Shown here piece after piece: positions 1 through 64,000 of a stretch of DNA of 64,000 nt. The stretch lies in assembly GCF_024298765.1 (NCBI RefSeq), contig NZ_CP101210.1; one strand, 5' to 3'. The notes under the pieces are model-generated. The model was not told where the DNA came from, made no database searches, and was given only the letters and a program-made list of their open reading frames with translations. Both the position numbers and the translations under genes were made by a program. Source of the stretch: Escherichia coli (GTDB taxonomy: Bacteria > Pseudomonadota > Gammaproteobacteria > Enterobacterales > Enterobacteriaceae). Positions within the stretch are counted from its first letter, which is position 1; the number at the start of each line of letters is the position of its first letter.

Positions 1-233
1 AGCAGCGGTTGAAATTAAACCTGTCCGGAAGGCTGGCGATAAAGATTATTGCAGAGCCACCGGATAAGCGCCGTCGTGACCTGGACAATATCCTGAAAGC
101 ACCACTGGATGCGCTGACGCATGCCGGACTACTCATAGACGACGAGCAGTTTGATGAAATCAATATTGTGCGCGGTCAGCTCGTTCCTGGTGGGCGGCTG
201 GGGATAAAAATCACAGAACTGGAGTGCGCATGA
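1..233 (+). CDS. rusA: RusA-family Holliday junction resolvase, C-terminal part (5' end outside window)
   Basis: Translation contains RRRDLDN..L..LDALT motif characteristic of RusA; position upstream of Q-like gene. Confidence 0.75.
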   Translation, partial: QRLKLNLSGRLAIKIIAEPPDKRRRDLDNILKAPLDALTHAGLLIDDEQFDEINIVRGQLVPGGRLGIKITELECA

Positions 234-919
234 ATAACCAGTATTTACAGTTTGTGCGTGAGCAGCTCATTATCGCCACCGCTGATTTGAGTGGGGCAAC
301 AAAAGGTCAGCTTGAAGCCTGGCAGGAGAATGCCATGTTCGATACAGGGCGTTACAGGCGAAAAAAAATCCGGTACCGCGATGAAGTGACTGGAAAAATG
401 ATAACGCGGGATAATCCACCAATCCCGGGAAAACAATCACTGGCGAATGGCTCATCAATTGCCCTGGTCAGCCCGGTTGAGTTTTCGACATCATCATGGC
501 GGCGGGCTTTGCTGTCTCTTGAAGAGCATCATAAAGCCTGGTTGTTGTGGTGTTACGGCGAGAGTATTTGTTGGGAATATCAGATCGCGATAACACAGTG
601 GGCGTGGAATGAATTTAATACTCAATCCGGTACCAGAAAAATTGCAGGGAAAACGCAGGAACGCCTGAAAAAATTAATCTGGCTGGCGGCGCAGGCAGTA
701 AAAGCAGAACTTTTTGGTGGGGAAGGTTATGAATACCAGGAGCTGGCATTACTGGCGGGAGTGACAACTAAAAACTGGTCCAAAACATTTACTCGTCACT
801 GGGTTGCAATGAAACACATTTTTCAACGACTGGATAGTGAGGCTTTATTGTTTGTAATGAGAACACGTTCAAAACAAAAGGCGGCATTTTCAAAGCAAAG
901 TGTTGCAAAAGTAGATTGA
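224..919 (+). CDS. Putative late-gene antiterminator (Q-like), 231 aa
   Basis: Positional: immediately downstream of rusA and upstream of a promoter plus short-transcript terminator; sequence family not recognised, no Cys4 zinc finger seen. Confidence 0.4.
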   Translation: MRMNNQYLQFVREQLIIATADLSGATKGQLEAWQENAMFDTGRYRRKKIRYRDEVTGKMITRDNPPIPGKQSLANGSSIALVSPVEFSTSSWRRALLSLEEHHKAWLLWCYGESICWEYQIAITQWAWNEFNTQSGTRKIAGKTQERLKKLIWLAAQAVKAELFGGEGYEYQELALLAGVTTKNWSKTFTRHWVAMKHIFQRLDSEALLFVMRTRSKQKAAFSKQSVAKVD

Positions 920-931
920 AAGGCATATATT
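903..931 (+). promoter_or_regulatory. Candidate sigma70 late promoter (pR-prime-like): -35 TTGCAA, 17-bp spacer, -10 TATATT
   Basis: Hexamers read directly; located at 3' end of Q-like ORF, about 55-80 nt upstream of a terminator. Confidence 0.4.
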
Positions 932-983
932 TCATGCAAATCTGATATTTTGCCGATTTTGTACGTGATGGCAAAAGCAAACA

Positions 984-1010
984 AAACCCGCCCACAAGCG
1001 GGTTTTTTTG
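984..1010 (+). terminator. Rho-independent terminator (tR-prime-like)
   Basis: Stem AAACCCGC / GCGGGTTT with 6-nt loop followed by T7 run. Confidence 0.6.
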
Positions 1011-1091
1011 TGCCACTTATCTCGGATAGACATGGTGAATGCGCTGGTGGAGGAGCTAAGGGTGATTTTTAACCAGGTGATTTTTGAATGC

Positions 1092-1120
1092 TTGCAACAT
1101 TGATTTCGTAACGTTATTAT
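1092..1120 (+). promoter_or_regulatory. Candidate sigma70 promoter for tRNA array: -35 TTGCAA, 17-bp spacer, -10 TATTAT
   Basis: Near-consensus hexamers ending 10 nt upstream of first tRNA 5' end. Confidence 0.45.
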
Positions 1121-1129
1121 CCTGCGCCC

Positions 1130-1205
1130 GGCCCTTTAGCTCAGTGGTGAGAGCGAGCGACTCATAATCGCCAGGTCGCTGGTTCAAATCCAGCAAGGGC
1201 CACCA
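1130..1205 (+). tRNA. tRNA with anticodon CAU (ileX/ileZ-like; Ile2-lysidine or Met)
   Basis: 76 nt, cloverleaf with CTCATAA anticodon loop, GGTTCAAATCC T-arm, CCA end; close to E. coli ileX from memory. Confidence 0.8.
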
Positions 1206-1206
1206 A

Positions 1207-1283
1207 CCGTCACCAGTTCATCAGGAAAGAGCGTCAACCCTTTAAGTTGAGTGTGCGAGGTTCGAGTCCCCGGTGGCGGTCCA
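1207..1283 (+). tRNA. tRNA-like gene, non-canonical (anticodon loop CCTTTAA, possibly UUU/Lys; C33 instead of U33)
   Basis: Acceptor stem with one G-U, T-arm GTTCGAGTCC with one A-C mismatch, CCA end; may be a degenerate or pseudo tRNA. Confidence 0.4.
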
Positions 1284-1285
1284 GT

Positions 1286-1361
<76 letters not shown>

Positions 1362-1364
1362 TAT

Positions 1365-1439
<75 letters not shown>

Positions 1440-1445
1440 GTTAGA

Positions 1446-1491
1446 GTCTTTCAGTCTGCGATGATGGGAAATCCCGGAGTGACTGAAAGAC
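1446..1491. repeat. Perfect 11-bp inverted repeat (GTCTTTCAGTC ... GACTGAAAGAC) with 24-nt loop containing GGGAAATCCC
   Basis: Read directly from sequence. Confidence 0.7.
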
Positions 1492-1498
1492 GTTTAAG

Positions 1499-1571
1499 TT
1501 ATGAATGATCGCTTTTTTTTGCAAAATTGCTGTGCAGAAATACTAACCTTCGGGCAGGCGATCATTCATAA
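1499..1571. repeat. Perfect 14-bp inverted repeat (TTATGAATGATCGC ... GCGATCATTCATAA) separated by 45 nt; T8 run follows the left arm
   Basis: Read directly from sequence. Confidence 0.7.
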
Positions 1572-1646
1572 GCACTCTGCTTTTATTCCGATTAACTGTG
1601 GGTGGTTTGTTGGATAGAGTGCTTTCCTTACTGTATATATTGTTTC

Positions 1647-1672
1647 GCCCGCTTTTGCGGGCTTTTCTTTTC
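1647..1672 (+). terminator. Rho-independent terminator upstream of holin gene
   Basis: GCCCGC-TTTT-GCGGGC hairpin followed by TTTTCTTTTC. Confidence 0.55.
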
Positions 1673-1731
1673 AAATCCCTTTCATTTCTCAGTGTAAAAC
1701 TACGCCATCCGTTATTTGCGGAGGTGAGGCT

Positions 1732-1947
1732 ATGAAATCCATGGACAAAATTTCAACGGGCATTGCCTATGGCACCTCCGCAGGCAGTGCTGGCTACTGG
1801 TTTTTACAGTGGCTTGATCAGGTCAGTCCGTCACAGTGGGCTGCGATTGGTGTACTGGGGAGTCTGGTTCTGGGCTTCCTGACTTATCTGACAAATCTGT
1901 ACTTCAAAATCAGAGAAGACAAGCGTAAGGCTGCACGGGGAGAGTAA
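1732..1947 (+). CDS. Phage 21-type pinholin S21 (71 aa, dual-start motif MKSM)
   Basis: Translation matches S21 pinholin as recalled; strong RBS GGAGGTGAGG; first gene of lysis cassette. Confidence 0.9.
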
Positions 1948-1951
1948 TTCA

Positions 1952-2302
1952 ATGACTCAAAACTATGAACTGATTGTGAAAGGGATCCGCAATTTTGAGA
2001 ATAAAGTTACGGTAACTTTAGCGTTACGGGACAAAAAACGCTTTGACGGTGAAATTTTTGACCTGGACATCTCGCTGGACCGTGTTGAAGGTGCCGCGCT
2101 GGGGTTTTATGAGGCAGCAGCCAGAAGGAGCATCAGACAGGTCTTCCTGGATGTTGCTGCCGGGTTATGTGAAGGGGATGAGCAGTCGCCGGAAAAGCGC
2201 CCCGTAATTTTAGAGGCGCAGAATGTGTGGATAACCTACAAAGGAAAGCTACCAGGAAGAATTACTGGTTCTCTGAAGACTCCTCCGGAATCACAACCTT
2301 AA
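1952..2302 (+). CDS. Hypothetical protein (116 aa) inserted between holin and endolysin
   Basis: ATG with RBS GGGGAGAG 8 nt upstream; no family recognised. Confidence 0.55.
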   Translation: MTQNYELIVKGIRNFENKVTVTLALRDKKRFDGEIFDLDISLDRVEGAALGFYEAAARRSIRQVFLDVAAGLCEGDEQSPEKRPVILEAQNVWITYKGKLPGRITGSLKTPPESQP

Positions 2303-2365
2303 GTCACTGACCGGAACAGATAAACCTGTCCGTGGGCAGAAACCGATAAATCCTGATAAATATCC

Positions 2366-2899
2366 ATGAACGCAAAAATCAGATACGGCCTGTCGGCTGC
2401 CGTTCTGGCACTGATTGCCGTCGGTGCGCCCGCGCCTGATATTCTCGACCAGTTTCTGGATGAAAAAGAAGGTAACCACACAACGGCATACCGCGATGGT
2501 TCCGGCATCTGGACCATCTGTCGGGGTGCCACGATGGTGGATGGAAAACCCGTTTTTCCCGGTATGAAACTGTCGAAGGAAAAATGCGACCAGGTCAACG
2601 CCATTGAGCGTGATAAGGCGCTGGCATGGGTGGAGCGCAATATTAAAGTACCACTGACCGAACCACAAAAAGCGGGTATCGCGTCATTTTGTCCCTATAA
2701 CATTGGCCCCGGTAAGTGTTTTCCATCGACGTTTTATAAGCGGCTGAATGCTGGTGATCGTAAGGGCGCATGCGAGGCGATTCGCTGGTGGATAAAAGAT
2801 GGTGGGCGCGATTGCCGCATACGTTCAAATAACTGCTATGGACAGGTTATTCGTCGTGACCAAGAAAGCGCATTAGCCTGTTGGGGAATAGATCAGTGA
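2366..2899 (+). CDS. SAR endolysin (T4-lysozyme-like muramidase with N-terminal signal-anchor-release domain)
   Basis: N-terminal hydrophobic Gly/Ala-rich segment [16 protein letters not shown]; catalytic E-x8-D-x5-T motif [16 protein letters not shown]. Confidence 0.9.
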
Positions 2900-3363
2900 G
2901 CAGAGTCGCCGCGATTATTTATGCTCTGGTTATCTGCATCATCGTCTGCCTGTCGTGGGCGGTCAATCATTACCGTGATAACGCCATCACCTACAAAGAA
3001 CAGCGTGATAAAAAAGTCAGTGAGCTGAAGCAGCTGACCGCCACCATCGCTGACATGCAGCAGCGTCAGCGTGATGTTGCTGCGCTCGATGCAAAGTACT
3101 CGAGAGAATTAGCCAATGCGAAAGCTGAAAATGAAACTCTGCGCGCTGATGTTGCCGCTGGTCGTAAGCGCCTGCGGGTCAATGCCAGTTGCTCCGCAGC
3201 CGTGCGTGAAGCCACCGGACCCACCAGCGTGGATAATGCAACCAGCCCCAGACTGGCAGACACCGCTGAACGGGATTATTTCACCCTCAGAGAACGGTTG
3301 ATGACGATGCAGAAGCAACTGGAAGGGGCACAGCTATACATTCGTGAGCAATGTCTCAGATAA
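2896..3363 (+). CDS. Spanin, inner-membrane subunit Rz (GTG start assumed)
   Basis: Strong similarity to lambda Rz as recalled; N-terminal TM helix then coiled coil. Confidence 0.85.
3116..3301 (+). CDS. Spanin, outer-membrane lipoprotein subunit Rz1 (embedded in Rz, +1 frame)
   Basis: Lipobox LVVSAC, proline-rich body, similar to lambda Rz1. Confidence 0.85.
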
Positions 3364-3518
3364 AAACCGGCCAAGGATAATCCGCTAAAGATTCGCCGGT
3401 GGCGAAAGAGAGCCAAGGTGTCAACCTACGCTATTACTTATGATAATGCAACAGACGAAGCGGGACATATTGGCGCATAACAAATCAGTGCAGGCTAACT
3501 GCAGGAAGAACTTAGGGC

Positions 3519-3785
3519 GTGAACGTAGAAAACCTAAGTAACGCACATTACATCTATAACGAGATGAAAGAGCTACAGCGACAGAAAGGTATACTGGAAA
3601 GTGGTGCAGGGCTTGGTGTGACAATCCAGTCTGCCTATCAATATAGTGCTTTTCTTGAGGCCATACGCCCGCATGCAGTTGCTGAACTTAACAGCCGTAT
3701 TGAGGAAAAGAAATCCGCGCTGGTTAATTTGGGTGCTTCCTTCTCTATATACGAGCATAATAAGGCGGGTTGGAAACCCGCCTAA
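3519..3785 (+). CDS. Hypothetical protein (88 aa from GTG; 73 aa from internal ATG)
   Basis: ORF only; weak RBS; convergent with downstream minus-strand gene. Confidence 0.35.
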   Translation: MNVENLSNAHYIYNEMKELQRQKGILESGAGLGVTIQSAYQYSAFLEAIRPHAVAELNSRIEEKKSALVNLGASFSIYEHNKAGWKPA

Positions 3786-3790
3786 AGCAC

Positions 3791-4330
3791 TTAGAAACTG
3801 CGTGGAGCTGTGGAAAGAATGGATGCCAGTTCTTCCTTCGATAAATCCCAGCTTCGATTTACAGCGTCAATTTTCTTAAACTCATCAAGCATTGCGTTAT
3901 AGAGATGTTCTGTACGTGAATGAGTATTGGCAATGGGCTGTTTCTGTTCGGGGAAGCGATCAATTTTCTGATATGCCTCAATGATACTGAAGTAATCGCA
4001 TTCATTATTACCGTCGAAACCTGGGAGCTGAATTGCCCCATCATGTATTTTTAGATGATGGTCACGGACTAATTCTTTTTGCTCGTCATCACTAAGTTTC
4101 CTGAAAGCATTGGAAAGTCCGCGATACATATTCAAGACAGCAGTAACAAAATCACGATCTTCTTTACTTGGTTCGTCAACATCCAAATGTGAATATTCGG
4201 CCTTGATAACCCAATCATTACCAGATGACACAGCATATTTAACAAGCTGTGGATCAATATCAGTTTCGATACCTAGGTGGATGGCAATGTCACATAACAA
4301 AATGGTATTGATTTTATCTTTAATATCCAT
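3791..4330 (-). CDS. Accessory (moron) protein, 179 aa, resembling YfbU/UPF0304 family; reverse strand at the lambda bor position
   Basis: Own RBS AGAGGG and promoter-like upstream region; motif pattern MY..L, GFD, C-terminal region reminiscent of YfbU (from memory, unverified). Confidence 0.5.
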   Translation of the reverse strand: MDIKDKINTILLCDIAIHLGIETDIDPQLVKYAVSSGNDWVIKAEYSHLDVDEPSKEDRDFVTAVLNMYRGLSNAFRKLSDDEQKELVRDHHLKIHDGAIQLPGFDGNNECDYFSIIEAYQKIDRFPEQKQPIANTHSRTEHLYNAMLDEFKKIDAVNRSWDLSKEELASILSTAPRSF

Positions 4331-4468
4331 GAGTTAACCCTCTGAAGTAAAAAGTAATATCTACACCCGTTGGCTCATGAAGTCTATTGATCTGTCTCAT
4401 ATCAGCAGCAAATCTATTCCATGGAGATACTCAATGCAGGTCACCTTTGATTTATATAAGGGCGAAAC

Positions 4469-4819
4469 ATGCCAGCACTAATCCCACGCGCCTGCCGTAA
4501 GCGTGGATGTGCAGGTACAACCACAGACAGTTCTGGTTACTGCGATAAACATCGTGGCGAAGGATGGGTACAGCATCAACGCGGACTGAGCCGCCACCAG
4601 CGTGGCTATGGCTCGAAATGGGATGCCATACGTGCGCGCATACTGAAGCGTGATAATCATCTGTGTCAGAACTGCCTGCGCAATGGGAGAGCCGTTGAAG
4701 CCAGAACTGTGGACCACATCATTCCGAAAGCTCATGGTGGCACGGATGCAGACAGTAACCTGCAGAGTCTGTGCTGGCCCTGTCATAAAGCAAAAACAGC
4801 GCGCGAACGCATCAATTGA
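4469..4819 (+). CDS. HNH endonuclease (terminase-associated)
   Basis: Cys-rich N-terminus and H-N-H signature DHIIPKAHGGTD...N...LCWPCH. Confidence 0.85.
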   Translation: MPALIPRACRKRGCAGTTTDSSGYCDKHRGEGWVQHQRGLSRHQRGYGSKWDAIRARILKRDNHLCQNCLRNGRAVEARTVDHIIPKAHGGTDADSNLQSLCWPCHKAKTARERIN

Positions 4820-4967
4820 TAACAGCTCCCATCTGCAGGGGAGGGGCGGGTCAAATCTCTGCAACCCTGGCTGTTCAGTACCGCCGCCTGACCCTTCCTC
4901 ACATCGCCGCAGGTTCGAAAACTTTTTTTTGGAAATGTGAACAAACGATTGATAGGTAAGACCGATT

Positions 4968-5450
4968 ATGTCAGGACCTCCGAAAACCCCGCCACGCCTG
5001 CATTTGATACGAGGCAACCCCTCAAAGCGCCCCGTTAAAGACCACAAAAAAACCGCTAAAAAGGATGAAAAAGGTCTTCCTAAAATTCCGCAGCATTTAG
5101 GGGCTCAGGGGAAGTACTGGTTCAGGCGAATGGCGGAAGAGCTGAATGCGGAAGGGATCATTTCTCAGCTTGATGCGCGTGCGCTCGAGTTGCTGGTGGA
5201 AGCCTACACCGAATATCGGCATCACTGCGAAACACTCGATGTTGAGGGGTATACCTACCGCACGGAAACGCAGAGCGGTGATGTACTGATTAAGGCGCAC
5301 CCCGCGGCGGCAATGAAAGCGGATGCCTGGAAGCGGATCCGGGCAATGCTTGCAGAGTTTGGTATGTCACCGGCAAGCCGGGCTAAAGTAAATATCGCCG
5401 GACCGGATGATGTTGATCCGCTGGCGGAGCTTTTAAAAGCGAGAGACTGA
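4968..5450 (+). CDS. Terminase small subunit (P27 family-like)
   Basis: Position upstream of and overlapping TerL start; typical basic N-terminus. Confidence 0.8.
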   Translation: MSGPPKTPPRLHLIRGNPSKRPVKDHKKTAKKDEKGLPKIPQHLGAQGKYWFRRMAEELNAEGIISQLDARALELLVEAYTEYRHHCETLDVEGYTYRTETQSGDVLIKAHPAAAMKADAWKRIRAMLAEFGMSPASRAKVNIAGPDDVDPLAELLKARD

Positions 5451-7207
5451 TGGCAAAAGTGGCTGACGGGATCCGCTACGCCGAACGTGTTGTTGCAGGA
5501 GAAATTGTTGCTGGCGAATTTGTCCGCCTGGCCTGCCAGCGTTTTCTTGATGATCTGAAGTACGGCGAAGAGCGGGGGATTTATTTCAGTGAACCCCGTG
5601 CGCAGCACATCCTGAATTTCTACAAATTTGTGCCTCATGTAAAAGGGGCGCTGGCAGGCCAGCCCATTGAGTTGATGGACTGGCATGTATTTATCCTCAT
5701 TAATATTTTTGGTTTTGTCATTCCGCTGGTCAATGAAGAGACCGGGGAAGTTGTCATGCGCAGCGATGGCAGCGGACGTCCGGTGATGGTGCGCCGGTTC
5801 CGGACGGCGTACAACGAAGTCGCCCGTAAAAACGCAAAATCAACTCTGTCATCGGGTATCGGCCTGTATATGACGGGGGCAGATGGTGAAGGCGGAGCTG
5901 AGGTGTATTCAGCCGCAACCACGCGTGACCAGGCCAGAATCGTGTTTGAAGACGCCAAAAATATGGTCAGAAAAGCCCGGTCGACACTCGGGCGGTTGTT
6001 TGATTTCAACAAGCTGGCGATTTACCAGGAGCAGAGCGCATCAAAATTTGAACCGCTTTCTTCGGATGCAAACAACCTAGATGGTCTGAACATCCACTGC
6101 GCCATTATTGATGAGCTGCATGCACATAAAACCCGTGACGTGTGGGACGTTCTGGAAACGGCAACCGGTGCCCGTCTGCAGTCCCTTTTATTTGGTATCA
6201 CCACGGCAGGGTTTAACAAGGAAGGGATTTGTTACGAGCAGCGTGATTACGCCATCAAGGTATTGCGTGGCTATAACAGCGACGTGGAGGGCGCGGTAAA
6301 AGACGACTCCTACTTTGCGATTATTTACACCCTCGATGAGGGAGATGATCCGTTTGATGAAACGGTCTGGCAGAAAGCGAATCCCGGCCTGGGCATCTGT
6401 AAACGCTGGGATGATCTGCGTCGCCTGGCGAAAAAAGCGAAAGAACAGGTCTCTGCGCGGGTGAATTTTTTTACCAAACACATGAATGTGTGGGTAACAG
6501 CAGAGTCTGCCTGGATGGACATGATTAAGTGGGAGAAGTGCGAATACATTGCCCCACGACATGAGCTGAAAACGTATCCCATGTGGGTCGGCGTTGACCT
6601 TGCTCATAAGATTGATATCTGTGCGGCGGCAAAACTCTGGCGAACGGATAACGGGCATGTTCATGCCGATTTTAAATTCTGGCTTCCGGAAGGACGGCTG
6701 GAACGATGCTCGCGGCAGCAGGCAGAACTTTACCGGAAGTGGGCGGAGATGGATAAGCTGATTCTGACGGATGGTGATGTTATCGATCATGCTCAGATAA
6801 AAAGTGACTTACTGGAATGGATTGGTGGTGAAAACCTCAGGGAACTGGGATTTGACCCGTGGAGCGCGATGCAGTTCAGCCTGGCACTGGCTGAAGAAGG
6901 GATACCGCTGGTGGAGGTTCCGCAGACGGTTCGCAATCTGTCAGAGGCCATGAAGGAAACGGAATCACTGGTCTATGCCGGGCGTTTCCATCACAGCAAT
7001 CATCCGGTCATGAACTGGATGATGTCTAACGTTACGGTAAAACCGGACAAAAACGACAATATCTTCCCGAATAAATCCACGCTGGAAGCCAAAATCGACG
7101 GCCCTGTTGCGATGTTTACAGCAATGAGCCGGATGCTGGTCAATGGTGGTGAACCGGAGCTGGATCTGTCTGAACATCTGGTCAGCGTGGGCATCCGCTC
7201 GCTTTAA
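5450..7207 (+). CDS. Terminase large subunit
   Basis: 585 aa, ATPase plus nuclease architecture, positional. Confidence 0.9.
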
Positions 7208-7218
7208 CCGAGGTCATT

Positions 7219-7401
7219 ATGTTTCTGATAATTCTCGCGCCACTGGTGGGCGTGCTGGGTGCGCTTTTGCTGGCGTATGGTGCCTGGCTGATTTATCCCC
7301 CGGCGGGTTTTGTTGTTGCCGGGGTGCTGTGCCTGTTCTGGTCGTGGCTGGTGGCGCGATATCTCGACCGTACACAGCCGTCTGTCGGCGGAGGTAAATA
7401 G
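7219..7401 (+). CDS. Small hydrophobic protein (60 aa, two predicted TM helices)
   Basis: ATG with GAGG RBS; between TerL and portal. Confidence 0.45.
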
Positions 7402-8642
7402 TGTTCTTTTCGGGATTATTTCAACGAAAAAGTGACGCGCCGGTGACCACGCCAGCAGAGCTGGCGGATGCCATCGGGTTGTCTTACGACACCTATACCG
7501 GAAAGCAGATCAGCAGTCAGCGGGCCATGCGACTGACGGCGGTTTTTTCCTGCGTCAGAGTGCTGGCAGAGTCGGTCGGGATGTTGCCCTGCAATCTGTA
7601 TCACCTGAACGGCAGCCTGAAACAGAGGGCCACCGGCGAACGTCTGCATAAGCTGATCTCCACGCATCCCAATGGCTATATGACGCCGCAGGAGTTCTGG
7701 GAGCTGGTGGTCACCTGTCTGTGCCTGAGGGGAAACTTTTACGCCTACAAAGTGAAAGCATTTGGCGAAGTGGCTGAACTGCTGCCCGTCGATCCCGGTT
7801 GTGTGGTACCGAAGCTTAACAGTCGCTGGGAGCCGGTCTATCAGGTCACATTCCCGGACGGTTCCACGGATGTACTGAGCCAGGAAGATATCTGGCATGT
7901 GCGCACGCTGACGCTGGACGGTCTGGTGGGACTGAATCCCATCGCCTATGCCCGCGAGGCAATATCGCTGGCAGCAGCGACCGAAGAGCACGGGGCCAGA
8001 CTGTTCAGCAATGGTGCGGTGACGTCCGGTGTGTTGCGTACAGAACAGACGCTGTCGGATCAGGCTTATGAGCGCCTGAAGAAAGATTTTGAGGAGCGTC
8101 ACACCGGGCTTGGCAATGCTCACCGCCCGATGATCCTTGAGATGGGGCTGGACTGGAAGTCGATGGCGCTGAACGCCGAGGACAGCCAGTTCCTGGAAAC
8201 CCGCAAGTTTCAGCTTGAAGAAATCTGTCGTCTGTTCCGGGTGCCGTTGCACATGGTGCAGAACACCGATCGCGCCACCTTCAACAATATCGAAGAGCTG
8301 GGGCTGGGATTTATCAACTATTCACTGGTGCCGTATCTGACCCGCATCGAACAGCGGATCAACACCGGACTGGTACGAAAAAGTAAGCAGGGCGTTTATT
8401 ACGCCAAATTTAACGCCGGGGCGTTACTGCGCGGGGATATGAAGTCCCGTTTTGAAGCCTACGCCACCGGGATCAACTGGGGAATTTACTCTCCCAATGA
8501 CTGCCGCGACCTGGAAGATATGAATCCGCGTCCCGGTGGTGATGTCTATCTCACACCGATGAACATGACCACGAAACCCTCCGATGGCAGTAAAGCCGGT
8601 AAGCAGAAGGATAACGCCAATGCAGACGAAACAACGTCTTGA
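7401..8642 (+). CDS. Portal protein (HK97 family), GTG start
   Basis: 413 aa; GGAGGT RBS; position and size. Confidence 0.85.
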   Translation: MFFSGLFQRKSDAPVTTPAELADAIGLSYDTYTGKQISSQRAMRLTAVFSCVRVLAESVGMLPCNLYHLNGSLKQRATGERLHKLISTHPNGYMTPQEFWELVVTCLCLRGNFYAYKVKAFGEVAELLPVDPGCVVPKLNSRWEPVYQVTFPDGSTDVLSQEDIWHVRTLTLDGLVGLNPIAYAREAISLAAATEEHGARLFSNGAVTSGVLRTEQTLSDQAYERLKKDFEERHTGLGNAHRPMILEMGLDWKSMALNAEDSQFLETRKFQLEEICRLFRVPLHMVQNTDRATFNNIEELGLGFINYSLVPYLTRIEQRINTGLVRKSKQGVYYAKFNAGALLRGDMKSRFEAYATGINWGIYSPNDCRDLEDMNPRPGGDVYLTPMNMTTKPSDGSKAGKQKDNANADETTS

Positions 8643-9270
8643 TGTACCGCTGAGTCTGAAATCTGTCAGTGACTCCGGTGAGTTTGAAGGGTATGGCTCC
8701 GTCTTTGGTGTAAAGGACAGCCACGATGATGTGGTGATGTCCGGGGCATTTGCTGCTTCCCTGCGGGCGTGGAGTGACAGAAAAGCGTTACCTGCGCTGC
8801 TCTGGCAGCACCGCATGGATGAACCCATCGGTGTTTACACCGAAATGAAGGAAGACGATGTCGGGCTTTACGTCAGGGGACGGTTGCTTATTGATGATGA
8901 TCCCCTCGCAAAACGCGCACATGCACACATGAAGGCCGGTTCGTTAACCGGCCTTTCTATTGGGTACGTCCTGAAAGACTGGGAATACGACCGGAGCAAA
9001 GAAGCCTTTCTGCTGAAAGAAATCGACCTCTGGGAAGTCAGCCTGGTGACGTTCCCGTCTAACGACGAGGCGCGGATCAGCGACGTCAAGAACGCACTGG
9101 CCCGCGGGGAAATCCCCGAACAGAAAAAAATCGAAAGAGTCCTGCGTGATGTCGGACTCTCCCGTACCCAGGCCAAAGCATTCATGGCCGGGGGCTATGG
9201 CGCACTGTCCCTGCGCGACGCTGAGGATGTGGGCTCTGCACTGAATGCACTGAAAAATCTAAACTTCTAA
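8620..9270 (+). CDS. Prohead protease (HK97 family; alternative upstream start at 8584)
   Basis: Positional between portal and capsid; start ambiguous. Confidence 0.8.
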   Translation: MQTKQRLDVPLSLKSVSDSGEFEGYGSVFGVKDSHDDVVMSGAFAASLRAWSDRKALPALLWQHRMDEPIGVYTEMKEDDVGLYVRGRLLIDDDPLAKRAHAHMKAGSLTGLSIGYVLKDWEYDRSKEAFLLKEIDLWEVSLVTFPSNDEARISDVKNALARGEIPEQKKIERVLRDVGLSRTQAKAFMAGGYGALSLRDAEDVGSALNALKNLNF

Positions 9271-9284
9271 TCAGGAGAAATACG

Positions 9285-10490
9285 ATGGCGGTTGATATTA
9301 AAGATGTCGAACAGGTCGCGCAGGAGCTGCAGCAGAAGTTTGACGACTTCAAAGCAAAGAACGACAAGCGCGTGGATGCGATTGAGCAGGAAAAAGGCAA
9401 ACTTGCCGGGCAGGTGGAAACCCTGAACGGGAAACTCAGCGAGCTGGAAAACCTCAAAAGCGATCTTGAAAAAGAGCTGCTTGAGCTGAAACGTCCGGCA
9501 GGTGGTGCGCAAAATAAACTGGCCACCGAGCATAAAGAAGCGTTTGTGGGCTTCCTGCGTAAAGGCCGTGAAGATGGTCTGCGCGATCTGGAGCGCAAGG
9601 CATTACAGGTGGGCACCGATGAAGACGGCGGCTATGCCGTGCCGGAAGCACTGGATCGCAACATTCTCACCCTGCTGAAAGATGAAGTGGTGATGCGCCA
9701 GGAAGCCACGGTGATCAGCGTTGGTGGTTCCGACTACAAAAAACTGGTGAATCTGGGCGGCACGGCTTCCGGATGGGTTGGCGAGACTGACGCGCGCTCC
9801 CAGACTGCCACCTCAAAACTGGGCCTGATTGAACCTTTCATGGGGGAAATCTACGGTAACCCGCAGGCCACCCAGAAAATGCTGGATGATGCCTTTTTCA
9901 ACGTGGAAGCATGGATCAACAGCGAGCTGGCAACCGAATTTGCCGAACAGGAAGAAATTGCCTTTACCACCGGCGATGGTACCAAGAAGCCGAAAGGGTT
10001 CCTGGCGTATGAGTCCACGGATGAAACAGACAAGGTCCGGGCGTTCGGCAAACTTCAGCATATTGTATCCGGCGAAGCGACGGCGGTGACCGCAGATGCC
10101 ATTATCAAACTGATTTACACGCTGCGTAAGGCACACCGCACTGGCGCGAAGTTCATGATGAACAACAACAGTCTGTTTGCCATCCGTCTGCTGAAAGACA
10201 GTGAGGGTAACTATCTGTGGCGTCCGGGGCTGGAGCTGGGGCAGCCGTCCTCTCTGGCGGGTTACGGTATCGCTGAAAACGAACAGATGCCGGATATTGC
10301 CGCTGATGCGAAAGCCATTGCATTTGGTAACTTCAAACGGGGTTACACCATCGTTGACCGTATCGGTACCCGCATTCTGCGTGACCCGTACACCAATAAA
10401 CCGTTTGTCGGTTTTTATACCACCAAGCGCACCGGCGGCATGCTGGTCGATTCGCAGGCCATCAAACTGCTGAAGATTGCAGCGGCGTAA
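9285..10490 (+). CDS. Major capsid protein (HK97 fold) with N-terminal coiled-coil delta domain
   Basis: 401 aa; N-terminal ~100 aa coiled coil then capsid domain. Confidence 0.9.
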   Translation: MAVDIKDVEQVAQELQQKFDDFKAKNDKRVDAIEQEKGKLAGQVETLNGKLSELENLKSDLEKELLELKRPAGGAQNKLATEHKEAFVGFLRKGREDGLRDLERKALQVGTDEDGGYAVPEALDRNILTLLKDEVVMRQEATVISVGGSDYKKLVNLGGTASGWVGETDARSQTATSKLGLIEPFMGEIYGNPQATQKMLDDAFFNVEAWINSELATEFAEQEEIAFTTGDGTKKPKGFLAYESTDETDKVRAFGKLQHIVSGEATAVTADAIIKLIYTLRKAHRTGAKFMMNNNSLFAIRLLKDSEGNYLWRPGLELGQPSSLAGYGIAENEQMPDIAADAKAIAFGNFKRGYTIVDRIGTRILRDPYTNKPFVGFYTTKRTGGMLVDSQAIKLLKIAAA

Positions 10491-10497
10491 TCATTCA

Positions 10498-10526
10498 GGG
10501 GGCGCAGAAGTGCGCCCCCTGTTCTG
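10498..10526 (+). terminator. GC-rich hairpin downstream of capsid gene (terminator/attenuator-like)
   Basis: GGGGGCGCA-GAAG-TGCGCCCCC perfect 9-bp stem; weak U tract. Confidence 0.4.
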
Positions 10527-10541
10527 ACAGGTGAAAGAATC

Positions 10542-10730
10542 ATGATCCTGAAACAAGATCTGAAATGGTCACCGGACGGTATGCGTGTTGAGATTATTCG
10601 GGCCGGTGAGTATGAAGATAAAGAATTACCCGAACGGGTACGCGAAATTGCCACTGCAGCTGGGATTGTCTCTGATAAGAGAACACCTGTTGCGCGGGGG
10701 GCTGATAAGTCTAAAAAACAGCATTCATAG
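10542..10730 (+). CDS. Hypothetical small protein (62 aa)
   Basis: ORF between capsid and connector genes. Confidence 0.4.
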   Translation: MILKQDLKWSPDGMRVEIIRAGEYEDKELPERVREIATAAGIVSDKRTPVARGADKSKKQHS

Positions 10731-10741
10731 AGGTTGCCCAA

Positions 10742-11047
10742 ATGATGCCCACTCTGGAAGAGCTTCGTGTTCAGTGCCGGATTGATGATGACAATGAACA
10801 GGAGAATTCTCTTCTTATGATGTATCTGGCTGCTGCCAGGGAAGAGGCTGAAAAGTTTTTAAACCGGACGCTTTACGATGAAACTGTTTCTGAGCAGGAT
10901 ACAACCGGGCTTGTAATAACACCTCTGATAAAACTGCGTCTTATGCAACTGGTTGGCTACTGGTACGAGAACAGGGAAATGCAGGATGCAGTGCCTGATT
11001 TTTTCTATACCGGACTGCGGATGTATCGATTTCATCCCGGAACATAG
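10742..11047 (+). CDS. Head-tail connector / DNA-packaging protein (gp6-like)
   Basis: Size, position and general similarity. Confidence 0.65.
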   Translation: MMPTLEELRVQCRIDDDNEQENSLLMMYLAAAREEAEKFLNRTLYDETVSEQDTTGLVITPLIKLRLMQLVGYWYENREMQDAVPDFFYTGLRMYRFHPGT

Positions 11048-11055
11048 GAGGATTC

Positions 11056-11394
11056 ATGCAGGCAGGAAGATTACGTGATCGTGTGGTTATTCTGAATGCC
11101 ACCACCGTTCGGTCTCCGTCAGGGCACCCTGTGGAAACAATGACGGAGGGGGCAACCATATGGGCAGAAGTTAAGGGGATCAGTAGCAGGGAGAGAATAT
11201 CCGGAGGCGCAGAAACTGCTCAGGCTACAGTGAGGGTCTGGATGAGATTCCGGCGAGATGTAACAGCAACTTCATGTCTGAAAGTGCTGACTGGTGCATT
11301 CAAAGGCGCGATTCTGAGTATAGACGGTCCGCCGATACCGGATGCTCGTGCCACACGGCTTGAGATACTCTGTTCTCAGAAGGGGAATGTGTGA
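11056..11394 (+). CDS. Head closure / head-tail joining protein
   Basis: Positional and size. Confidence 0.65.
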   Translation: MQAGRLRDRVVILNATTVRSPSGHPVETMTEGATIWAEVKGISSRERISGGAETAQATVRVWMRFRRDVTATSCLKVLTGAFKGAILSIDGPPIPDARATRLEILCSQKGNV

Positions 11395-11840
11395 TGGATT
11401 TCAGTCTTGATTTTTCAGGTCTGGCGGATATTGCACGGGATCTGGAGACGCTCAGCAGGGCAGAAAATAATAAGGTACTGCGCGATGCCACCCGTGCCGG
11501 TGCTGAAGTTATGCGGGATGCAGTTGTTGAACGTGCGCCGGAGCGAACCGGGAAACTGAAGAAAAATGTGGTTGTTCTCACTCAGCGTTCAAAGCGTCGC
11601 GGGGAAATTATCTCGGGTGTCCACATTCGTGGACGGAACCTGCGAACCGGAAACAGTGATAACAGCATGAAAGCCAGTGATCCCCGAAATGCGTTTTACT
11701 GGCGCTTTGTGGAGCTGGGAACGATAAACATGCCCGCGCATCCGTTCATTCGCCCGGCTTTCGATACGACAGAGGAACTGGCAGCACAGATTGCCATACA
11801 GCGAATGAATCAGGCTATTGATGAGGTCTTAAGTAAATGA
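11391..11840 (+). CDS. HK97 gp10-family tail component
   Basis: Positional and general similarity. Confidence 0.6.
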   Translation: MMDFSLDFSGLADIARDLETLSRAENNKVLRDATRAGAEVMRDAVVERAPERTGKLKKNVVVLTQRSKRRGEIISGVHIRGRNLRTGNSDNSMKASDPRNAFYWRFVELGTINMPAHPFIRPAFDTTEELAAQIAIQRMNQAIDEVLSK

Positions 11841-12181
11841 GAGAGACCACACTGTATTCCCTGCTGTCTCAACTGGCCGGAGGACAGGTTTATCCTTATG
11901 TGGTCCCGCTGACGGAGGGAAAGCCTGCGGTATCTCCGCCATGGCTGGTATTTTCTGTGGTGTCTGACACTGCGTCTGATGTGCTTGATGGTCAGGCTGA
12001 ATCCAGAATTACCGTGCAGATCGATGTCTGGGCAACAGTACCTGATGACGCAGATGATATCCGTGAGCAGGCGCTTGATGCGGTAAGGCAACTTGCACCC
12101 TCCGTTATTTCTAAAACTCAGGGTTATGATCCTGATTCCCGTCTGAGCAGAGCCACGCTTGAATTTCAGGTAATAGCCTGA
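11837..12181 (+). CDS. Tail completion protein (gp11/DUF3168-like)
   Basis: Positional. Confidence 0.6.
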   Translation: MRETTLYSLLSQLAGGQVYPYVVPLTEGKPAVSPPWLVFSVVSDTASDVLDGQAESRITVQIDVWATVPDDADDIREQALDAVRQLAPSVISKTQGYDPDSRLSRATLEFQVIA

Positions 12182-12202
12182 GGTCGTTAATGATTTTACC
12201 CA

Positions 12203-12228
12203 CCCGCCGCTGGCGGGTTTTTTATTTT
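12203..12228 (+). terminator. Hairpin plus T-run immediately upstream of major tail gene
   Basis: CCCGCC-GCT-GGCGGG followed by TTTTTTATTTT. Confidence 0.45.
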
Positions 12229-12240
12229 CAGGAGACGAGT

Positions 12241-12945
12241 ATGTCCTCTAATTTTGAGCGTTCGCAACTGACGAAAATTATGATTTCGTCTGCACCGGTA
12301 ACAGCAGAAACCCTGGATTCTGCCAGCTATCTTGGCCTGAGCTGTACAATCAAAGAGGTGCAGTTTACCGCAGGACAAAAGCAGGATATTGATGTCACCA
12401 CGCTGTGTTCTGTTGAGCAGGAAAATATTAACGGCCTTGGTGCCGCGTCAGAGATTTCCATGTCAGGCAACTTTTACCTCAATGCTGCCCAGAACGCGTT
12501 GCGCAGTGCCTATGACAATGCCACCACGTATGGCTTTAAAGTTATTTTTCCGTCAGGCAACGGATTTACCTTTATGGCAGAGGTGCGTCAGCATACCTGG
12601 TCTGCAGGAACTAATGGTGTTGTGGCTGCAACGTTTTCCCTGCGCCTGAAAGGTAAACCTGTGCTGACGACAGAGCCGCTGAAAGTGAAGGTCGATTTAA
12701 ACAGCACGCTGCAGGTTTCTGCCGGAGCGAAACTCGAAATGGTGGTTGAGGCTGCCGGTGGTGTGCCGCCTTATTCTTATGTCTGGAAGAAAGGTAGTTC
12801 TCCTGTTTCCGGACAGACGGCGGCAACATTCAGTAAGGCATCAGCAGCATCAGGTGATGCCGGTGCGTATACCTGCGAGATTTCTGATTCAGCAAGCCCT
12901 GTTAACAAGGTGACCTCCACTTCCTGCACTGTTACCGTCAGTTAA
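12241..12945 (+). CDS. Major tail tube protein with C-terminal Ig-like domain
   Basis: RBS CAGGAGACG; C-terminal beta-rich Ig-like segment; position before G/GT. Confidence 0.85.
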   Translation: MSSNFERSQLTKIMISSAPVTAETLDSASYLGLSCTIKEVQFTAGQKQDIDVTTLCSVEQENINGLGAASEISMSGNFYLNAAQNALRSAYDNATTYGFKVIFPSGNGFTFMAEVRQHTWSAGTNGVVAATFSLRLKGKPVLTTEPLKVKVDLNSTLQVSAGAKLEMVVEAAGGVPPYSYVWKKGSSPVSGQTAATFSKASAASGDAGAYTCEISDSASPVNKVTSTSCTVTVS

Positions 12946-13331
12946 TGAGGATAGATGTGATGACTAAAAATATCCGCAATCTGGCACTGGCAACGATGTC
13001 GGGGTTTCGCCATAAAACTGTTGATGTGCCTGAATGGGAAGGGGCAACGGTTGTATTACGGGAACCTTCTGCAGAAGCCTGGTTGCGCTGGCAGGAGATC
13101 GTTAAAGCAAAAGATGATGAGACACCGTTATCCGTTGCGGAGCGCGCCCGCCGAAATCTGGAGGCAGATGTTGAACTGTTCATTGATGTTCTGTGTGATA
13201 CCGGACTGCAACCTGTATTTTCAGAGGATGATCGTGAACAGGTGATTGCCGTGTATGGCCCGGTGCATGCGCGGCTTCTTCGGCAGTCTCTGGAACTGAT
13301 CAGTGATGCCGGCGAGGTTAAAAAAAAGTAG
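12945..13331 (+). CDS. Tail assembly chaperone G
   Basis: Position before tape measure; ends at slippery heptamer. Confidence 0.8.
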   Translation: MRIDVMTKNIRNLALATMSGFRHKTVDVPEWEGATVVLREPSAEAWLRWQEIVKAKDDETPLSVAERARRNLEADVELFIDVLCDTGLQPVFSEDDREQVIAVYGPVHARLLRQSLELISDAGEVKKK

Positions 13332-13633
13332 AGCTTCCGGGGATGCGTTTTCTGATGATGCTGGCGCTCAGGATGGGGCGCACATTGTCAGAGTTACGCC
13401 GGGAAATGTCCGCATCAGAAATCATGATGTGGGCAGAATTTGACAGGTTCAGCCCGCTGGGTGACGAGCGGGCTGATATCCGGGCTGCCCAGATAGTTTC
13501 TGCGGTTTACGGTGCGCAGGGTGTCAAAGTCCCACTGAATGATGCGCTTCTTCAGTGGGAACAAGAGCAGACAGAAGGCGTCTCAGATCCATTTGCCGGA
13601 CTGGAAAACGCGCTTTTAATAGTGTCTCAGTGA
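13322..13633 (+). CDS. GT extension produced by programmed -1 frameshift at A AAA AAG (13322-13328)
   Basis: Slippery heptamer at end of G; -1 frame open through ORF 13343-13633. Confidence 0.75.
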   Translation, partial: KKVELPGMRFLMMLALRMGRTLSELRREMSASEIMMWAEFDRFSPLGDERADIRAAQIVSAVYGAQGVKVPLNDALLQWEQEQTEGVSDPFAGLENALLIVSQ

Positions 13634-13641
13634 GTCAACAT

Positions 13642-13662
13642 AACCGCTTCGGCGGTTTTTTT
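13642..13662 (+). terminator. Hairpin plus T-run after G/GT
   Basis: AACCGC-TTCG-GCGGTT followed by T7. Confidence 0.5.
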
Positions 13663-13672
13663 CGTCCGGAGA

Positions 13673-16600
13673 ATGAGTGTGGCGACATTACGTGAACTGA
13701 TTATTAAAATCTCGGCAAATTCCCGGTCATTCCAGTCAGAGATCTCCCGGGCTTCGCGTATGGGGCTGGATTACTACCGTACCATGCAGAACGGAGGCCG
13801 GCAGTCCGCTGCTGCATCCCGTGAAATGCGGCGTGCACTGGCAGAAGTGACGGATCAGATAAATACAGCTAAATCTTCGGCACTGAATATGGCGGGGGCA
13901 TTTGCCGGAGCTTTTGCTACCGGTCATCTTATTTCTCTCGCCGATGAGTGGAATTCAGTAAATGCCCGTCTGAAGCAGGCTTCACAGTCCAGTGATGATT
14001 TTCAGGTATCACAACGTGAATTAATGGCAATCAGCCAGAGAACGGGAACGGCGTTTTCTGATAACGCCAGCCTTTTTGCCCGCTCTGCAGCTTCCATGCG
14101 GGAGTATGGCTACAGTTCTGAGGAGGTACTGAAAGTCACCGAGGCGATCTCCACGGGCCTGAAATTATCCGGTGCCAGTACAGCAGAAGCCAGTTCGGTG
14201 ATCACGCAGTTCAGTCAGGCACTGGCGCAGGGAGTGCTGCGCGGTGAAGAATTTAACTCTGTGAATGAGAACGGCGATCGTGTTATTCGTGCGCTGGCTG
14301 CGGGAATGGGTGTTGCCCGTAAGGATCTGAAGGCCATGGCGGATAACGGAAAACTGACCGCCGATAAGGTTGTTCCTGCACTGATTAGTCAGCTTGGGGC
14401 GTTGCGTGATGAATATGCAGCAATGCCTGATACTGTTTCATCCTCTGCAACCAAAGTTGAAAACGCCTTTATGGCCTGGGTTGGTGGTGCGAACGAGGCA
14501 AGCGGAGTGACAAAGACACTCACCGGGGTGTTGAATGGTGTTGCAGACAATATTGATACCGTGGCTGCTGCAGCTGGCGCACTGGTTGCCGTCGGGGTAG
14601 CCCGATATTTTGGCAATATGGCGTCGTCTGCTGGATCTGCAACTGCCGGATTAATTACTGCAGCCAGAAACGAAGTGGCTCTTGCTGAAGCGCAACTTCG
14701 GGGGACACAGATAGCAACCGCCAGGGCGCGTGCGGCGGTTTATCGTGCGCAACAGGCGGTTGTTGCTGCTCGCGGTACCGAAAGGCAGGCCGCAGCAGAA
14801 GCGAAGCTGACAGCTGCCCAGGCGTCACTTACCCGTAATATTGCGGCCAGAACAGCGGCACAGACAACGCTGAATACTGTCACGTCAGTGGGGAGTCGTC
14901 TGTTAAGTGGTGCGCTGGGGTTGGTTGGTGGTGTGCCGGGACTCGTCATGCTGGGGGCGACGGCCTGGTACACGATGTATCAGAATCAGGAGCAGGCCAG
15001 AGAATCTGCACGCCAGTATGCCGCAACAATCGACGAAATTCGCCAGAAAACGTCGGCAATGTCGCTTCCTGAAGCGTCAGATAATGAGGAAAAGACGCGG
15101 CAGGCACTTGATGAGCAAAACAGGTTAATTGACGAGCAGAAAAGTAAGATTAAATCCTTACAGGAAAAAATTGCTGGCTATCAGTATGTGCTGGCAAACC
15201 CGGGCTGGACAACCGATAACGGTTTTATGATTAACCACATGACGTCGGTAAAAACTGTCACAGAAGGGCTTGCAGAAGCAACAAATCAACTGGCAGTTGA
15301 ACAGTCCCGTCTCACACAAATGCAGGGCAAAGCGCAATCCATTCAGGATGTGCTTGCCGGGCTGGAGGAGCGACGGGGGGCGTTGATCCGTCAACAGGCC
15401 GCGGAACAAAACAAAGCGTATCAGTCCCTGTTGATCATGAATGGGCAGCATACCGAGTTTAATCGCCTTCTCGGGCTCGGTAATGAATTACTTCAGCAGC
15501 GACAGGGGCTGGTGAATGTACCGTTACGGCTACCACAGGCAACCCTGGATGATAAACAGCAGACCGCACTGAATAACAGCGAGCGCGAACTGGCTCTGTC
15601 CCGCCTGAAGGGGGAAGCCCGTGAGCGTGCCCGCCTGGGTTATGCTGCGGATGATCTCGGCTTTGTGGGAGAGGCGTATCAGACAGCCAGACAGAATTAT
15701 ATCAATACCTCACTGGATGCCTGGCGAAATAACCAGGTAAATAAACCCAAAGCGCATAAAAAGACCGAAGCGGAAAAAACAGAAGATATTTATAAACGGC
15801 TGATTAAACAGCAAAAAGAACAAATAGCACTGGCAGGGCAGAATACTGAACTGGCTAAGATGAAATATCAGGTCAGTCAGGGCGAATTATCAACCCTGTC
15901 AGAAGCGCAGAAAAAAACGCTTTTGCAGAATGCAGCACTCATCGACCAGAAAAAGGTTCGTGAGCAGCTTGCTGCGTATGAGAGCAGTCTGGCGGACAGT
16001 AATGCCAGTGCCCGGGCATCTGACGAAGCGCAGTTGCTGGGATATGGTGAAGGCTCACGGATGCGTGAACGACTCCAGGAAATGTGGAGTATCCGGCAGG
16101 CGTTTGAGCAGAAAAATAACGAGCTGCTGAGACAGTATCAGGCCGGAGAAATTGAAGAAGCCCTGTGGAAACAGGAGAAAGAACTGAATAAAAAATATCT
16201 GGAAGAGCGTCTCAGTGATCAGCAGGATTATTATGCAAAGGCCGATGCTTTACGTAATAACTGGAATGCCGGACTCCAGGAGGGACTGACCAACTGGGCA
16301 GACAGTGCCACCGATTATGCTTCACAGGCGGCAGATGCTGTCGTTTCCACGATGGACGGGCTGGTATCAAATATTTCCGATGCACTGGCCGGGAATGTTG
16401 TGGACTGGAGGAACTGGGGGAGTTCAGTTCTCCGGGAAGTTTCAAAAATTCTGATGAATGCAGCCATTGTTAACGGACTGAAATCACTCTCCGGTGCCGG
16501 AGGGTGGCTTGGTACGGTCGGCGGATGGATTTCGGGGGCAGTGGCAAACGCAAAAGGTGGTGTTTACACATCGGCAAATCTGAGTGCTTACAGTAACACT

Positions 16601-16906
16601 ATTGTGGATACACCGACGTATTTTGCTTTTGCGAAAGGTGCCGGGTTGATGGGCGAGGCCGGGCCTGAAGCAATCATGCCACTGACACGGGCAGCGGACG
16701 GCTCTCTTGGGGTCAGGGCCATTGGAAATGTGAATGGTGGCGGTGGATTTGTTTATTCTCCCGTGTATCACATCAGCATTCAGAATCAAGGGAGCAATGG
16801 CGAGATAGATGCGCGCTCAGCCAGGGGACTGGTGGATCTGATCGACAGCAGGGTTGTGTCAATTATGCAGTCATCGCGTCGGGATGGAGGATTGTACAGT
16901 GCCTGA
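13673..16906 (+). CDS. Tail tape measure protein
   Basis: 1077 aa, coiled-coil-rich, positional. Confidence 0.9.
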   Translation: MSVATLRELIIKISANSRSFQSEISRASRMGLDYYRTMQNGGRQSAAASREMRRALAEVTDQINTAKSSALNMAGAFAGAFATGHLISLADEWNSVNARLKQASQSSDDFQVSQRELMAISQRTGTAFSDNASLFARSAASMREYGYSSEEVLKVTEAISTGLKLSGASTAEASSVITQFSQALAQGVLRGEEFNSVNENGDRVIRALAAGMGVARKDLKAMADNGKLTADKVVPALISQLGALRDEYAAMPDTVSSSATKVENAFMAWVGGANEASGVTKTLTGVLNGVADNIDTVAAAAGALVAVGVARYFGNMASSAGSATAGLITAARNEVALAEAQLRGTQIATARARAAVYRAQQAVVAARGTERQAAAEAKLTAAQASLTRNIAARTAAQTTLNTVTSVGSRLLSGALGLVGGVPGLVMLGATAWYTMYQNQEQARESARQYAATIDEIRQKTSAMSLPEASDNEEKTRQALDEQNRLIDEQKSKIKSLQEKIAGYQYVLANPGWTTDNGFMINHMTSVKTVTEGLAEATNQLAVEQSRLTQMQGKAQSIQDVLAGLEERRGALIRQQAAEQNKAYQSLLIMNGQHTEFNRLLGLGNELLQQRQGLVNVPLRLPQATLDDKQQTALNNSERELALSRLKGEARERARLGYAADDLGFVGEAYQTARQNYINTSLDAWRNNQVNKPKAHKKTEAEKTEDIYKRLIKQQKEQIALAGQNTELAKMKYQVSQGELSTLSEAQKKTLLQNAALIDQKKVREQLAAYESSLADSNASARASDEAQLLGYGEGSRMRERLQEMWSIRQAFEQKNNELLRQYQAGEIEEALWKQEKELNKKYLEERLSDQQDYYAKADALRNNWNAGLQEGLTNWADSATDYASQAADAVVSTMDGLVSNISDALAGNVVDWRNWGSSVLREVSKILMNAAIVNGLKSLSGAGGWLGTVGGWISGAVANAKGGVYTSANLSAYSNTIVDTPTYFAFAKGAGLMGEAGPEAIMPLTRAADGSLGVRAIGNVNGGGGFVYSPVYHISIQNQGSNGEIDARSARGLVDLIDSRVVSIMQSSRRDGGLYSA

Positions 16907-17240
16907 GCCTGAAGTTTTTAACTGGATCCCCCGTGAGGGGATGGAGACGACACGAAAGCCATCAGTTATTACGGTAAAGTTTGGTGACGGATATGAACAG
17001 CGACGGGCTGGTGGTCTGAATGCGGATCTGAAAACGTTTAAACCGGTATTTCGTGTCACAGATGAATATTCCCGTGCCGCGCTGGACAGTTTTTTATCCC
17101 GTCATGCCGGGATTCGTGCTTTTTTGTGGCGTCCGCCAAAACACAACAGGACTGTCCGGGTTGTCTGCAGGGAGTGGAGCATTTCGGATAATGCCATGTA
17201 TACCGATTTTAACTGTACCTTTGAAGAGGTCACTCACTGA
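16899..17240 (+). CDS. Minor tail protein M (GTG start overlapping tape-measure stop)
   Basis: Similarity to lambda M (KVRFGDGYxQR, GLNA.LKT motifs). Confidence 0.85.
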   Translation: MPEPEVFNWIPREGMETTRKPSVITVKFGDGYEQRRAGGLNADLKTFKPVFRVTDEYSRAALDSFLSRHAGIRAFLWRPPKHNRTVRVVCREWSISDNAMYTDFNCTFEEVTH

Positions 17241-17938
17241 TGCAGGATATACAGCAGGAAACACTCAATGAGTGCACTAAAACGGAGCAATCCGCGCTGG
17301 TCGTGCTCTGGGAAATTGATCTGACAGAGGTCGGCGGAGATCGTTATTTCTTCTGTAATGAGCAGAACGAAAAAGGTGAACCAGTCACCTGGCAGGGGCG
17401 GCAGTATCAGGCTTATCCCATTCAGGGAAGCGGATTTGAGATGAACGGCAAAGGAGCCAGTGCAAGGCCAACGCTTAAAGTCTCTAATCTGTACGGCATG
17501 GTCACCGGGATGGCGGAAGATCTGCAGAGTCTGGTCGGCGGAACGGTGGTCCGGCGTAAGGTTTACGCCCGTTTTCTGGATGCGGTGAACTTCGTCAACG
17601 GAAACAGTGACGCCGATCCGGAGCAGGAGGTGATCAGCCGCTGGCGCATCGAACAGTGCAGCGAACTGAGCGCGGTCAGTGCCTCTTTTGTGCTGTCCAC
17701 ACCGACGGAAACGGATGGCGCTGTTTTTCCGGGGCGCATCATGCTGGCCAACACCTGCACCTGGATCTACCGCGGCGATGAGTGCGGTTATGATGGCCCG
17801 GCGGTCGCGGATGAATATGACCAGCCAACGTCCGATATCACGAAGGATAAGTGCAGCAAATGCCTGAGTGGTTGCAAGTTCCGCAATAACGTCGGCAATT
17901 TTGGCGGCTACCTTTCCATTAACAAACTTTCGCAGTAA
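17240..17938 (+). CDS. Minor tail protein L
   Basis: Similarity to lambda L including C-terminal Cys cluster. Confidence 0.9.
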   Translation: MQDIQQETLNECTKTEQSALVVLWEIDLTEVGGDRYFFCNEQNEKGEPVTWQGRQYQAYPIQGSGFEMNGKGASARPTLKVSNLYGMVTGMAEDLQSLVGGTVVRRKVYARFLDAVNFVNGNSDADPEQEVISRWRIEQCSELSAVSASFVLSTPTETDGAVFPGRIMLANTCTWIYRGDECGYDGPAVADEYDQPTSDITKDKCSKCLSGCKFRNNVGNFGGYLSINKLSQ

Positions 17939-17942
17939 ACCC

Positions 17943-18686
17943 ATGACAGAGACAGAATCAGCGATTCTGGCGCACGCCCGGCGATGTGCGCCAGCGGAGT
18001 CGTGCGGCTTCGTGGTGAGAACGCCGGAGGGGGACAGATATTTTCCCTGCGTGAATATCTCCGGTGAGCCGGAGGCGTATTTCCGGATGTCGCCGGAGGA
18101 CTGGCTGCGGGCAGAGATGCAGGGTGAGATTGTGGCGCTGGTCCACAGCCACCCCGGTGGTCTGCCCTGGCTGAGTGAGGCCGACCGGCGGCTGCAGGTG
18201 CAGAGTGATTTGCCGTGGTGGCTGGTCTGCCGTGGGGAGATTCATAAATTCCGCTGTGTGCCGTATCTCACCGGGCGGCGCTTTGAGCACGGGGTGACGG
18301 ACTGTTACACGCTGTTCCGGGATGCTTACCATCTGGCGGGGATTGAGATGCCGGATTTTCATCGCGAGGATGACTGGTGGCGTCACGGTCAGAATCTCTA
18401 TCTGGATAATCTGGAGGCCACAGGGCTGTATCAGGTGCCGTTGTCAGCGGCGCAGCCGGGCGATGTGCTGCTGTGCTGTTTTGGTTCATCGGTGCCGAAT
18501 CATGCCGCCATTTACTGTGGTGACGGCGAGCTGCTGCACCATATTCCTGAACAACTGAGCAAACGAGAGAGGTATACCGACAAATGGCAGCGACGCACAC
18601 ACTCCCTCTGGCGTCACCGGGCATGGCACGCATCTGCCTTTACGGGGATTTACAACGATTTGTCCGCCGCATCGATCTGCGTGTGA
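17943..18686 (+). CDS. Tail assembly protein K (JAB/MPN plus NlpC/P60 domains)
   Basis: HSHP motif and Cys/His peptidase region; lambda K-like. Confidence 0.9.
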   Translation: MTETESAILAHARRCAPAESCGFVVRTPEGDRYFPCVNISGEPEAYFRMSPEDWLRAEMQGEIVALVHSHPGGLPWLSEADRRLQVQSDLPWWLVCRGEIHKFRCVPYLTGRRFEHGVTDCYTLFRDAYHLAGIEMPDFHREDDWWRHGQNLYLDNLEATGLYQVPLSAAQPGDVLLCCFGSSVPNHAAIYCGDGELLHHIPEQLSKRERYTDKWQRRTHSLWRHRAWHASAFTGIYNDLSAASICV

Positions 18687-19225
18687 AAACGGGGGCCGAA
18701 GCCATCCGGGCGCTGGCCATGCAGATCCCGGCGTTTCGTCAGAAGCTGAGCGACGGCTGGTATCAGGTACGCATTGCCGGGCGTGATACAGGTGAAACGG
18801 AATTATCAGCCCGTCTTAATGAACCGCTGGCAAATGGTGCTGTGATCCATATCGTGCCGCGTCTGGCAGGAGCCAAAAGTGGCGGTGTGTTTCAGGCTGT
18901 GCTGGGGGCGGCTGTTATGGCGGTTGCTATATGGATGCCGGGGGTAGGAATTATGGCGAGTAATCTGCTGTTTTCTCTCGGTGCCAGTATGACGCTTGGC
19001 GGTGTTGCACAGATGCTGGCCCCTAAACCCAAACCCCCCCGCACACAGACAACGGATAACGGCAAACAGAACACCTATTTTTCTTCACTGGATAATATGG
19101 TTGCCCAGGGCAATGTTCTGCCCGTTCTGTACGGTGAAATGCGCGTGGGGTCACGGGTGGTTTCTCAGGAGATCAGCACGGCAGACGAAGGGGATGGTGG
19201 TCAGGTTGTGGTGATTGGTCGCTGA
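18584..19225 (+). CDS. Tail assembly protein I
   Basis: N-terminus MAATHTLPLASPGMARICLYGD matches lambda I; overlaps K. Confidence 0.85.
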   Translation: MAATHTLPLASPGMARICLYGDLQRFVRRIDLRVKTGAEAIRALAMQIPAFRQKLSDGWYQVRIAGRDTGETELSARLNEPLANGAVIHIVPRLAGAKSGGVFQAVLGAAVMAVAIWMPGVGIMASNLLFSLGASMTLGGVAQMLAPKPKPPRTQTTDNGKQNTYFSSLDNMVAQGNVLPVLYGEMRVGSRVVSQEISTADEGDGGQVVVIGR

Positions 19226-19244
19226 TGCAAAACATTTTATGTGA

Positions 19245-19271
19245 AACCGCCTCCGGGCGGTTTTGTCGTTT
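19245..19271 (+). terminator. Hairpin plus T-rich tract between I and J
   Basis: CCGCC-TCCG-GGCGG then TTTTGTCGTTT. Confidence 0.45.
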
Positions 19272-19285
19272 ATGGAGCGTGATGA

Positions 19286-22200
19286 ATGGGTAAAGGCAGC
19301 AGTAAGGGGCATACCCCGCGCGAAGCGAAGGACAACCTGAAATCCACGCAGTTGCTGAGTGTGATTGATGCCATCAGTGAAGGGCCGATTGAAGGTCCGG
19401 TGGATGGATTAAAAAGCGTGCTGCTGAACAGTACGCCGGTGCTGGACAGTGAGGGGAATACCAACATCGTCGGTGTCACGGTGGTGTTCCGGGCTGGTGA
19501 GCAGGAGCAGACTCCGCCGGAGGGATTTGAATCCTCCGGCTCCGAGACGGTGCTGGGTACGGAAGTGAAATACGACACGCCGATCACCCGGACCATCACG
19601 TCGGCAAACATTGACCGACTGCGTTTTACCTTCGGCGTGCAGGCACTGGTGGAAACCACCTCAAAGGGGGACAGGAATCCGTCGGAAGTCCGCCTGCTGG
19701 TTCAGATACAGCGTAATGGTGGCTGGGTGACGGAAAAAGACATCACCATTAAGGGCAAAACCACCTCGCAGTATCTGGCCTCGGTGGTGGTGGATAACCT
19801 GCCGCCGCGCCCGTTTAATATCCGGATGCGCAGGATGACGCCGGACAGCACCACAGACCAGCTGCAGAACAAAACGCTCTGGTCGTCATACACCGAAATC
19901 ATCGATGTGAAACAGTGCTACCCGAACACGGCACTGGTCGGCGTACAGGTGGATTCGGAGCAGTTCGGCAGCCAGCAGGTGAGCCGTAATTATCATCTGC
20001 GCGGGCGTATTCTGCAGGTGCCGTCGAACTATAACCCGCAGACTCGGCAATACAGCGGTATCTGGGACGGAACGTTTAAACCGGCATACAGCAACAACCC
20101 GGCCTGGTGTCTGTGGGATATGCTGACCCATCCGCGCTACGGCATGGGAAAACGTCTTGGTGCGGCGGATGTGGATAAATGGGCGCTGTATGTCATCGGC
20201 CAGTACTGCGACCAGTCAGTGCCGGACGGCTTTGGCGGCACGGAGCCGCGCATCACCTGTAATGCGTACCTGACCACACAGCGCAAGGCGTGGGATGTGC
20301 TCAGTGATTTCTGCTCGGCGATGCGCTGTATGCCGGTATGGAACGGGCAGACGCTAACGTTCGTGCAGGACCGACCGTCGGATAAGGTGTGGACCTATAA
20401 CCGCAGTAATGTGGTGATGCCGGATGATGGTGCGCCGTTCCGCTACAGCTTCAGCGCCCTGAAGGACCGCCATAATGCCGTTGAGGTGAACTGGATTGAC
20501 CCGGATAACGGCTGGGAGACGGCGACAGAGCTTGTGGAGGACACGCAGGCCATTGCCCGTTACGGTCGTAACGTCACGAAGATGGATGCCTTTGGCTGTA
20601 CCAGCCGGGGGCAGGCGCACCGCGCCGGGCTGTGGCTGATTAAAACGGAACTGCTGGAGACGCAGACCGTGGATTTCAGCGTGGGTGCCGAAGGGCTTCG
20701 CCATGTGCCGGGTGATGTCATTGAAATCTGCGATGATGACTATGCGGGGATCAGCACCAGCGGGCGCGTGCTGGCTGTGAACAGCCAGACCCGGACGCTG
20801 ACGCTCGACCGTGAAATCACGCTGCCATCCTCCGGTACCACGCTGATAAGCCTGGTTGACGGAAGTGGCAATCCGGTCAGCGTGGAGGTCCAGTCCGTCA
20901 CCGACGGCGTGAAGGTAAAAGTGAGCCGTGTTCCTGACGGCGTTGCCGGATACAGCGTATGGGGGCTGAAGCTGCCGACGCTGCGCCAGCGCCTGTTCCG
21001 CTGCGTGAGTATCCGTGAGAACGATGACGGCACGTATGCCATCACCGCCGTGCAGCATGTACCGGAAAAAGAGGCCATCGTGGATAACGGGGCGCACTTT
21101 GACGGCGACCAGAGCGGCACGGTGAATGGTGTCACGCCGCCAGCGGTGCAGCACCTGACTGCCGAAGTCACCGCAGACAGCGGGGAATACCAGGTGCTGG
21201 CCCGCTGGGACACGCCGAAGGTGGTGAAGGGCGTGAGCTTCCTGCTCCGTCTGACCGTAACAGCGGATGACGGCAGTGAGCGGCTGGTCAGCACGGCCCG
21301 GACGACGGAAACCACATACCGCTTCACGCAACTGGCGCTGGGGAACTACAGGCTGACTGTCCGGGCTGTAAATGCGTGGGGACAGCAGGGCGAGCCGGCA
21401 TCGGTATCGTTCCGGATTGCCGCACCGGCAGCGCCGTCTCGGATTGAGCTGACACCGGGCTATTTTCAGATAACCGCCACGCCGCATCTTGCGGTTTATG
21501 ATCCGACGGTACAATTTGAGTTCTGGTTCTCGGAAACGCGGATTACCGATATCAGGCAGGTTGAAACCACAGCCCGCTACCTTGGCACGGGGCTGTACTG
21601 GATAGCCGCCAGTATCAATATCAAACCGGGCCATGATTATTACTTTTATATCCGCAGTGTGAACACCGTTGGCAAATCGGCATTCGTGGAGGCCGTCGGT
21701 CGGGCGAGCGATGATGCGGAAGGTTACCTGGATTTTTTCAAAGGCAAGATAACCGAATCCCATCTTGGTAAAGAGCTGCTGGAAAAAGTCGACCTGACGG
21801 AGGATAACGCCAGCAAACTGGAGCAGTTTTCGAAAGAGTGGAAGGATGCCAACGATAAATGGAATGCCATGTGGGCTGTCAAAATTGAGCAGACCAAAGA
21901 CGGCAAACATTATGTCGCGGGTATTGGCCTCAGTATGGAGGACACGGAGGAAGGCAAACTGAGCCAGTTTCTGGTTGCCGCTAACCGTATCGCGTTTATT
22001 GACCCGGCAAACGGGAATGAAACGCCGATGTTTGTGGCGCAGGGCAATCAGATATTCATGAACGACGTGTTCCTGAAACGCCTGACGGCCCCCACCATTA
22101 CCAGTGGTGGAAATCCACCGGCATTTTCCCTGACACCGGATGGGCGGCTGACGGCGAAAAATGCCGATATCAGCGGTAACGTGAATGCGAACTCCGGGAC

Positions 22201-22681
22201 GCTCAACAACGTCACGATTAACGAGAACTGTCGGGTTCTGGGAAAACTGTCCGCGAACCAGATTGAAGGCGATCTCGTTAAAACAGTGGGCAAAGCTTTC
22301 CCCCGGGACTCCCGTGCACCGGAACGGTGGCCATCAGGGACCATTACCGTCAGGGTTTATGACGATCAGCCGTTTGACCGGCAGATTGTTATTCCTGCGG
22401 TGGCATTCAGCGGCGCTAAACATGAGAGAGAGCATACTGATATTTACTCCTCATGCCGTCTGATAGTGCGGAAAAACGGTGCTGAAATTTATAACCGTAC
22501 CGCGCTGGATAATACGCTGATTTACAGTGGCGTTATTGATATGCCTGCCGGTCACGGTCACATGACGCTGGAGTTTTCGGTGTCAGCATGGCTGATAAAT
22601 GACTGGTATCCCACAGCAAGTATCAGCGATTTGCTGGTTGTGGTGATGAAGAAAGCCACCGCAGGCATCAGTATCAGCTGA
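19286..22681 (+). CDS. Tail tip host-specificity protein J
   Basis: 1131 aa; lambda J-like N-terminus. Confidence 0.9.
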
Positions 22682-22700
22682 ATTTTATAACCCATATACG

Positions 22701-22726
22701 GGCGCCAGAAATGGCGCCTTTTTTAT
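22701..22726 (+). terminator. Rho-independent terminator after J
   Basis: GGCGCC-AGAAAT-GGCGCC followed by TTTTTTAT. Confidence 0.6.
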
Positions 22727-22748
22727 TGCAGAAAAGCGAGAGGTAATT

Positions 22749-23348
22749 ATGCGTAAAGTTTGTGCAGCCATTTTGTCCGCAGCCATCTGTCTGTCCGTAT
22801 CCGGTGCGCCTGCATGGGCATCTGAACATCAGTCCACGCTGAGCGCGGGCTATCTTCATGCCTCGACGAACGTTCCCGGCAGCGATGATCTGAACGGGAT
22901 TAACGTGAAATACCGTTATGAGTTTACGGACACACTGGGGCTGGTGACGTCATTCAGCTATGCAGGAGACAAGAATCGCCAGCTTACCCGTTACAGCGAT
23001 ACCCGCTGGCATGAAGATTCCGTGCGTAACCGCTGGTTCAGCGTGATGGCGGGGCCGTCTGTGCGCGTGAATGAATGGTTCAGCGCGTATGCGATGGCGG
23101 GTATGGCTTACAGCCGTGTGTCGACTTTCTCCGGGGATTATCTCCGCGTAACTGACAACAAGGGGAAAACGCACGACGTGCTGACCGGAAGTGATGACGG
23201 TCGCCACAGCAACACGTCTCTGGCGTGGGGAGCTGGCGTGCAGTTTAACCCGACCGAATCCGTGGCCATTGATATTGCTTATGAAGGCTCCGGCAGTGGC
23301 GACTGGCGCACTGACGGTTTCATCGTGGGTGTCGGTTATAAGTTCTGA
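22749..23348 (+). CDS. lom: Lom outer-membrane protein (Ail/Lom family)
   Basis: Signal peptide and beta-barrel pattern; lambda Lom-like. Confidence 0.9.
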
Positions 23349-23375
23349 TTAGCCAGGTAACACAGTGTTATGACA

Positions 23376-23401
23376 GCCCGCCGGTTCAGGCGGGCTTTTT
23401 T
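23376..23401 (+). terminator. Rho-independent terminator after lom
   Basis: GCCCGCC-GGTTCA-GGCGGGC followed by T6. Confidence 0.65.
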
Positions 23402-23412
23402 GTGGGGTGAAT

Positions 23413-26400
23413 ATGGCAGTAAAGATTTCAGGTGTACTGAAAGACGGCACAGGAAAACCGGTACAGAACTGCACAATCCAGCTGAAAGCAAAACGTAACA
23501 GCACCACGGTGGTGGTGAACACGCTGGCCTCAGAAAATCCGGATGAAGCCGGGCGTTACAGCATGGACGTTGAGTACGGGCAGTACAGCGTTATTCTGTT
23601 GGTGGAGGGATTCCCGCCGTCACATGCCGGGACCATCACCGTGTATGAAGATTCCCGACCCGGTACGCTGAATGATTTTCTCGGTGCCATGACGGAGGAT
23701 GATGCCCGTCCTGAGGCACTGCGCCGTTTTGAACTGATGGTGGAAGAGGTGGCGCGTAACGCGTCCGCGGTGGCACAGAACACGGCAGCCGCGAAGAAGT
23801 CAGCCAGCGATGCCAGCACATCAGCCCGTGAGGCGGCAACCCATGCGACTGATGCTGCAGGCTCAGCACGCGCAGCCAGCACGTCAGCCGGACAGGCCGC
23901 GTCGTCGGCTCAGTCAGCATCTTCCAGCGCAGGAACGGCATCAACAAAGGCCAGTGAAGCATCGAAAAGTGCTGCTGCTGCAGAGTCCTCAAAAAGCGCG
24001 GCAGCTACCAGTGCCGCTGCGGCGAAAACGTCAGAAACGAATGCGGCAGCGTCACAACAATCAGCCGCCACTTCTGCATCCGCCGCGACCACGAAGGCGT
24101 CAGAAGCAGCCACCTCAGCCCGGGATGCGGCGGCCTCAAAAGAGGCAGCGAAATCATCAGAAACGAACGCATCATCAAGCGCCAGTAGTGCCGCTTCCTC
24201 GGCAACGGCGGCAGGCAATTCCGCGAAGGCGGCAAAGACGTCTGAGACAAACGCCAGGTCTTCTGAAACGGCAGCGGGACAGAGCGCCTCGGCTGCGGCA
24301 GGCTCAAAAACAGCGGCTGCGTCGTCTGCCAGTGCCGCGTCAACAAGTGCCGGGCAGGCCTCAGCCAGTGCCACCGCCGCCGGAAAATCGGCAGAAAGTG
24401 CCGCATCGTCTGCTTCAACAGCCACAACGAAGGCTGGCGAAGCCACTGAACAGGCCAGCGCAGCAGCGAGGTCTGCTTCCGCAGCGAAGACATCCGAGAC
24501 GAACGCGAAAGCGTCGGAAACCAGCGCAGAATCCTCAAAAACGGCTGCCGCATCGTCCGTCAGTTCGGCGGCGTCATCGGCATCATCGGCGTCTGCTTCA
24601 AAAGATGAGGCGACCAGACAAGCGTCCGCAGCGAAGGGCAGCGCCACGACAGCATCCACGAAGGCGACAGAGGCAGCTGGCAGTGCGACGGCGGCAGCAC
24701 AGAGCAAAAGTACGGCGGAATCCGCGGCAACGCGCGCCGAGACAGCGGCAAAACGGGCAGAGGATATTGCATCCGCCGTGGCGCTTGAGGATGCAAGTAC
24801 GACGAAAAAGGGGATAGTACAGCTCAGCAGTGCGACCAACAGTACGTCTGAAACGCTGGCGGCAACGCCAAAGGCAGTAAAATCAGCCTATGACAATGCA
24901 GAGAAACGTCTGCAGAAAGACCAGAACGGCGCTGATATACCCGATAAGGGACGCTTCCTGAACAACATTAACGCGGTCAGTAAAACAGACTTTGCTGATA
25001 AGCGTGGTATGCGTTATGTGCGGGTTAACGCTCCTGCAGGTGCAACATCTGGAAAATATTACCCTGTTGTTGTTATGCGTTCTGCTGGCTCAGTAAGCGA
25101 ACTGGCATCAAGGGTCATTATCACCACGGCAACGCGAACCGCAGGCGATCCGATGAATAACTGCGAGTTTAACGGATTTGTTATGCCTGGTGGCTGGACT
25201 GACAGGGGGCGTTATGCTTATGGCATGTTCTGGCAATATCAAAACAATGAACGAGCCATCCACTCAATAATGATGAGTAATAAGGGCGATGATTTGCGCT
25301 CTGTGTTCTATGTTGATGGCGCTGCTTTCCCTGTTTTTGCGTTTATTGAAGATGGCCTGTCAATATCCGCACCTGGTGCTGATCTCGTTGTTAATGATAC
25401 GACCTATAAGTTTGGGGCAACAAATCCAGCGACTGAATGTATCGCGGCGGACGTTATCCTTGATTTTAAGAGTGGGCGTGGTTTTTATGAGTCCCATTCG
25501 TTAATCGTTAACGATAACTTGTCGTGCAAAAAACTTTTTGCCACAGACGAAATTGTAGCGCGTGGTGGTAATCAGATTCGAATGATAGGTGGGGAGTATG
25601 GTGCATTATGGCGTAATGATGGCGCTAAAACTTACCTGCTGCTTACCAATCAAGGTGATGTTTATGGTGGCTGGAATACATTAAGACCGTTTGCTATTGA
25701 TAACGCAACCGGCGAACTGATTATTGGAACCAAACTGTCCGCAAGTCTGAACGGTAATGCATTAACAGCAACAAAGCTGCAAACGCCAAGACTGGTTTCT
25801 GGTGTTGAGTTTGATGGTTCCAAAGATATTACTTTAACCGCCGCGCATGTGGCTGCTTTTGCCAGAAGGGCAACGGATACATATGCCGATGCGGATGGTG
25901 GCGTTCCCTGGAATGCCGAATCAGGCGCTTACAATGTCACCCGCTCTGGCGACAGCTATATTCTGGTTAACTTCTATACCGGAGTCGGAAGTTGCCGGAC
26001 CCTGCAGATGAAGGCGCATTACAGAAATGGAGGTCTGTTCTACCGTTCCTCAAGAGATGGCTATGGTTTTGAGGAAGGCTGGGCAGAAGTTTATACCTCG
26101 AAAAATCTTCCACCAGAAAGCTACCCAGTTGGCGCACCAATCCCGTGGCCATCAGATACCGTTCCGTCTGGTTATGCCCTGATGCAGGGGCAGACTTTTG
26201 ACAAATCTGCATACCCGAAACTTGCAATCGCTTACCCATCTGGTGTGATCCCTGATCTGCGTGGATGGACAATTAAGGGCAAACCCGCCAGTGGTCGCGC
26301 TGTATTGTCTCAGGAACAGGACGGTATTAAATCGCATGCCCACAGTGCCAGTGCATCCAGTACGGATTTGGGTACGAAAACCACATCGTCGTTTGATTAC

Positions 26401-26814
26401 GGCACTAAATCCACGAATAACACTGGGGCGCATACCCATAGTGTTAGCGGGACTGCAAATAGTGCCGGTGCGCACCAACACAAGAGTTCCGGTGCGTTTG
26501 GTGGCCCGAACACGAGCATTTTTCCTAATGGTTATACTGCGATTTCAAATCCAAGCCCGTGGATTATGAGCACAACAAGCGGTAGTGGCCAGACTCGTAA
26601 TGCAGGGAAGACATCATCAGATGGTGCTCATACCCACTCGCTGTCCGGCACTGCTGCAAGCGCAGGCGCACATGCACATACTGTCGGTATTGGTGCTCAT
26701 ACGCACTCCGTTACGATTGGTTCACATGGACACACCATCACCGTTAACGCTGCTGGTAACGCGGAAAACACCGTCAAAAACATCGCATTTAACTATATTG
26801 TGAGGCTTGCATAA
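23413..26814 (+). CDS. stf: Side tail fibre protein Stf (about 1130 aa; expanded Ala/Ser/Thr repeat region; His-rich C-terminal fibre domain)
   Basis: N-terminus [26 protein letters not shown] and C-terminus GAHTHS...[11 protein letters not shown] match lambda Stf as recalled. Confidence 0.9.
23760..24800 (+). repeat. In-frame imperfect tandem repeats within stf (recurring AAKTSETNA...SS.SAA units)
   Basis: Repeat units visible in translation; generates long spurious ORFs in other frames. Confidence 0.6.
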
Positions 26815-27395
26815 TGGCATTCAGAATGAGTGAACAACCACGGACCATAAAAATTTATAATCTGCTGGTCGGAACTAATGAATTTATTGGTGAAGGTGAC
26901 GCATATATTCCGCCTCATACAGGTCTGCCAGCAAACAGTACCGATATTGCACCACCAGATATTCCTGCTGGCTTTGTGGCTGTTTTCAACAGTGATGAGG
27001 CATCGTGGCATCTCGTTGAAGACCATCGGGGTAAAACGGTTTATGACGTGGCTTCCGGCGACGCGTTATTTATTTCTGAACTCGGTCCGTTACCGGAAAA
27101 TGTTACCTGGTTGTCGCCGGGAGGGGAATATCAGAAGTGGAACGGCACAGCCTGGGTGAAAGATGCAGAAGCAGAAAAACTGTTCCGGATCCGGGAGGCG
27201 GAAGAAACAAAAAACAGCCTGATGCAGGTAGCCAGTGAGCATATTGCGCCGCTTCAGGATGCTGCAGATCTGGAAATTGCAACGGAGGAAGAAACCTCGT
27301 TGCTGGAAGCCTGGAAAAAGTATCGGGTGTTGCTGAACCGTGTTGATACATCAACTGCACCGGATATTGAATGGCCAGTAGCACCTATAGGGTAA
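26814..27395 (+). CDS. tfa: Tail fibre assembly protein Tfa
   Basis: Positional immediately after stf; size 193 aa. Confidence 0.85.
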
Positions 27396-28254
27396 ATTCG
27401 TAATGATTACCTAAATACGTTATTCTTTTGTTAAAAAAGTGATTTTGCTATAGGTAGGGAGTATGTTCTTGGATTAAGAATAAAAAATCGCCATGAAAGA
27501 GCTTCATGGCGAGTACATAAACGTACAAAATGTGATGAAAGTAGAGTGGCGTAAGCCACTATATTAAGATATGACAATAGCGAAGAAAAGTAAATAACAT
27601 TTCATGGACGTTTAATTGTTAATTATAAAAACTAGAGTGCCCGATATTGTTTATCTTGCTTTAAAATAATGTACTCAAACCAAATTTTTGAGCTAAAAGC
27701 TCAAATAATATAAATGCAATAATAATGTTTAATAAGACAATTAGCTTGCTTTGTATTTTCATTTCGGAATACTGTTAAGTAACTTTGATGACCCTAACAA
27801 TAGATCGGAATTTTCTTAGAGTCAATGGTCACTGTTTTTGCTTGCAAAGCAAATGTTTTGGTGGTTATAAGTTGTCTTAATATAGTCACGCATGCAACTT
27901 GTTCCATGCGGAGATTAAAGATTGGAATATAACGCGAAGATGGAATTAAATTACATTTGCAATAATCAATTTATTATTACTCAATAATTACCGATATTAT
28001 TATTGTAAATTAATCATTAGAGTGCAAAAAGAAATGTAACGGCAAAATAAGAGGACGATAGCTGAGAAAAAAGCGTGCTTTCCCAATCTGGGGCAAATCA
28101 CGTCTGAATGACACCTGAAAACAGGTGGTAGCCTCAAGAAGGCTTGGAATATTCTTCTTTAATGTTATGTAATTCATTGATTTTTCGTGTACGATTTTAA
28201 GACATTTATTCCAAGAAAAATTTTTAACTCTTTGATTTTTCGACTCTGTATCAT

Positions 28255-28316
28255 CGGTCTCGAAAACCGGAGTAGGGGCAACTCTACCGGGGGTTCAAAT
28301 CCCCCTCTCTCCGCCA
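28255..28316 (+). other. serU: Prophage attachment core: 3' 62 nt of tRNA-Ser(CGA) serU ending in CCA, no 5' half
   Basis: Sequence CGGTCTCGAAAACCGG...CCCCCTCTCTCCGCCA matches serU 3' portion as recalled; upstream sequence is not tRNA. Confidence 0.8.
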
Positions 28317-28862
28317 CTTTATCAATGACTTATCTCCTGACTTCCCGCCTTGCTTTTCCTAAACAGAACAATCGTAGAATATTCTTGAAGGGTTAGATCG
28401 TCACTGTTTTCTGTTCGATACTGTGACATTCAGCACTTGATTCGCTATGGAGCTGACAGGAAGGTTTCGAGCGAAAATCTACAGTTATTCAGTCGTTTTC
28501 TTATCGGTCACCATTATTCTTTTAGACATTGATCCTATGAAACTGCCGCAAAGTTGCTGGCGGGAACTGAAGTTGCGTAGAGAAGGGGTCAATAATTGAG
28601 TCAAAAAAGGAACGCGGCCGTCAGATTAAAGCCGCGGGACAAAGTCCATAATTTCCAAGAGTTGTTGAATTTCCCAGCTTTTTTGAAAGCCTTTGTATCA
28701 TACTAACAAGTAAAAAAGGTTTAAACACCAAAATTAACCTATATTTCTGGTTAGCTTTACCATGACAGATGACTTGCTCCTGGAAACATTTGTGCTGCCA
28801 GTCTGTATGGCTGAGTTGTGTATTTATTGTTCGCCTTTTTCGCATTTTTTTTTCTACAGACA

Positions 28863-28898
28863 TAATAAAAAAGACACGACTCAAGTATGAGCGTGTCT
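28863..28898 (-). terminator. Rho-independent terminator downstream of zinT
   Basis: AGACACG ... CGTGTCT hairpin followed by T-run on minus strand. Confidence 0.55.
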
Positions 28899-28986
28899 GA
28901 GTTTGTCTTACTTATTTGTCTTGGCAAATTATTGTTGTTACTACCAGGCACTGTTCTGTTAAATAACTGAAGTCAGCGCAAAAAAA

Positions 28987-29637
28987 TCAATGAGACATCA
29001 TCTCCTCGACCACTTCTTCGCTACTCAACTGATAGGGATAATACGTTGGCCAGTTTTCCATTTCATTCAATAAAGACTGTTGGGAATCATTACCCATAAA
29101 AATGTGAAAATGAGATGATTTTCGTGGTGCAATTATATGATCGCTAAATTGTATATATTTAGGGGCTTTGCTTTCAGGATCTTTACATTCGAATAAGTAA
29201 CGAACGCCTTTCTTGCCTGATTTATAGGTGAGTATTTTGTATCCATCGTAATCATATTTACAGGATGTTGTTTCATTATTTCTATGGAATTCGACAATGC
29301 CGTCCTCAATGCCAATCATCTCGATGTCTGTCACATAACCTTTGCGATAATAATCTTTAATTTCAGCAAATGTTTTGGTTTTATCTGCATCCGCTTTCTT
29401 CTGAAAGACGGGGTCAAGTTTGCCACTTTGCAGTAAAGGATAAACGGATTGCCAGACTCCATCCCAGTCACTGAGCGTTCGGTTTTGTACATTGGCATCA
29501 TCAAAAACACCATTAGCAGCTTTTTGTTCGACCTCTGTTAAGGGTTTGCCGTGTGAGTGATGACCATGCGAAAAGGCAGGAGCGCTAACAATAAAGACAC
29601 CTAAAGCAACAGCCAGTTTATGAAGACGAATCGCCAA
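28987..29637 (-). CDS. zinT: Zinc/cadmium-binding periplasmic protein ZinT
   Basis: Signal peptide plus HGHHSHG metal-binding motif; matches ZinT. Confidence 0.95.
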
Positions 29638-29826
29638 AACAGTTTCCTCCAGAGTTAATGTATATGATGTGTAATGTTATATTGTAACATATAACAAAAT
29701 GCAACAACTCTTAGGAGACAAGAGAATAGTTCTCTCAGGTGTGCTTATCTATCTTATTGAAATAAAATAAATTATGTCGATGATTTGAGGTTGATGACAA
29801 ACGAAACATAACTTGATGTGATCTGC

Positions 29827-29862
29827 GTAGGCCGGATAGGGCGCTCGCGCCGCATCCGGCAG
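29827..29862. repeat. REP (repetitive extragenic palindrome) element
   Basis: GTAGGCCGGATAGGGCGCTCGCGCCGCATCCGGCAG palindromic unit. Confidence 0.8.
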
Positions 29863-29893
29863 GGATAACGCGTACTTTGTCGGCAATATGAAG

Positions 29894-30529
29894 TTATACA
29901 GATAATTTGTTGTGAACCTGCTTGCGTAAACGGTTAAAAAGGGAAAGCAACTTCTTATACCGTAAGGCTAAAAGCAGTACCGCCAGCCCAGCGTAGATGA
30001 GTGGCTGCGGTGAAATAATCTTCACTGACCACAAATAATGTATTGGGGCCAGGATCGCGACAAGATAGACGAAGTTATGCAACTGTTGCCAGTGTTTACC
30101 GAGTTTTCGCTGCATCGCCTGGGTTGAAGTGAACGCTAACGCAAGCAAAATTACCCAGCTGATAATACCTAACGTTAAATAAGGCCGGGTAATTAACTCC
30201 TTACCTAATAACGCCAGATTATTCACGCCCAGCTCCAGCAATGCGTAACTGGTTAAATGCAGTGTCGCCCAGGCAAAGCACCATAAGCCTAACAGGCGGC
30301 GAGTGCGTATCAATAACGGCTGTTTTGCGTAGCGTGCCAGAGGTGTGATTAACAAGGTCGCCAGCAAAAATTTCAGTGCAGTGCGACCAGTAAAATGCTG
30401 AATATCTTTCACCGGATCGGCACCCAATCCACCGTGATTAATCGCCCAGACCAGCCAGAGAAACGGCAACAATCCGGCAAGATGCAGGCAAACTTTCAGC
30501 CATGTCACCTGTTTTGCTGTCAGACGCAT
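29894..30529 (-). CDS. msrQ: Methionine sulfoxide reductase haem-binding subunit MsrQ (YedZ)
   Basis: 211-aa polytopic membrane protein; matches YedZ. Confidence 0.9.
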
Positions 30530-31540
<1,011 letters not shown>

Positions 31541-31642
31541 TCACACTTTTTTGTCTTTAGCCAGCAAGAGCCGTTTACTGTTAATCTGTCAGGGAGTGTC
31601 CTCCCTAACAGTAGCAGAGATCTGCTTTTACATATTTATGCA

Positions 31643-32056
31643 TTAACTGCCACGATAGGTTGAATACCCATATTGGCTAAGTAATAAAGGCACATGATAA
31701 TGCTCGTTCACTTTATTAATATGAAATTCAACGGGGATCTCAGGGAAGAAACTTTCAAGATTTTGTTTCTTGAAATAGTCCCCGGTTTTAAATACGACAC
31801 GGTAATCGCCCGTAGTTGCAGTTTGCTCGGGCCACAGTGCCTTAATTCGTCCATCCTTATCTGTTTTGGCGGTATTAAGTTGTAACCAGCCGTTGTCCGC
31901 TTTCTTTTCAAGAGTGACTGTCACGTCGGCAGCGGGTTTTCCTGTTTGCTGGTTCAAAATGTGCACACTAAGAATGTTTTGTTGTGCAGCATAGACCAAA
32001 GAAGGTAATGAAAATGCAGCCGTTACTACGGAGAGTACTAAATAACGCTTTAACAT
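31643..32056 (-). CDS. hiuH: 5-hydroxyisourate hydrolase (transthyretin-like) HiuH
   Basis: 137 aa with signal peptide; C-terminal YRGS. Confidence 0.9.
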
Positions 32057-32188
32057 GTTTATATCCTTGTCATGTGAATGAGTTTTGAGGATAGCGAAAA
32101 AGCGTCCACGGTAACCTTACAGCAGCATTACAATTTTGTAATGAACCAGGCTGTTTCTATAACATATGATTTATGGCATATTATTTTC

Positions 32189-32860
32189 ATGAAGATTTTA
32201 CTTATTGAAGATAATCAAAGGACCCAGGAGTGGGTAACGCAGGGGCTTTCCGAAGCGGGTTATGTCATTGATGCCGTTTCTGATGGCAGAGATGGGCTTT
32301 ATCTTGCGCTTAAGGATGATTATGCATTGATCATTCTGGATATTATGCTTCCGGGTATGGATGGCTGGCAGATCTTACAAACGTTAAGAACAGCAAAGCA
32401 AACTCCGGTTATTTGCCTTACTGCAAGAGATTCTGTCGATGACAGAGTCAGAGGGCTGGACAGTGGGGCAAATGATTATCTGGTAAAACCTTTTTCATTT
32501 TCTGAGTTGCTGGCAAGGGTTCGGGCACAATTAAGGCAACATCACACTCTGAATTCAACATTAGAAATCAGTGGCTTAAGAATGGACTCTGTTAGTCAAA
32601 GTGTGAGCAGGGACAATATCAGTATTACACTGACGCGCAAGGAGTTTCAGTTACTTTGGCTACTGGCCTCCAGAGCTGGCGAGATTATCCCCAGAACGGT
32701 TATTGCGAGTGAAATTTGGGGAATCAACTTTGATAGTGATACCAATACGGTGGACGTCGCCATTCGCAGGCTCCGCGCAAAAGTTGATGATCCTTTTCCT
32801 GAAAAGCTAATCGCCACAATCCGGGGGATGGGCTATTCATTCGTAGCGGTAAAAAAATAA
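32189..32860 (+). CDS. hprR: Two-component response regulator HprR (YedW)
   Basis: Receiver domain MKILLIEDN... plus winged-helix output domain. Confidence 0.9.
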   Translation: MKILLIEDNQRTQEWVTQGLSEAGYVIDAVSDGRDGLYLALKDDYALIILDIMLPGMDGWQILQTLRTAKQTPVICLTARDSVDDRVRGLDSGANDYLVKPFSFSELLARVRAQLRQHHTLNSTLEISGLRMDSVSQSVSRDNISITLTRKEFQLLWLLASRAGEIIPRTVIASEIWGINFDSDTNTVDVAIRRLRAKVDDPFPEKLIATIRGMGYSFVAVKK

Positions 32861-34218
32861 TGAAAAGATTATCTATAACCGTCCGTTTAACCTTGCTTTT
32901 TATATTGCTGCTGTCTGTTGCTGGCGCTGGAATTGTATGGACTCTCTATAATGGCCTGGCAAGTGAGTTGAAATGGCGCGATGATACAACACTCATTAAC
33001 CGGACAGCGCAGATCAAGCAGTTGTTAATTGATGGGGTAAATCCAGATACGTTACCTGTGTACTTTAACCGGATGATGGATGTTAGTCAGGATATCTTGA
33101 TCATTCATGGTGATAGCATCAACAAAATTGTTAACCGGACGAATGTCAGTGATGACATGTTAAATAACATATCTGCTACTGAGACAATCAGCGCAGCTGG
33201 CATTTACAGAAGCATTATTAATGATACAGAGATAGATGCTTTACGAATTAATATTGATGAAGTTTCGCCATCATTAACGGTTACTGTGGCTAAATTGGCT
33301 TCAGCCAGACATAACATGCTTGAACAGTATAAAATTAATAGCATTATAATTTGCATTGTCGCCATTGTACTTTGCTCAGTATTAAGTCCGCTGTTAATCA
33401 GAACGGGATTACGAGAGATCAAAAAGTTGAGTGGTGTAACGGAAGCGCTGAATTATAACGATAGCCGGGAGCCTGTTGAGGTTAGCGCATTACCGAGAGA
33501 ACTAAAACCTCTTGGGCAGGCGTTGAATAAAATGCATCATGCTTTAGTCAAAGATTTTGAGCGTCTAAGTCAGTTTGCTGACGATCTCGCTCATGAACTT
33601 AGAACGCCCATTAATGCATTACTGGGTCAGAATCAGGTTGCGCTCAGTCAAACCAGAAGTATCGCTGAATATCAAAAAACAATTGCCGGTAACATTGAAG
33701 AGCTGGAAAATATTTCGCGGTTAACAGAGAACATACTGTTTCTTGCCCGGGCAGATAAAAACAATGTTTTGGTGAAACTGGACTCACTTTTTCTCAATAA
33801 GGAAGTCGAAAATTTGTTGGATTATCTTGAATACCTTTCAGACGAGAAAGAGATTTGCTTTAAGGTCGAGTGCAATCAGCAAATCTTTGCGGATAAAATT
33901 TTACTGCAACGAATGTTATCGAATCTTATTGTTAATGCCATTAGATATTCACCAGAAAAATCGCGCATTCATATAACCAGTTTTCTTGATACCAACGGCT
34001 ATCTTAATATTGATATCGCCAGTCCTGGAACGAAAATTAATGAGCCTGAAAAACTCTTCCGTAGATTTTGGCGGGGAGATAATTCGCGTCATTCCGAAGG
34101 TCAGGGACTTGGTCTTTCTTTAGTCAAAGCGATTGCCGAATTGCATGGGGGAAGTGCTACGTATCACTATTTTAATAAGCATAATGTGTTCCGAATTACG
34201 TTACCGCAAAGAAATTAA
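32860..34218 (+). CDS. hprS: Sensor histidine kinase HprS (YedV)
   Basis: TM-periplasmic-TM, HAMP, H-box HELRTP, ATPase domain. Confidence 0.9.
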   Translation: MKRLSITVRLTLLFILLLSVAGAGIVWTLYNGLASELKWRDDTTLINRTAQIKQLLIDGVNPDTLPVYFNRMMDVSQDILIIHGDSINKIVNRTNVSDDMLNNISATETISAAGIYRSIINDTEIDALRINIDEVSPSLTVTVAKLASARHNMLEQYKINSIIICIVAIVLCSVLSPLLIRTGLREIKKLSGVTEALNYNDSREPVEVSALPRELKPLGQALNKMHHALVKDFERLSQFADDLAHELRTPINALLGQNQVALSQTRSIAEYQKTIAGNIEELENISRLTENILFLARADKNNVLVKLDSLFLNKEVENLLDYLEYLSDEKEICFKVECNQQIFADKILLQRMLSNLIVNAIRYSPEKSRIHITSFLDTNGYLNIDIASPGTKINEPEKLFRRFWRGDNSRHSEGQGLGLSLVKAIAELHGGSATYHYFNKHNVFRITLPQRN

Positions 34219-34325
34219 CATAGGGCTTCAGTACGCCATAAATCAACCATGAAAAAACGCAGCCACGTCGTGAGTATTAACGTGGCTGCGATTGATTATG
34301 CGCTTACATTCATACGTAACAGGGA

Positions 34326-35177
34326 TTAACCCGCATAAGCTGCCAGTATTTCCTGCGCCGCCAGTTTACCCAACGCATTCGCTGCGAAAGGACTGTCGCC
34401 GGTGAGAACTTTACGGTCCTTATGTACTCGCCCGGTGATGTCGTCATTAATAATGTTCATGCCCATTTTCTTCAGCTCTTCGCCGAAGTACCAGGTGAGA
34501 TGACCCGGCATATAGCCTATCTCTGGCGTTTGTTTGTCTGCGGCGTCTGGGAATGCGCAAATGGAATAACCATTCAGTGGGTTATCGCCGTGGCGAAGCG
34601 CCAGAAAAGCCGACGGGCCGTGGCAAAGGGAGATAACAAAACGGTCATTTTTGATTGCCCACTGCAAAGCAGCAGCCACGTCCTGGCTTTCTGGTAAACC
34701 AATAAGTGCGCCATGACCACCAGGAACAAAGATTGCTGCATATTCGCTGTCTGCGTTGAGGCTGACGACAACATCCGCGAGTTTTTTCGGATTGCGGAAC
34801 AACGATTTATGCTGCTCAAAGAATGGCATTACTTTTTCATCTTTGTGCGGCATAGCCCAGTATTCAAACTTGGTCATCAGACCGGAAATGGTCGCCACTT
34901 CGAATTCGAAACCTGCAGCATGGAGATGATACAACGGCAGCAACGTTTCAATCGGATGGTTACCGGTCGAGAACAGTTTTCCGTTATCGGTCGGCAAATA
35001 ACGTTCGTCCGCGGCGATCACCAGAATTTTATGTTTACCGCGATACGGTTTTGGATAGTCCACGCCATCAAGATCAGAGACAGGACTGGTATATTGGCTA
35101 AGCGAATATTCTGAAGGGAAGAATGCATTATCTTCAGCAATATCGACCTGCGGATTTTTACTTGTTTGAACAGTCAT
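34326..35177 (-). CDS. hchA: Hsp31 glyoxalase/chaperone HchA
   Basis: 283 aa DJ-1/PfpI family; matches HchA. Confidence 0.95.
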   Translation of the reverse strand: MTVQTSKNPQVDIAEDNAFFPSEYSLSQYTSPVSDLDGVDYPKPYRGKHKILVIAADERYLPTDNGKLFSTGNHPIETLLPLYHLHAAGFEFEVATISGLMTKFEYWAMPHKDEKVMPFFEQHKSLFRNPKKLADVVVSLNADSEYAAIFVPGGHGALIGLPESQDVAAALQWAIKNDRFVISLCHGPSAFLALRHGDNPLNGYSICAFPDAADKQTPEIGYMPGHLTWYFGEELKKMGMNIINDDITGRVHKDRKVLTGDSPFAANALGKLAAQEILAAYAG

Positions 35178-35768
35178 AGTGTATTCCTTATTGTTGCTTA
35201 GTTAGGGTAGTCACTATATTTGCGACTGAGCTGGTCGCTATTTTTAACCAGTCTGGAAAATTGAGTCAATATATCGAAAGCGGTAGTCTGCGGGTGTAAG
35301 TATGTAATGATGATGCTGCACTGGTGTTGAATATTATTCACGCCAAATTTTCCTTATTGAGCAACGTCGTCGCAAGTGGCCTCAATGATTTTAGACCATT
35401 ATCAGAGATGCGGGGCGGAGGGAAGAGATTTAGTGCTGTGGAATATTGTGGTGCTGATCAATATTTATATCCCGGATTGGTAGAGAAAAAGCTTATTTCA
35501 TGCACTATTTTTGCAAATATTTCTATATGGGAGGCGTGTTTGTTGCGGATTAATACATAAAGAAATGTATTTGGAGTGTTGGCTGGAAGAGTAGCTGGTA
35601 GAGATATTGTGCCAGGAGGGGCAGGGTAAGGTGCTGTATCGATATGCTTTGGCAATTGCGTGTGCCGCAGATGGAGATGAAATGCCAATAAAAAAGCCTG
35701 AGTTCGATGAGGGACGAACTCAGGCTAGTGTTATGTTTTACAGTAACACGCCGCGGCGCGTTGGCTGA

Positions 35769-36827
35769 TTAGAACTGGTAGACGATACCAAATGCGAGTT
35801 GGTCGTCGGTGTTCAGTCCATGAGCGAGAACATAATCACTCTTATCAAGCAGGTTGATCTGATAAGCGGTATATACGTTCATGTTCTTATTGAAGTAATA
35901 CCAGGTACCGATTTCAATGTAGTTCAGACGATCAGAATCTTTGTAACCTGCTACGTCCAGTGCTTTAGAATAGGAGTAACCGATGGATGGACGCAGACCG
36001 AAGTCGAACTGATATTGCAGAACAGCTTCGAAGTTTTGTGTTTTGTTCACAACATCACCGTCGTCGGAATTCATGTTGTGAGATTCACCGTACATCACAG
36101 CAGCATAGACGTTGTTGGGATCATATTTTGTTGACAGTGCCCAAACTTCTGCTTTTTCACCTTTACTATCACTAGACTGGAAATCAGTACGGTCAGAGTT
36201 TGCGTAAGCACCAGTAAATGAGAAACCGTCAATAGTGTAAGTTACAGATAAACCATGGCCATCGCCATTTGCTTTGTAGTTGCCTGTACCTTCATTTTTA
36301 CCCTGATATTGCAGAGCAAAATTTAGACCTTCAACCATGCCAAAGAAATCTGTGTTACGATAGGTTGCAACACCGTTGGTACGGTTGGTCATGAACAGGT
36401 CAGTACCAGCCCATGAATCACCGCCCCACTCAACAAACATATCAGTAAATGCTTCTGCATCATACGCGACACCGACATTACGACCATAGTCGAATGAACC
36501 AAAATCTTTGTAACTCAAACCAGCATAAGCCAAACGAGTTTGGTCAGGGTTGTGTCTGTTTGATGCTTCCAGGTCTAGTTCAAACTGACCGTAACCAGTC
36601 AATTCAGGGTTGATCTGAGTTTCACCTTTCACGCCTACACGGGCATAAGAGGTATCTTGAGAATTATCGCCTTTTTCACCATTTTCACGGTCGGTCAGAA
36701 TGCGCTCACCAACCATCTTGCCGTACAGATCCAGTTTATTGCCATCTTTATTATAAATTTCAGCCGCATTTGCTGCGCCAGCAACTAATAACGCCGGGAC
36801 CAGCATTGCCAGAACTTTTCTTTTCAT
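35769..36827 (-). CDS. yedS: OmpC-family general porin (yedS locus), apparently intact 352 aa
   Basis: Signal peptide MKRKVLAMLVPALLVAGAANA; C-terminal F; porin motifs. Confidence 0.85.
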   Translation of the reverse strand: MKRKVLAMLVPALLVAGAANAAEIYNKDGNKLDLYGKMVGERILTDRENGEKGDNSQDTSYARVGVKGETQINPELTGYGQFELDLEASNRHNPDQTRLAYAGLSYKDFGSFDYGRNVGVAYDAEAFTDMFVEWGGDSWAGTDLFMTNRTNGVATYRNTDFFGMVEGLNFALQYQGKNEGTGNYKANGDGHGLSVTYTIDGFSFTGAYANSDRTDFQSSDSKGEKAEVWALSTKYDPNNVYAAVMYGESHNMNSDDGDVVNKTQNFEAVLQYQFDFGLRPSIGYSYSKALDVAGYKDSDRLNYIEIGTWYYFNKNMNVYTAYQINLLDKSDYVLAHGLNTDDQLAFGIVYQF

Positions 36828-37135
36828 TATGTATTCCCTTGTGATTATAATCTTCATGAATATATCAATAAGTGCCGTTATCCAAAAAAAGCACATTTGG
36901 ATACTATTCTATGAAGTTCATTTTATTTTAAAGATTACATGCAACAAATATATTTAAAAGATTTCAAAATGTTTCTAATCTATTTAATATAATTCAGAAT
37001 TATGAATTCTAAACATAAGTATTCATGAAAATTATCAATTCATATCAATATATTATGAGTTTAGCGGAAAGATAGGGGGTATCAATGATTGATGCGCTAA
37101 ACGGCTGGTGTGATCACGCGCACATTAATGAAGGC

Positions 37136-37235
37136 ATAAAAAAGCCGGCATCATGCCGGCCCAAAAAATATAAACAAGACGATAAAAGGCTAATAACGGA
37201 GGCATCATGACACAGAAAAATAAAAAGGTATAATT
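37136..37235 (-). ncRNA. Candidate small RNA in yedS-yedR intergenic region (possibly RseX)
   Basis: Minus-strand hairpin GCCGGCATGATGCCGGC followed by TTTTT; CCUCC anti-SD-like stretch upstream; RseX location recalled, sequence not verified. Confidence 0.3.
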
Positions 37236-37558
37236 GTATTCAGTGCTAATATATTGATTAAATGAATTAATAAAGCCGATATCAAAGATAAATAAAATCG
37301 CTCAAAACGATTTTTCCTGTATTCACTGCCGTTGCGCAAAATTTATCTATTTTTTCAAAAAATGATTGAGTCTTGACTGGCTCATTCAATGTGGAAAAAT
37401 GTGACTTTTATCACATAATAGTACTAAGTCTGAATTTTCCGGGTTATCTCAAAATGGAATACGGTTCGACAAAGATGGAAGAGAGGCTCTCTCGCAGCCC
37501 TGGTGGCAAACTGGCTTTGTGAGCTTTCTATACATGGTGTGGCTATTTCGTCTGGGCA

Positions 37559-37756
37559 ATGGCGCGTTACATCTGGGTGATGAGCCGGATCCCCGATGCC
37601 CCCGTGTCGGGATTTGAAAGCGATTTAGGCTCTACCGCGGGAAAGTGGTTAGGGGCACTGGTCGGATTTTTATTTATGGCTCTGGTCGGGGCATTGTTAG
37701 GCAGCATTGCCTGGTACACCCGACCTCGTCCCGCACGTAGCAGACGCTATGAATAA
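37559..37756 (+). CDS. yedR: Small inner-membrane protein (yedR-like)
   Basis: Hydrophobic helix GALVGFLFMALVGALLGSIAWY; K-12 position; start site uncertain. Confidence 0.6.
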   Translation: MARYIWVMSRIPDAPVSGFESDLGSTAGKWLGALVGFLFMALVGALLGSIAWYTRPRPARSRRYE

Positions 37757-37795
37757 AAACTGCTAAGGTGGCGACTCTTTGGCAACGGAGCGCGT

Positions 37796-38491
37796 ATGGA
37801 CTTACAACACTGGCAGACACAGTTCGAAAACTGGTTGAAAAACCATCATCAGCACCAGGACGCGGCCCATGACGTGTATCATTTTCGCCGCGTCTGGGCT
37901 ACGGCACAGAAGCTGGCGGCAGATGATGACGTCGATATGCTGGTGATTTTAACCGCCTGTTATTTCCACGATATTGTGAGCCTGGCGAAAAATCATCCGC
38001 AACGGCAGCGTTCTTCAATCCTGGCGGCAGAAGAGACGCGTCGCCTGCTCCGTGAAGAGTTCGAGCAATTTCCGGCGGAGAAAATCGAGGCCGTTTGTCA
38101 TGCCATTGCCGCTCACAGTTTCAGCGCGCAAATCGCCCCCTTAACAACGGAAGCTAAAATCGTCCAGGATGCGGATCGGCTGGAAGCCCTGGGGGCGATT
38201 GGCCTGGCGCGCGTGTTTGCCGTTTCAGGGGCATTGGGCGTGGCGCTGTTTGATGGCGAAGATCCGTTCGCACAGTATCGCCCGCTTGATGATAAACGCT
38301 ACGCGCTGGATCATTTCCAGACTAAGTTGCTGAAGCTACCGCAAACCATGCAAACCGTAAGAGGCAAGCAGCTGGCGCAGCACAACGCGCAATTTTTAGT
38401 CGAGTTTATGGCGAAGCTCAGTGCCGAACTGGCGGGGGAGAATGAAGGTGTCGATCACAAGGTGATAGATGCGTTTTCACCTGCGGGCTGA
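37796..38491 (+). CDS. yedJ: HD-domain phosphohydrolase YedJ
   Basis: HD motif (YFHDI) and K-12 synteny. Confidence 0.9.
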
Positions 38492-38557
38492 GCGCGTGGC
38501 CCTAAATGGCTGTAATTATGTTAACCTGTCGGCCATCTCAGATGGCCGGTTAAATCT

Positions 38558-39976
38558 ATGCAGGAAAATATATCAGTAACCGATTCATACAGCACCGGGA
38601 ATGCCGCACAGGCAATGCTGGAGAAACTGCTGCAAATTTATGATGTTAAAACGCTGGTGGCGCAGCTTAATGGTGTGGGTGAGAATCACTGGAGCGCGGC
38701 AATTTTAAAACGTGCGCTGGCGAATGACTCGGCATGGCACCGTTTAAGTGAGAAAGAGTTCGCCCATCTGCAAACGTTGTTACCCAAACCACCGGCACAT
38801 CATCCGCATTATGCGTTTCGCTTTATCGATCTATTTGCCGGAATTGGCGGTATCCGTCGCGGTTTTGAATCGATTGGCGGACAATGCGTGTTTACCAGCG
38901 AATGGAACAAACATGCGGTACGCACTTATAAAGCCAACCATTATTGCGACCCGGCGACGCATCATTTTAATGAAGATATCCGCGACATAACCCTCAGCCA
39001 TAAAGAAGGTGTGAGTGATGAGGCGGCGGCGGAACATATTCGTCAACACATTCCTGAACACGATGTTTTACTGGCCGGTTTCCCTTGTCAGCCATTTTCG
39101 CTGGCTGGCGTATCGAAAAAGAACTCGCTCGGGCGGGCGCACGGTTTTGCCTGCGATACTCAGGGCACGCTGTTCTTTGATGTGGTGCGCATTATCGACG
39201 CGCGTCGTCCGGCGATGTTTGTGCTCGAAAACGTCAAAAACCTGAAAAGCCACGACCAGGGTAAAACGTTCCGCATCATCATGCAGACGCTGGACGAACT
39301 GGGCTATGACGTGGCTGATGCAGAAGATAACGGGCCGGACGATCCGAAAATCATCGATGGTAAACATTTTCTGCCGCAGCACCGTGAACGCATCGTGCTG
39401 GTGGGTTTTCGTCGCGATCTTAATCTGAAAGCCGATTTTACTCTGCGTGATATCAGCGGATGTTTCCCTGCGCAGCGAGTGACGCTGGCGCAGCTGCTGG
39501 ATCCGATGGTCGAGGCGAAATATATCCTGACGCCGGTACTGTGGAAGTACCTCTATCGATATGCGAAAAAACATCAGGCGCGCGGTAACGGCTTCGGTTA
39601 TGGAATGGTTTATCCGAACAATCCGCAAAGCGTCACCCGTACGCTGTCTGCGCGTTATTACAAAGATGGCGCGGAAATTTTAATCGATCGCGGATGGGAT
39701 ATGGCCACGGGTGAAAAAGACTTTGACGATCCGCTGAATCAGCAACATCGTCCACGTCGGTTAACGCCTCGGGAATGCGCGCGCTTAATGGGTTTTGAAG
39801 CGCCGGGAGAAGCGAAATTCCGCATTCCGGTTTCGGACACTCAGGCCTATCGCCAGTTCGGTAACTCGGTGGTCGTGCCGGTCTTTGCCGCGGTGGCAAA
39901 ACTGCTTGAGCCAAAAATCAAACAGGCGGTGGCGTTGCGTCAGCAAGAGGCACAACATGGCCGACGTTCACGATAA
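38558..39976 (+). CDS. dcm: DNA cytosine-5 methyltransferase Dcm
   Basis: Motif I FAGIGG, motif IV PCQPFS, ENV motif; 472 aa. Confidence 0.95.
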
Positions 39977-40427
39977 GGCCACTCGCAGCAAAAATATGCG
40001 CGCGATTGCCACGCGTGATACGGCGATAGAGAAGCGCCTCGCCAGTCTGTTAACCGGGCAGGGCCTGGCATTTCGCGTTCAGGACGCCAGTCTGCCCGGA
40101 CGTCCGGATTTTGTCGTTGATGAATATCGTTGCGTGATATTTACCCACGGCTGCTTCTGGCACCATCATCACTGCTATCTGTTTAAAGTGCCTGCGACTC
40201 GAACTGAGTTCTGGCTGGAGAAGATAGGTAAAAATGTTGAGCGCGATCGCCGCGATATCAGTCGCTTGCAGGAGCTCGGCTGGCGCGTACTGATTGTCTG
40301 GGAGTGTGCGTTACGTGGGCGCGAGAAGCTGACGGATGAAGCGCTTATCGAGCGTCTGGAAGAGTGGATCTGCGGCGAAGGTGCCAGCGCGCAGATCGAC
40401 ACGCAGGGGATTCATTTACTCGCTTGA
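39957..40427 (+). CDS. vsr: Very-short-patch repair endonuclease Vsr
   Basis: Overlaps dcm 3' end; 156 aa matching Vsr. Confidence 0.95.
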
Positions 40428-41336
40428 TGCGTCCTGAATAACTGGCGCAACTACGGGTTTTGCCGGAAAGAGATATTTTCCCAACGTGACCAGTACCACC
40501 GCGAAGACAATTACGCCGAGCGCCAGCCATTCAATCTTCGACAGCGTTTCTCCGCCCAGTCCCGTACCCAGCAAGACCGCGACCACCGGGTTAACGTAGG
40601 CGTAGCTGGTGGCGAGAGCCGGACTGACGTTGCGGATTAAATACATATAAGCGTTAATGGCGATAATCGAACCAAACAGCGCCAGATAGCCGACCGCAAG
40701 GAAGCCTGAAAGGGAAGGGAGTGCCGTCAGTTTTTCACCTGCAATCATCGACGCGATCATTAACACCACGCCTGCCGCCAGCATCTCAATCGCACCCGCC
40801 ATCATCCCTACAGGTAAGGTAATGCGCGAGCCATAAACCGAGCCAAACGCCCAGCTAATCGAGCCGATTAAAATCAGAATCGCGCCCCACGGATTGCCGC
40901 TTAAATTTCCACCGCTATTGAGCATGATGATTCCGGCAAGCCCAATGGCGATACCCACCCATTCCAGTTTGCGCGTTTTAATGCCAAACAGGCGGCTGAA
41001 GCACAGGGTAAAGAGGGGCACGGTTGCAACCACAACGGCGGCGATGCCGGAAGGAACATTTTGATGCTCGGCAACCGTCACCATGCCATTACCGACAGCC
41101 AGCAATAACAGGCCAATCACCGCGGCATTGAGCAGCGGACGTAGCGGGGGGAGTTTGTGTCCGCGCAGTAGCAAAAATGCCAGCAATAAAATACCGGCTG
41201 CCAGGAATCGAACGCCCGCCATCATTAACGGAGGCCAGCTTTCCACGCCAATCCGAATGACAAAATAGGTTGAGCCCCAAATGATATACAACGCAAACAG
41301 CGCGCCAAAAAGCGGTAACAACTGGCGGAAACGCAT
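40416..41336 (-). CDS. yedA: EamA/DMT-family transporter YedA
   Basis: 306 aa, 10 TM helices; synteny. Confidence 0.9.
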   Translation of the reverse strand: MRFRQLLPLFGALFALYIIWGSTYFVIRIGVESWPPLMMAGVRFLAAGILLLAFLLLRGHKLPPLRPLLNAAVIGLLLLAVGNGMVTVAEHQNVPSGIAAVVVATVPLFTLCFSRLFGIKTRKLEWVGIAIGLAGIIMLNSGGNLSGNPWGAILILIGSISWAFGSVYGSRITLPVGMMAGAIEMLAAGVVLMIASMIAGEKLTALPSLSGFLAVGYLALFGSIIAINAYMYLIRNVSPALATSYAYVNPVVAVLLGTGLGGETLSKIEWLALGVIVFAVVLVTLGKYLFPAKPVVAPVIQDASSE

Positions 41337-41508
41337 AATCCCTCACGGTGGAAATAAAAAGGTGGTTCATAGTAAACGTGAAAATCATTCTGCTGGCGAG
41401 AGATATAATTGCACTTGATTGTTAAAAAAATGTTGACCTGTGAAGCAAGTATCAGAGCTGCCGTTTTTGCTTCATACTTACACCCTTCAACAATAAAAAT
41501 GAGAGGGA

Positions 41509-42426
41509 ATGCTTTTGGCCGGGAGTAGTTTACTGACGTTGCTCGATGATATCGCCACACTACTGGACGATATCTCCGTGATGGGCAAACTGGCGGCGAA
41601 GAAAACCGCCGGTGTATTAGGGGATGACTTATCGCTCAATGCGCAACAAGTTTCAGGCGTGCGGGCCAACCGGGAACTTCCCGTGGTCTGGGGCGTGGCG
41701 AAAGGATCGCTGATTAATAAAGTGATTCTGGTGCCGCTGGCGCTGATCATCAGTGCGTTTATCCCGTGGGCGATTACGCCTCTGTTGATGATTGGTGGCG
41801 CGTTTCTCTGCTTTGAAGGAGTAGAGAAAGTGCTGCATATGCTGGAGGCGCGTAAACATAAAGAAGATCCGGCGCAGAGCCAGCAGCGTCTGGAGAAGCT
41901 GGCGGCGCAGGATCCGCTGAAGTTTGAAAAGGACAAAATAAAAGGGGCGATTCGTACCGATTTTATATTGTCTGCCGAAATCGTCGCCATCACGCTGGGG
42001 ATTGTGGCCGAAGCGCCGTTGCTTAATCAGGTGCTGGTGCTTTCAGGCATCGCGCTGGTAGTGACCGTGGGCGTCTACGGTCTGGTAGGGGTTATCGTTA
42101 AGATTGATGACCTGGGGTATTGGCTGGCGGAAAAATCCAGCGCGCTGATGCAGGCATTAGGTAAAGGGTTATTGATCATTGCGCCCTGGTTGATGAAGGC
42201 GTTATCGATTGTCGGCACGCTGGCGATGTTCCTCGTCGGCGGCGGTATTGTGGTACATGGTATTGCGCCGCTGCATCACGCCATTGAACATTTCGCCGGG
42301 CAGCAAAGTGCAGTGGTGGCGATGATATTACCGACTGTTTTAAATCTGATTCTTGGATTTATCATCGGCGGCATCGTGGTGCTGGGAGTGAAAGCCGTAG
42401 CGAAAATGCGCGGTCAGGCACATTAA
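41509..42426 (+). CDS. yedI: Inner-membrane protein YedI (DUF808)
   Basis: 305 aa; synteny. Confidence 0.9.
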
Positions 42427-42504
42427 TACTCGCACAGGCTATTATGCAAAATTCGCCATCTTCAACTAAGGTGAACAAGTTTCACTCGAAAAAAGGAGGC
42501 GAGT

Positions 42505-42687
42505 ATGAGCTTTATGGTTAGTGAGGAAGTTACGGTTAAAGAGGGCGGCCCGCGGATGATTGTCACTGGATACTCCAGCGGTATGGTTGAGTGTCGTTGG
42601 TATGACGGTTACGGGGTCAAGCGGGAAGCTTTTCATGAAACCGAGCTTGTTCCGGGGGAGGGGAGTCGTTCTGCGGAAGAAGTTTGA
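42505..42687 (+). CDS. yodC: Small protein YodC
   Basis: 60 aa; synteny. Confidence 0.85.
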   Translation: MSFMVSEEVTVKEGGPRMIVTGYSSGMVECRWYDGYGVKREAFHETELVPGEGSRSAEEV

Positions 42688-42857
42688 AAGGGTATCATTA
42701 ACACCAGGCCGGATCACTTCCGGCCTGGTGTGCCAATGCCTGCAATGAATGATAGTCGCGTCTTATCATGCCACCATTATAAAATTATCGCTGTTTTGCG
42801 GTACGCTATCGCCAGGTTATGCCAGAATCATAAAAAAGCAGGTGGGGAGTCGTCAGG

Positions 42858-45382
<2,525 letters not shown>

Positions 45383-45562
45383 TTACCAGGATGATTCTCA
45401 AAACAGCACAAATTATCAAAGATGATTTTGTTCGGGAGCGATCCCGCTGACGCCAGAGCCACCAAGGGGTGACGTGCGTCACATTTCTATTCATAAGTAG
45501 CGTTAATCATTCATATAGCGAATATTTTCTTGTCAGCGAAAAAAATTGCGGATAAGGTGATG

Positions 45563-45649
45563 AACACATCAGATTTCCTGGTGTAACGAATTTTTTAAGT
45601 GCTTCTTGCTTAAGCAAGTTTCATCCCGACCCCCTCAGGGTCGGGATTT
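45563..45649 (+). ncRNA. dsrA: DsrA small regulatory RNA
   Basis: Sequence AACACATCAGATTTCCTGGTGTAACG...CCCGACCCCCTCAGGGTCGGGATTT matches DsrA as recalled, including terminator. Confidence 0.9.
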
Positions 45650-45662
45650 TTTTATTGTGCAT

Positions 45663-45890
45663 TCAACGATTCACCTCAGAGACGCTGAAGTCATGAATAT
45701 CCAGTTCGAAGGCATCCGCCAATTCACGCCATGTATGATATTCACGTCCATCGACGCTAACGTGTTCAGAATCGTTCTGGCTGCGATGAACTTCGCTTTC
45801 GCTAATTTCATTGATCGCCGCCAGCAGGGCATCGACATCGACGCTGACCTCACGTTTTGCGGTATCGCTGTACTCTTTTGCGGTTTTCAT
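45663..45890 (-). CDS. yodD: Small protein YodD
   Basis: 75 aa MKTAKEYSDTAK...; synteny. Confidence 0.85.
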   Translation of the reverse strand: MKTAKEYSDTAKREVSVDVDALLAAINEISESEVHRSQNDSEHVSVDGREYHTWRELADAFELDIHDFSVSEVNR

Positions 45891-45962
45891 CATCTTTCCT
45901 CGCAACCGTTACTCTGTTGTTGCCGCCAGTCGTTAAGTCCGCCTGGCATCACTTAAGTATAG

Positions 45963-46241
<279 letters not shown>

Positions 46242-46284
46242 TCTTATTCAGCCTGACTGGTGGGAAACCACCAGTCAGAATGTG

Positions 46285-46908
46285 TTAGCGCATGTTGACA
46301 AAAATACCATTAGTCACATTATCCGTCAGTCGGACGACATGGTAGATAACCTGTTTATTATGCGTTTTGATCTTACGTTTAATATTACCTTTATGCGATG
46401 AAACGGTCTTGGCTTTGATATTCATTTGGTCAGAGATTTGAATGGTTCCCTGACCTGCCATCCACATTCGCAACATACTCGATTCGGTTCGGCTCAATGA
46501 TAACGTCGGCATATTTAAAAACGAGGTTATCGTTGTCTCTTTTTTCAGAATATCGCCAAGGATATCGTCGAGAGATTCCGGTTTAATCGATTTAGAACTT
46601 ATCAATAAATTTTTTCTGACCAATAGATATTCATCAAAATGAACATTGGCAATTGCCATAAAAACGATAAATAACGTATTGGGATGTTGATTAATGATGT
46701 GCTTGATGTGCTGACTGTTAGAAGCATCATGGATGAAACAGTCCTCATTAATAAACACCACTGAAGGGCGCTGTGAATCACAAGCTATGGCAAGGTCATC
46801 AACGGTTTCAATGTCGTTGATTTCTCTTTTTTTAACCCCTCTACTCAACAGATACCCGGTTAAACCTAGTCGGGTGTAACTACATAAATCCATAATAATC
46901 GTTGACAT
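46285..46908 (-). CDS. rcsA: Capsule synthesis co-regulator RcsA (LuxR-type HTH)
   Basis: 207 aa; C-terminal HTH; synteny with dsrA/dsrB. Confidence 0.95.
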
Positions 46909-47197
46909 GGCATACCCTCACTCAATGCGTAACGATAATTCCCCTTACCTGAATATTTCATCATGACTAAACGGAACAACATGGGTCACCTAATGCGCCA
47001 CTCTCGCGATTTTTCAGGCGGACTTACTATCCCGTAAAGTGTTGTATAATTTGCCTGGAATTGTCTTAAAGTAAAGTAAATGTTGCGATATGTGAGTGAG
47101 CTTAAAACAAATATTTCGCTGCAGGAGTATCTTGGAAGATGTTCGTAGGTATTATTTTTCGGATAATCCTTAGGATAACATGATAAACGTTACGGAA

Positions 47198-47983
47198 TTA
47201 TATTAATGGCAATTCACTAATAATATCAGCCAGCAAATTAAAAATTTCACTGAATAAATGTTCGCAAAAAGGCGCAATTAACGGCATTAATGCCGCCATT
47301 AAAGAGATACCGACAGTCAGAGTTAATGGAAATCCAATAACAAAAATGGATAATTGCGGGGCCATACGATTCAGTAAACCTAATGCCAGATTCAGGGTCA
47401 GCAGCAGAGTAATGAGCGGTAACGCCAGCATCAGCCCGTTAAGGAAAATCAAACTCCCTGCTTTGGTGAGTGCCAGAAACGCATTGCTGTTCAACGGTTC
47501 GCCACCAATAGGCAGGGTGTGAAAGGTATCGACCAGCAGTGAAATCAACCATAAATGACCGTTAAATGTCAGGAACAGCAGTAACGCCAGCATATCCATG
47601 ATACGCGCTAAAACGGGCATATTGAGATGGCTGGCCGGATCGACAAACGTCGCAAATGACAGCCCCATTTGCAGACCGATAATTTCGCCAGCGGTTCGCA
47701 CAGCGGCAAAGGCAAATTGCATGGTAAAACCAAGCGCAATGCCGATCAGGATCTGCTGCACGGCCAGCCACAGAGCAAAGAACGAAAAAACAGGAACATC
47801 GTTGGCAGGTAATGATGGGGCAATGGCGAACGTGATCATCATTGCCAGCCCCAGTTTTACCCGTTTCGGCACGCTGCGTTCGCTCAGAATTGGTGCGGTA
47901 GAAATGAGCGCCAGCACGCGCAGTAACGGCCAGAAGTACAGGCTTAACCAGGAAAGCCATTGATCGCTTGTCACCTGCATCAT
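47198..47983 (-). CDS. fliR: Flagellar export apparatus protein FliR
   Basis: 261 aa polytopic; operon position. Confidence 0.95.
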
Positions 47984-47991
47984 TGTACGGC

Positions 47992-48261
47992 CTACCCGAT
48001 GATATACGGCAGGTTAGTGAACAAGGTGCGGACGTAATCCAGCAACAGATTGAGCATCCACGGTCCGGCAATAATAATGGCGATAAATACGGCGATGATT
48101 TTCGGAATAAACGACAGCGTCATTTCGTTAATCTGGGTGGCGGCCTGCAAAATACTGATGATAAGACCCGTGACCAGCGCCACCAGCAACAGCGGGGCAG
48201 CCAGTGCCAGCGCGACTTTCATCGCTTCAGTCCCCATCATCATGACCGATTCAGGTGTCAT
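47992..48261 (-). CDS. fliQ: Flagellar export apparatus protein FliQ
   Basis: 89 aa; operon position. Confidence 0.95.
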
Positions 48262-48270
48262 TTTGCCTCT

Positions 48271-49008
48271 CTAGCTGTAAAAGCTCTGCGCCAGCGAACC
48301 GACCAGCAATTGCCAACCATCCACCAGTACAAACAGCATCAGTTTAAAGGGCAGAGCAATGGTGGCTGGGGGAACCATCATCATCCCCAATGCCATCAAC
48401 ACGCTGGCAATCACCAGGTCGATAATCAAAAAAGGAATGAAAATCGTGAAGCCTATCTGAAATGCGGTTTTCAACTCGCTGGTCACGTAGGCCGGGAGCA
48501 AAATGCGCATCGGCACGGCTTCAGGTCCCTGCAACGGGCCGGTATTCGCCAGTCTGGCAAACAACCCTAAATCCGCCTCGCGGGTCTGACGCAGCATAAA
48601 CTCACGCAGCGGCTGCGCCCCTTTTTCCAGCGCCTCCTGCATTGAGATTTTCTCTTCGCTAAATGGCTGGTACGCATCGACATAAATTTTGTCGATCACC
48701 GGTGACATAATAAAAAAGGTCAAAAACAGTGCCAGCCCCAGCAATACCTGGTTAGGTGGCGCGGAGGGTGTTCCCAGCGCGTTACGCAATAAACCAAAAA
48801 CAATGATGATGCGGGTGAAACTGGTCATCATCAGTAAAATTGCCGGAATAAACGTCAACGAGGTGATGAACACCAGCGTCTGCACCGGGAGCGACCAGCT
48901 TTGTCCACCGCCAGGCAGCGGCTGGCTGGTGATACCCGGCAGTTGCGCGAAGGCGAGGGGCGTAATCAGCCAGAGAAGGACAGGTGCGACAGACAATAAA
49001 CGACGCAT
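48271..49008 (-). CDS. fliP: Flagellar export apparatus protein FliP
   Basis: 245 aa with signal peptide; operon position. Confidence 0.95.
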
Positions 49009-49376
49009 CAGGATCTCCCGCTACGCTTAAGCAAATTTTTCATGACCGACTGAAAATCGGTCTGCGGTATCTCTTCTGTTGGTGCTGAAGGGGGAAGTTT
49101 ATGCAGCAGATTGATTTGCCCTGCGGTAACGCCGAGCACCAGCCGTGCATCTTCCACATCGACCACCACAACCCGTTCACGCGCGCCCAGCGAAGCACTG
49201 GCGCTAATTTTCAGACCGTTAACGCCAGTGCGTTTAGGGGCAAATCCCAGCCGTTTTATCAGCCAGGCAGCAGCGAGGATCAGGGCAATAATGGTGATGA
49301 GTGCGCCGCTCACCTGCAGCAGTGGCGCAGCAGAAACCGGCGCGGAAGATTGCACAGTAGCGTGGTTATTCATCAC
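49008..49376 (-). CDS. fliO: Flagellar protein FliO
   Basis: Single TM; operon position. Confidence 0.9.
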
Positions 49377-49789
49377 TAACGGCTCAGGCGACGCATTCGC
49401 TCAGACGGAGTAATGATATCGGTGATCCGCACGCCATATTTATCGGCAACGACCACCACTTCGCCCTGGGCGATTAAATAACCGTTGATCAGAATATCCA
49501 GTGGTTCGCCCGCCAGACCGTCCAGCGCCACGACGGACCCTTGCGTCAGACGCAACAGCTCTTTGATGGTCATCCGCGTACGGCCCAGTTCGACGGTCAG
49601 CTTGACCGGAATATCCATAATCAGGTCGATATCCTGCAACGTTCCGCTGACATCACCACCGCCAAATTGCTGGAACACCGCGTCGGCAGCGCTTTTGCTG
49701 CTGGTTGATTTTTGTTCGCTCAACGCTTCAGCCCACAGATCGTCCATTGCGCCGTTGTTGTCATCGGCCGGATTATTCATGTCACTCAT
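49376..49789 (-). CDS. fliN: Flagellar motor switch protein FliN
   Basis: 137 aa; operon position. Confidence 0.95.
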   Translation of the reverse strand: MSDMNNPADDNNGAMDDLWAEALSEQKSTSSKSAADAVFQQFGGGDVSGTLQDIDLIMDIPVKLTVELGRTRMTIKELLRLTQGSVVALDGLAGEPLDILINGYLIAQGEVVVVADKYGVRITDIITPSERMRRLSR

Positions 49790-50790
49790 TTGGGCTGTTC
49801 CTCGTTCAGAGAATTTAAAATCGGGTTAATCAAATGTTCTATCCGTAACGCATACTGACCGTTGAGAGTGCCGTACTGACTGGTCAGCACCGGGACGCCG
49901 TCAACATGGGCGATGATGCGGTCGGGTTTTTCTATCGGCAGGACGTCGCCGGGTTTCAGTTTTAAAATCTGCGACAGGCGTAGCGAGATATCGGCAAAGT
50001 TGGCGACCAACTCCAGCTGTGAATGCTGCACCTGGCGCACCAGGTTATCGCGCCAGTTCTGATCTTCATTACGCGAGTTTTCCAGCGGCGGGTTAACCAA
50101 CAATTCCCGTAGCGGCTCGATCATGCTGAATGGCAGGCAGATATTAAATTCGCCGGTCAGGTTGCCAATCTCCACATGGAACGGCGTGTTAACCACAATG
50201 TCGTTCGGCGAGGTGGTGATATTGGTAAATTTCACCTGCATTTCCGAACGCACGTACTCAACTTCCAGCGGATTAATCGCCTTCCAGGCGTCGCTATAGC
50301 CTTCAAGCGCCAGCTTTAACATGCGGTTGATGACGCGCTGTTCGGTATGGGTAAACTCGCGACCTTCCACTTTGGTCGGGAAGCGTCCATCGCCGCCAAA
50401 CAGGTTATCCACGGCGATAAACACCAGACTCGGTGAAAACACCACCAGCCCTGTGCCGCGCAGCGGTTTCAGATGGATAAGGTTCAGGTTGGTCGGCACC
50501 GGCAGGTTGCGGGCAAATTCATGGTACGGCTGAATGCGGATGGCCCCGACGGTTATATCCGGGCTACGACGCAGCAGGTTGAACAGCCCCATACGAAAAT
50601 GGCGGGCAAAGCGCTCATTAATGATTTCCAGCGCCTGCAAACGTTCGCGCACAACCCGTCGTTGGGTATTCGGATCGTACGGACGAATGTCACTTTCGCC
50701 GCTAACACTGGCTGTCGGTTCGTCTTTGACTTCGCTGTCACCATTCAACAGCGCATCAATTTCAGCTTGAGAAAGAATACTATCGCCCAT
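49786..50790 (-). CDS. fliM: Flagellar motor switch protein FliM
   Basis: 334 aa from MGDSILSQAEIDALL; upstream in-frame extension in ORF track not used. Confidence 0.95.
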   Translation of the reverse strand: MGDSILSQAEIDALLNGDSEVKDEPTASVSGESDIRPYDPNTQRRVVRERLQALEIINERFARHFRMGLFNLLRRSPDITVGAIRIQPYHEFARNLPVPTNLNLIHLKPLRGTGLVVFSPSLVFIAVDNLFGGDGRFPTKVEGREFTHTEQRVINRMLKLALEGYSDAWKAINPLEVEYVRSEMQVKFTNITTSPNDIVVNTPFHVEIGNLTGEFNICLPFSMIEPLRELLVNPPLENSRNEDQNWRDNLVRQVQHSQLELVANFADISLRLSQILKLKPGDVLPIEKPDRIIAHVDGVPVLTSQYGTLNGQYALRIEHLINPILNSLNEEQPK

Positions 50791-50794
50791 GTCG

Positions 50795-51259
50795 TTATCG
50801 CAGAATAAAAGCGGTATACAGCACGTCGGTGACATCCTGTTTCGGTTGCCCGGCAACAAGCGGGGTGGAAAGCGTGGTTTTAATCTCGGCAATCAGGTTT
50901 TTCTTGCCTTCTTCTGTCGCCAGTACGGCAGCATCCTGACGCGAAAACAGTAACAGCAAACGGCTACGGACTTCCGGCAAATACTCACTCAGCCGCGAGC
51001 GGGTAGCTTCATCTTTCAGGCGCAGGGTTATGCCGATATAAAGTACGCGATCTGCATCGCCCAGATTGACCGTAAAGGTATCCAGCGCATAGAAGACCGG
51101 GGAGGGCACGACGCGTTGCTGCGCTTTGTCGTCAGCGGCAACCTGATGCGAATGCCAGTAGCTGTAACCTGCGCTGGCACAGGCCGCGAGGGTAATGAAT
51201 ACCAGAATCGGGATCCAAAGCGATCGCTTGCTTTTCTTGCTTATCGCGTAATCAGTCAT
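50795..51259 (-). CDS. fliL: Flagellar basal-body-associated protein FliL
   Basis: 154 aa single TM; operon position. Confidence 0.95.
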
Positions 51260-51363
51260 GTGTTGCGGTCTTCCTGTGTCGCTACTGCTTATCGGCTAAT
51301 TATCCTGCGTCTTGAGCGCAACAAAGCGGGGAAAAGACGCGGATTACGGTGCTACCTCTGACG

Positions 51364-52491
51364 TTAGGCGAAAATATCAACGCCGCTGTTGCCTGTTACA
51401 CGTACTTGTAAAGAGACGGGAACCGGAAGCGTATCGTCGTCTTCCCCCGCCAGAGGTTCATGGTTTGCTGTGCGTTGGCTTTGCTGTTGCTGGGAAGCGG
51501 CCTGCTGCTGACCACTAAAGCTTTCGCCACTGATGTTGCTTTGCCCTAACTGAATGCCACTTTCGGCCAGCTGCGTTCGCAGTACCGGAAGCGCTGCTTC
51601 CAGGGCGGCGCGTACGTGTTGATGCGGTGAAACCATCTGGATTTGCGCCTGGTTATCATCCACTTTGAGGGAGATTTGCACTTCACCTAAATCCTGCGGG
51701 TGCAGACGCAACTCTGCACTTTGTTGCCCCTGGCGGGTGAACAGCGAAATATGCTGGCTTAATGATTGTTGCCATTCGTGAGAACCCAGCGGTGCACTCA
51801 ACACAGGCGCGGCGACGGTGGGCAGTGGCTGTGTCTGGTGTGGAGTGATTAGCGGGCTGGCGGCAGCGGTCACCGGTGAAGGTGTGCTGATGACTTCCGC
51901 TTTACTCTGGGCTTCTGCTACCAGCGGTGTTAATGGCTGAGCTGGCGTGCCGGGGGCATCATCAGGCTGTGCTGTTGTGAGTTGCGCAGAAGTCAGTTTT
52001 GTGAAGAGCGTTGGTTTCTCTGCCGGTAACACGGTTGACGGCACATCAGTCACTTTGGGCGTATTGTCAAAACCCGGCAACATCGCAAAAAGGGCGCTCA
52101 GGCTTGCGGTGACGTCTTCATTCAGATCATCCGCTTTTTCGTCTTTTGCCGTATTGTTGCCAGCCACCGCAGCCAACGTCATCGTTTGAGCGGTGGTTAA
52201 TGGTGTTGATGTGGATTGTTCGTCGTTGATGACAGGCGGTGTTTCATCCACAGGGATCAGTAAATCCGCTTGTTGCGCATCGGCAAGAATCTCGCTGACC
52301 AGCGGCTCGCCTTTTGTCGTGGGCTTATCTGTTGCCACCAGCAACTGGGGGGCCGCTTTGTCGGTAGTTGTCTCGCCTGCTAATGCTTCGCTCAACAACG
52401 CGAGAAAATCTTGTGCAGCATCGCTGGCTTTGCCGCCAGGCAATGTGGTGGTGTCAACGTCGGCGGTAATCAAGGGCGCTAAGCGAATCAT
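51364..52491 (-). CDS. fliK: Flagellar hook-length control protein FliK
   Basis: 375 aa Pro/Gln-rich; operon position. Confidence 0.95.
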
Positions 52492-52931
52492 TCAGGTTTC
52501 CTCATGGCGGCGCGCTGGGCGAACTCATCCATCTTTTTCTGATCGAGGCGGTTTTCTGCAAGCAGTGCCGCCGTGGATTGCCGTTCCTGCAGTGTCTGCC
52601 AGGCCTGCAAACGTTGTTTCTTTTCTCGCCAGCTGTTCAGGGCAATGTCAACTTTCTGCGTCCACTGATTAAGTTGCTGGCGATGCTGAGTAATGGCTTT
52701 TTCCAACGTCTGGATAAACTGCTGATAGTTGATCCAGCGGTTGCTGGTCATCCCGGCACTCATATCGCTATTGAGGTTATTGCGATATTCATTCTGATAA
52801 TCGATCAGCATTTTGAGCTGTTCTTCCGCCTGCTGACATCCGCGACGCATTTCACCCAGCAGGCGCGCGGCATCCTCTACCTCTTTTTCTGCCAGATCTT
52901 TCAGGGTCGCCAGCGCACCATGTTCTGCCAT
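52488..52931 (-). CDS. fliJ: Flagellar export chaperone FliJ
   Basis: 147 aa coiled coil; operon position. Confidence 0.95.
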
Positions 52932-52949
52932 CTGCCGTTATCTCCTGGG

Positions 52950-54322
52950 TTATGACACTGTCGGGAAAATACGCTCCAGCCCCTGGAGAGACGCTTCCCA
53001 GTCCGCGCGTTCAAAAATGCCTTGTTGCAAATAGCCCTCCAGCTGCGGCCACAGGGCGATGGCTTTATCGAGCATCGGATCGCTGCCTTTGGCATACGCG
53101 CCGACGCTAACCAGATCTCGGTTACGCTGAAAACTCGACAACAGCTGTTTGAAGGTGCGCACTCGCGCGTAATGTTGCTCGCTGATCAACGCCGTCATTG
53201 CGCGGCTGATCGACGCTTCAATATCGATAGCCGGATAGTGCCCGGCTTCCGCCAGTCGGCGAGACAGCACAATGTGACCGTCGAGGATTGCCCGCGCGGA
53301 GTCGGCAATGGGGTCCTGCTGGTCATCGCCCTCGGTGAGCACGGTATAAAACGCGGTAATCGATCCGCCGCCGCTAATGCCATTTCCGGCACGCTCGACC
53401 AGTGCAGGTAATTTGGCAAACACCGACGGGGGATAACCTTTGGTGGCGGGTGGTTCGCCAATCGCCAGCGCAATTTCACGCTGGGCCATCGCGTAGCGGG
53501 TGAGGGAGTCCATAATCAGCAACACATGCTGACCACGATCGCGAAAATCTTCGGCAATGCGCGTGGCATAGGCGGCACCTTGCATTCGCAGAAGCGGAGA
53601 GACATCCGCCGGAGCGGCAATCACCACGGAGCGTGCACGCCCTTCGGCACCGAGGATATTCTCAATAAAATCTTTTACTTCGCGCCCACGTTCACCAATC
53701 AAACCCACGACAATGACATCGGCGCGGGTGTAACGTGCCATCATCCCCAGCAGCACACTTTTACCAACGCCGGACCCGGCAAACAGCCCCATACGCTGCC
53801 CGCGCCCAACGGTAAGCAGGGCATTGATTGGGCGCACGCCGGTGTCCAGCACATGTTCAATCGGTGTACGTTGCAACGGGTTAAATGGCGGGGTAATCAG
53901 CGCACCGGTTTCCGTCGTATCGGGGGAGGGCAGGCCATCGAGCGGCTTACCGCTGCCGTCCAGAACGCGACCTAATAACGCCGGACCGAGCGGCAACTGC
54001 TTGCCGCTTTGCAGTCCTTCAGCCGAAATGTTTTTGGCATAAACCCGCGCGCCGGGCAGGACACCTTCCACTTCCTCCAGCGGCATTAAAAACAGCCGTT
54101 GACCGTTAAAGCCAACGACTTCGCTTTCTACTTCGTGCGTTTCGCTGCCGTTCTGGCGTTCAATGACACAGGTTGCGCCGAGCGGCAATTGTAATCCGGT
54201 GGCTTCCAGCACCAGCCCGGTAGCGCGGGTTAATCGCCCATAGCGACGTACCGCAGGCAACTGCGCCATTTTGGCTTCAAAGTTATCCAGCGTGGTTAGC
54301 CAGCGAGTCAGGCGCGTGGTCA

Positions 54323-54323
<1 letters not shown>
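52950..54323 (-). CDS. fliI: Flagellum-specific ATPase FliI
   Basis: Walker A GSGVGKS; 457 aa. Confidence 0.95.
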
Positions 54324-57648
<3,325 letters not shown>

Positions 57649-57862
57649 CGCGCACCTCGTGGCTGATTATGGACGGCGTTATTGGCAAAGTGGAACAAGA
57701 CTCACTCCCGGGTCAGCAAACTCGAAAAATTGACGCTCCCATTATTTGTGCTTTCGTTTTTTTCTATCCGCCAATAAACCCGTTTTTTTGTTGCTATTTA
57801 GCGCCTTTGTCTTATTGACTTACTGGTAGGCTTTGCTACCAGAAATTATCCGGGAGATGAAA

Positions 57863-58177
57863 ATGTCAGCGATACAGGGGATTGAAGGGGTTATCAGCCA
57901 GTTACAGACCACGGCGATGAGTGCGCGTGCGCAGGAATCACTGCCGCAACCGACAATTAGTTTTGCCGGGCAGCTGCACGCCGCGCTCGATCGCATAAGC
58001 GATACACAAACAGCCGCCCGCACGCAGGCAGAAAAATTCACCCTCGGTGAGCCCGGCGTGGCGCTAAACGATGTGATGACCGATATGCAAAAAGCCTCAG
58101 TTTCTATGCAAATGGGGATTCAGGTGCGTAATAAGCTGGTGGCGGCGTATCAGGAAGTGATGTCCATGCAGGTGTAG
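57863..58177 (+). CDS. fliE: Flagellar hook-basal body protein FliE
   Basis: 104 aa from [15 protein letters not shown]; divergent from fliF. Confidence 0.95.
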
Positions 58178-58520
58178 GTTTTGTAACCTGTTGACTATGC
58201 TTGTTTATTATATCCGATCCCACAGCGTGGGGCATGGATGGGGCAAACTCACTCAATTTCTGGTTTAAAATGGATACCTGATCCTGAAAGTTTTCTGCCA
58301 TCCACGATCCGTAAACGCGATAACATGTTTTGTCTTCGCTTTGCTCCCAGGAAGAGTGAACTCATTCGTTAGCCTGGGGTTCCTTCTGATCATTATTGTT
58401 CCTGCCTTTATCTCTTGCCACGCCAGAGCCCCCTGGATACACATACACCAGGATGAAAACGGTGAGTTGTGTTCAAACTGTAGTACAATTCTCTCCAGTA
58501 TGAACAGGAAAGAATATGCT

Positions 58521-58853
58521 ATGAACCCTTATATTTATCTTGGTGGCGCAATACTTGCAGAGGTCATTGGTACAACCTTAATGAAGTTTTCAGAGGGGTT
58601 TACACGGTTATGGCCCTCTGTTGGCACAATTATTTGCTATTGTGCATCATTCTGGTTATTAGCTCAGACGCTGGCTTATATACCTACAGGGATTGCTTAT
58701 GCTATCTGGTCAGGCGTCGGTATCGTTCTGATTAGTTTGCTTTCCTGGGGATTTTTTGGTCAACGACTGGACCTGCCAGCTATCATAGGCATGATGTTGA
58801 TTTGTGCCGGTGTGTTAGTCATTAACTTGTTGTCACGAAGTGCACCGCATTAA
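58521..58853 (+). CDS. emrE: Small multidrug resistance efflux protein EmrE
   Basis: 110 aa, near-identical to K-12 EmrE as recalled (MNPYIYLGGAILAEVIGTTLMKFSEG...). Confidence 0.9.
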   Translation: MNPYIYLGGAILAEVIGTTLMKFSEGFTRLWPSVGTIICYCASFWLLAQTLAYIPTGIAYAIWSGVGIVLISLLSWGFFGQRLDLPAIIGMMLICAGVLVINLLSRSAPH

Positions 58854-59021
58854 AAAATAATTATCCTTGAGATAACAGGAATCTGATTTGTGCATATTAT
58901 GGCTAATGTTCGGGGCACCTTTATAATTATGATTGCATTTGCGCGATCATTGCGCCTTTATGCATAATGAGATCAAGGCACATCAAATAAAATAACGATA
59001 GGTCACAACAATGAGGTTTTT

Positions 59022-59573
59022 ATGAAAAAACTTATCGTTTCAAGTGTATTGGCATTCATAACATTTTCTGCGCAGGCCGCAGCATTTCAGGTCACTAGTA
59101 ATGAAATAAAAACAGGAGAGCAACTTACAACGTCTCATGTATTTTCTGGATTTGGGTGTGAAGGTGGTAATACATCGCCCTCATTAACCTGGTCTGGTGC
59201 TCCTGAAGGCACCAAAAGCTTTGCCGTAACTGTGTATGATCCAGATGCTCCTACAGGCAGTGGATGGTGGCACTGGACTGTTGCTAATATTCCAGCAACT
59301 GTAACATATTTGCCCGCTGATGCAGGAAGACGTGATGGTACAAAACTTCCGACTGGTGCTGTTCAAGGCCGAAATGATTTTGGTTATGCAGGATTTGGTG
59401 GAGCATGTCCTCCCAAAGGAGATAAACCCCATCATTACCAGTTTAAAGTATGGGCTCTAAAAACTGATAAAATTCCTGTGGATTCTAATTCCAGCGGAGC
59501 GTTAGTTGGTTATATGCTTAATGCCAATAAAATTGCAACCGCTGAGATAACACCAGTTTATGAGATAAAGTAG
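59022..59573 (+). CDS. ybcL: PEBP/YbcL-family periplasmic protein
   Basis: Signal peptide; near-identical to DLP12 YbcL as recalled. Confidence 0.85.
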   Translation: MKKLIVSSVLAFITFSAQAAAFQVTSNEIKTGEQLTTSHVFSGFGCEGGNTSPSLTWSGAPEGTKSFAVTVYDPDAPTGSGWWHWTVANIPATVTYLPADAGRRDGTKLPTGAVQGRNDFGYAGFGGACPPKGDKPHHYQFKVWALKTDKIPVDSNSSGALVGYMLNANKIATAEITPVYEIK

Positions 59574-59582
59574 GGTAAGAGT

Positions 59583-60380
59583 ATGCTGGCAAAAGATAAG
59601 ACTAACCTAAAGATTGAAGAAATACGGATGCATAAACATCATGAGATTCACAGGGTTAAGCCTCTTATGCCAGCTTTATGTCGTATCCGTCAGGGAAAAA
59701 AAGTTATCAATTGGGAGACGCATAGTCTAACTGTTGATAATAATCAGATAATATTATTTCCCTGTGGATATGAATTTTATATTGCGAATTATCCAGAAGC
59801 AGGTCTTTATCTTGCAGAAATGCTTTATTATCCCATTGATCTAATTGAAAAGTTTCAAAAATTTTATGCGATAACTGATCAAATTCGTAACACGACAGGT
59901 TTCTGCTTACCTCAGAACCCCGAGTTAATATATTGTTGGGAGCAACTAAAAACATCTATTTCCCGAGGCTTCTCAACGCAAATTCAGGAACACTTAGCAA
60001 TGGGCGTTCTACTTTCATTAGGAGCACATCATGTTAATTGTTTACTTTTATCAGATAGTAAACAATCATTAATAAGTCGTTGTTATAACCTAATGCTATC
60101 CGAACCTGGAACAAAATGGACAGCAAACAAGGTAGCGAGATATCTCTACATTTCTGTTTCCACATTGCATCGCCGTCTGGCAAGCGAGGGAGTAAGTTTT
60201 CAAAGTATATTGGACGACGTGAGGTTAAATAATGCGTTGTCTGCTATACAAACGACAGTAAAACCCATCAGCGAGATTGCCAGGGAAAATGGTTACAAGT
60301 GTCCTTCTCGTTTTACTGAAAGGTTCCATAATCGTTTTAAGATAACACCAAGAGAGCTAAGAAAAGCGTCCAGAGAGTAA
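59583..60380 (+). CDS. ybcM: AraC-family transcriptional regulator (DLP12 YbcM-like)
   Basis: C-terminal AraC-type HTH; position after ybcL. Confidence 0.8.
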
Positions 60381-60536
60381 AAGTATTTTATGAAGGAGCA
60401 ACAGCATCGATTTTTATTTTGGAAAATAAATACGGCATACTCAACCTATTGGAGTCTGAACAATCCGGTGACTTCTGCGCTAATCGGGGACGTTTCTAAG
60501 CACATATAATTGATACTATCTTCCTCCATCACAATT

Positions 60537-60890
60537 TCAGAAATGCACGTGTGATTTTTTTGCATCCGGCGTTTGGACTATGTGGAGCTCAAGAGTGGGA
60601 AAGTTACAAGAGGTTGAGGGGATAATTAAAGGGATGCTTATGACATTAGATATCCGGTTAGGTGCGGATATCGTTGTTATTAAATCTAGTTGATACGTTA
60701 AGATGCAGCTACTGACAAAATAGCCAGGACTCCACAAAACGCCTTTGTCGTAATACCTGACTGCAATATCTGGTCGATCTCGTCGCAGTAACCTACTCGA
60801 TACGCCTTTGAGGCTGTTTACCAGACTGGATATCGCCAGTTTGGGAGGATAGTTAATTAACAAATGGACGTGATCTGGTCCGCCATCCAT
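60537..60890 (-). pseudogene. IS200/IS605-family TnpA (HUH transposase) remnant, 5'-truncated
   Basis: HVHLL HUH motif and KGxSSR segment present; N-terminal ~55 aa missing; divergent C-terminus. Confidence 0.65.
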
Positions 60891-60991
60891 TTCAACCCGT
60901 TCAGCTTCAAAATCAGCACATACATTTGAAAAGTAAGTGCGTAGTTTTTCTGTCGCGTCATGGTCAAAAATCTGACGTCGGTATTTAGAGC

Positions 60992-61797
60992 CTATCCCAA
61001 TAGGGTTTTGTTCCAGACAATGACACCACAGGCAAAATGCAGCATCGCCTCATAATTCTCGACCTTCTTCTCCCAACGAGTCAGGACACGGCGGTAGCGA
61101 TTCATCCAACTGTGTGTTCTCTCTACAACCCAGCGGTGAGCCTTAAAATCCGTGTATTTGATGGCCTCTGACTCATCCTTTCGTGACTGGATATGAGGTT
61201 CATAGCGACGACTTTTCAGATACGATTCCAGCCATTCCGCTTCATACCCTTTGTCCATGCACAACCGGAGCCTCTTGCCCGGTCTGCCCGTCTGGAGGGC
61301 ATCGAGCGTATCCGTAACCAACTTTATGTCGTGCGTATTTGCTCCGGCAACAACCAGTGCAAGCGGTAGCCCGTTCCCGTCAGTCATCAGACTGCGCTTT
61401 ACGCCCTGTTTCCCCCGGTCTGTAGGGTTCTTGCCTGTTTTTTTGAGCCTGCCAGCGGTGATTTGGTTATACAACCATCCATCGACAGCCACGACCAGTC
61501 AATAGAGTCCAACTGTTCGCAAGCAAGCAACCCATTTTACCAGAAGCGTTCAAATACTCCGGCATCTCGCCACTCCTGAAATCGGCGATGAGCAGAGCTT
61601 GACGAGCATATACCGGTGGCATTCAGCGCATTCCATTGGCAGCCCGTCCTGAGTACGAAGAAAATGGCGTTCATTGCAGCGCGATTATCAACCCGCTTGC
61701 GGTGCGTACCCAGCGGGTGTTGAGTTTTATGCTCCGGGATGAGTGGAGCCATTTTCTCCCAGAGTCCATCACTGATCTGCCACTTGTTGCCCGCCAC
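60992..61797 (-). mobile_element. IS5-family insertion sequence transposase, split into two ORFs (61537-61797 N-terminal HTH part; 60992-61492 DDE part)
   Basis: N-terminal ...LRTGCQWNAL...RFQEWRDAGVFERFW and C-terminal HRWVVERTHSWMN motifs typical of IS5 family; the two ORFs are separated by an in-frame stop, not a simple slippery-site overlap. Confidence 0.7.
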
Positions 61798-61943
61798 ACT
61801 TCGCCCTCAGAAATTATCATATTGTATTATCTGACAATTCCTTTTGGGATAGGTTCTTAGTAACGAAGACTAGGTGAACATGCTTCAGGAAAACACAATG
61901 CCTTCCGCGTCGGATATCGGTTTCTTTTTTCATAGGCCAAAGT

Positions 61944-62285
61944 ATGATTTGGCCCATGAAACGACTACAGGCATTCAAATTCCGGTTAAGACCAGGTGGT
62001 CAACAGGAGCGTGAAATGAGGCGCTTCGCAGGCGCATGTCGTTTCGTTTTCAATCGTGCTCTGGCGCTTCAGAATGAGAATCATGAGGCCGGTAATAAAT
62101 ACATCCCTTACGGGAAAATGGCTTCCTGGTTGGTTGAGTGGAAAAATGCCACTGAAACGCAATGGCTTAAAGATTCGCCCTCACAGCCATTGCAACAGTC
62201 ACTGAAAGACCCTGAGCGGGCTTACAAAAACTTCTTCCGGCTTCGTCACCACGCTCAAACGGTGTGCTACCTATCGCGGCTATAA
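61944..62285 (+). pseudogene. IS200/IS605-family TnpB N-terminal fragment (about 98 aa of roughly 400)
   Basis: MKRLQAFKFRLRP...RFVFNRALA...AYKNFF signature then loss of similarity. Confidence 0.65.
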
Positions 62286-62664
62286 AAACAGCTTGTCCAT
62301 CAGCACGATAGATAAAATAAGGCTGCTTTTTGTCGCCTTCTTTTTTCCACTCAAACCAGCCATCGGCAAAACAGATTGCCCGACCATGTTGCCAGAGCGG
62401 TTTAAACATGTGACTGGTTGCGGCAGTTTCTACGCGGGCGTTAATCAGCGGCGGTTTATCCCACCATCCGGGAGCATATCCCCAGAAAACCGGATCCAGA
62501 TGAAGGTGTTCATCACGTTCACTGAGCAGAAGGACTTTGGTTCCCGGCGCGACGTTGTATCTGCCAATAGGTTCGGGATCGTAGGGAATATCGCGTTCAA
62601 TATCTTCCGCGAGAAGCGCAAGGTAATCTTCACGCGTTTGGGATTGGGCAAAGCGTCCACACAT
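62167..62664 (-). pseudogene. yedK: SOS-response-associated peptidase YedK (SRAP/HMCES-like), 3'-truncated at about 62238 by IS remnant
   Basis: N-terminal MCGRFAQ (Cys2 nucleophile) and first ~142 aa YedK-like; ORF then reads into IS sequence and stops at 165 aa (K-12 YedK about 222 aa as recalled). Confidence 0.7.
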
Positions 62665-62772
62665 AGAAACCTCCTGAGGTCACACTGAAAAGAATAGGAG
62701 AGGGGGCGGGTTAAATCTATGTGATAGAGAGGCAACGATATTCCCGCTGTGGGCCACAGCGGGAATGAGGGA

Positions 62773-63006
62773 TTACTTCTGAATTAAATAACGAATGGTC
62801 GGCCCGTCTTGCTGAATATCCAGCACCGTATAGCCGTGATTACGCGCATCCAGTGGAATATTATTGATCGACTGCGGACAGTCGCTCACCACTTCCAGGA
62901 TCTCCCCTTTTTTTAACTGCGGCATCGCCTCAAGGGTTGCGACTGCCGGATAAGGGCAGGGTTCACCCACCATATCAAGACGGTAATCAGGAACGATATT
63001 TTTCAT
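62773..63006 (-). CDS. yedF: TusA-like sulfurtransferase YedF
   Basis: 77 aa with CPxP motif. Confidence 0.9.
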   Translation of the reverse strand: MKNIVPDYRLDMVGEPCPYPAVATLEAMPQLKKGEILEVVSDCPQSINNIPLDARNHGYTVLDIQQDGPTIRYLIQK

Positions 63007-64000
63007 GCGATCTCCTTAGCAGTCTGCGGTGCCGCACGGCGGAAGAAGCGTTTTTCCCAGCCAATAATCAACATTAGAGCAGCAAACAACAGCAAATATG
63101 TCACCAGCAGGCCGCCCATCGGGCCAAAGGTTTTCAGCAGGTTGATTTTGTCCCAGTCGGTGGCCAGCGCCGGAGCGAAATCATCCCAGTAGTACGCCAG
63201 AATCGTTGAGCCGATCACGTTGCCCAGACCGACCCACCAGTAGTGCACCTGGCCTTCTACCGCGCGGTACATCCAGCCGGTTTCGCAGCCGCCTGCCAGC
63301 ACGATGCCAAAACCAAACAGTAAACCACCAATTACCGCGTTTGGTCCCGCCCACATGATTTTGGGTTCAACGCCTAACTGTACGTAACTGAAGATCCCGA
63401 TGGCACTTACCGCCATACCGATAATGATTGCTTTCGCCATATGGGTACGTCCGGTGATCCACATATCGCGGAACGCCGAAGTAAAGCAGATTTGCGCACG
63501 TTCAATCAGTAAACCAAAGCCGACGCCAAACAGCATTGCCAGCCCCAGTTTGGGCTGGTTCATCGCCGTCAGCAGCGCCCAGCCCAGCAGGCCGAAAAAG
63601 ACCAGCATCCCGAGACGAAAACGACGCCGCGCCTGATCCGGTTTTTGCGTCAACGGTGAGGCAGCAGAAACTTTCTGCATTTTCACGGGAATACGGAAGA
63701 TGGGCAGAAGGGTAAAGCGCGCGCCAAACCATGAACCAATGGCAGTGGCGATGGCAAAGAACCAGGCGTGCAGCGAGAACTGTGGAATTCCGGTAAAGAA
63801 CGCCGCCAGGTTACAGCCCATTGCCAGACGTGCGCCAAAACCGGCGATAATACCGCCAATGATGGCCTGCATAATGCGGATACGGCTGCGCGGCATGCGC
63901 AGTTTGACATTGTTGGCCCACAGCGCTGCGGCAAAACAGCCGCCAAACATACCGAGGATCATCATTCCGTCGATGCGGGTTAATGGCGATCCTTCCAGAT
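63003..64000 (-). CDS. yedE: Selenium/sulfur-compound transporter YedE (5' end beyond window)
   Basis: Polytopic membrane protein overlapping yedF start; extends past window end. Confidence 0.85.
   Translation of the reverse strand, partial: LEGSPLTRIDGMMILGMFGGCFAAALWANNVKLRMPRSRIRIMQAIIGGIIAGFGARLAMGCNLAAFFTGIPQFSLHAWFFAIATAIGSWFGARFTLLPIFRIPVKMQKVSAASPLTQKPDQARRRFRLGMLVFFGLLGWALLTAMNQPKLGLAMLFGVGFGLLIERAQICFTSAFRDMWITGRTHMAKAIIIGMAVSAIGIFSYVQLGVEPKIMWAGPNAVIGGLLFGFGIVLAGGCETGWMYRAVEGQVHYWWVGLGNVIGSTILAYYWDDFAPALATDWDKINLLKTFGPMGGLLVTYLLLFAALMLIIGWEKRFFRRAAPQTAKEIA

Follow-up and report, generated by a model that had tools for sequence, protein, structure and literature searches.

In E. 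coli K-12, the genes emrE, ybcL and ybcM belong to the prophage DLP12, which is integrated at the tRNA gene argU and has the order intD ... renD, emrE, ylcJ, ybcK, ybcL, ybcM, ylcH, nin genes, quuD, nmpC. [quoted passage not shown] The YbcM protein of K-12 binds upstream of ybcLM, and its deletion reduces survival of H2O2 8-fold (PMC8464067). Living lambdoid phages present a comparable arrangement of ren, emrE, ybcK, variable cargo, nin genes, Q and porin. In Lambda_4C10, 4A7, 1W, 3W, Perceval and PhiR34_1, emrE lies directly 3' of ren, and some of these emrE-carrying phages also encode ybcL-ybcM at ~90% identity. A second K-12 remnant, annotated as "cryptic prophage PR-G", places intG', yedN/yedM and yedL between fliE and yedK, as a preliminary description of the DNA studied here had correctly stated. 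A literature search found no paper describing a fliE-locus island or a fliE attachment site.

The window, a 64,000-nucleotide stretch of E. coli contig NZ_CP101210.1 (assembly GCF_024298765.1), carries emrE, ybcL and ybcM on the plus strand directly downstream of fliE (57863-58177, plus strand), the left chromosomal flank. The emrE module (58445-58853, plus strand) comprises emrE (58521-58853) preceded by 76 bases that start at the end of a phage ren gene, and the ybcL-ybcM module (58867-60587, plus strand) comprises an upstream region, ybcL (59022-59573), ybcM (59583-60380) and a ylcH-like tail. EmrE matched the NCBIfam EmrE model NF042984 over residues 1-110 (240.5 bits against a cut-off of 226); its sequence, MNPYIYLGGAILAEV, has the membrane-embedded Glu14 (E at position 14), and transport is predicted from that sequence. 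YbcL matched NF007330 at full length (residues 1-183; 401.8 bits against a cut-off of 277). The ybcM gene lies immediately 3' of ybcL, and its product has a C-terminal AraC-type helix-turn-helix matched by AraC-family models at about residues 153-263, with all matches under equivalog cut-offs because no YbcM-specific model exists. DNA binding is known from the K-12 YbcM (PMC8464067) and is predicted for the window copy. These coordinates and profile matches confirm the preliminary description in placing an AraC-type ybcM with emrE and ybcL beside fliE. It was also right that ybcK is missing between emrE and ybcL: the two DLP12-homologous blocks, 58445-58862 and 58867-60587, are separated by 4 bases, compared with 2084 in K-12, where ylcJ and ybcK intervene.

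The homology to DLP12 opens at the last bases of renD, and the window keeps a DLP12-like order up to a fragment of the Q gene. DNA identity to DLP12 (locus L003) is 91.6% for 58445-58862 (L003 5240-5655) and 89.8% for 58867-60587 (L003 7739-9459), and across all colinear blocks of fliE islands it ranges from 82 to 92%. By gene, emrE, ybcL and ybcM are 91.9%, 94.9% and 91.2% identical at the DNA level, and their products share 108/110, 177/183 and 244/265 residues with the K-12 proteins (98, 97 and 92%). The copies are therefore not near-identical to those of DLP12, as had been thought at first. Third-position divergence from DLP12 is 22.5% for emrE, 12.5% for ybcL and 16.5% for ybcM, compared with 2.6-6.7% for the flanking fliE, fliF, fliG and yedF, so that the island genes are 3-5 times more diverged. 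In emrE, 25 of the 27 base differences fall at third codon positions and only two amino acids are changed, which indicates that the gene is under purifying selection.

At the left boundary, the last 20 bases of fliE, stop codon included, form an attachment core (attL; 58158-58177, plus strand; TGATGTCCATGCAGGTGTAG) identical to the 20-base core of the living temperate Escherichia phage IdasGreatGrand (PP925829; L012 2981-3000). An integrase remnant begins 18 bases past the fliE stop and consists of two minus-strand pseudogene fragments. The first (58195-58340) covers the C-terminus, about residues 387-434, and is homologous to K-12 intG; the second (58319-58430) covers about residues 233-277, residues 278-386 having been deleted. 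Against the IdasGreatGrand integrase, the C-terminal fragment gave 38/47 identical residues by tblastn (E 1e-22) and the internal fragment an E value of 1e-10, with 58319-58428 aligning to L012 3492-3607 at 74% by blastn. The phage core and 97%-identical integrase 3' end (L012 2981-3147) correspond to window positions 58158-58323, and 57500-58324 aligns with K-12 across fliF and fliE and into intG. The preliminary statement that no int was present was thus wrong. No significant similarity was detected between this remnant and either IntD of DLP12 or the integrase of an E. albertii island described below, and assignment to either type was rejected. The flanks had also been proposed as a place to look for att-like direct repeats. 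The window has a single core copy, at the left (0 expected by chance). In Nissle (L006 11391-11410), KFu015 (L007 10178-10197) and a further genome (L008), the island ends at a second copy that matches at 19/20 positions. K-12 homology restarts at the very next base past that copy in all three. Comparison with KFu015 shows an apparent loss of the right copy by deletion in the window lineage.

The right end of the island holds a 3' fragment of a lambdoid Q antiterminator gene (60597-60701, plus strand), with 82% identity to the quuD 3' end (L003 11242-11342) and ~83% to Q of phages ev243, 2G7b, ev207 and ev017. In Nissle, homology runs past this fragment into an nmpC-like porin gene, which is lost from the window; the Nissle island is colinear with DLP12 at 85-92% through emrE, ybcL-ybcM, the quuD 3' end and the porin. 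There follows an IS200/IS605-family remnant (60705-62226; tnpA on the minus strand, the 5' part of tnpB on the plus strand) that has no left end and no tnpB 3' part. It was recognized by NCBIfam models for IS200 tnpA (E 1.3e-18) and TnpB (E 2.4e-21), its pieces align to a complete element in KFu015 (L007 10332-10611 and 10615-10995), and the RefSeq annotation of strain 104 agrees. Its tnpA is split at 60987/61857 by an IS5-family element (60988-61856, minus strand) with a frameshifted two-ORF transposase (NCBIfam transpos_IS5_3, E 4.3e-46 and 8.6e-27), terminal inverted repeats at 60978-61004 and 61840-61866, and a TTA target duplication on its two sides. The annotation of ST131 strain 2822 has an unbroken tnpA and no IS5-family gene at the same place. 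K-12 homology restarts at 62227 with yedK (62227-62664, minus strand), the right chromosomal flank, which is truncated at its 3' end to 143/222 codons; it matched NCBIfam PRK09951 at positions 1-143 of 222 with 324.6 bits, under the cut-off of 349, and RefSeq lists it as a pseudogene lacking the C-terminus.

Taken together, these features suggest that 58158 to ~62226 is very probably what decay has left of a DLP12-like lambdoid prophage that was acquired separately from DLP12. Of the origins first considered for the locus, the one supported is that another decayed prophage occupied this hotspot, as indicated by its own att core, integrase remnant, Q remnant and DLP12 gene order. We propose that a tyrosine integrase carried out site-specific recombination at the 20-base core forming the last fliE codons; the phage would bring an equivalent fliE end, and fliE would therefore remain intact. 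Deletions would then have removed most of int with everything from int to the ren end, as well as the nin region, the greater part of Q and every gene for lysis and structure. In the window lineage, an IS605-family element would have landed at the right end, two more deletions would have eliminated the right-hand core copy together with the ends of the IS element and one third of yedK at its 3' side, and the IS5-family element would have inserted in tnpA later. The order of the deletions is the one we infer, and the three genes are presumed to be expressed in the window. The survivors would be accessory genes that in DLP12 and in living phages are located between ren and the nin region. Because the window has neither a right att copy nor a complete phage gene, the prophage reading draws on the relatives Nissle and KFu015 and on short remnants, which in the window amount to ~90 codons of int and ~100 bases of Q. 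Instead of a single phage, two elements that arrived in succession at this site could also have contributed to the island, since the integrase resembles those of IdasGreatGrand and P22-like prophages and the cargo and Q/porin resemble DLP12.

Of 5426 complete E. coli genomes, 2619 have a fliE-emrE junction, with ST131, Nissle and UTI89 among them, and 2627 have a direct emrE-ybcL junction. The K-12 order emrE-ybcK-ybcL is far less widespread (671/5426), and about one third of the genomes had no match to the emrE-ybcL junction query. With about half of complete E. coli genomes carrying it, the arrangement is therefore an ordinary one. The 5 kb from 57800 to 62800 was at least 80% covered in 2136 genomes. 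The preliminary description had raised the possibility of a second emrE copy at the canonical DLP12 locus; most genomes with the fliE island have no DLP12-type copy, and in most carriers the fliE remnant is apparently the sole copy of emrE-ybcLM. Judging from the identity bands of the junction queries, we estimate that about 330-380 genomes carry both copies, 2295 the fliE type alone and 1721 neither.

It had also been raised, as a counter-possibility, that this might be the common ancestral configuration. The arrangement is indeed the commonest, as counted above. The emrE type may tentatively be read as the older state of the fliE-yedK interval, with int'/espR/yedN/yedL a later replacement in lineages that include K-12 and O157, although we consider this somewhat less likely than the alternatives together. 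The int C-terminal fragment and the two chromosomal breakpoints are common to both types; the emrE type retains the right core and recognizable phage remnants, the core being absent from K-12, and occurs in diverse lineages at 95-100% identity. In O157, the int'-espR-yedL unit is tandemly duplicated, as expected for a separately integrating element. The reverse order, or two independent integrations, would be equally compatible with the data, however, and the states were compared within E. coli only, from which the direction is not readable; phylogroups were assigned from strain names and not from a tree. The history of the fliE site was in any case more complex than one integration, since K-12 types carry the int fragment but have espR/yedN-yedL and no right core.

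A YbcM search of genome contigs returned four loci. In E. albertii NBRC 107761, an island between sapB and sapC contains an integrase, emrE, ybcL, ybcM, an OYE reductase gene, a lactonase-like gene and a LysR gene. The order without ybcK is thus not peculiar to the fliE locus, because E. albertii has it at a third location. Loss of ybcK by a deletion specific to the fliE locus was rejected as the simplest reading, since E. albertii also has no ybcK and phages mix emrE, ybcK and ybcLM as separate mosaic modules.

The emrE gene has the same orientation as fliE and lies 343 bases beyond it, and no terminator-like site was detected in this gap. Transcription that starts at the flagellar class 2 promoter of fliE may therefore partly read through into emrE. 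If this is true, drug efflux and the motility regulon would be coupled in ST131, UTI89 and related lineages. A scan of 58100-60800 for promoters and terminators was uninformative, with 5 promoter-like sites compared with 8.7 expected and one terminator-like hairpin, inside the Q fragment; an Rfam scan of 57600-62800 at E values up to 0.1 found nothing. Two linked readings are conceivable, but in our judgment improbable: such read-through from fliE into emrE, and emrE with ybcLM as a selected cargo set fixed independently at no fewer than three Escherichia loci. The loci concerned are argU (DLP12), the fliE end and the E. albertii sapB/sapC island.

In the preliminary description it was also suggested that a recombination had relocated the DLP12 cargo, that is, that recombination or transposition moved emrE, ybcL and ybcM from argU to fliE with loss of ybcK. 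The three genes do stand in DLP12 order and orientation, and IS elements adjoin the island. [quoted passage not shown] The island also has its own att core, integrase remnant and Q remnant, genomes 100% identical to the window have a single place for the 5-kb query and so no DLP12-type copy that could act as donor, and E. albertii has emrE-ybcL-ybcM without ybcK elsewhere. Relocation is therefore not supported, and we consider it very unlikely. An assembly artefact joining two unrelated loci, in favour of which stand only the IS fragments that could mislead an assembler, is excluded, as dozens of complete genomes obtained independently match 57800-62800 colinearly and at 100% identity.

The separately acquired prophage remnant corrects a K-12-centred picture, as roughly half of the complete E. 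coli genomes would have emrE, ybcL and ybcM that are not DLP12 genes. In ST131, Nissle 1917 and UTI89, these genes would derive from an older prophage remnant, distinct from DLP12, at the attachment site in fliE, and surveys of resistance genes should count emrE among accessory prophage cargo, found at two or more places in the chromosome. YbcL of UTI89 has been reported to suppress neutrophil migration (review, PMC4810123); the gene for this protein lies at the fliE locus and is therefore a copy carried by another element, rather than simply an allelic form of ybcL in K-12 DLP12. The remnant reveals no new kind of biology.

Compared with its closest described relatives, the fliE island shares with DLP12 the cargo genes, their order and orientation, homology starting from the ren end and the 3' end of Q thereafter; as in DLP12, the islands of Nissle and UTI89 continue with an nmpC-like porin gene on the other strand. 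It is not DLP12 proper: it is integrated at the 3' end of fliE, between fliE and yedK, and not at argU, its integrase is unrelated to IntD, it has no ylcJ-ybcK segment and no nin genes, and its DNA is 5-10% diverged. IdasGreatGrand and the emrE-carrying lambdoid phages are complete at 45-50 kb, in contrast to ~2.5 kb of phage-derived DNA in the window. Among the phages listed here, none joins an IdasGreatGrand-type integrase with emrE-ybcLM, and Lambda_4C10, whose gene order was examined, has a gene of ybcK size after emrE. An IdasGreatGrand int-xis query was at least 80% covered in 8 genomes, 6 times beside fliE, among the matches listed, and in NZ_OZ040490.1 a complete prophage, ~40 kb long, separates fliE from the old emrE remnant. 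Because complete prophages occupy the same site in some genomes, the fliE-end attachment hotspot is, on genomic evidence, still active. The E. albertii island has the same three genes as the window in the same order without ybcK, and is 82-85% identical to both the window and DLP12. It differs in its locus inside the sap operon, its extra cargo genes and its complete, unrelated integrase of 409 residues; no lambdoid remnants were seen in it. The K-12 intG remnant shares with the window the attachment position at the fliE stop and the integrase C-terminal fragment (residues 383-434 are retained in K-12, Q65 and O157), and with emrE-type islands the right breakpoint, 16 bases past the yedK stop codon. 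Its content is entirely different: a type III secretion effector-like espR/yedN pseudogene and the GNAT gene yedL take the place of emrE-ybcLM. A second 20-base core, such as bounds the island of Nissle on the right, is absent from it.

The end of the window holds the decayed remnant of a lambdoid prophage that carries accessory genes and occupies an attachment hotspot; features of this kind are well known. The genes fliI, fliH, fliG and fliF lie on the minus strand and fliE on the plus strand (57863-58177); downstream of fliE and also on the plus strand are emrE (58521-58853), ybcL (59022-59573) and ybcM (59583-60380), whose identities and coordinates agree with the preliminary description. 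Beyond ybcM are a minus-strand IS200/IS605 tnpA fragment, into which an IS5-family element is inserted, and a tnpB reduced to its 5' part; the chromosome resumes at yedK, here without its 3' third, and continues with yedF and yedE. The G+C content is ~0.55 in the fli genes and drops to 0.36-0.44 over 58200-60800. EmrE and YbcL are both full length and exceed the curated NCBIfam cut-offs, Glu14 is present in the EmrE of the window, and YbcM has an AraC-type domain at its C-terminal end. RefSeq names emrE, ybcL and ybcM at the fliE locus in all annotated records inspected. An Rfam scan of the island region matched no family, a consensus scan of the island gave no informative signal, and a search of a limited literature collection found no paper on a fliE-locus island or on fliE as an attachment site.

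The fliE gene ends in the 20 bases TGATGTCCATGCAGGTGTAG, and the identical 20-base core occurs in phage IdasGreatGrand, directly past the integrase stop codon. Window positions 58158-58323 are 97% identical to the IdasGreatGrand attP core and integrase 3' end, and integrase residues 387-433 and ~233-277 were recovered by tblastn on the minus strand with an internal deletion between them. An integrase pseudogene is therefore present after fliE, where the preliminary description had reported no integrase. Homology with K-12 runs from fliF through fliE up to position 58324, and the first integrase fragment (residues 387-433) is the same remnant as K-12 intG; intG, yedN and yedL had been rightly given as the K-12 content between fliE and yedK. 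The att-like direct repeats that had been proposed as a check were found in relatives: a second copy of the core (19/20) bounds the far end of the island in Nissle 1917, KFu015 and contig L008. K-12 homology resumes on the exact next base past this copy, 16 bases beyond the yedK stop codon. By their sequence and position, the two core copies bounding the island are putatively attL and attR, and their presence at both ends with K-12 homology immediately after indicates a pre-integration state in which fliE and yedK converged.

Contig L008 (SFGN01000137.1, 5.2 kb) is deposited as 'MAG: Lachnospiraceae bacterium'. It is 99-100% identical to the fliE-emrE...yedK region of Nissle and is E. coli DNA mis-binned into a Lachnospiraceae metagenome assembly. 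In the K-12-type genomes, namely K-12 itself (~6490-6520 of record L002), record L004 and O157:H7 strain Wll001 (record L005), homology with the emrE-type arrangement stops at the same base beside yedK, and at that break these genomes have CAGTATTGTTGATCA in place of the 20-base core.

The cargo had been described as near-identical to that of DLP12, the K-12 cryptic prophage at argU, but DNA identity is 91.9% for emrE, 94.9% for ybcL and 91.2% for ybcM. The proteins share 108/110 (EmrE), 177/183 (YbcL) and 244/265 (YbcM) residues with their DLP12 counterparts, and the sequences upstream of emrE (58445-58520) and ybcL (58867-59021) are also conserved. Third codon positions differ between K-12 and the window by 22.5% in emrE, 12.5% in ybcL and 16.5% in ybcM, compared to 6.7% in fliE, 5.4% in fliF, 3.9% in fliG and 2.6% in yedF. 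This higher divergence in the cargo than in the flanking genes indicates that the cargo copies split well before the host chromosomes did, and such an early split fits separate acquisition from diverged phages. In emrE, 25 of the 27 differences fall at third positions and only two amino acids change, a pattern indicating purifying selection on both copies. A second emrE copy had been suggested as a further check; genomes that match 5 kb of the window at 100% identity (e.g., strain 104) contain the query at a single place and thus carry no DLP12-type copy, an absence that is meaningful because megablast does find the DLP12 copy in K-12 strains. Relocation of DLP12 cargo, the second of two explanations offered in the preliminary description, is not supported, in view of the divergence and of the lack of a DLP12-type copy in these window-identical genomes. 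The first, a different decayed prophage remnant at the same hotspot, is upheld by the island's own att core, integrase remnant and Q remnant.

The reported absence of ybcK was confirmed: the emrE block extends to 58862 and ybcL-ybcM follows from 58867, a point at which K-12 has 2084 bases containing ylcJ and ybcK. In living lambdoid phages (Lambda_4C10, 4A7, 1W, 3W, Perceval, PhiR34_1 and others) emrE directly follows ren, and some of these phages also have ybcL-ybcM; the order in Lambda_4C10 is ren, emrE, a ybcK-size gene, a hydrolase gene, nin genes, Q and a porin gene. O157:H7 strains carry emrE-ybcK without ybcL. The E. albertii type strain NBRC 107761 has a ~7.2 kb island between sapB and sapC (7268-14482 of record L010) with a complete integrase, emrE, ybcL, ybcM, an OYE-family reductase, a lactonase-like gene and a LysR regulator; it lacks ybcK, and its identity is 82-85% to each of the two E. 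coli versions. Taken together, these arrangements indicate that emrE, ybcK and ybcLM each behave as a mosaic module in their own right. The order without ybcK is the more common state and not a loss peculiar to the fliE locus. The E. albertii island splits the sapABCDF operon, and sapB and sapC still match over their full length.

Among 5426 complete E. coli genomes, the fliE-emrE junction is present in 2619 and the direct emrE-ybcL junction without ybcK in 2627, while the K-12 emrE-ylcJ-ybcK-ybcL order is found in 671 and 1722 are not matched by the emrE-ybcL junction query. The form with the IS605 element and truncated yedK, counted as coverage of at least 80% of window 57800-62800, is present in 2136. 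Identity bands suggest that 2295 genomes have the fliE-type copy only and 1410 a DLP12-type segment and, when combined with the emrE-ybcL junction counts, that roughly 330-380 have both. Island carriers include ST131, Nissle, UTI89 and strains labelled ST648 and APEC. In nearly all other genomes (e.g., K-12, ATCC 8739 and O157:H7), the same int fragment comes after fliE, and K-12-type content lies beyond it. The arrangement is common, not unusual.

The fliE end is a live attachment hotspot. At least 80% of the IdasGreatGrand int-xis query was covered at one place in 8 genomes, and in 6 of them int and xis lie beside fliE, three at ~98% and three at ~79% identity to the query. NZ_OZ040490.1 carries a complete prophage of ~40 kb (501-40719 of record L016), from integrase to tailspike with a P22-like structural module, placed between fliE and the older emrE-ybcL-ybcM remnant, evidence that the fliE attachment site has been used in tandem. 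In O157:H7 strain Wll001 (12145-16189 of L005), the unit int'-espR-yedL occurs twice in tandem beside fliE (espR4, espR3), where espR encodes a T3SS effector-like LRR protein. This suggests a separate integrative element using the same site, and the tandem resembles the result of a small element integrating there twice in succession, or of its duplication.

The Nissle island is colinear with DLP12 at 85-92% identity, in the order ren end, emrE, ybcL-ybcM-ylcH', quuD 3' end, an intact nmpC-like porin gene on the opposite strand, and the porin upstream region. The window retains this order up to a Q fragment (60597-60701). Comparison with KFu015 shows the later events in the window lineage; the sequence of the deletions, unlike the homologies, repeats and counts, is inferred. 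An IS605-family element inserted at the yedK stop codon, and a deletion fused the Q fragment to the interior of this element with loss of the remnant upstream of the porin, of attR and of the left end of the IS. A second deletion took the 3' part of tnpB and 79 codons of yedK, and an IS5-family element landed in tnpA later. This last element (60988-61856), inside the IS200/IS605 remnant tnpA, has terminal inverted repeats, a TTA target duplication and a frameshifted two-ORF transposase; the structure is the same in ST131 strain 2822, except that tnpA is annotated there as uninterrupted, with no IS5-family gene at that position. The truncated yedK (62227-62664, minus strand) keeps 143 of 222 codons, the deletion that cut it having also removed the 3' part of the adjacent tnpB, and RefSeq marks yedK likewise in strain 2822. 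The yedK product is an SOS-response-associated peptidase that shields abasic sites. The 2136 genomes covering at least 80% of 57800-62800 should share the truncation, and thus a large part of the species would be without intact yedK.

The retained emrE, ybcL and ybcM are typical phage accessory genes. EmrE is an SMR-family antiporter that exchanges drugs for protons. In K-12, YbcM binds upstream of ybcLM, and deletion of ybcM reduced survival of H2O2 8-fold (PMC8464067). YbcL of UPEC is reported to suppress neutrophil migration, with one residue separating active from inactive variants (reviewed in PMC4810123). Residue 99 of the YbcL precursor (codon 59316-59318) is A in the window, ST131 and KFu015, T in UTI89 and Nissle, and V in K-12 and E. 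albertii. This position, which we take to correspond to mature-protein residue 78 of the primary YbcL paper, is probably the one reported to decide suppression of neutrophil migration, and the common A variant may merit testing.

The island works like DLP12 and has a gene order in common with it; however, it does not belong to DLP12 proper, as tests of site, integrase and ybcK found a different site, a different integrase and no ybcK. Its attachment point and int fragment are also those of the K-12 remnant that carries the annotation cryptic prophage PR-G.

Follow-up and report, generated by a model that had tools for sequence, protein, structure and literature searches.

Near one end of the window, by which we mean the whole 64,000-nt stretch of Escherichia coli DNA analysed here (contig NZ_CP101210.1), pieces of two kinds of insertion sequence (IS) are packed against a shortened yedK, the gene of the SRAP-family protein YedK. 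This arrangement raises the question of how the locus came about, and whether any of its parts (the IS200/IS605-type tnpA and tnpB, the IS5-family transposase genes that accompany them, or yedK itself) could still function. Our comparisons show it to be an ordinary nested IS scar, dead, in a variable island between fliE and yedK. There is nothing mechanistically new in the allele, and its pieces are already known, as RefSeq annotates them one by one; at the same time, literature searches (yedK with pseudogene or IS609, and IS609 with TnpB) turned up no paper that describes it.

Anatomy of the scar

The features that make up the scar are collected in Table 1. A first-pass annotation of the same DNA had read the region as an IS5-family element nested in an IS200/IS605 remnant, and the nesting is confirmed; the element does not, however, lie between divergent tnpA and tnpB genes, as had been proposed, but inside tnpA. 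For the same reason tnpA has not lost its 5' end: codons 1-~29 are found beyond the IS5-family element, while it is the 3' end that is lost, at 60705. The junction at which the plus-strand TnpB fragment adjoins the 3'-truncated yedK, placed earlier at about 62238, turned out to be exact, with the last tnpB base at 62238 and the first yedK base at 62239 (IS609 similarity ends at 62238-62240).

Table 1. Features of the yedK-proximal IS scar, with positions in the window
Feature	Position	Strand	Basis or remark
Native spacer 3' of ybcM, non-IS	60381-60691		98-99% identity to 536, L008, L006 and L011
ORF with Y1_Tnp domain	60537-60890	-	Pfam, E=1e-18
About 20 nt of ompC-like porin 5' end and left deletion junction	60692-60712		Three-way alignment
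IS609 part 1, nt 117-399, tnpA codons ~30-124	60705-60987	-	97.5% identity to intact IS609
Target-site duplication TTA, left copy	60985-60987		
IS5-family IS, 869 bp, transpos_IS5_3 type	60988-61856	-	Ends from alignment of four copies with different flanks
Imperfect terminal inverted repeat GAGCCTATCCCAATAGG	60988-61004		
orfB (DDE_Tnp_1 catalytic domain)	60992-61492	-	Pfam, E=1e-16
A7 slippery run (A AAA AAA in the orfA frame), native -1 frameshift site	61439-61445	-	
orfA (DUF4096), ended early by TAA at 61537-61539	61537-61797	-	Pfam and ORF listing
Imperfect terminal inverted repeat CCTTTTGGGATAGGTTC	61840-61856		
Target-site duplication TTA, right copy	61857-61859		
IS609 part 2a, tnpA codons 1-~29	61860-61948	-	PGAP: N-terminal fragment
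IS609 intergenic palindrome, native, 14-nt arms, over the tnpA and tnpB start regions	61928-61961		
ORF with HTH_OrfB_IS605 domain (TnpB N-terminus)	61944-62285	+	Pfam
IS609 part 2b, tnpB codons 1-94 of 402 (HTH/wedge N-terminus only)	61956-62238	+	
SRAP/YedK ORF	62167-62664	-	Pfam
Right deletion junction, imperfect short homology AAAAA..CTTC	62227-62240		Three-way alignment and overlapping BLAST ends
yedK codons 1-142 of 222	62239-62664	-	137/142 residues identical to K-12 YedK (96%)

The stretch from 60300 to 63100 is 100% identical in dozens of complete E. coli genomes and is shared without a difference by strain 104 (NZ_CP029164). The match of the window to strain 104 begins at 28255 and was compared up to 50001; since it is shown only from 28255 on, we rejected the idea that the whole window is strain 104 sequence. 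On the identical DNA of strain 104, RefSeq annotates every piece of the scar as a pseudogene, namely a C-terminal and an N-terminal piece of tnpA, a TnpB-type HTH fragment and a truncated SRAP gene, and its PGAP note on the IS5-family transposase reads 'programmed frameshift; internal stop'. Each of the two IS occurs only once in strain 104, which shares this allele. To the left of the scar, the native spacer is also present both in genomes that have no IS609 at the spacer site (536 and L008) and in genomes with an intact IS609 (L006 and L011). At its right-hand end stands a single 21-nt unit (60671-60691), of which related genomes have three tandem copies.

The outer element is a fragment of IS609

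The IS200/IS605 remnant corresponds to nt 117-778 of the 1748 nt of IS609 (similarity extends to about 780), with 95-97.5% nucleotide identity over 662 bp (nt 117-396 and 400-780); nt 397-399, TTA, are the target of the IS5-family insertion. The name IS609 is taken from the PGAP product name; the K-12-lineage strain DH1 carries tnpA/insQ, the K-12 IS609 copy being tnpA/insQ near ydcL-ydcO. Intact IS609 was 1,748 bp long, with identical ends, at three different sites in three genomes, always 3' of TTATC, beginning with CGGTGCGCCGTAAAACCCCGTCCTTCAGGGCGGGG and ending with GGAGGATGTCAA(C/T). Measured against this element, the remnant has lost nt 1-116, with the left-end hairpin, and nt 779-1748, with the 3' end of tnpB and the right end, and neither of the ends that bear the subterminal hairpins and mark insertion 3' of TTATC is present in the window. 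The IS609 hairpin core GTCCTTCAGGGC has a single exact match in the window, at 20456, which we rejected as a chance occurrence because it lies inside a GpJ phage tail-tip gene with no flanking IS609 similarity.

What remains of tnpA encodes the HUH motif (as HVH, in part 1) but not the catalytic tyrosine. Part 1 covers positions 46-106 of the 121 of the Pfam Y1_Tnp profile, and NCBIfam transpos_IS200 also matches the TnpA remnant. Compared with the intact TnpA of 143 aa, the gene is cut after Cys124, and the last 19 codons, lost with the deletion, include the C-terminal helix that carries Tyr135 (RQYIEQQ). The 117-aa ORF that now covers this end is TnpA-like in its first 62 residues only, the rest being unrelated DNA up to the stop at 60537. 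At the other end, the tnpA start codon is mutated from ATG to ATC, with an internal Met at 61931-61933. Joining 61860-61948 to 60705-60987 gives a single open TnpA frame again; in the window that ORF is split. In strain ETEC1702, the sole such annotation examined, RefSeq lists the corresponding protein as an 'intact' IS200/IS605 transposase of 174 aa (WP_015674555.1), which is a read-through chimera without the catalytic tyrosine. The ~1,047 genomes that have this allele without the IS5-family insertion may, like ETEC1702, show WP_015674555.1 as 'intact' in RefSeq.

The tnpB fragment is equally incomplete. It agrees with intact IS609 TnpB at 90 of 94 residues and matches positions 1-92 of the 389 of NCBIfam guided_TnpB, and everything beyond that point is deleted: all RuvC motifs (presumed to lie near residues 182, 265 and 361), the zinc-finger region, the omega-RNA template at the 3' end and the right end. 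The earlier suggestion that right-end or omega-RNA-like sequence might persist here therefore falls, as nt 779-1748 are physically deleted and no end is left. An Rfam scan of the scar (60300-62800, E<=1) gave no relevant match, and neither did the same scan of an intact IS609 locus (L010, E<=1), in which no model detects the omega-RNA; Rfam is thus uninformative on the IS609 omega-RNA, and its absence from the window rests on the physical deletion.

Taken as a whole, the remnant resembles IS609 in its divergent tnpA and tnpB, in the palindrome across both starts, and in the TnpA HUH motif and TnpB N-terminal HTH, while it differs from the intact element in having no hairpins, no Tyr135, no RuvC and zinc-finger parts and no omega-RNA template, and in having its tnpA split by a second IS. 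By nucleotide homology it is derived from IS609, but it is not a functional member of that group: lacking both ends, the catalytic tyrosine and the RuvC domain, it is unable to transpose, and no TnpB/omega-RNA activity is to be expected at this locus.

The inner element has intact ends and a disabled transposase

The boundaries of the IS5-family element were established by aligning the window copy with copies in strains F11, E1 and wlxctx60, which places its ends at 60988 and 61856, with the terminal repeats GAGCCTATCCC… and …GGGATAGGTTC; the other copies are likewise flanked by a duplication, either TAA or TTA. When 60988-61859 were removed in silico, the remaining sequence matched ETEC1702 in one piece at 100% identity, which proves the empty site and the 3-bp duplication. 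The insertion point lies early in tnpA. The closest named relative is ISPrst3, with 93.8% nucleotide identity, a name that comes from PGAP product names on plasmids; at only ~94%, our element may have an ISfinder name of its own. It resembles ISPrst3-type IS5 elements in its length of 869 bp, its imperfect repeats of ~17 nt starting with GA, its 3-bp TNA-type duplication and its DUF4096 and DDE_Tnp_1 frames with an A7 run, and differs from ISPrst3-annotated copies in that identity and in a nonsense codon.

This nonsense codon results from a single base, the only difference from the F11 copy: position 61539 is A here and G in the active copies examined, which converts CAA to TAA in orfA, upstream of the slippery run. 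The first-pass annotation was thus right in seeing a stop in the transposase, but not in setting this against a frameshift, for the two-ORF layout reflects a native -1 frameshift at A AAA AAA. A -1 fusion at the A7 run yields a 268-aa protein that matches NCBIfam transpos_IS5_3 (NF033580) over positions 2-258 of 258 (E=5e-83), and the 20 copies in strain F11, 99.7-99.9% identical, have the same two-frame layout, indicating that the frameshift is native and that it is the extra nonsense codon that kills the window copy. In other words, DUF4096 and DDE_Tnp_1 can be joined by the frameshift as far as the sequence goes, but the premature stop blocks the protein. The inverted repeats and the short duplication are those of an IS5 element, and the element type is mobile (20 sites in F11; plasmids of at least five genera); this copy has intact ends, but its own transposase cannot be made.

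Could the copy nevertheless still move, either with transposase supplied in trans by another copy or because the TAA is read through, so that the scar is not fully inert? It shares both inverted repeats, without a difference, with the 20-copy element, it carries one point mutation only, and 99.9%-identical copies travel on conjugative plasmids of ~190 kb in E. coli and Klebsiella. Against this, representative carriers of the allele (strain 104 and others) have no second copy that could supply the enzyme, the insertion sits at one fixed site in 63 of 63 genomes, and most DDE transposases act preferentially in cis. We therefore regard continued mobility of this copy as unlikely.

yedK has lost its C-terminal third

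At the right-hand side of the scar, DNA similarity to K-12 yedK ends at 62239 and the match to the sequences of YedK crystal structures (PDB 6NUA, 6KCQ and 2ICU) stops at residue 143. Profile searches agree: the fragment scores 324.6 bits against NCBIfam PRK09951, below the cut-off of 349 and over positions 1-143 of 222, and it covers only positions 1-138 of 214 of the Pfam SRAP profile. The alignment with the K-12 gene thus shows the 3' truncation that had been proposed from the sequence, although the proposed loss of about 57 codons is too small; K-12 YedK has 222 aa, and so 80 codons, the C-terminal 36%, are gone. Beyond the break the reading frame runs on antisense to tnpB through 23 codons that bear no relation to yedK, up to a stop at 62167; in the resulting 165-aa chimera the 23 residues that they encode stand in place of residues 143-222 of YedK, His160 among them.

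The fragment keeps its native promoter side and start codon as well as Cys2, Asn75 and Glu105, but it falls short of a complete SRAP fold with Cys2, Asn75, Glu105 and His160. Following the catalytic roles assigned to YedK residues in PMC9436759, His160 is a general acid in opening of the abasic-site ring, and the H160A variant is at least 10-fold slower (PMC9436759). Considering that 36% of the fold is lost, the allele is likely to be null or severely crippled, as judged from the sequence. At the same time, the chimera may keep some cross-linking chemistry, given that Cys2 and Glu105 are retained.

Ancestral states of the locus and the two deletions

Genomes with other versions of this locus allow the junctions to be interpreted. 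In strain 536 the locus comprises ybcM, a spacer, an ompC-like porin gene and a full-length yedK, and it is free of IS609. Strains C11 and KMi029 have no porin gene and carry IS609 exactly between TTATC and AAACAGG, which are the two halves of the sequence found in 536. In both strains the insertion site falls inside the yedK stop codon, which changes YedK to 223 aa and leaves the gene otherwise intact, and tnpB and the right end of IS609 face yedK. The window retains the porin-deletion joint of the genomes that have an intact IS609 at yedK, but the joint between the IS609 right end and yedK is deleted in the window lineage. Sequence identity does not single out the C11 and KMi029 copies as relatives: the remnant is 95.5-95.8% identical to the IS609 at their yedK loci and 95.0-95.8% identical to unrelated IS609 copies. 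As the remnant is no closer to the former, orthology rests on position, orientation and the porin-deletion joint, and not on sequence.

Compared with C11, 722 bp are missing on the left side and ~1,200 bp on the right side. The left crossover lies inside an 8-nt homology, GCAGCTAC (60705-60712), which joins 5' codons of the porin gene to the 3' region of tnpA, and the right one lies in the imperfect homology listed in Table 1. Neither deletion endpoint coincides with an IS end, and the deletions are therefore not transposase-mediated adjacent deletions.

These observations are best explained if IS609 decayed in place by two deletions and the IS5-family element inserted last, a history that we consider very probable. 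The ancestral order would have been emrE-ybcL-ybcM-porin-yedK, as in strain 536. The porin gene would then have been deleted, and the 1,748-bp IS609 would have inserted 3' of TTATC, in the yedK stop codon, as in C11 and KMi029. A 722-bp deletion between two GCAGCTAC repeats would have removed the left end of IS609 and the last 19 codons of tnpA, and a loss of ~1.2 kb at the imperfect homology would account for the missing part of tnpB (codons 95-402), for the missing right end with its omega-RNA template, and for the 80 codons absent from the end of yedK. Last came the 869-bp ISPrst3-like element, whose insertion into what was left of tnpA duplicated TTA. What we observe directly is the anatomy of the scar, the sequences at its junctions, the empty site and the counts in the genome sample, and from these we infer the order of the steps from the porin deletion to the two IS609 deletions. 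The simplest mechanism for the deletions would be slipped-strand or microhomology-mediated deletion, possibly aided by the end hairpins.

A different possibility is that the deletions are footprints of the IS609 nucleases themselves, that is, of end cleavage by TnpA or of cuts at the donor joint by TnpB and its omega-RNA, sealed by microhomology-mediated end joining. Each deletion spans one IS609 boundary, taking one end together with adjacent flank, both junctions show microhomology, and in KMi029 a separate, independent 100-bp deletion between GTGGAG repeats has also removed the right-end hairpin. However, no deletion endpoint lies at a TnpA cleavage site or at a TnpB target position, and hairpin-stimulated replication slippage between short direct repeats would give the same pattern with no nuclease. 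Moreover, both C11 and KMi029 already have a defective tnpA at this locus (annotated without its C-terminus in both, with an internal stop as well in KMi029), and TnpB cuts after the complete element has been excised, whereas here the middle part is still in place. Nuclease footprints are for these reasons very unlikely, and we rate just as low the related notion of the yedK allele as a widespread natural SRAP knockout that arose, perhaps, from break repair at IS609 ends. If it were true, flanking genes would be especially prone to deletion at the ends of IS200/IS605 elements or through their nucleases.

Distribution of the allele

In a biased sample of 5,426 complete RefSeq E. coli genomes, the right junction (tnpB::yedK) was found in 1,110 genomes and the left junction in 1,108, almost all genomes having either both deletions or neither, and in ~1,080 genomes of the same sample the IS609 right end adjoins a full-length yedK. 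Both deletions together with the IS5-family insertion were seen in just 63 of the 5,426, which indicates that this insertion is the latest event; avian-pathogenic strains and one strain named ST648 belong to the sub-lineage that carries it. The allele occurs at 99.7-100% identity in diverse strains. Such identity suggests horizontal spread of the whole allele, and the IS609 copies examined all lie at about the same distance from the remnant (~95-96%). Even so, it is highly improbable that an already truncated IS609 fragment entered on a chimeric segment, for instance through transduction or homologous recombination, and that this import also truncated yedK: the window shares the porin-deletion joint with genomes that have an intact IS609 at yedK, tnpB has the same position and orientation relative to yedK as in those genomes, each junction can be derived from the C11 arrangement as a simple join of two parents, and spread of the finished allele by recombination fits decay in place and does not replace it.

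Significance for SRAP biology in E. coli

The scar is a textbook example of IS nesting and decay and of little wider significance; its one consequence for the host is the yedK allele, probably null or severely crippled. Researchers who study the repair of abasic-site DNA-protein cross-links in natural isolates would do well to note that about one fifth of complete E. coli genomes carry this allele, in which His160 and the C-terminal third are missing.

IS609 in the yedK stop codon

Approximately 1,080 genomes carry IS609 within the stop codon of yedK, as exemplified by strains C11 (locus L011, 1909-3656) and KMi029 (locus L006, 4418-6065), and the insertion extends yedK by one Cys codon. In these stop-codon copies, the omega-RNA guide region would be the 3' end of yedK itself, AAACAGGTTGAATTAA. 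The KMi029 copy has an internal stop within tnpB, and its right-end hairpin has been removed by a 100-bp deletion.

Variation at and beside the scar

The counterpart of window 60537-61948 in strain ETEC1702, minus the IS5-family element (locus L007, 2657-3181), encodes WP_015674555.1 (174 aa), which RefSeq labels as an intact IS200/IS605 transposase. This protein is a read-through chimera, in which TnpA residues through Cys124 are followed by ~50 unrelated residues; it has no catalytic tyrosine. In strain GPEC996 (NZ_CM142798.1 2056654-2060654), the scar holds an extra insertion of ~1.2 kb, annotated as an IS5-like transposase of the ISKpn26 family, which is a third layer of nesting seen in this one strain. 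Immediately left of the scar, the 21-nt unit CGTTGTTATTAAATCTAGTT is present as a single copy in the window and as three tandem copies in KMi029 and C11, and is a small variable-number repeat.

Surroundings of the scar

The genes emrE, ybcL and ybcM, which belong to the DLP12 prophage in K-12, form part of a low-GC island (40%, vs 50% for the window) with fliE on one side and yedK on the other, where they take the place of yedL-yedN-yedM-intG of K-12. Further left, the first 28 kb of the window are lambdoid prophage-like and have no match to strain 104, the comparison genome, where the equivalent position is occupied by the yersiniabactin island with tRNA-Asn and tRNA-Ser. The break, at ~28255, falls within the position of the strain 104 tRNA-Ser, and ARAGORN found no tRNA at this break in the window.

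Window coordinates of features around the scar
Feature	Position	Detail
Lambdoid prophage-like region	1-28254	
Four-tRNA cluster	1130-1439	Met, Lys, Thr, Gly
Tip-attachment protein J (GpJ-like ORF)	19286-22681	1,131 aa
emrE, ybcL, ybcM island	58341-60380	
21-nt unit	60671-60691	
IS609 intergenic palindrome	61928-61961	14-nt arms

The IS609 intergenic palindrome

The palindrome spans the start regions of tnpA and tnpB and reads CAT…ATG in the window, whereas intact IS609 has CAC…GTG. The difference affects both arms and preserves their pairing, a hint that an operator or an RNA hairpin is conserved here.
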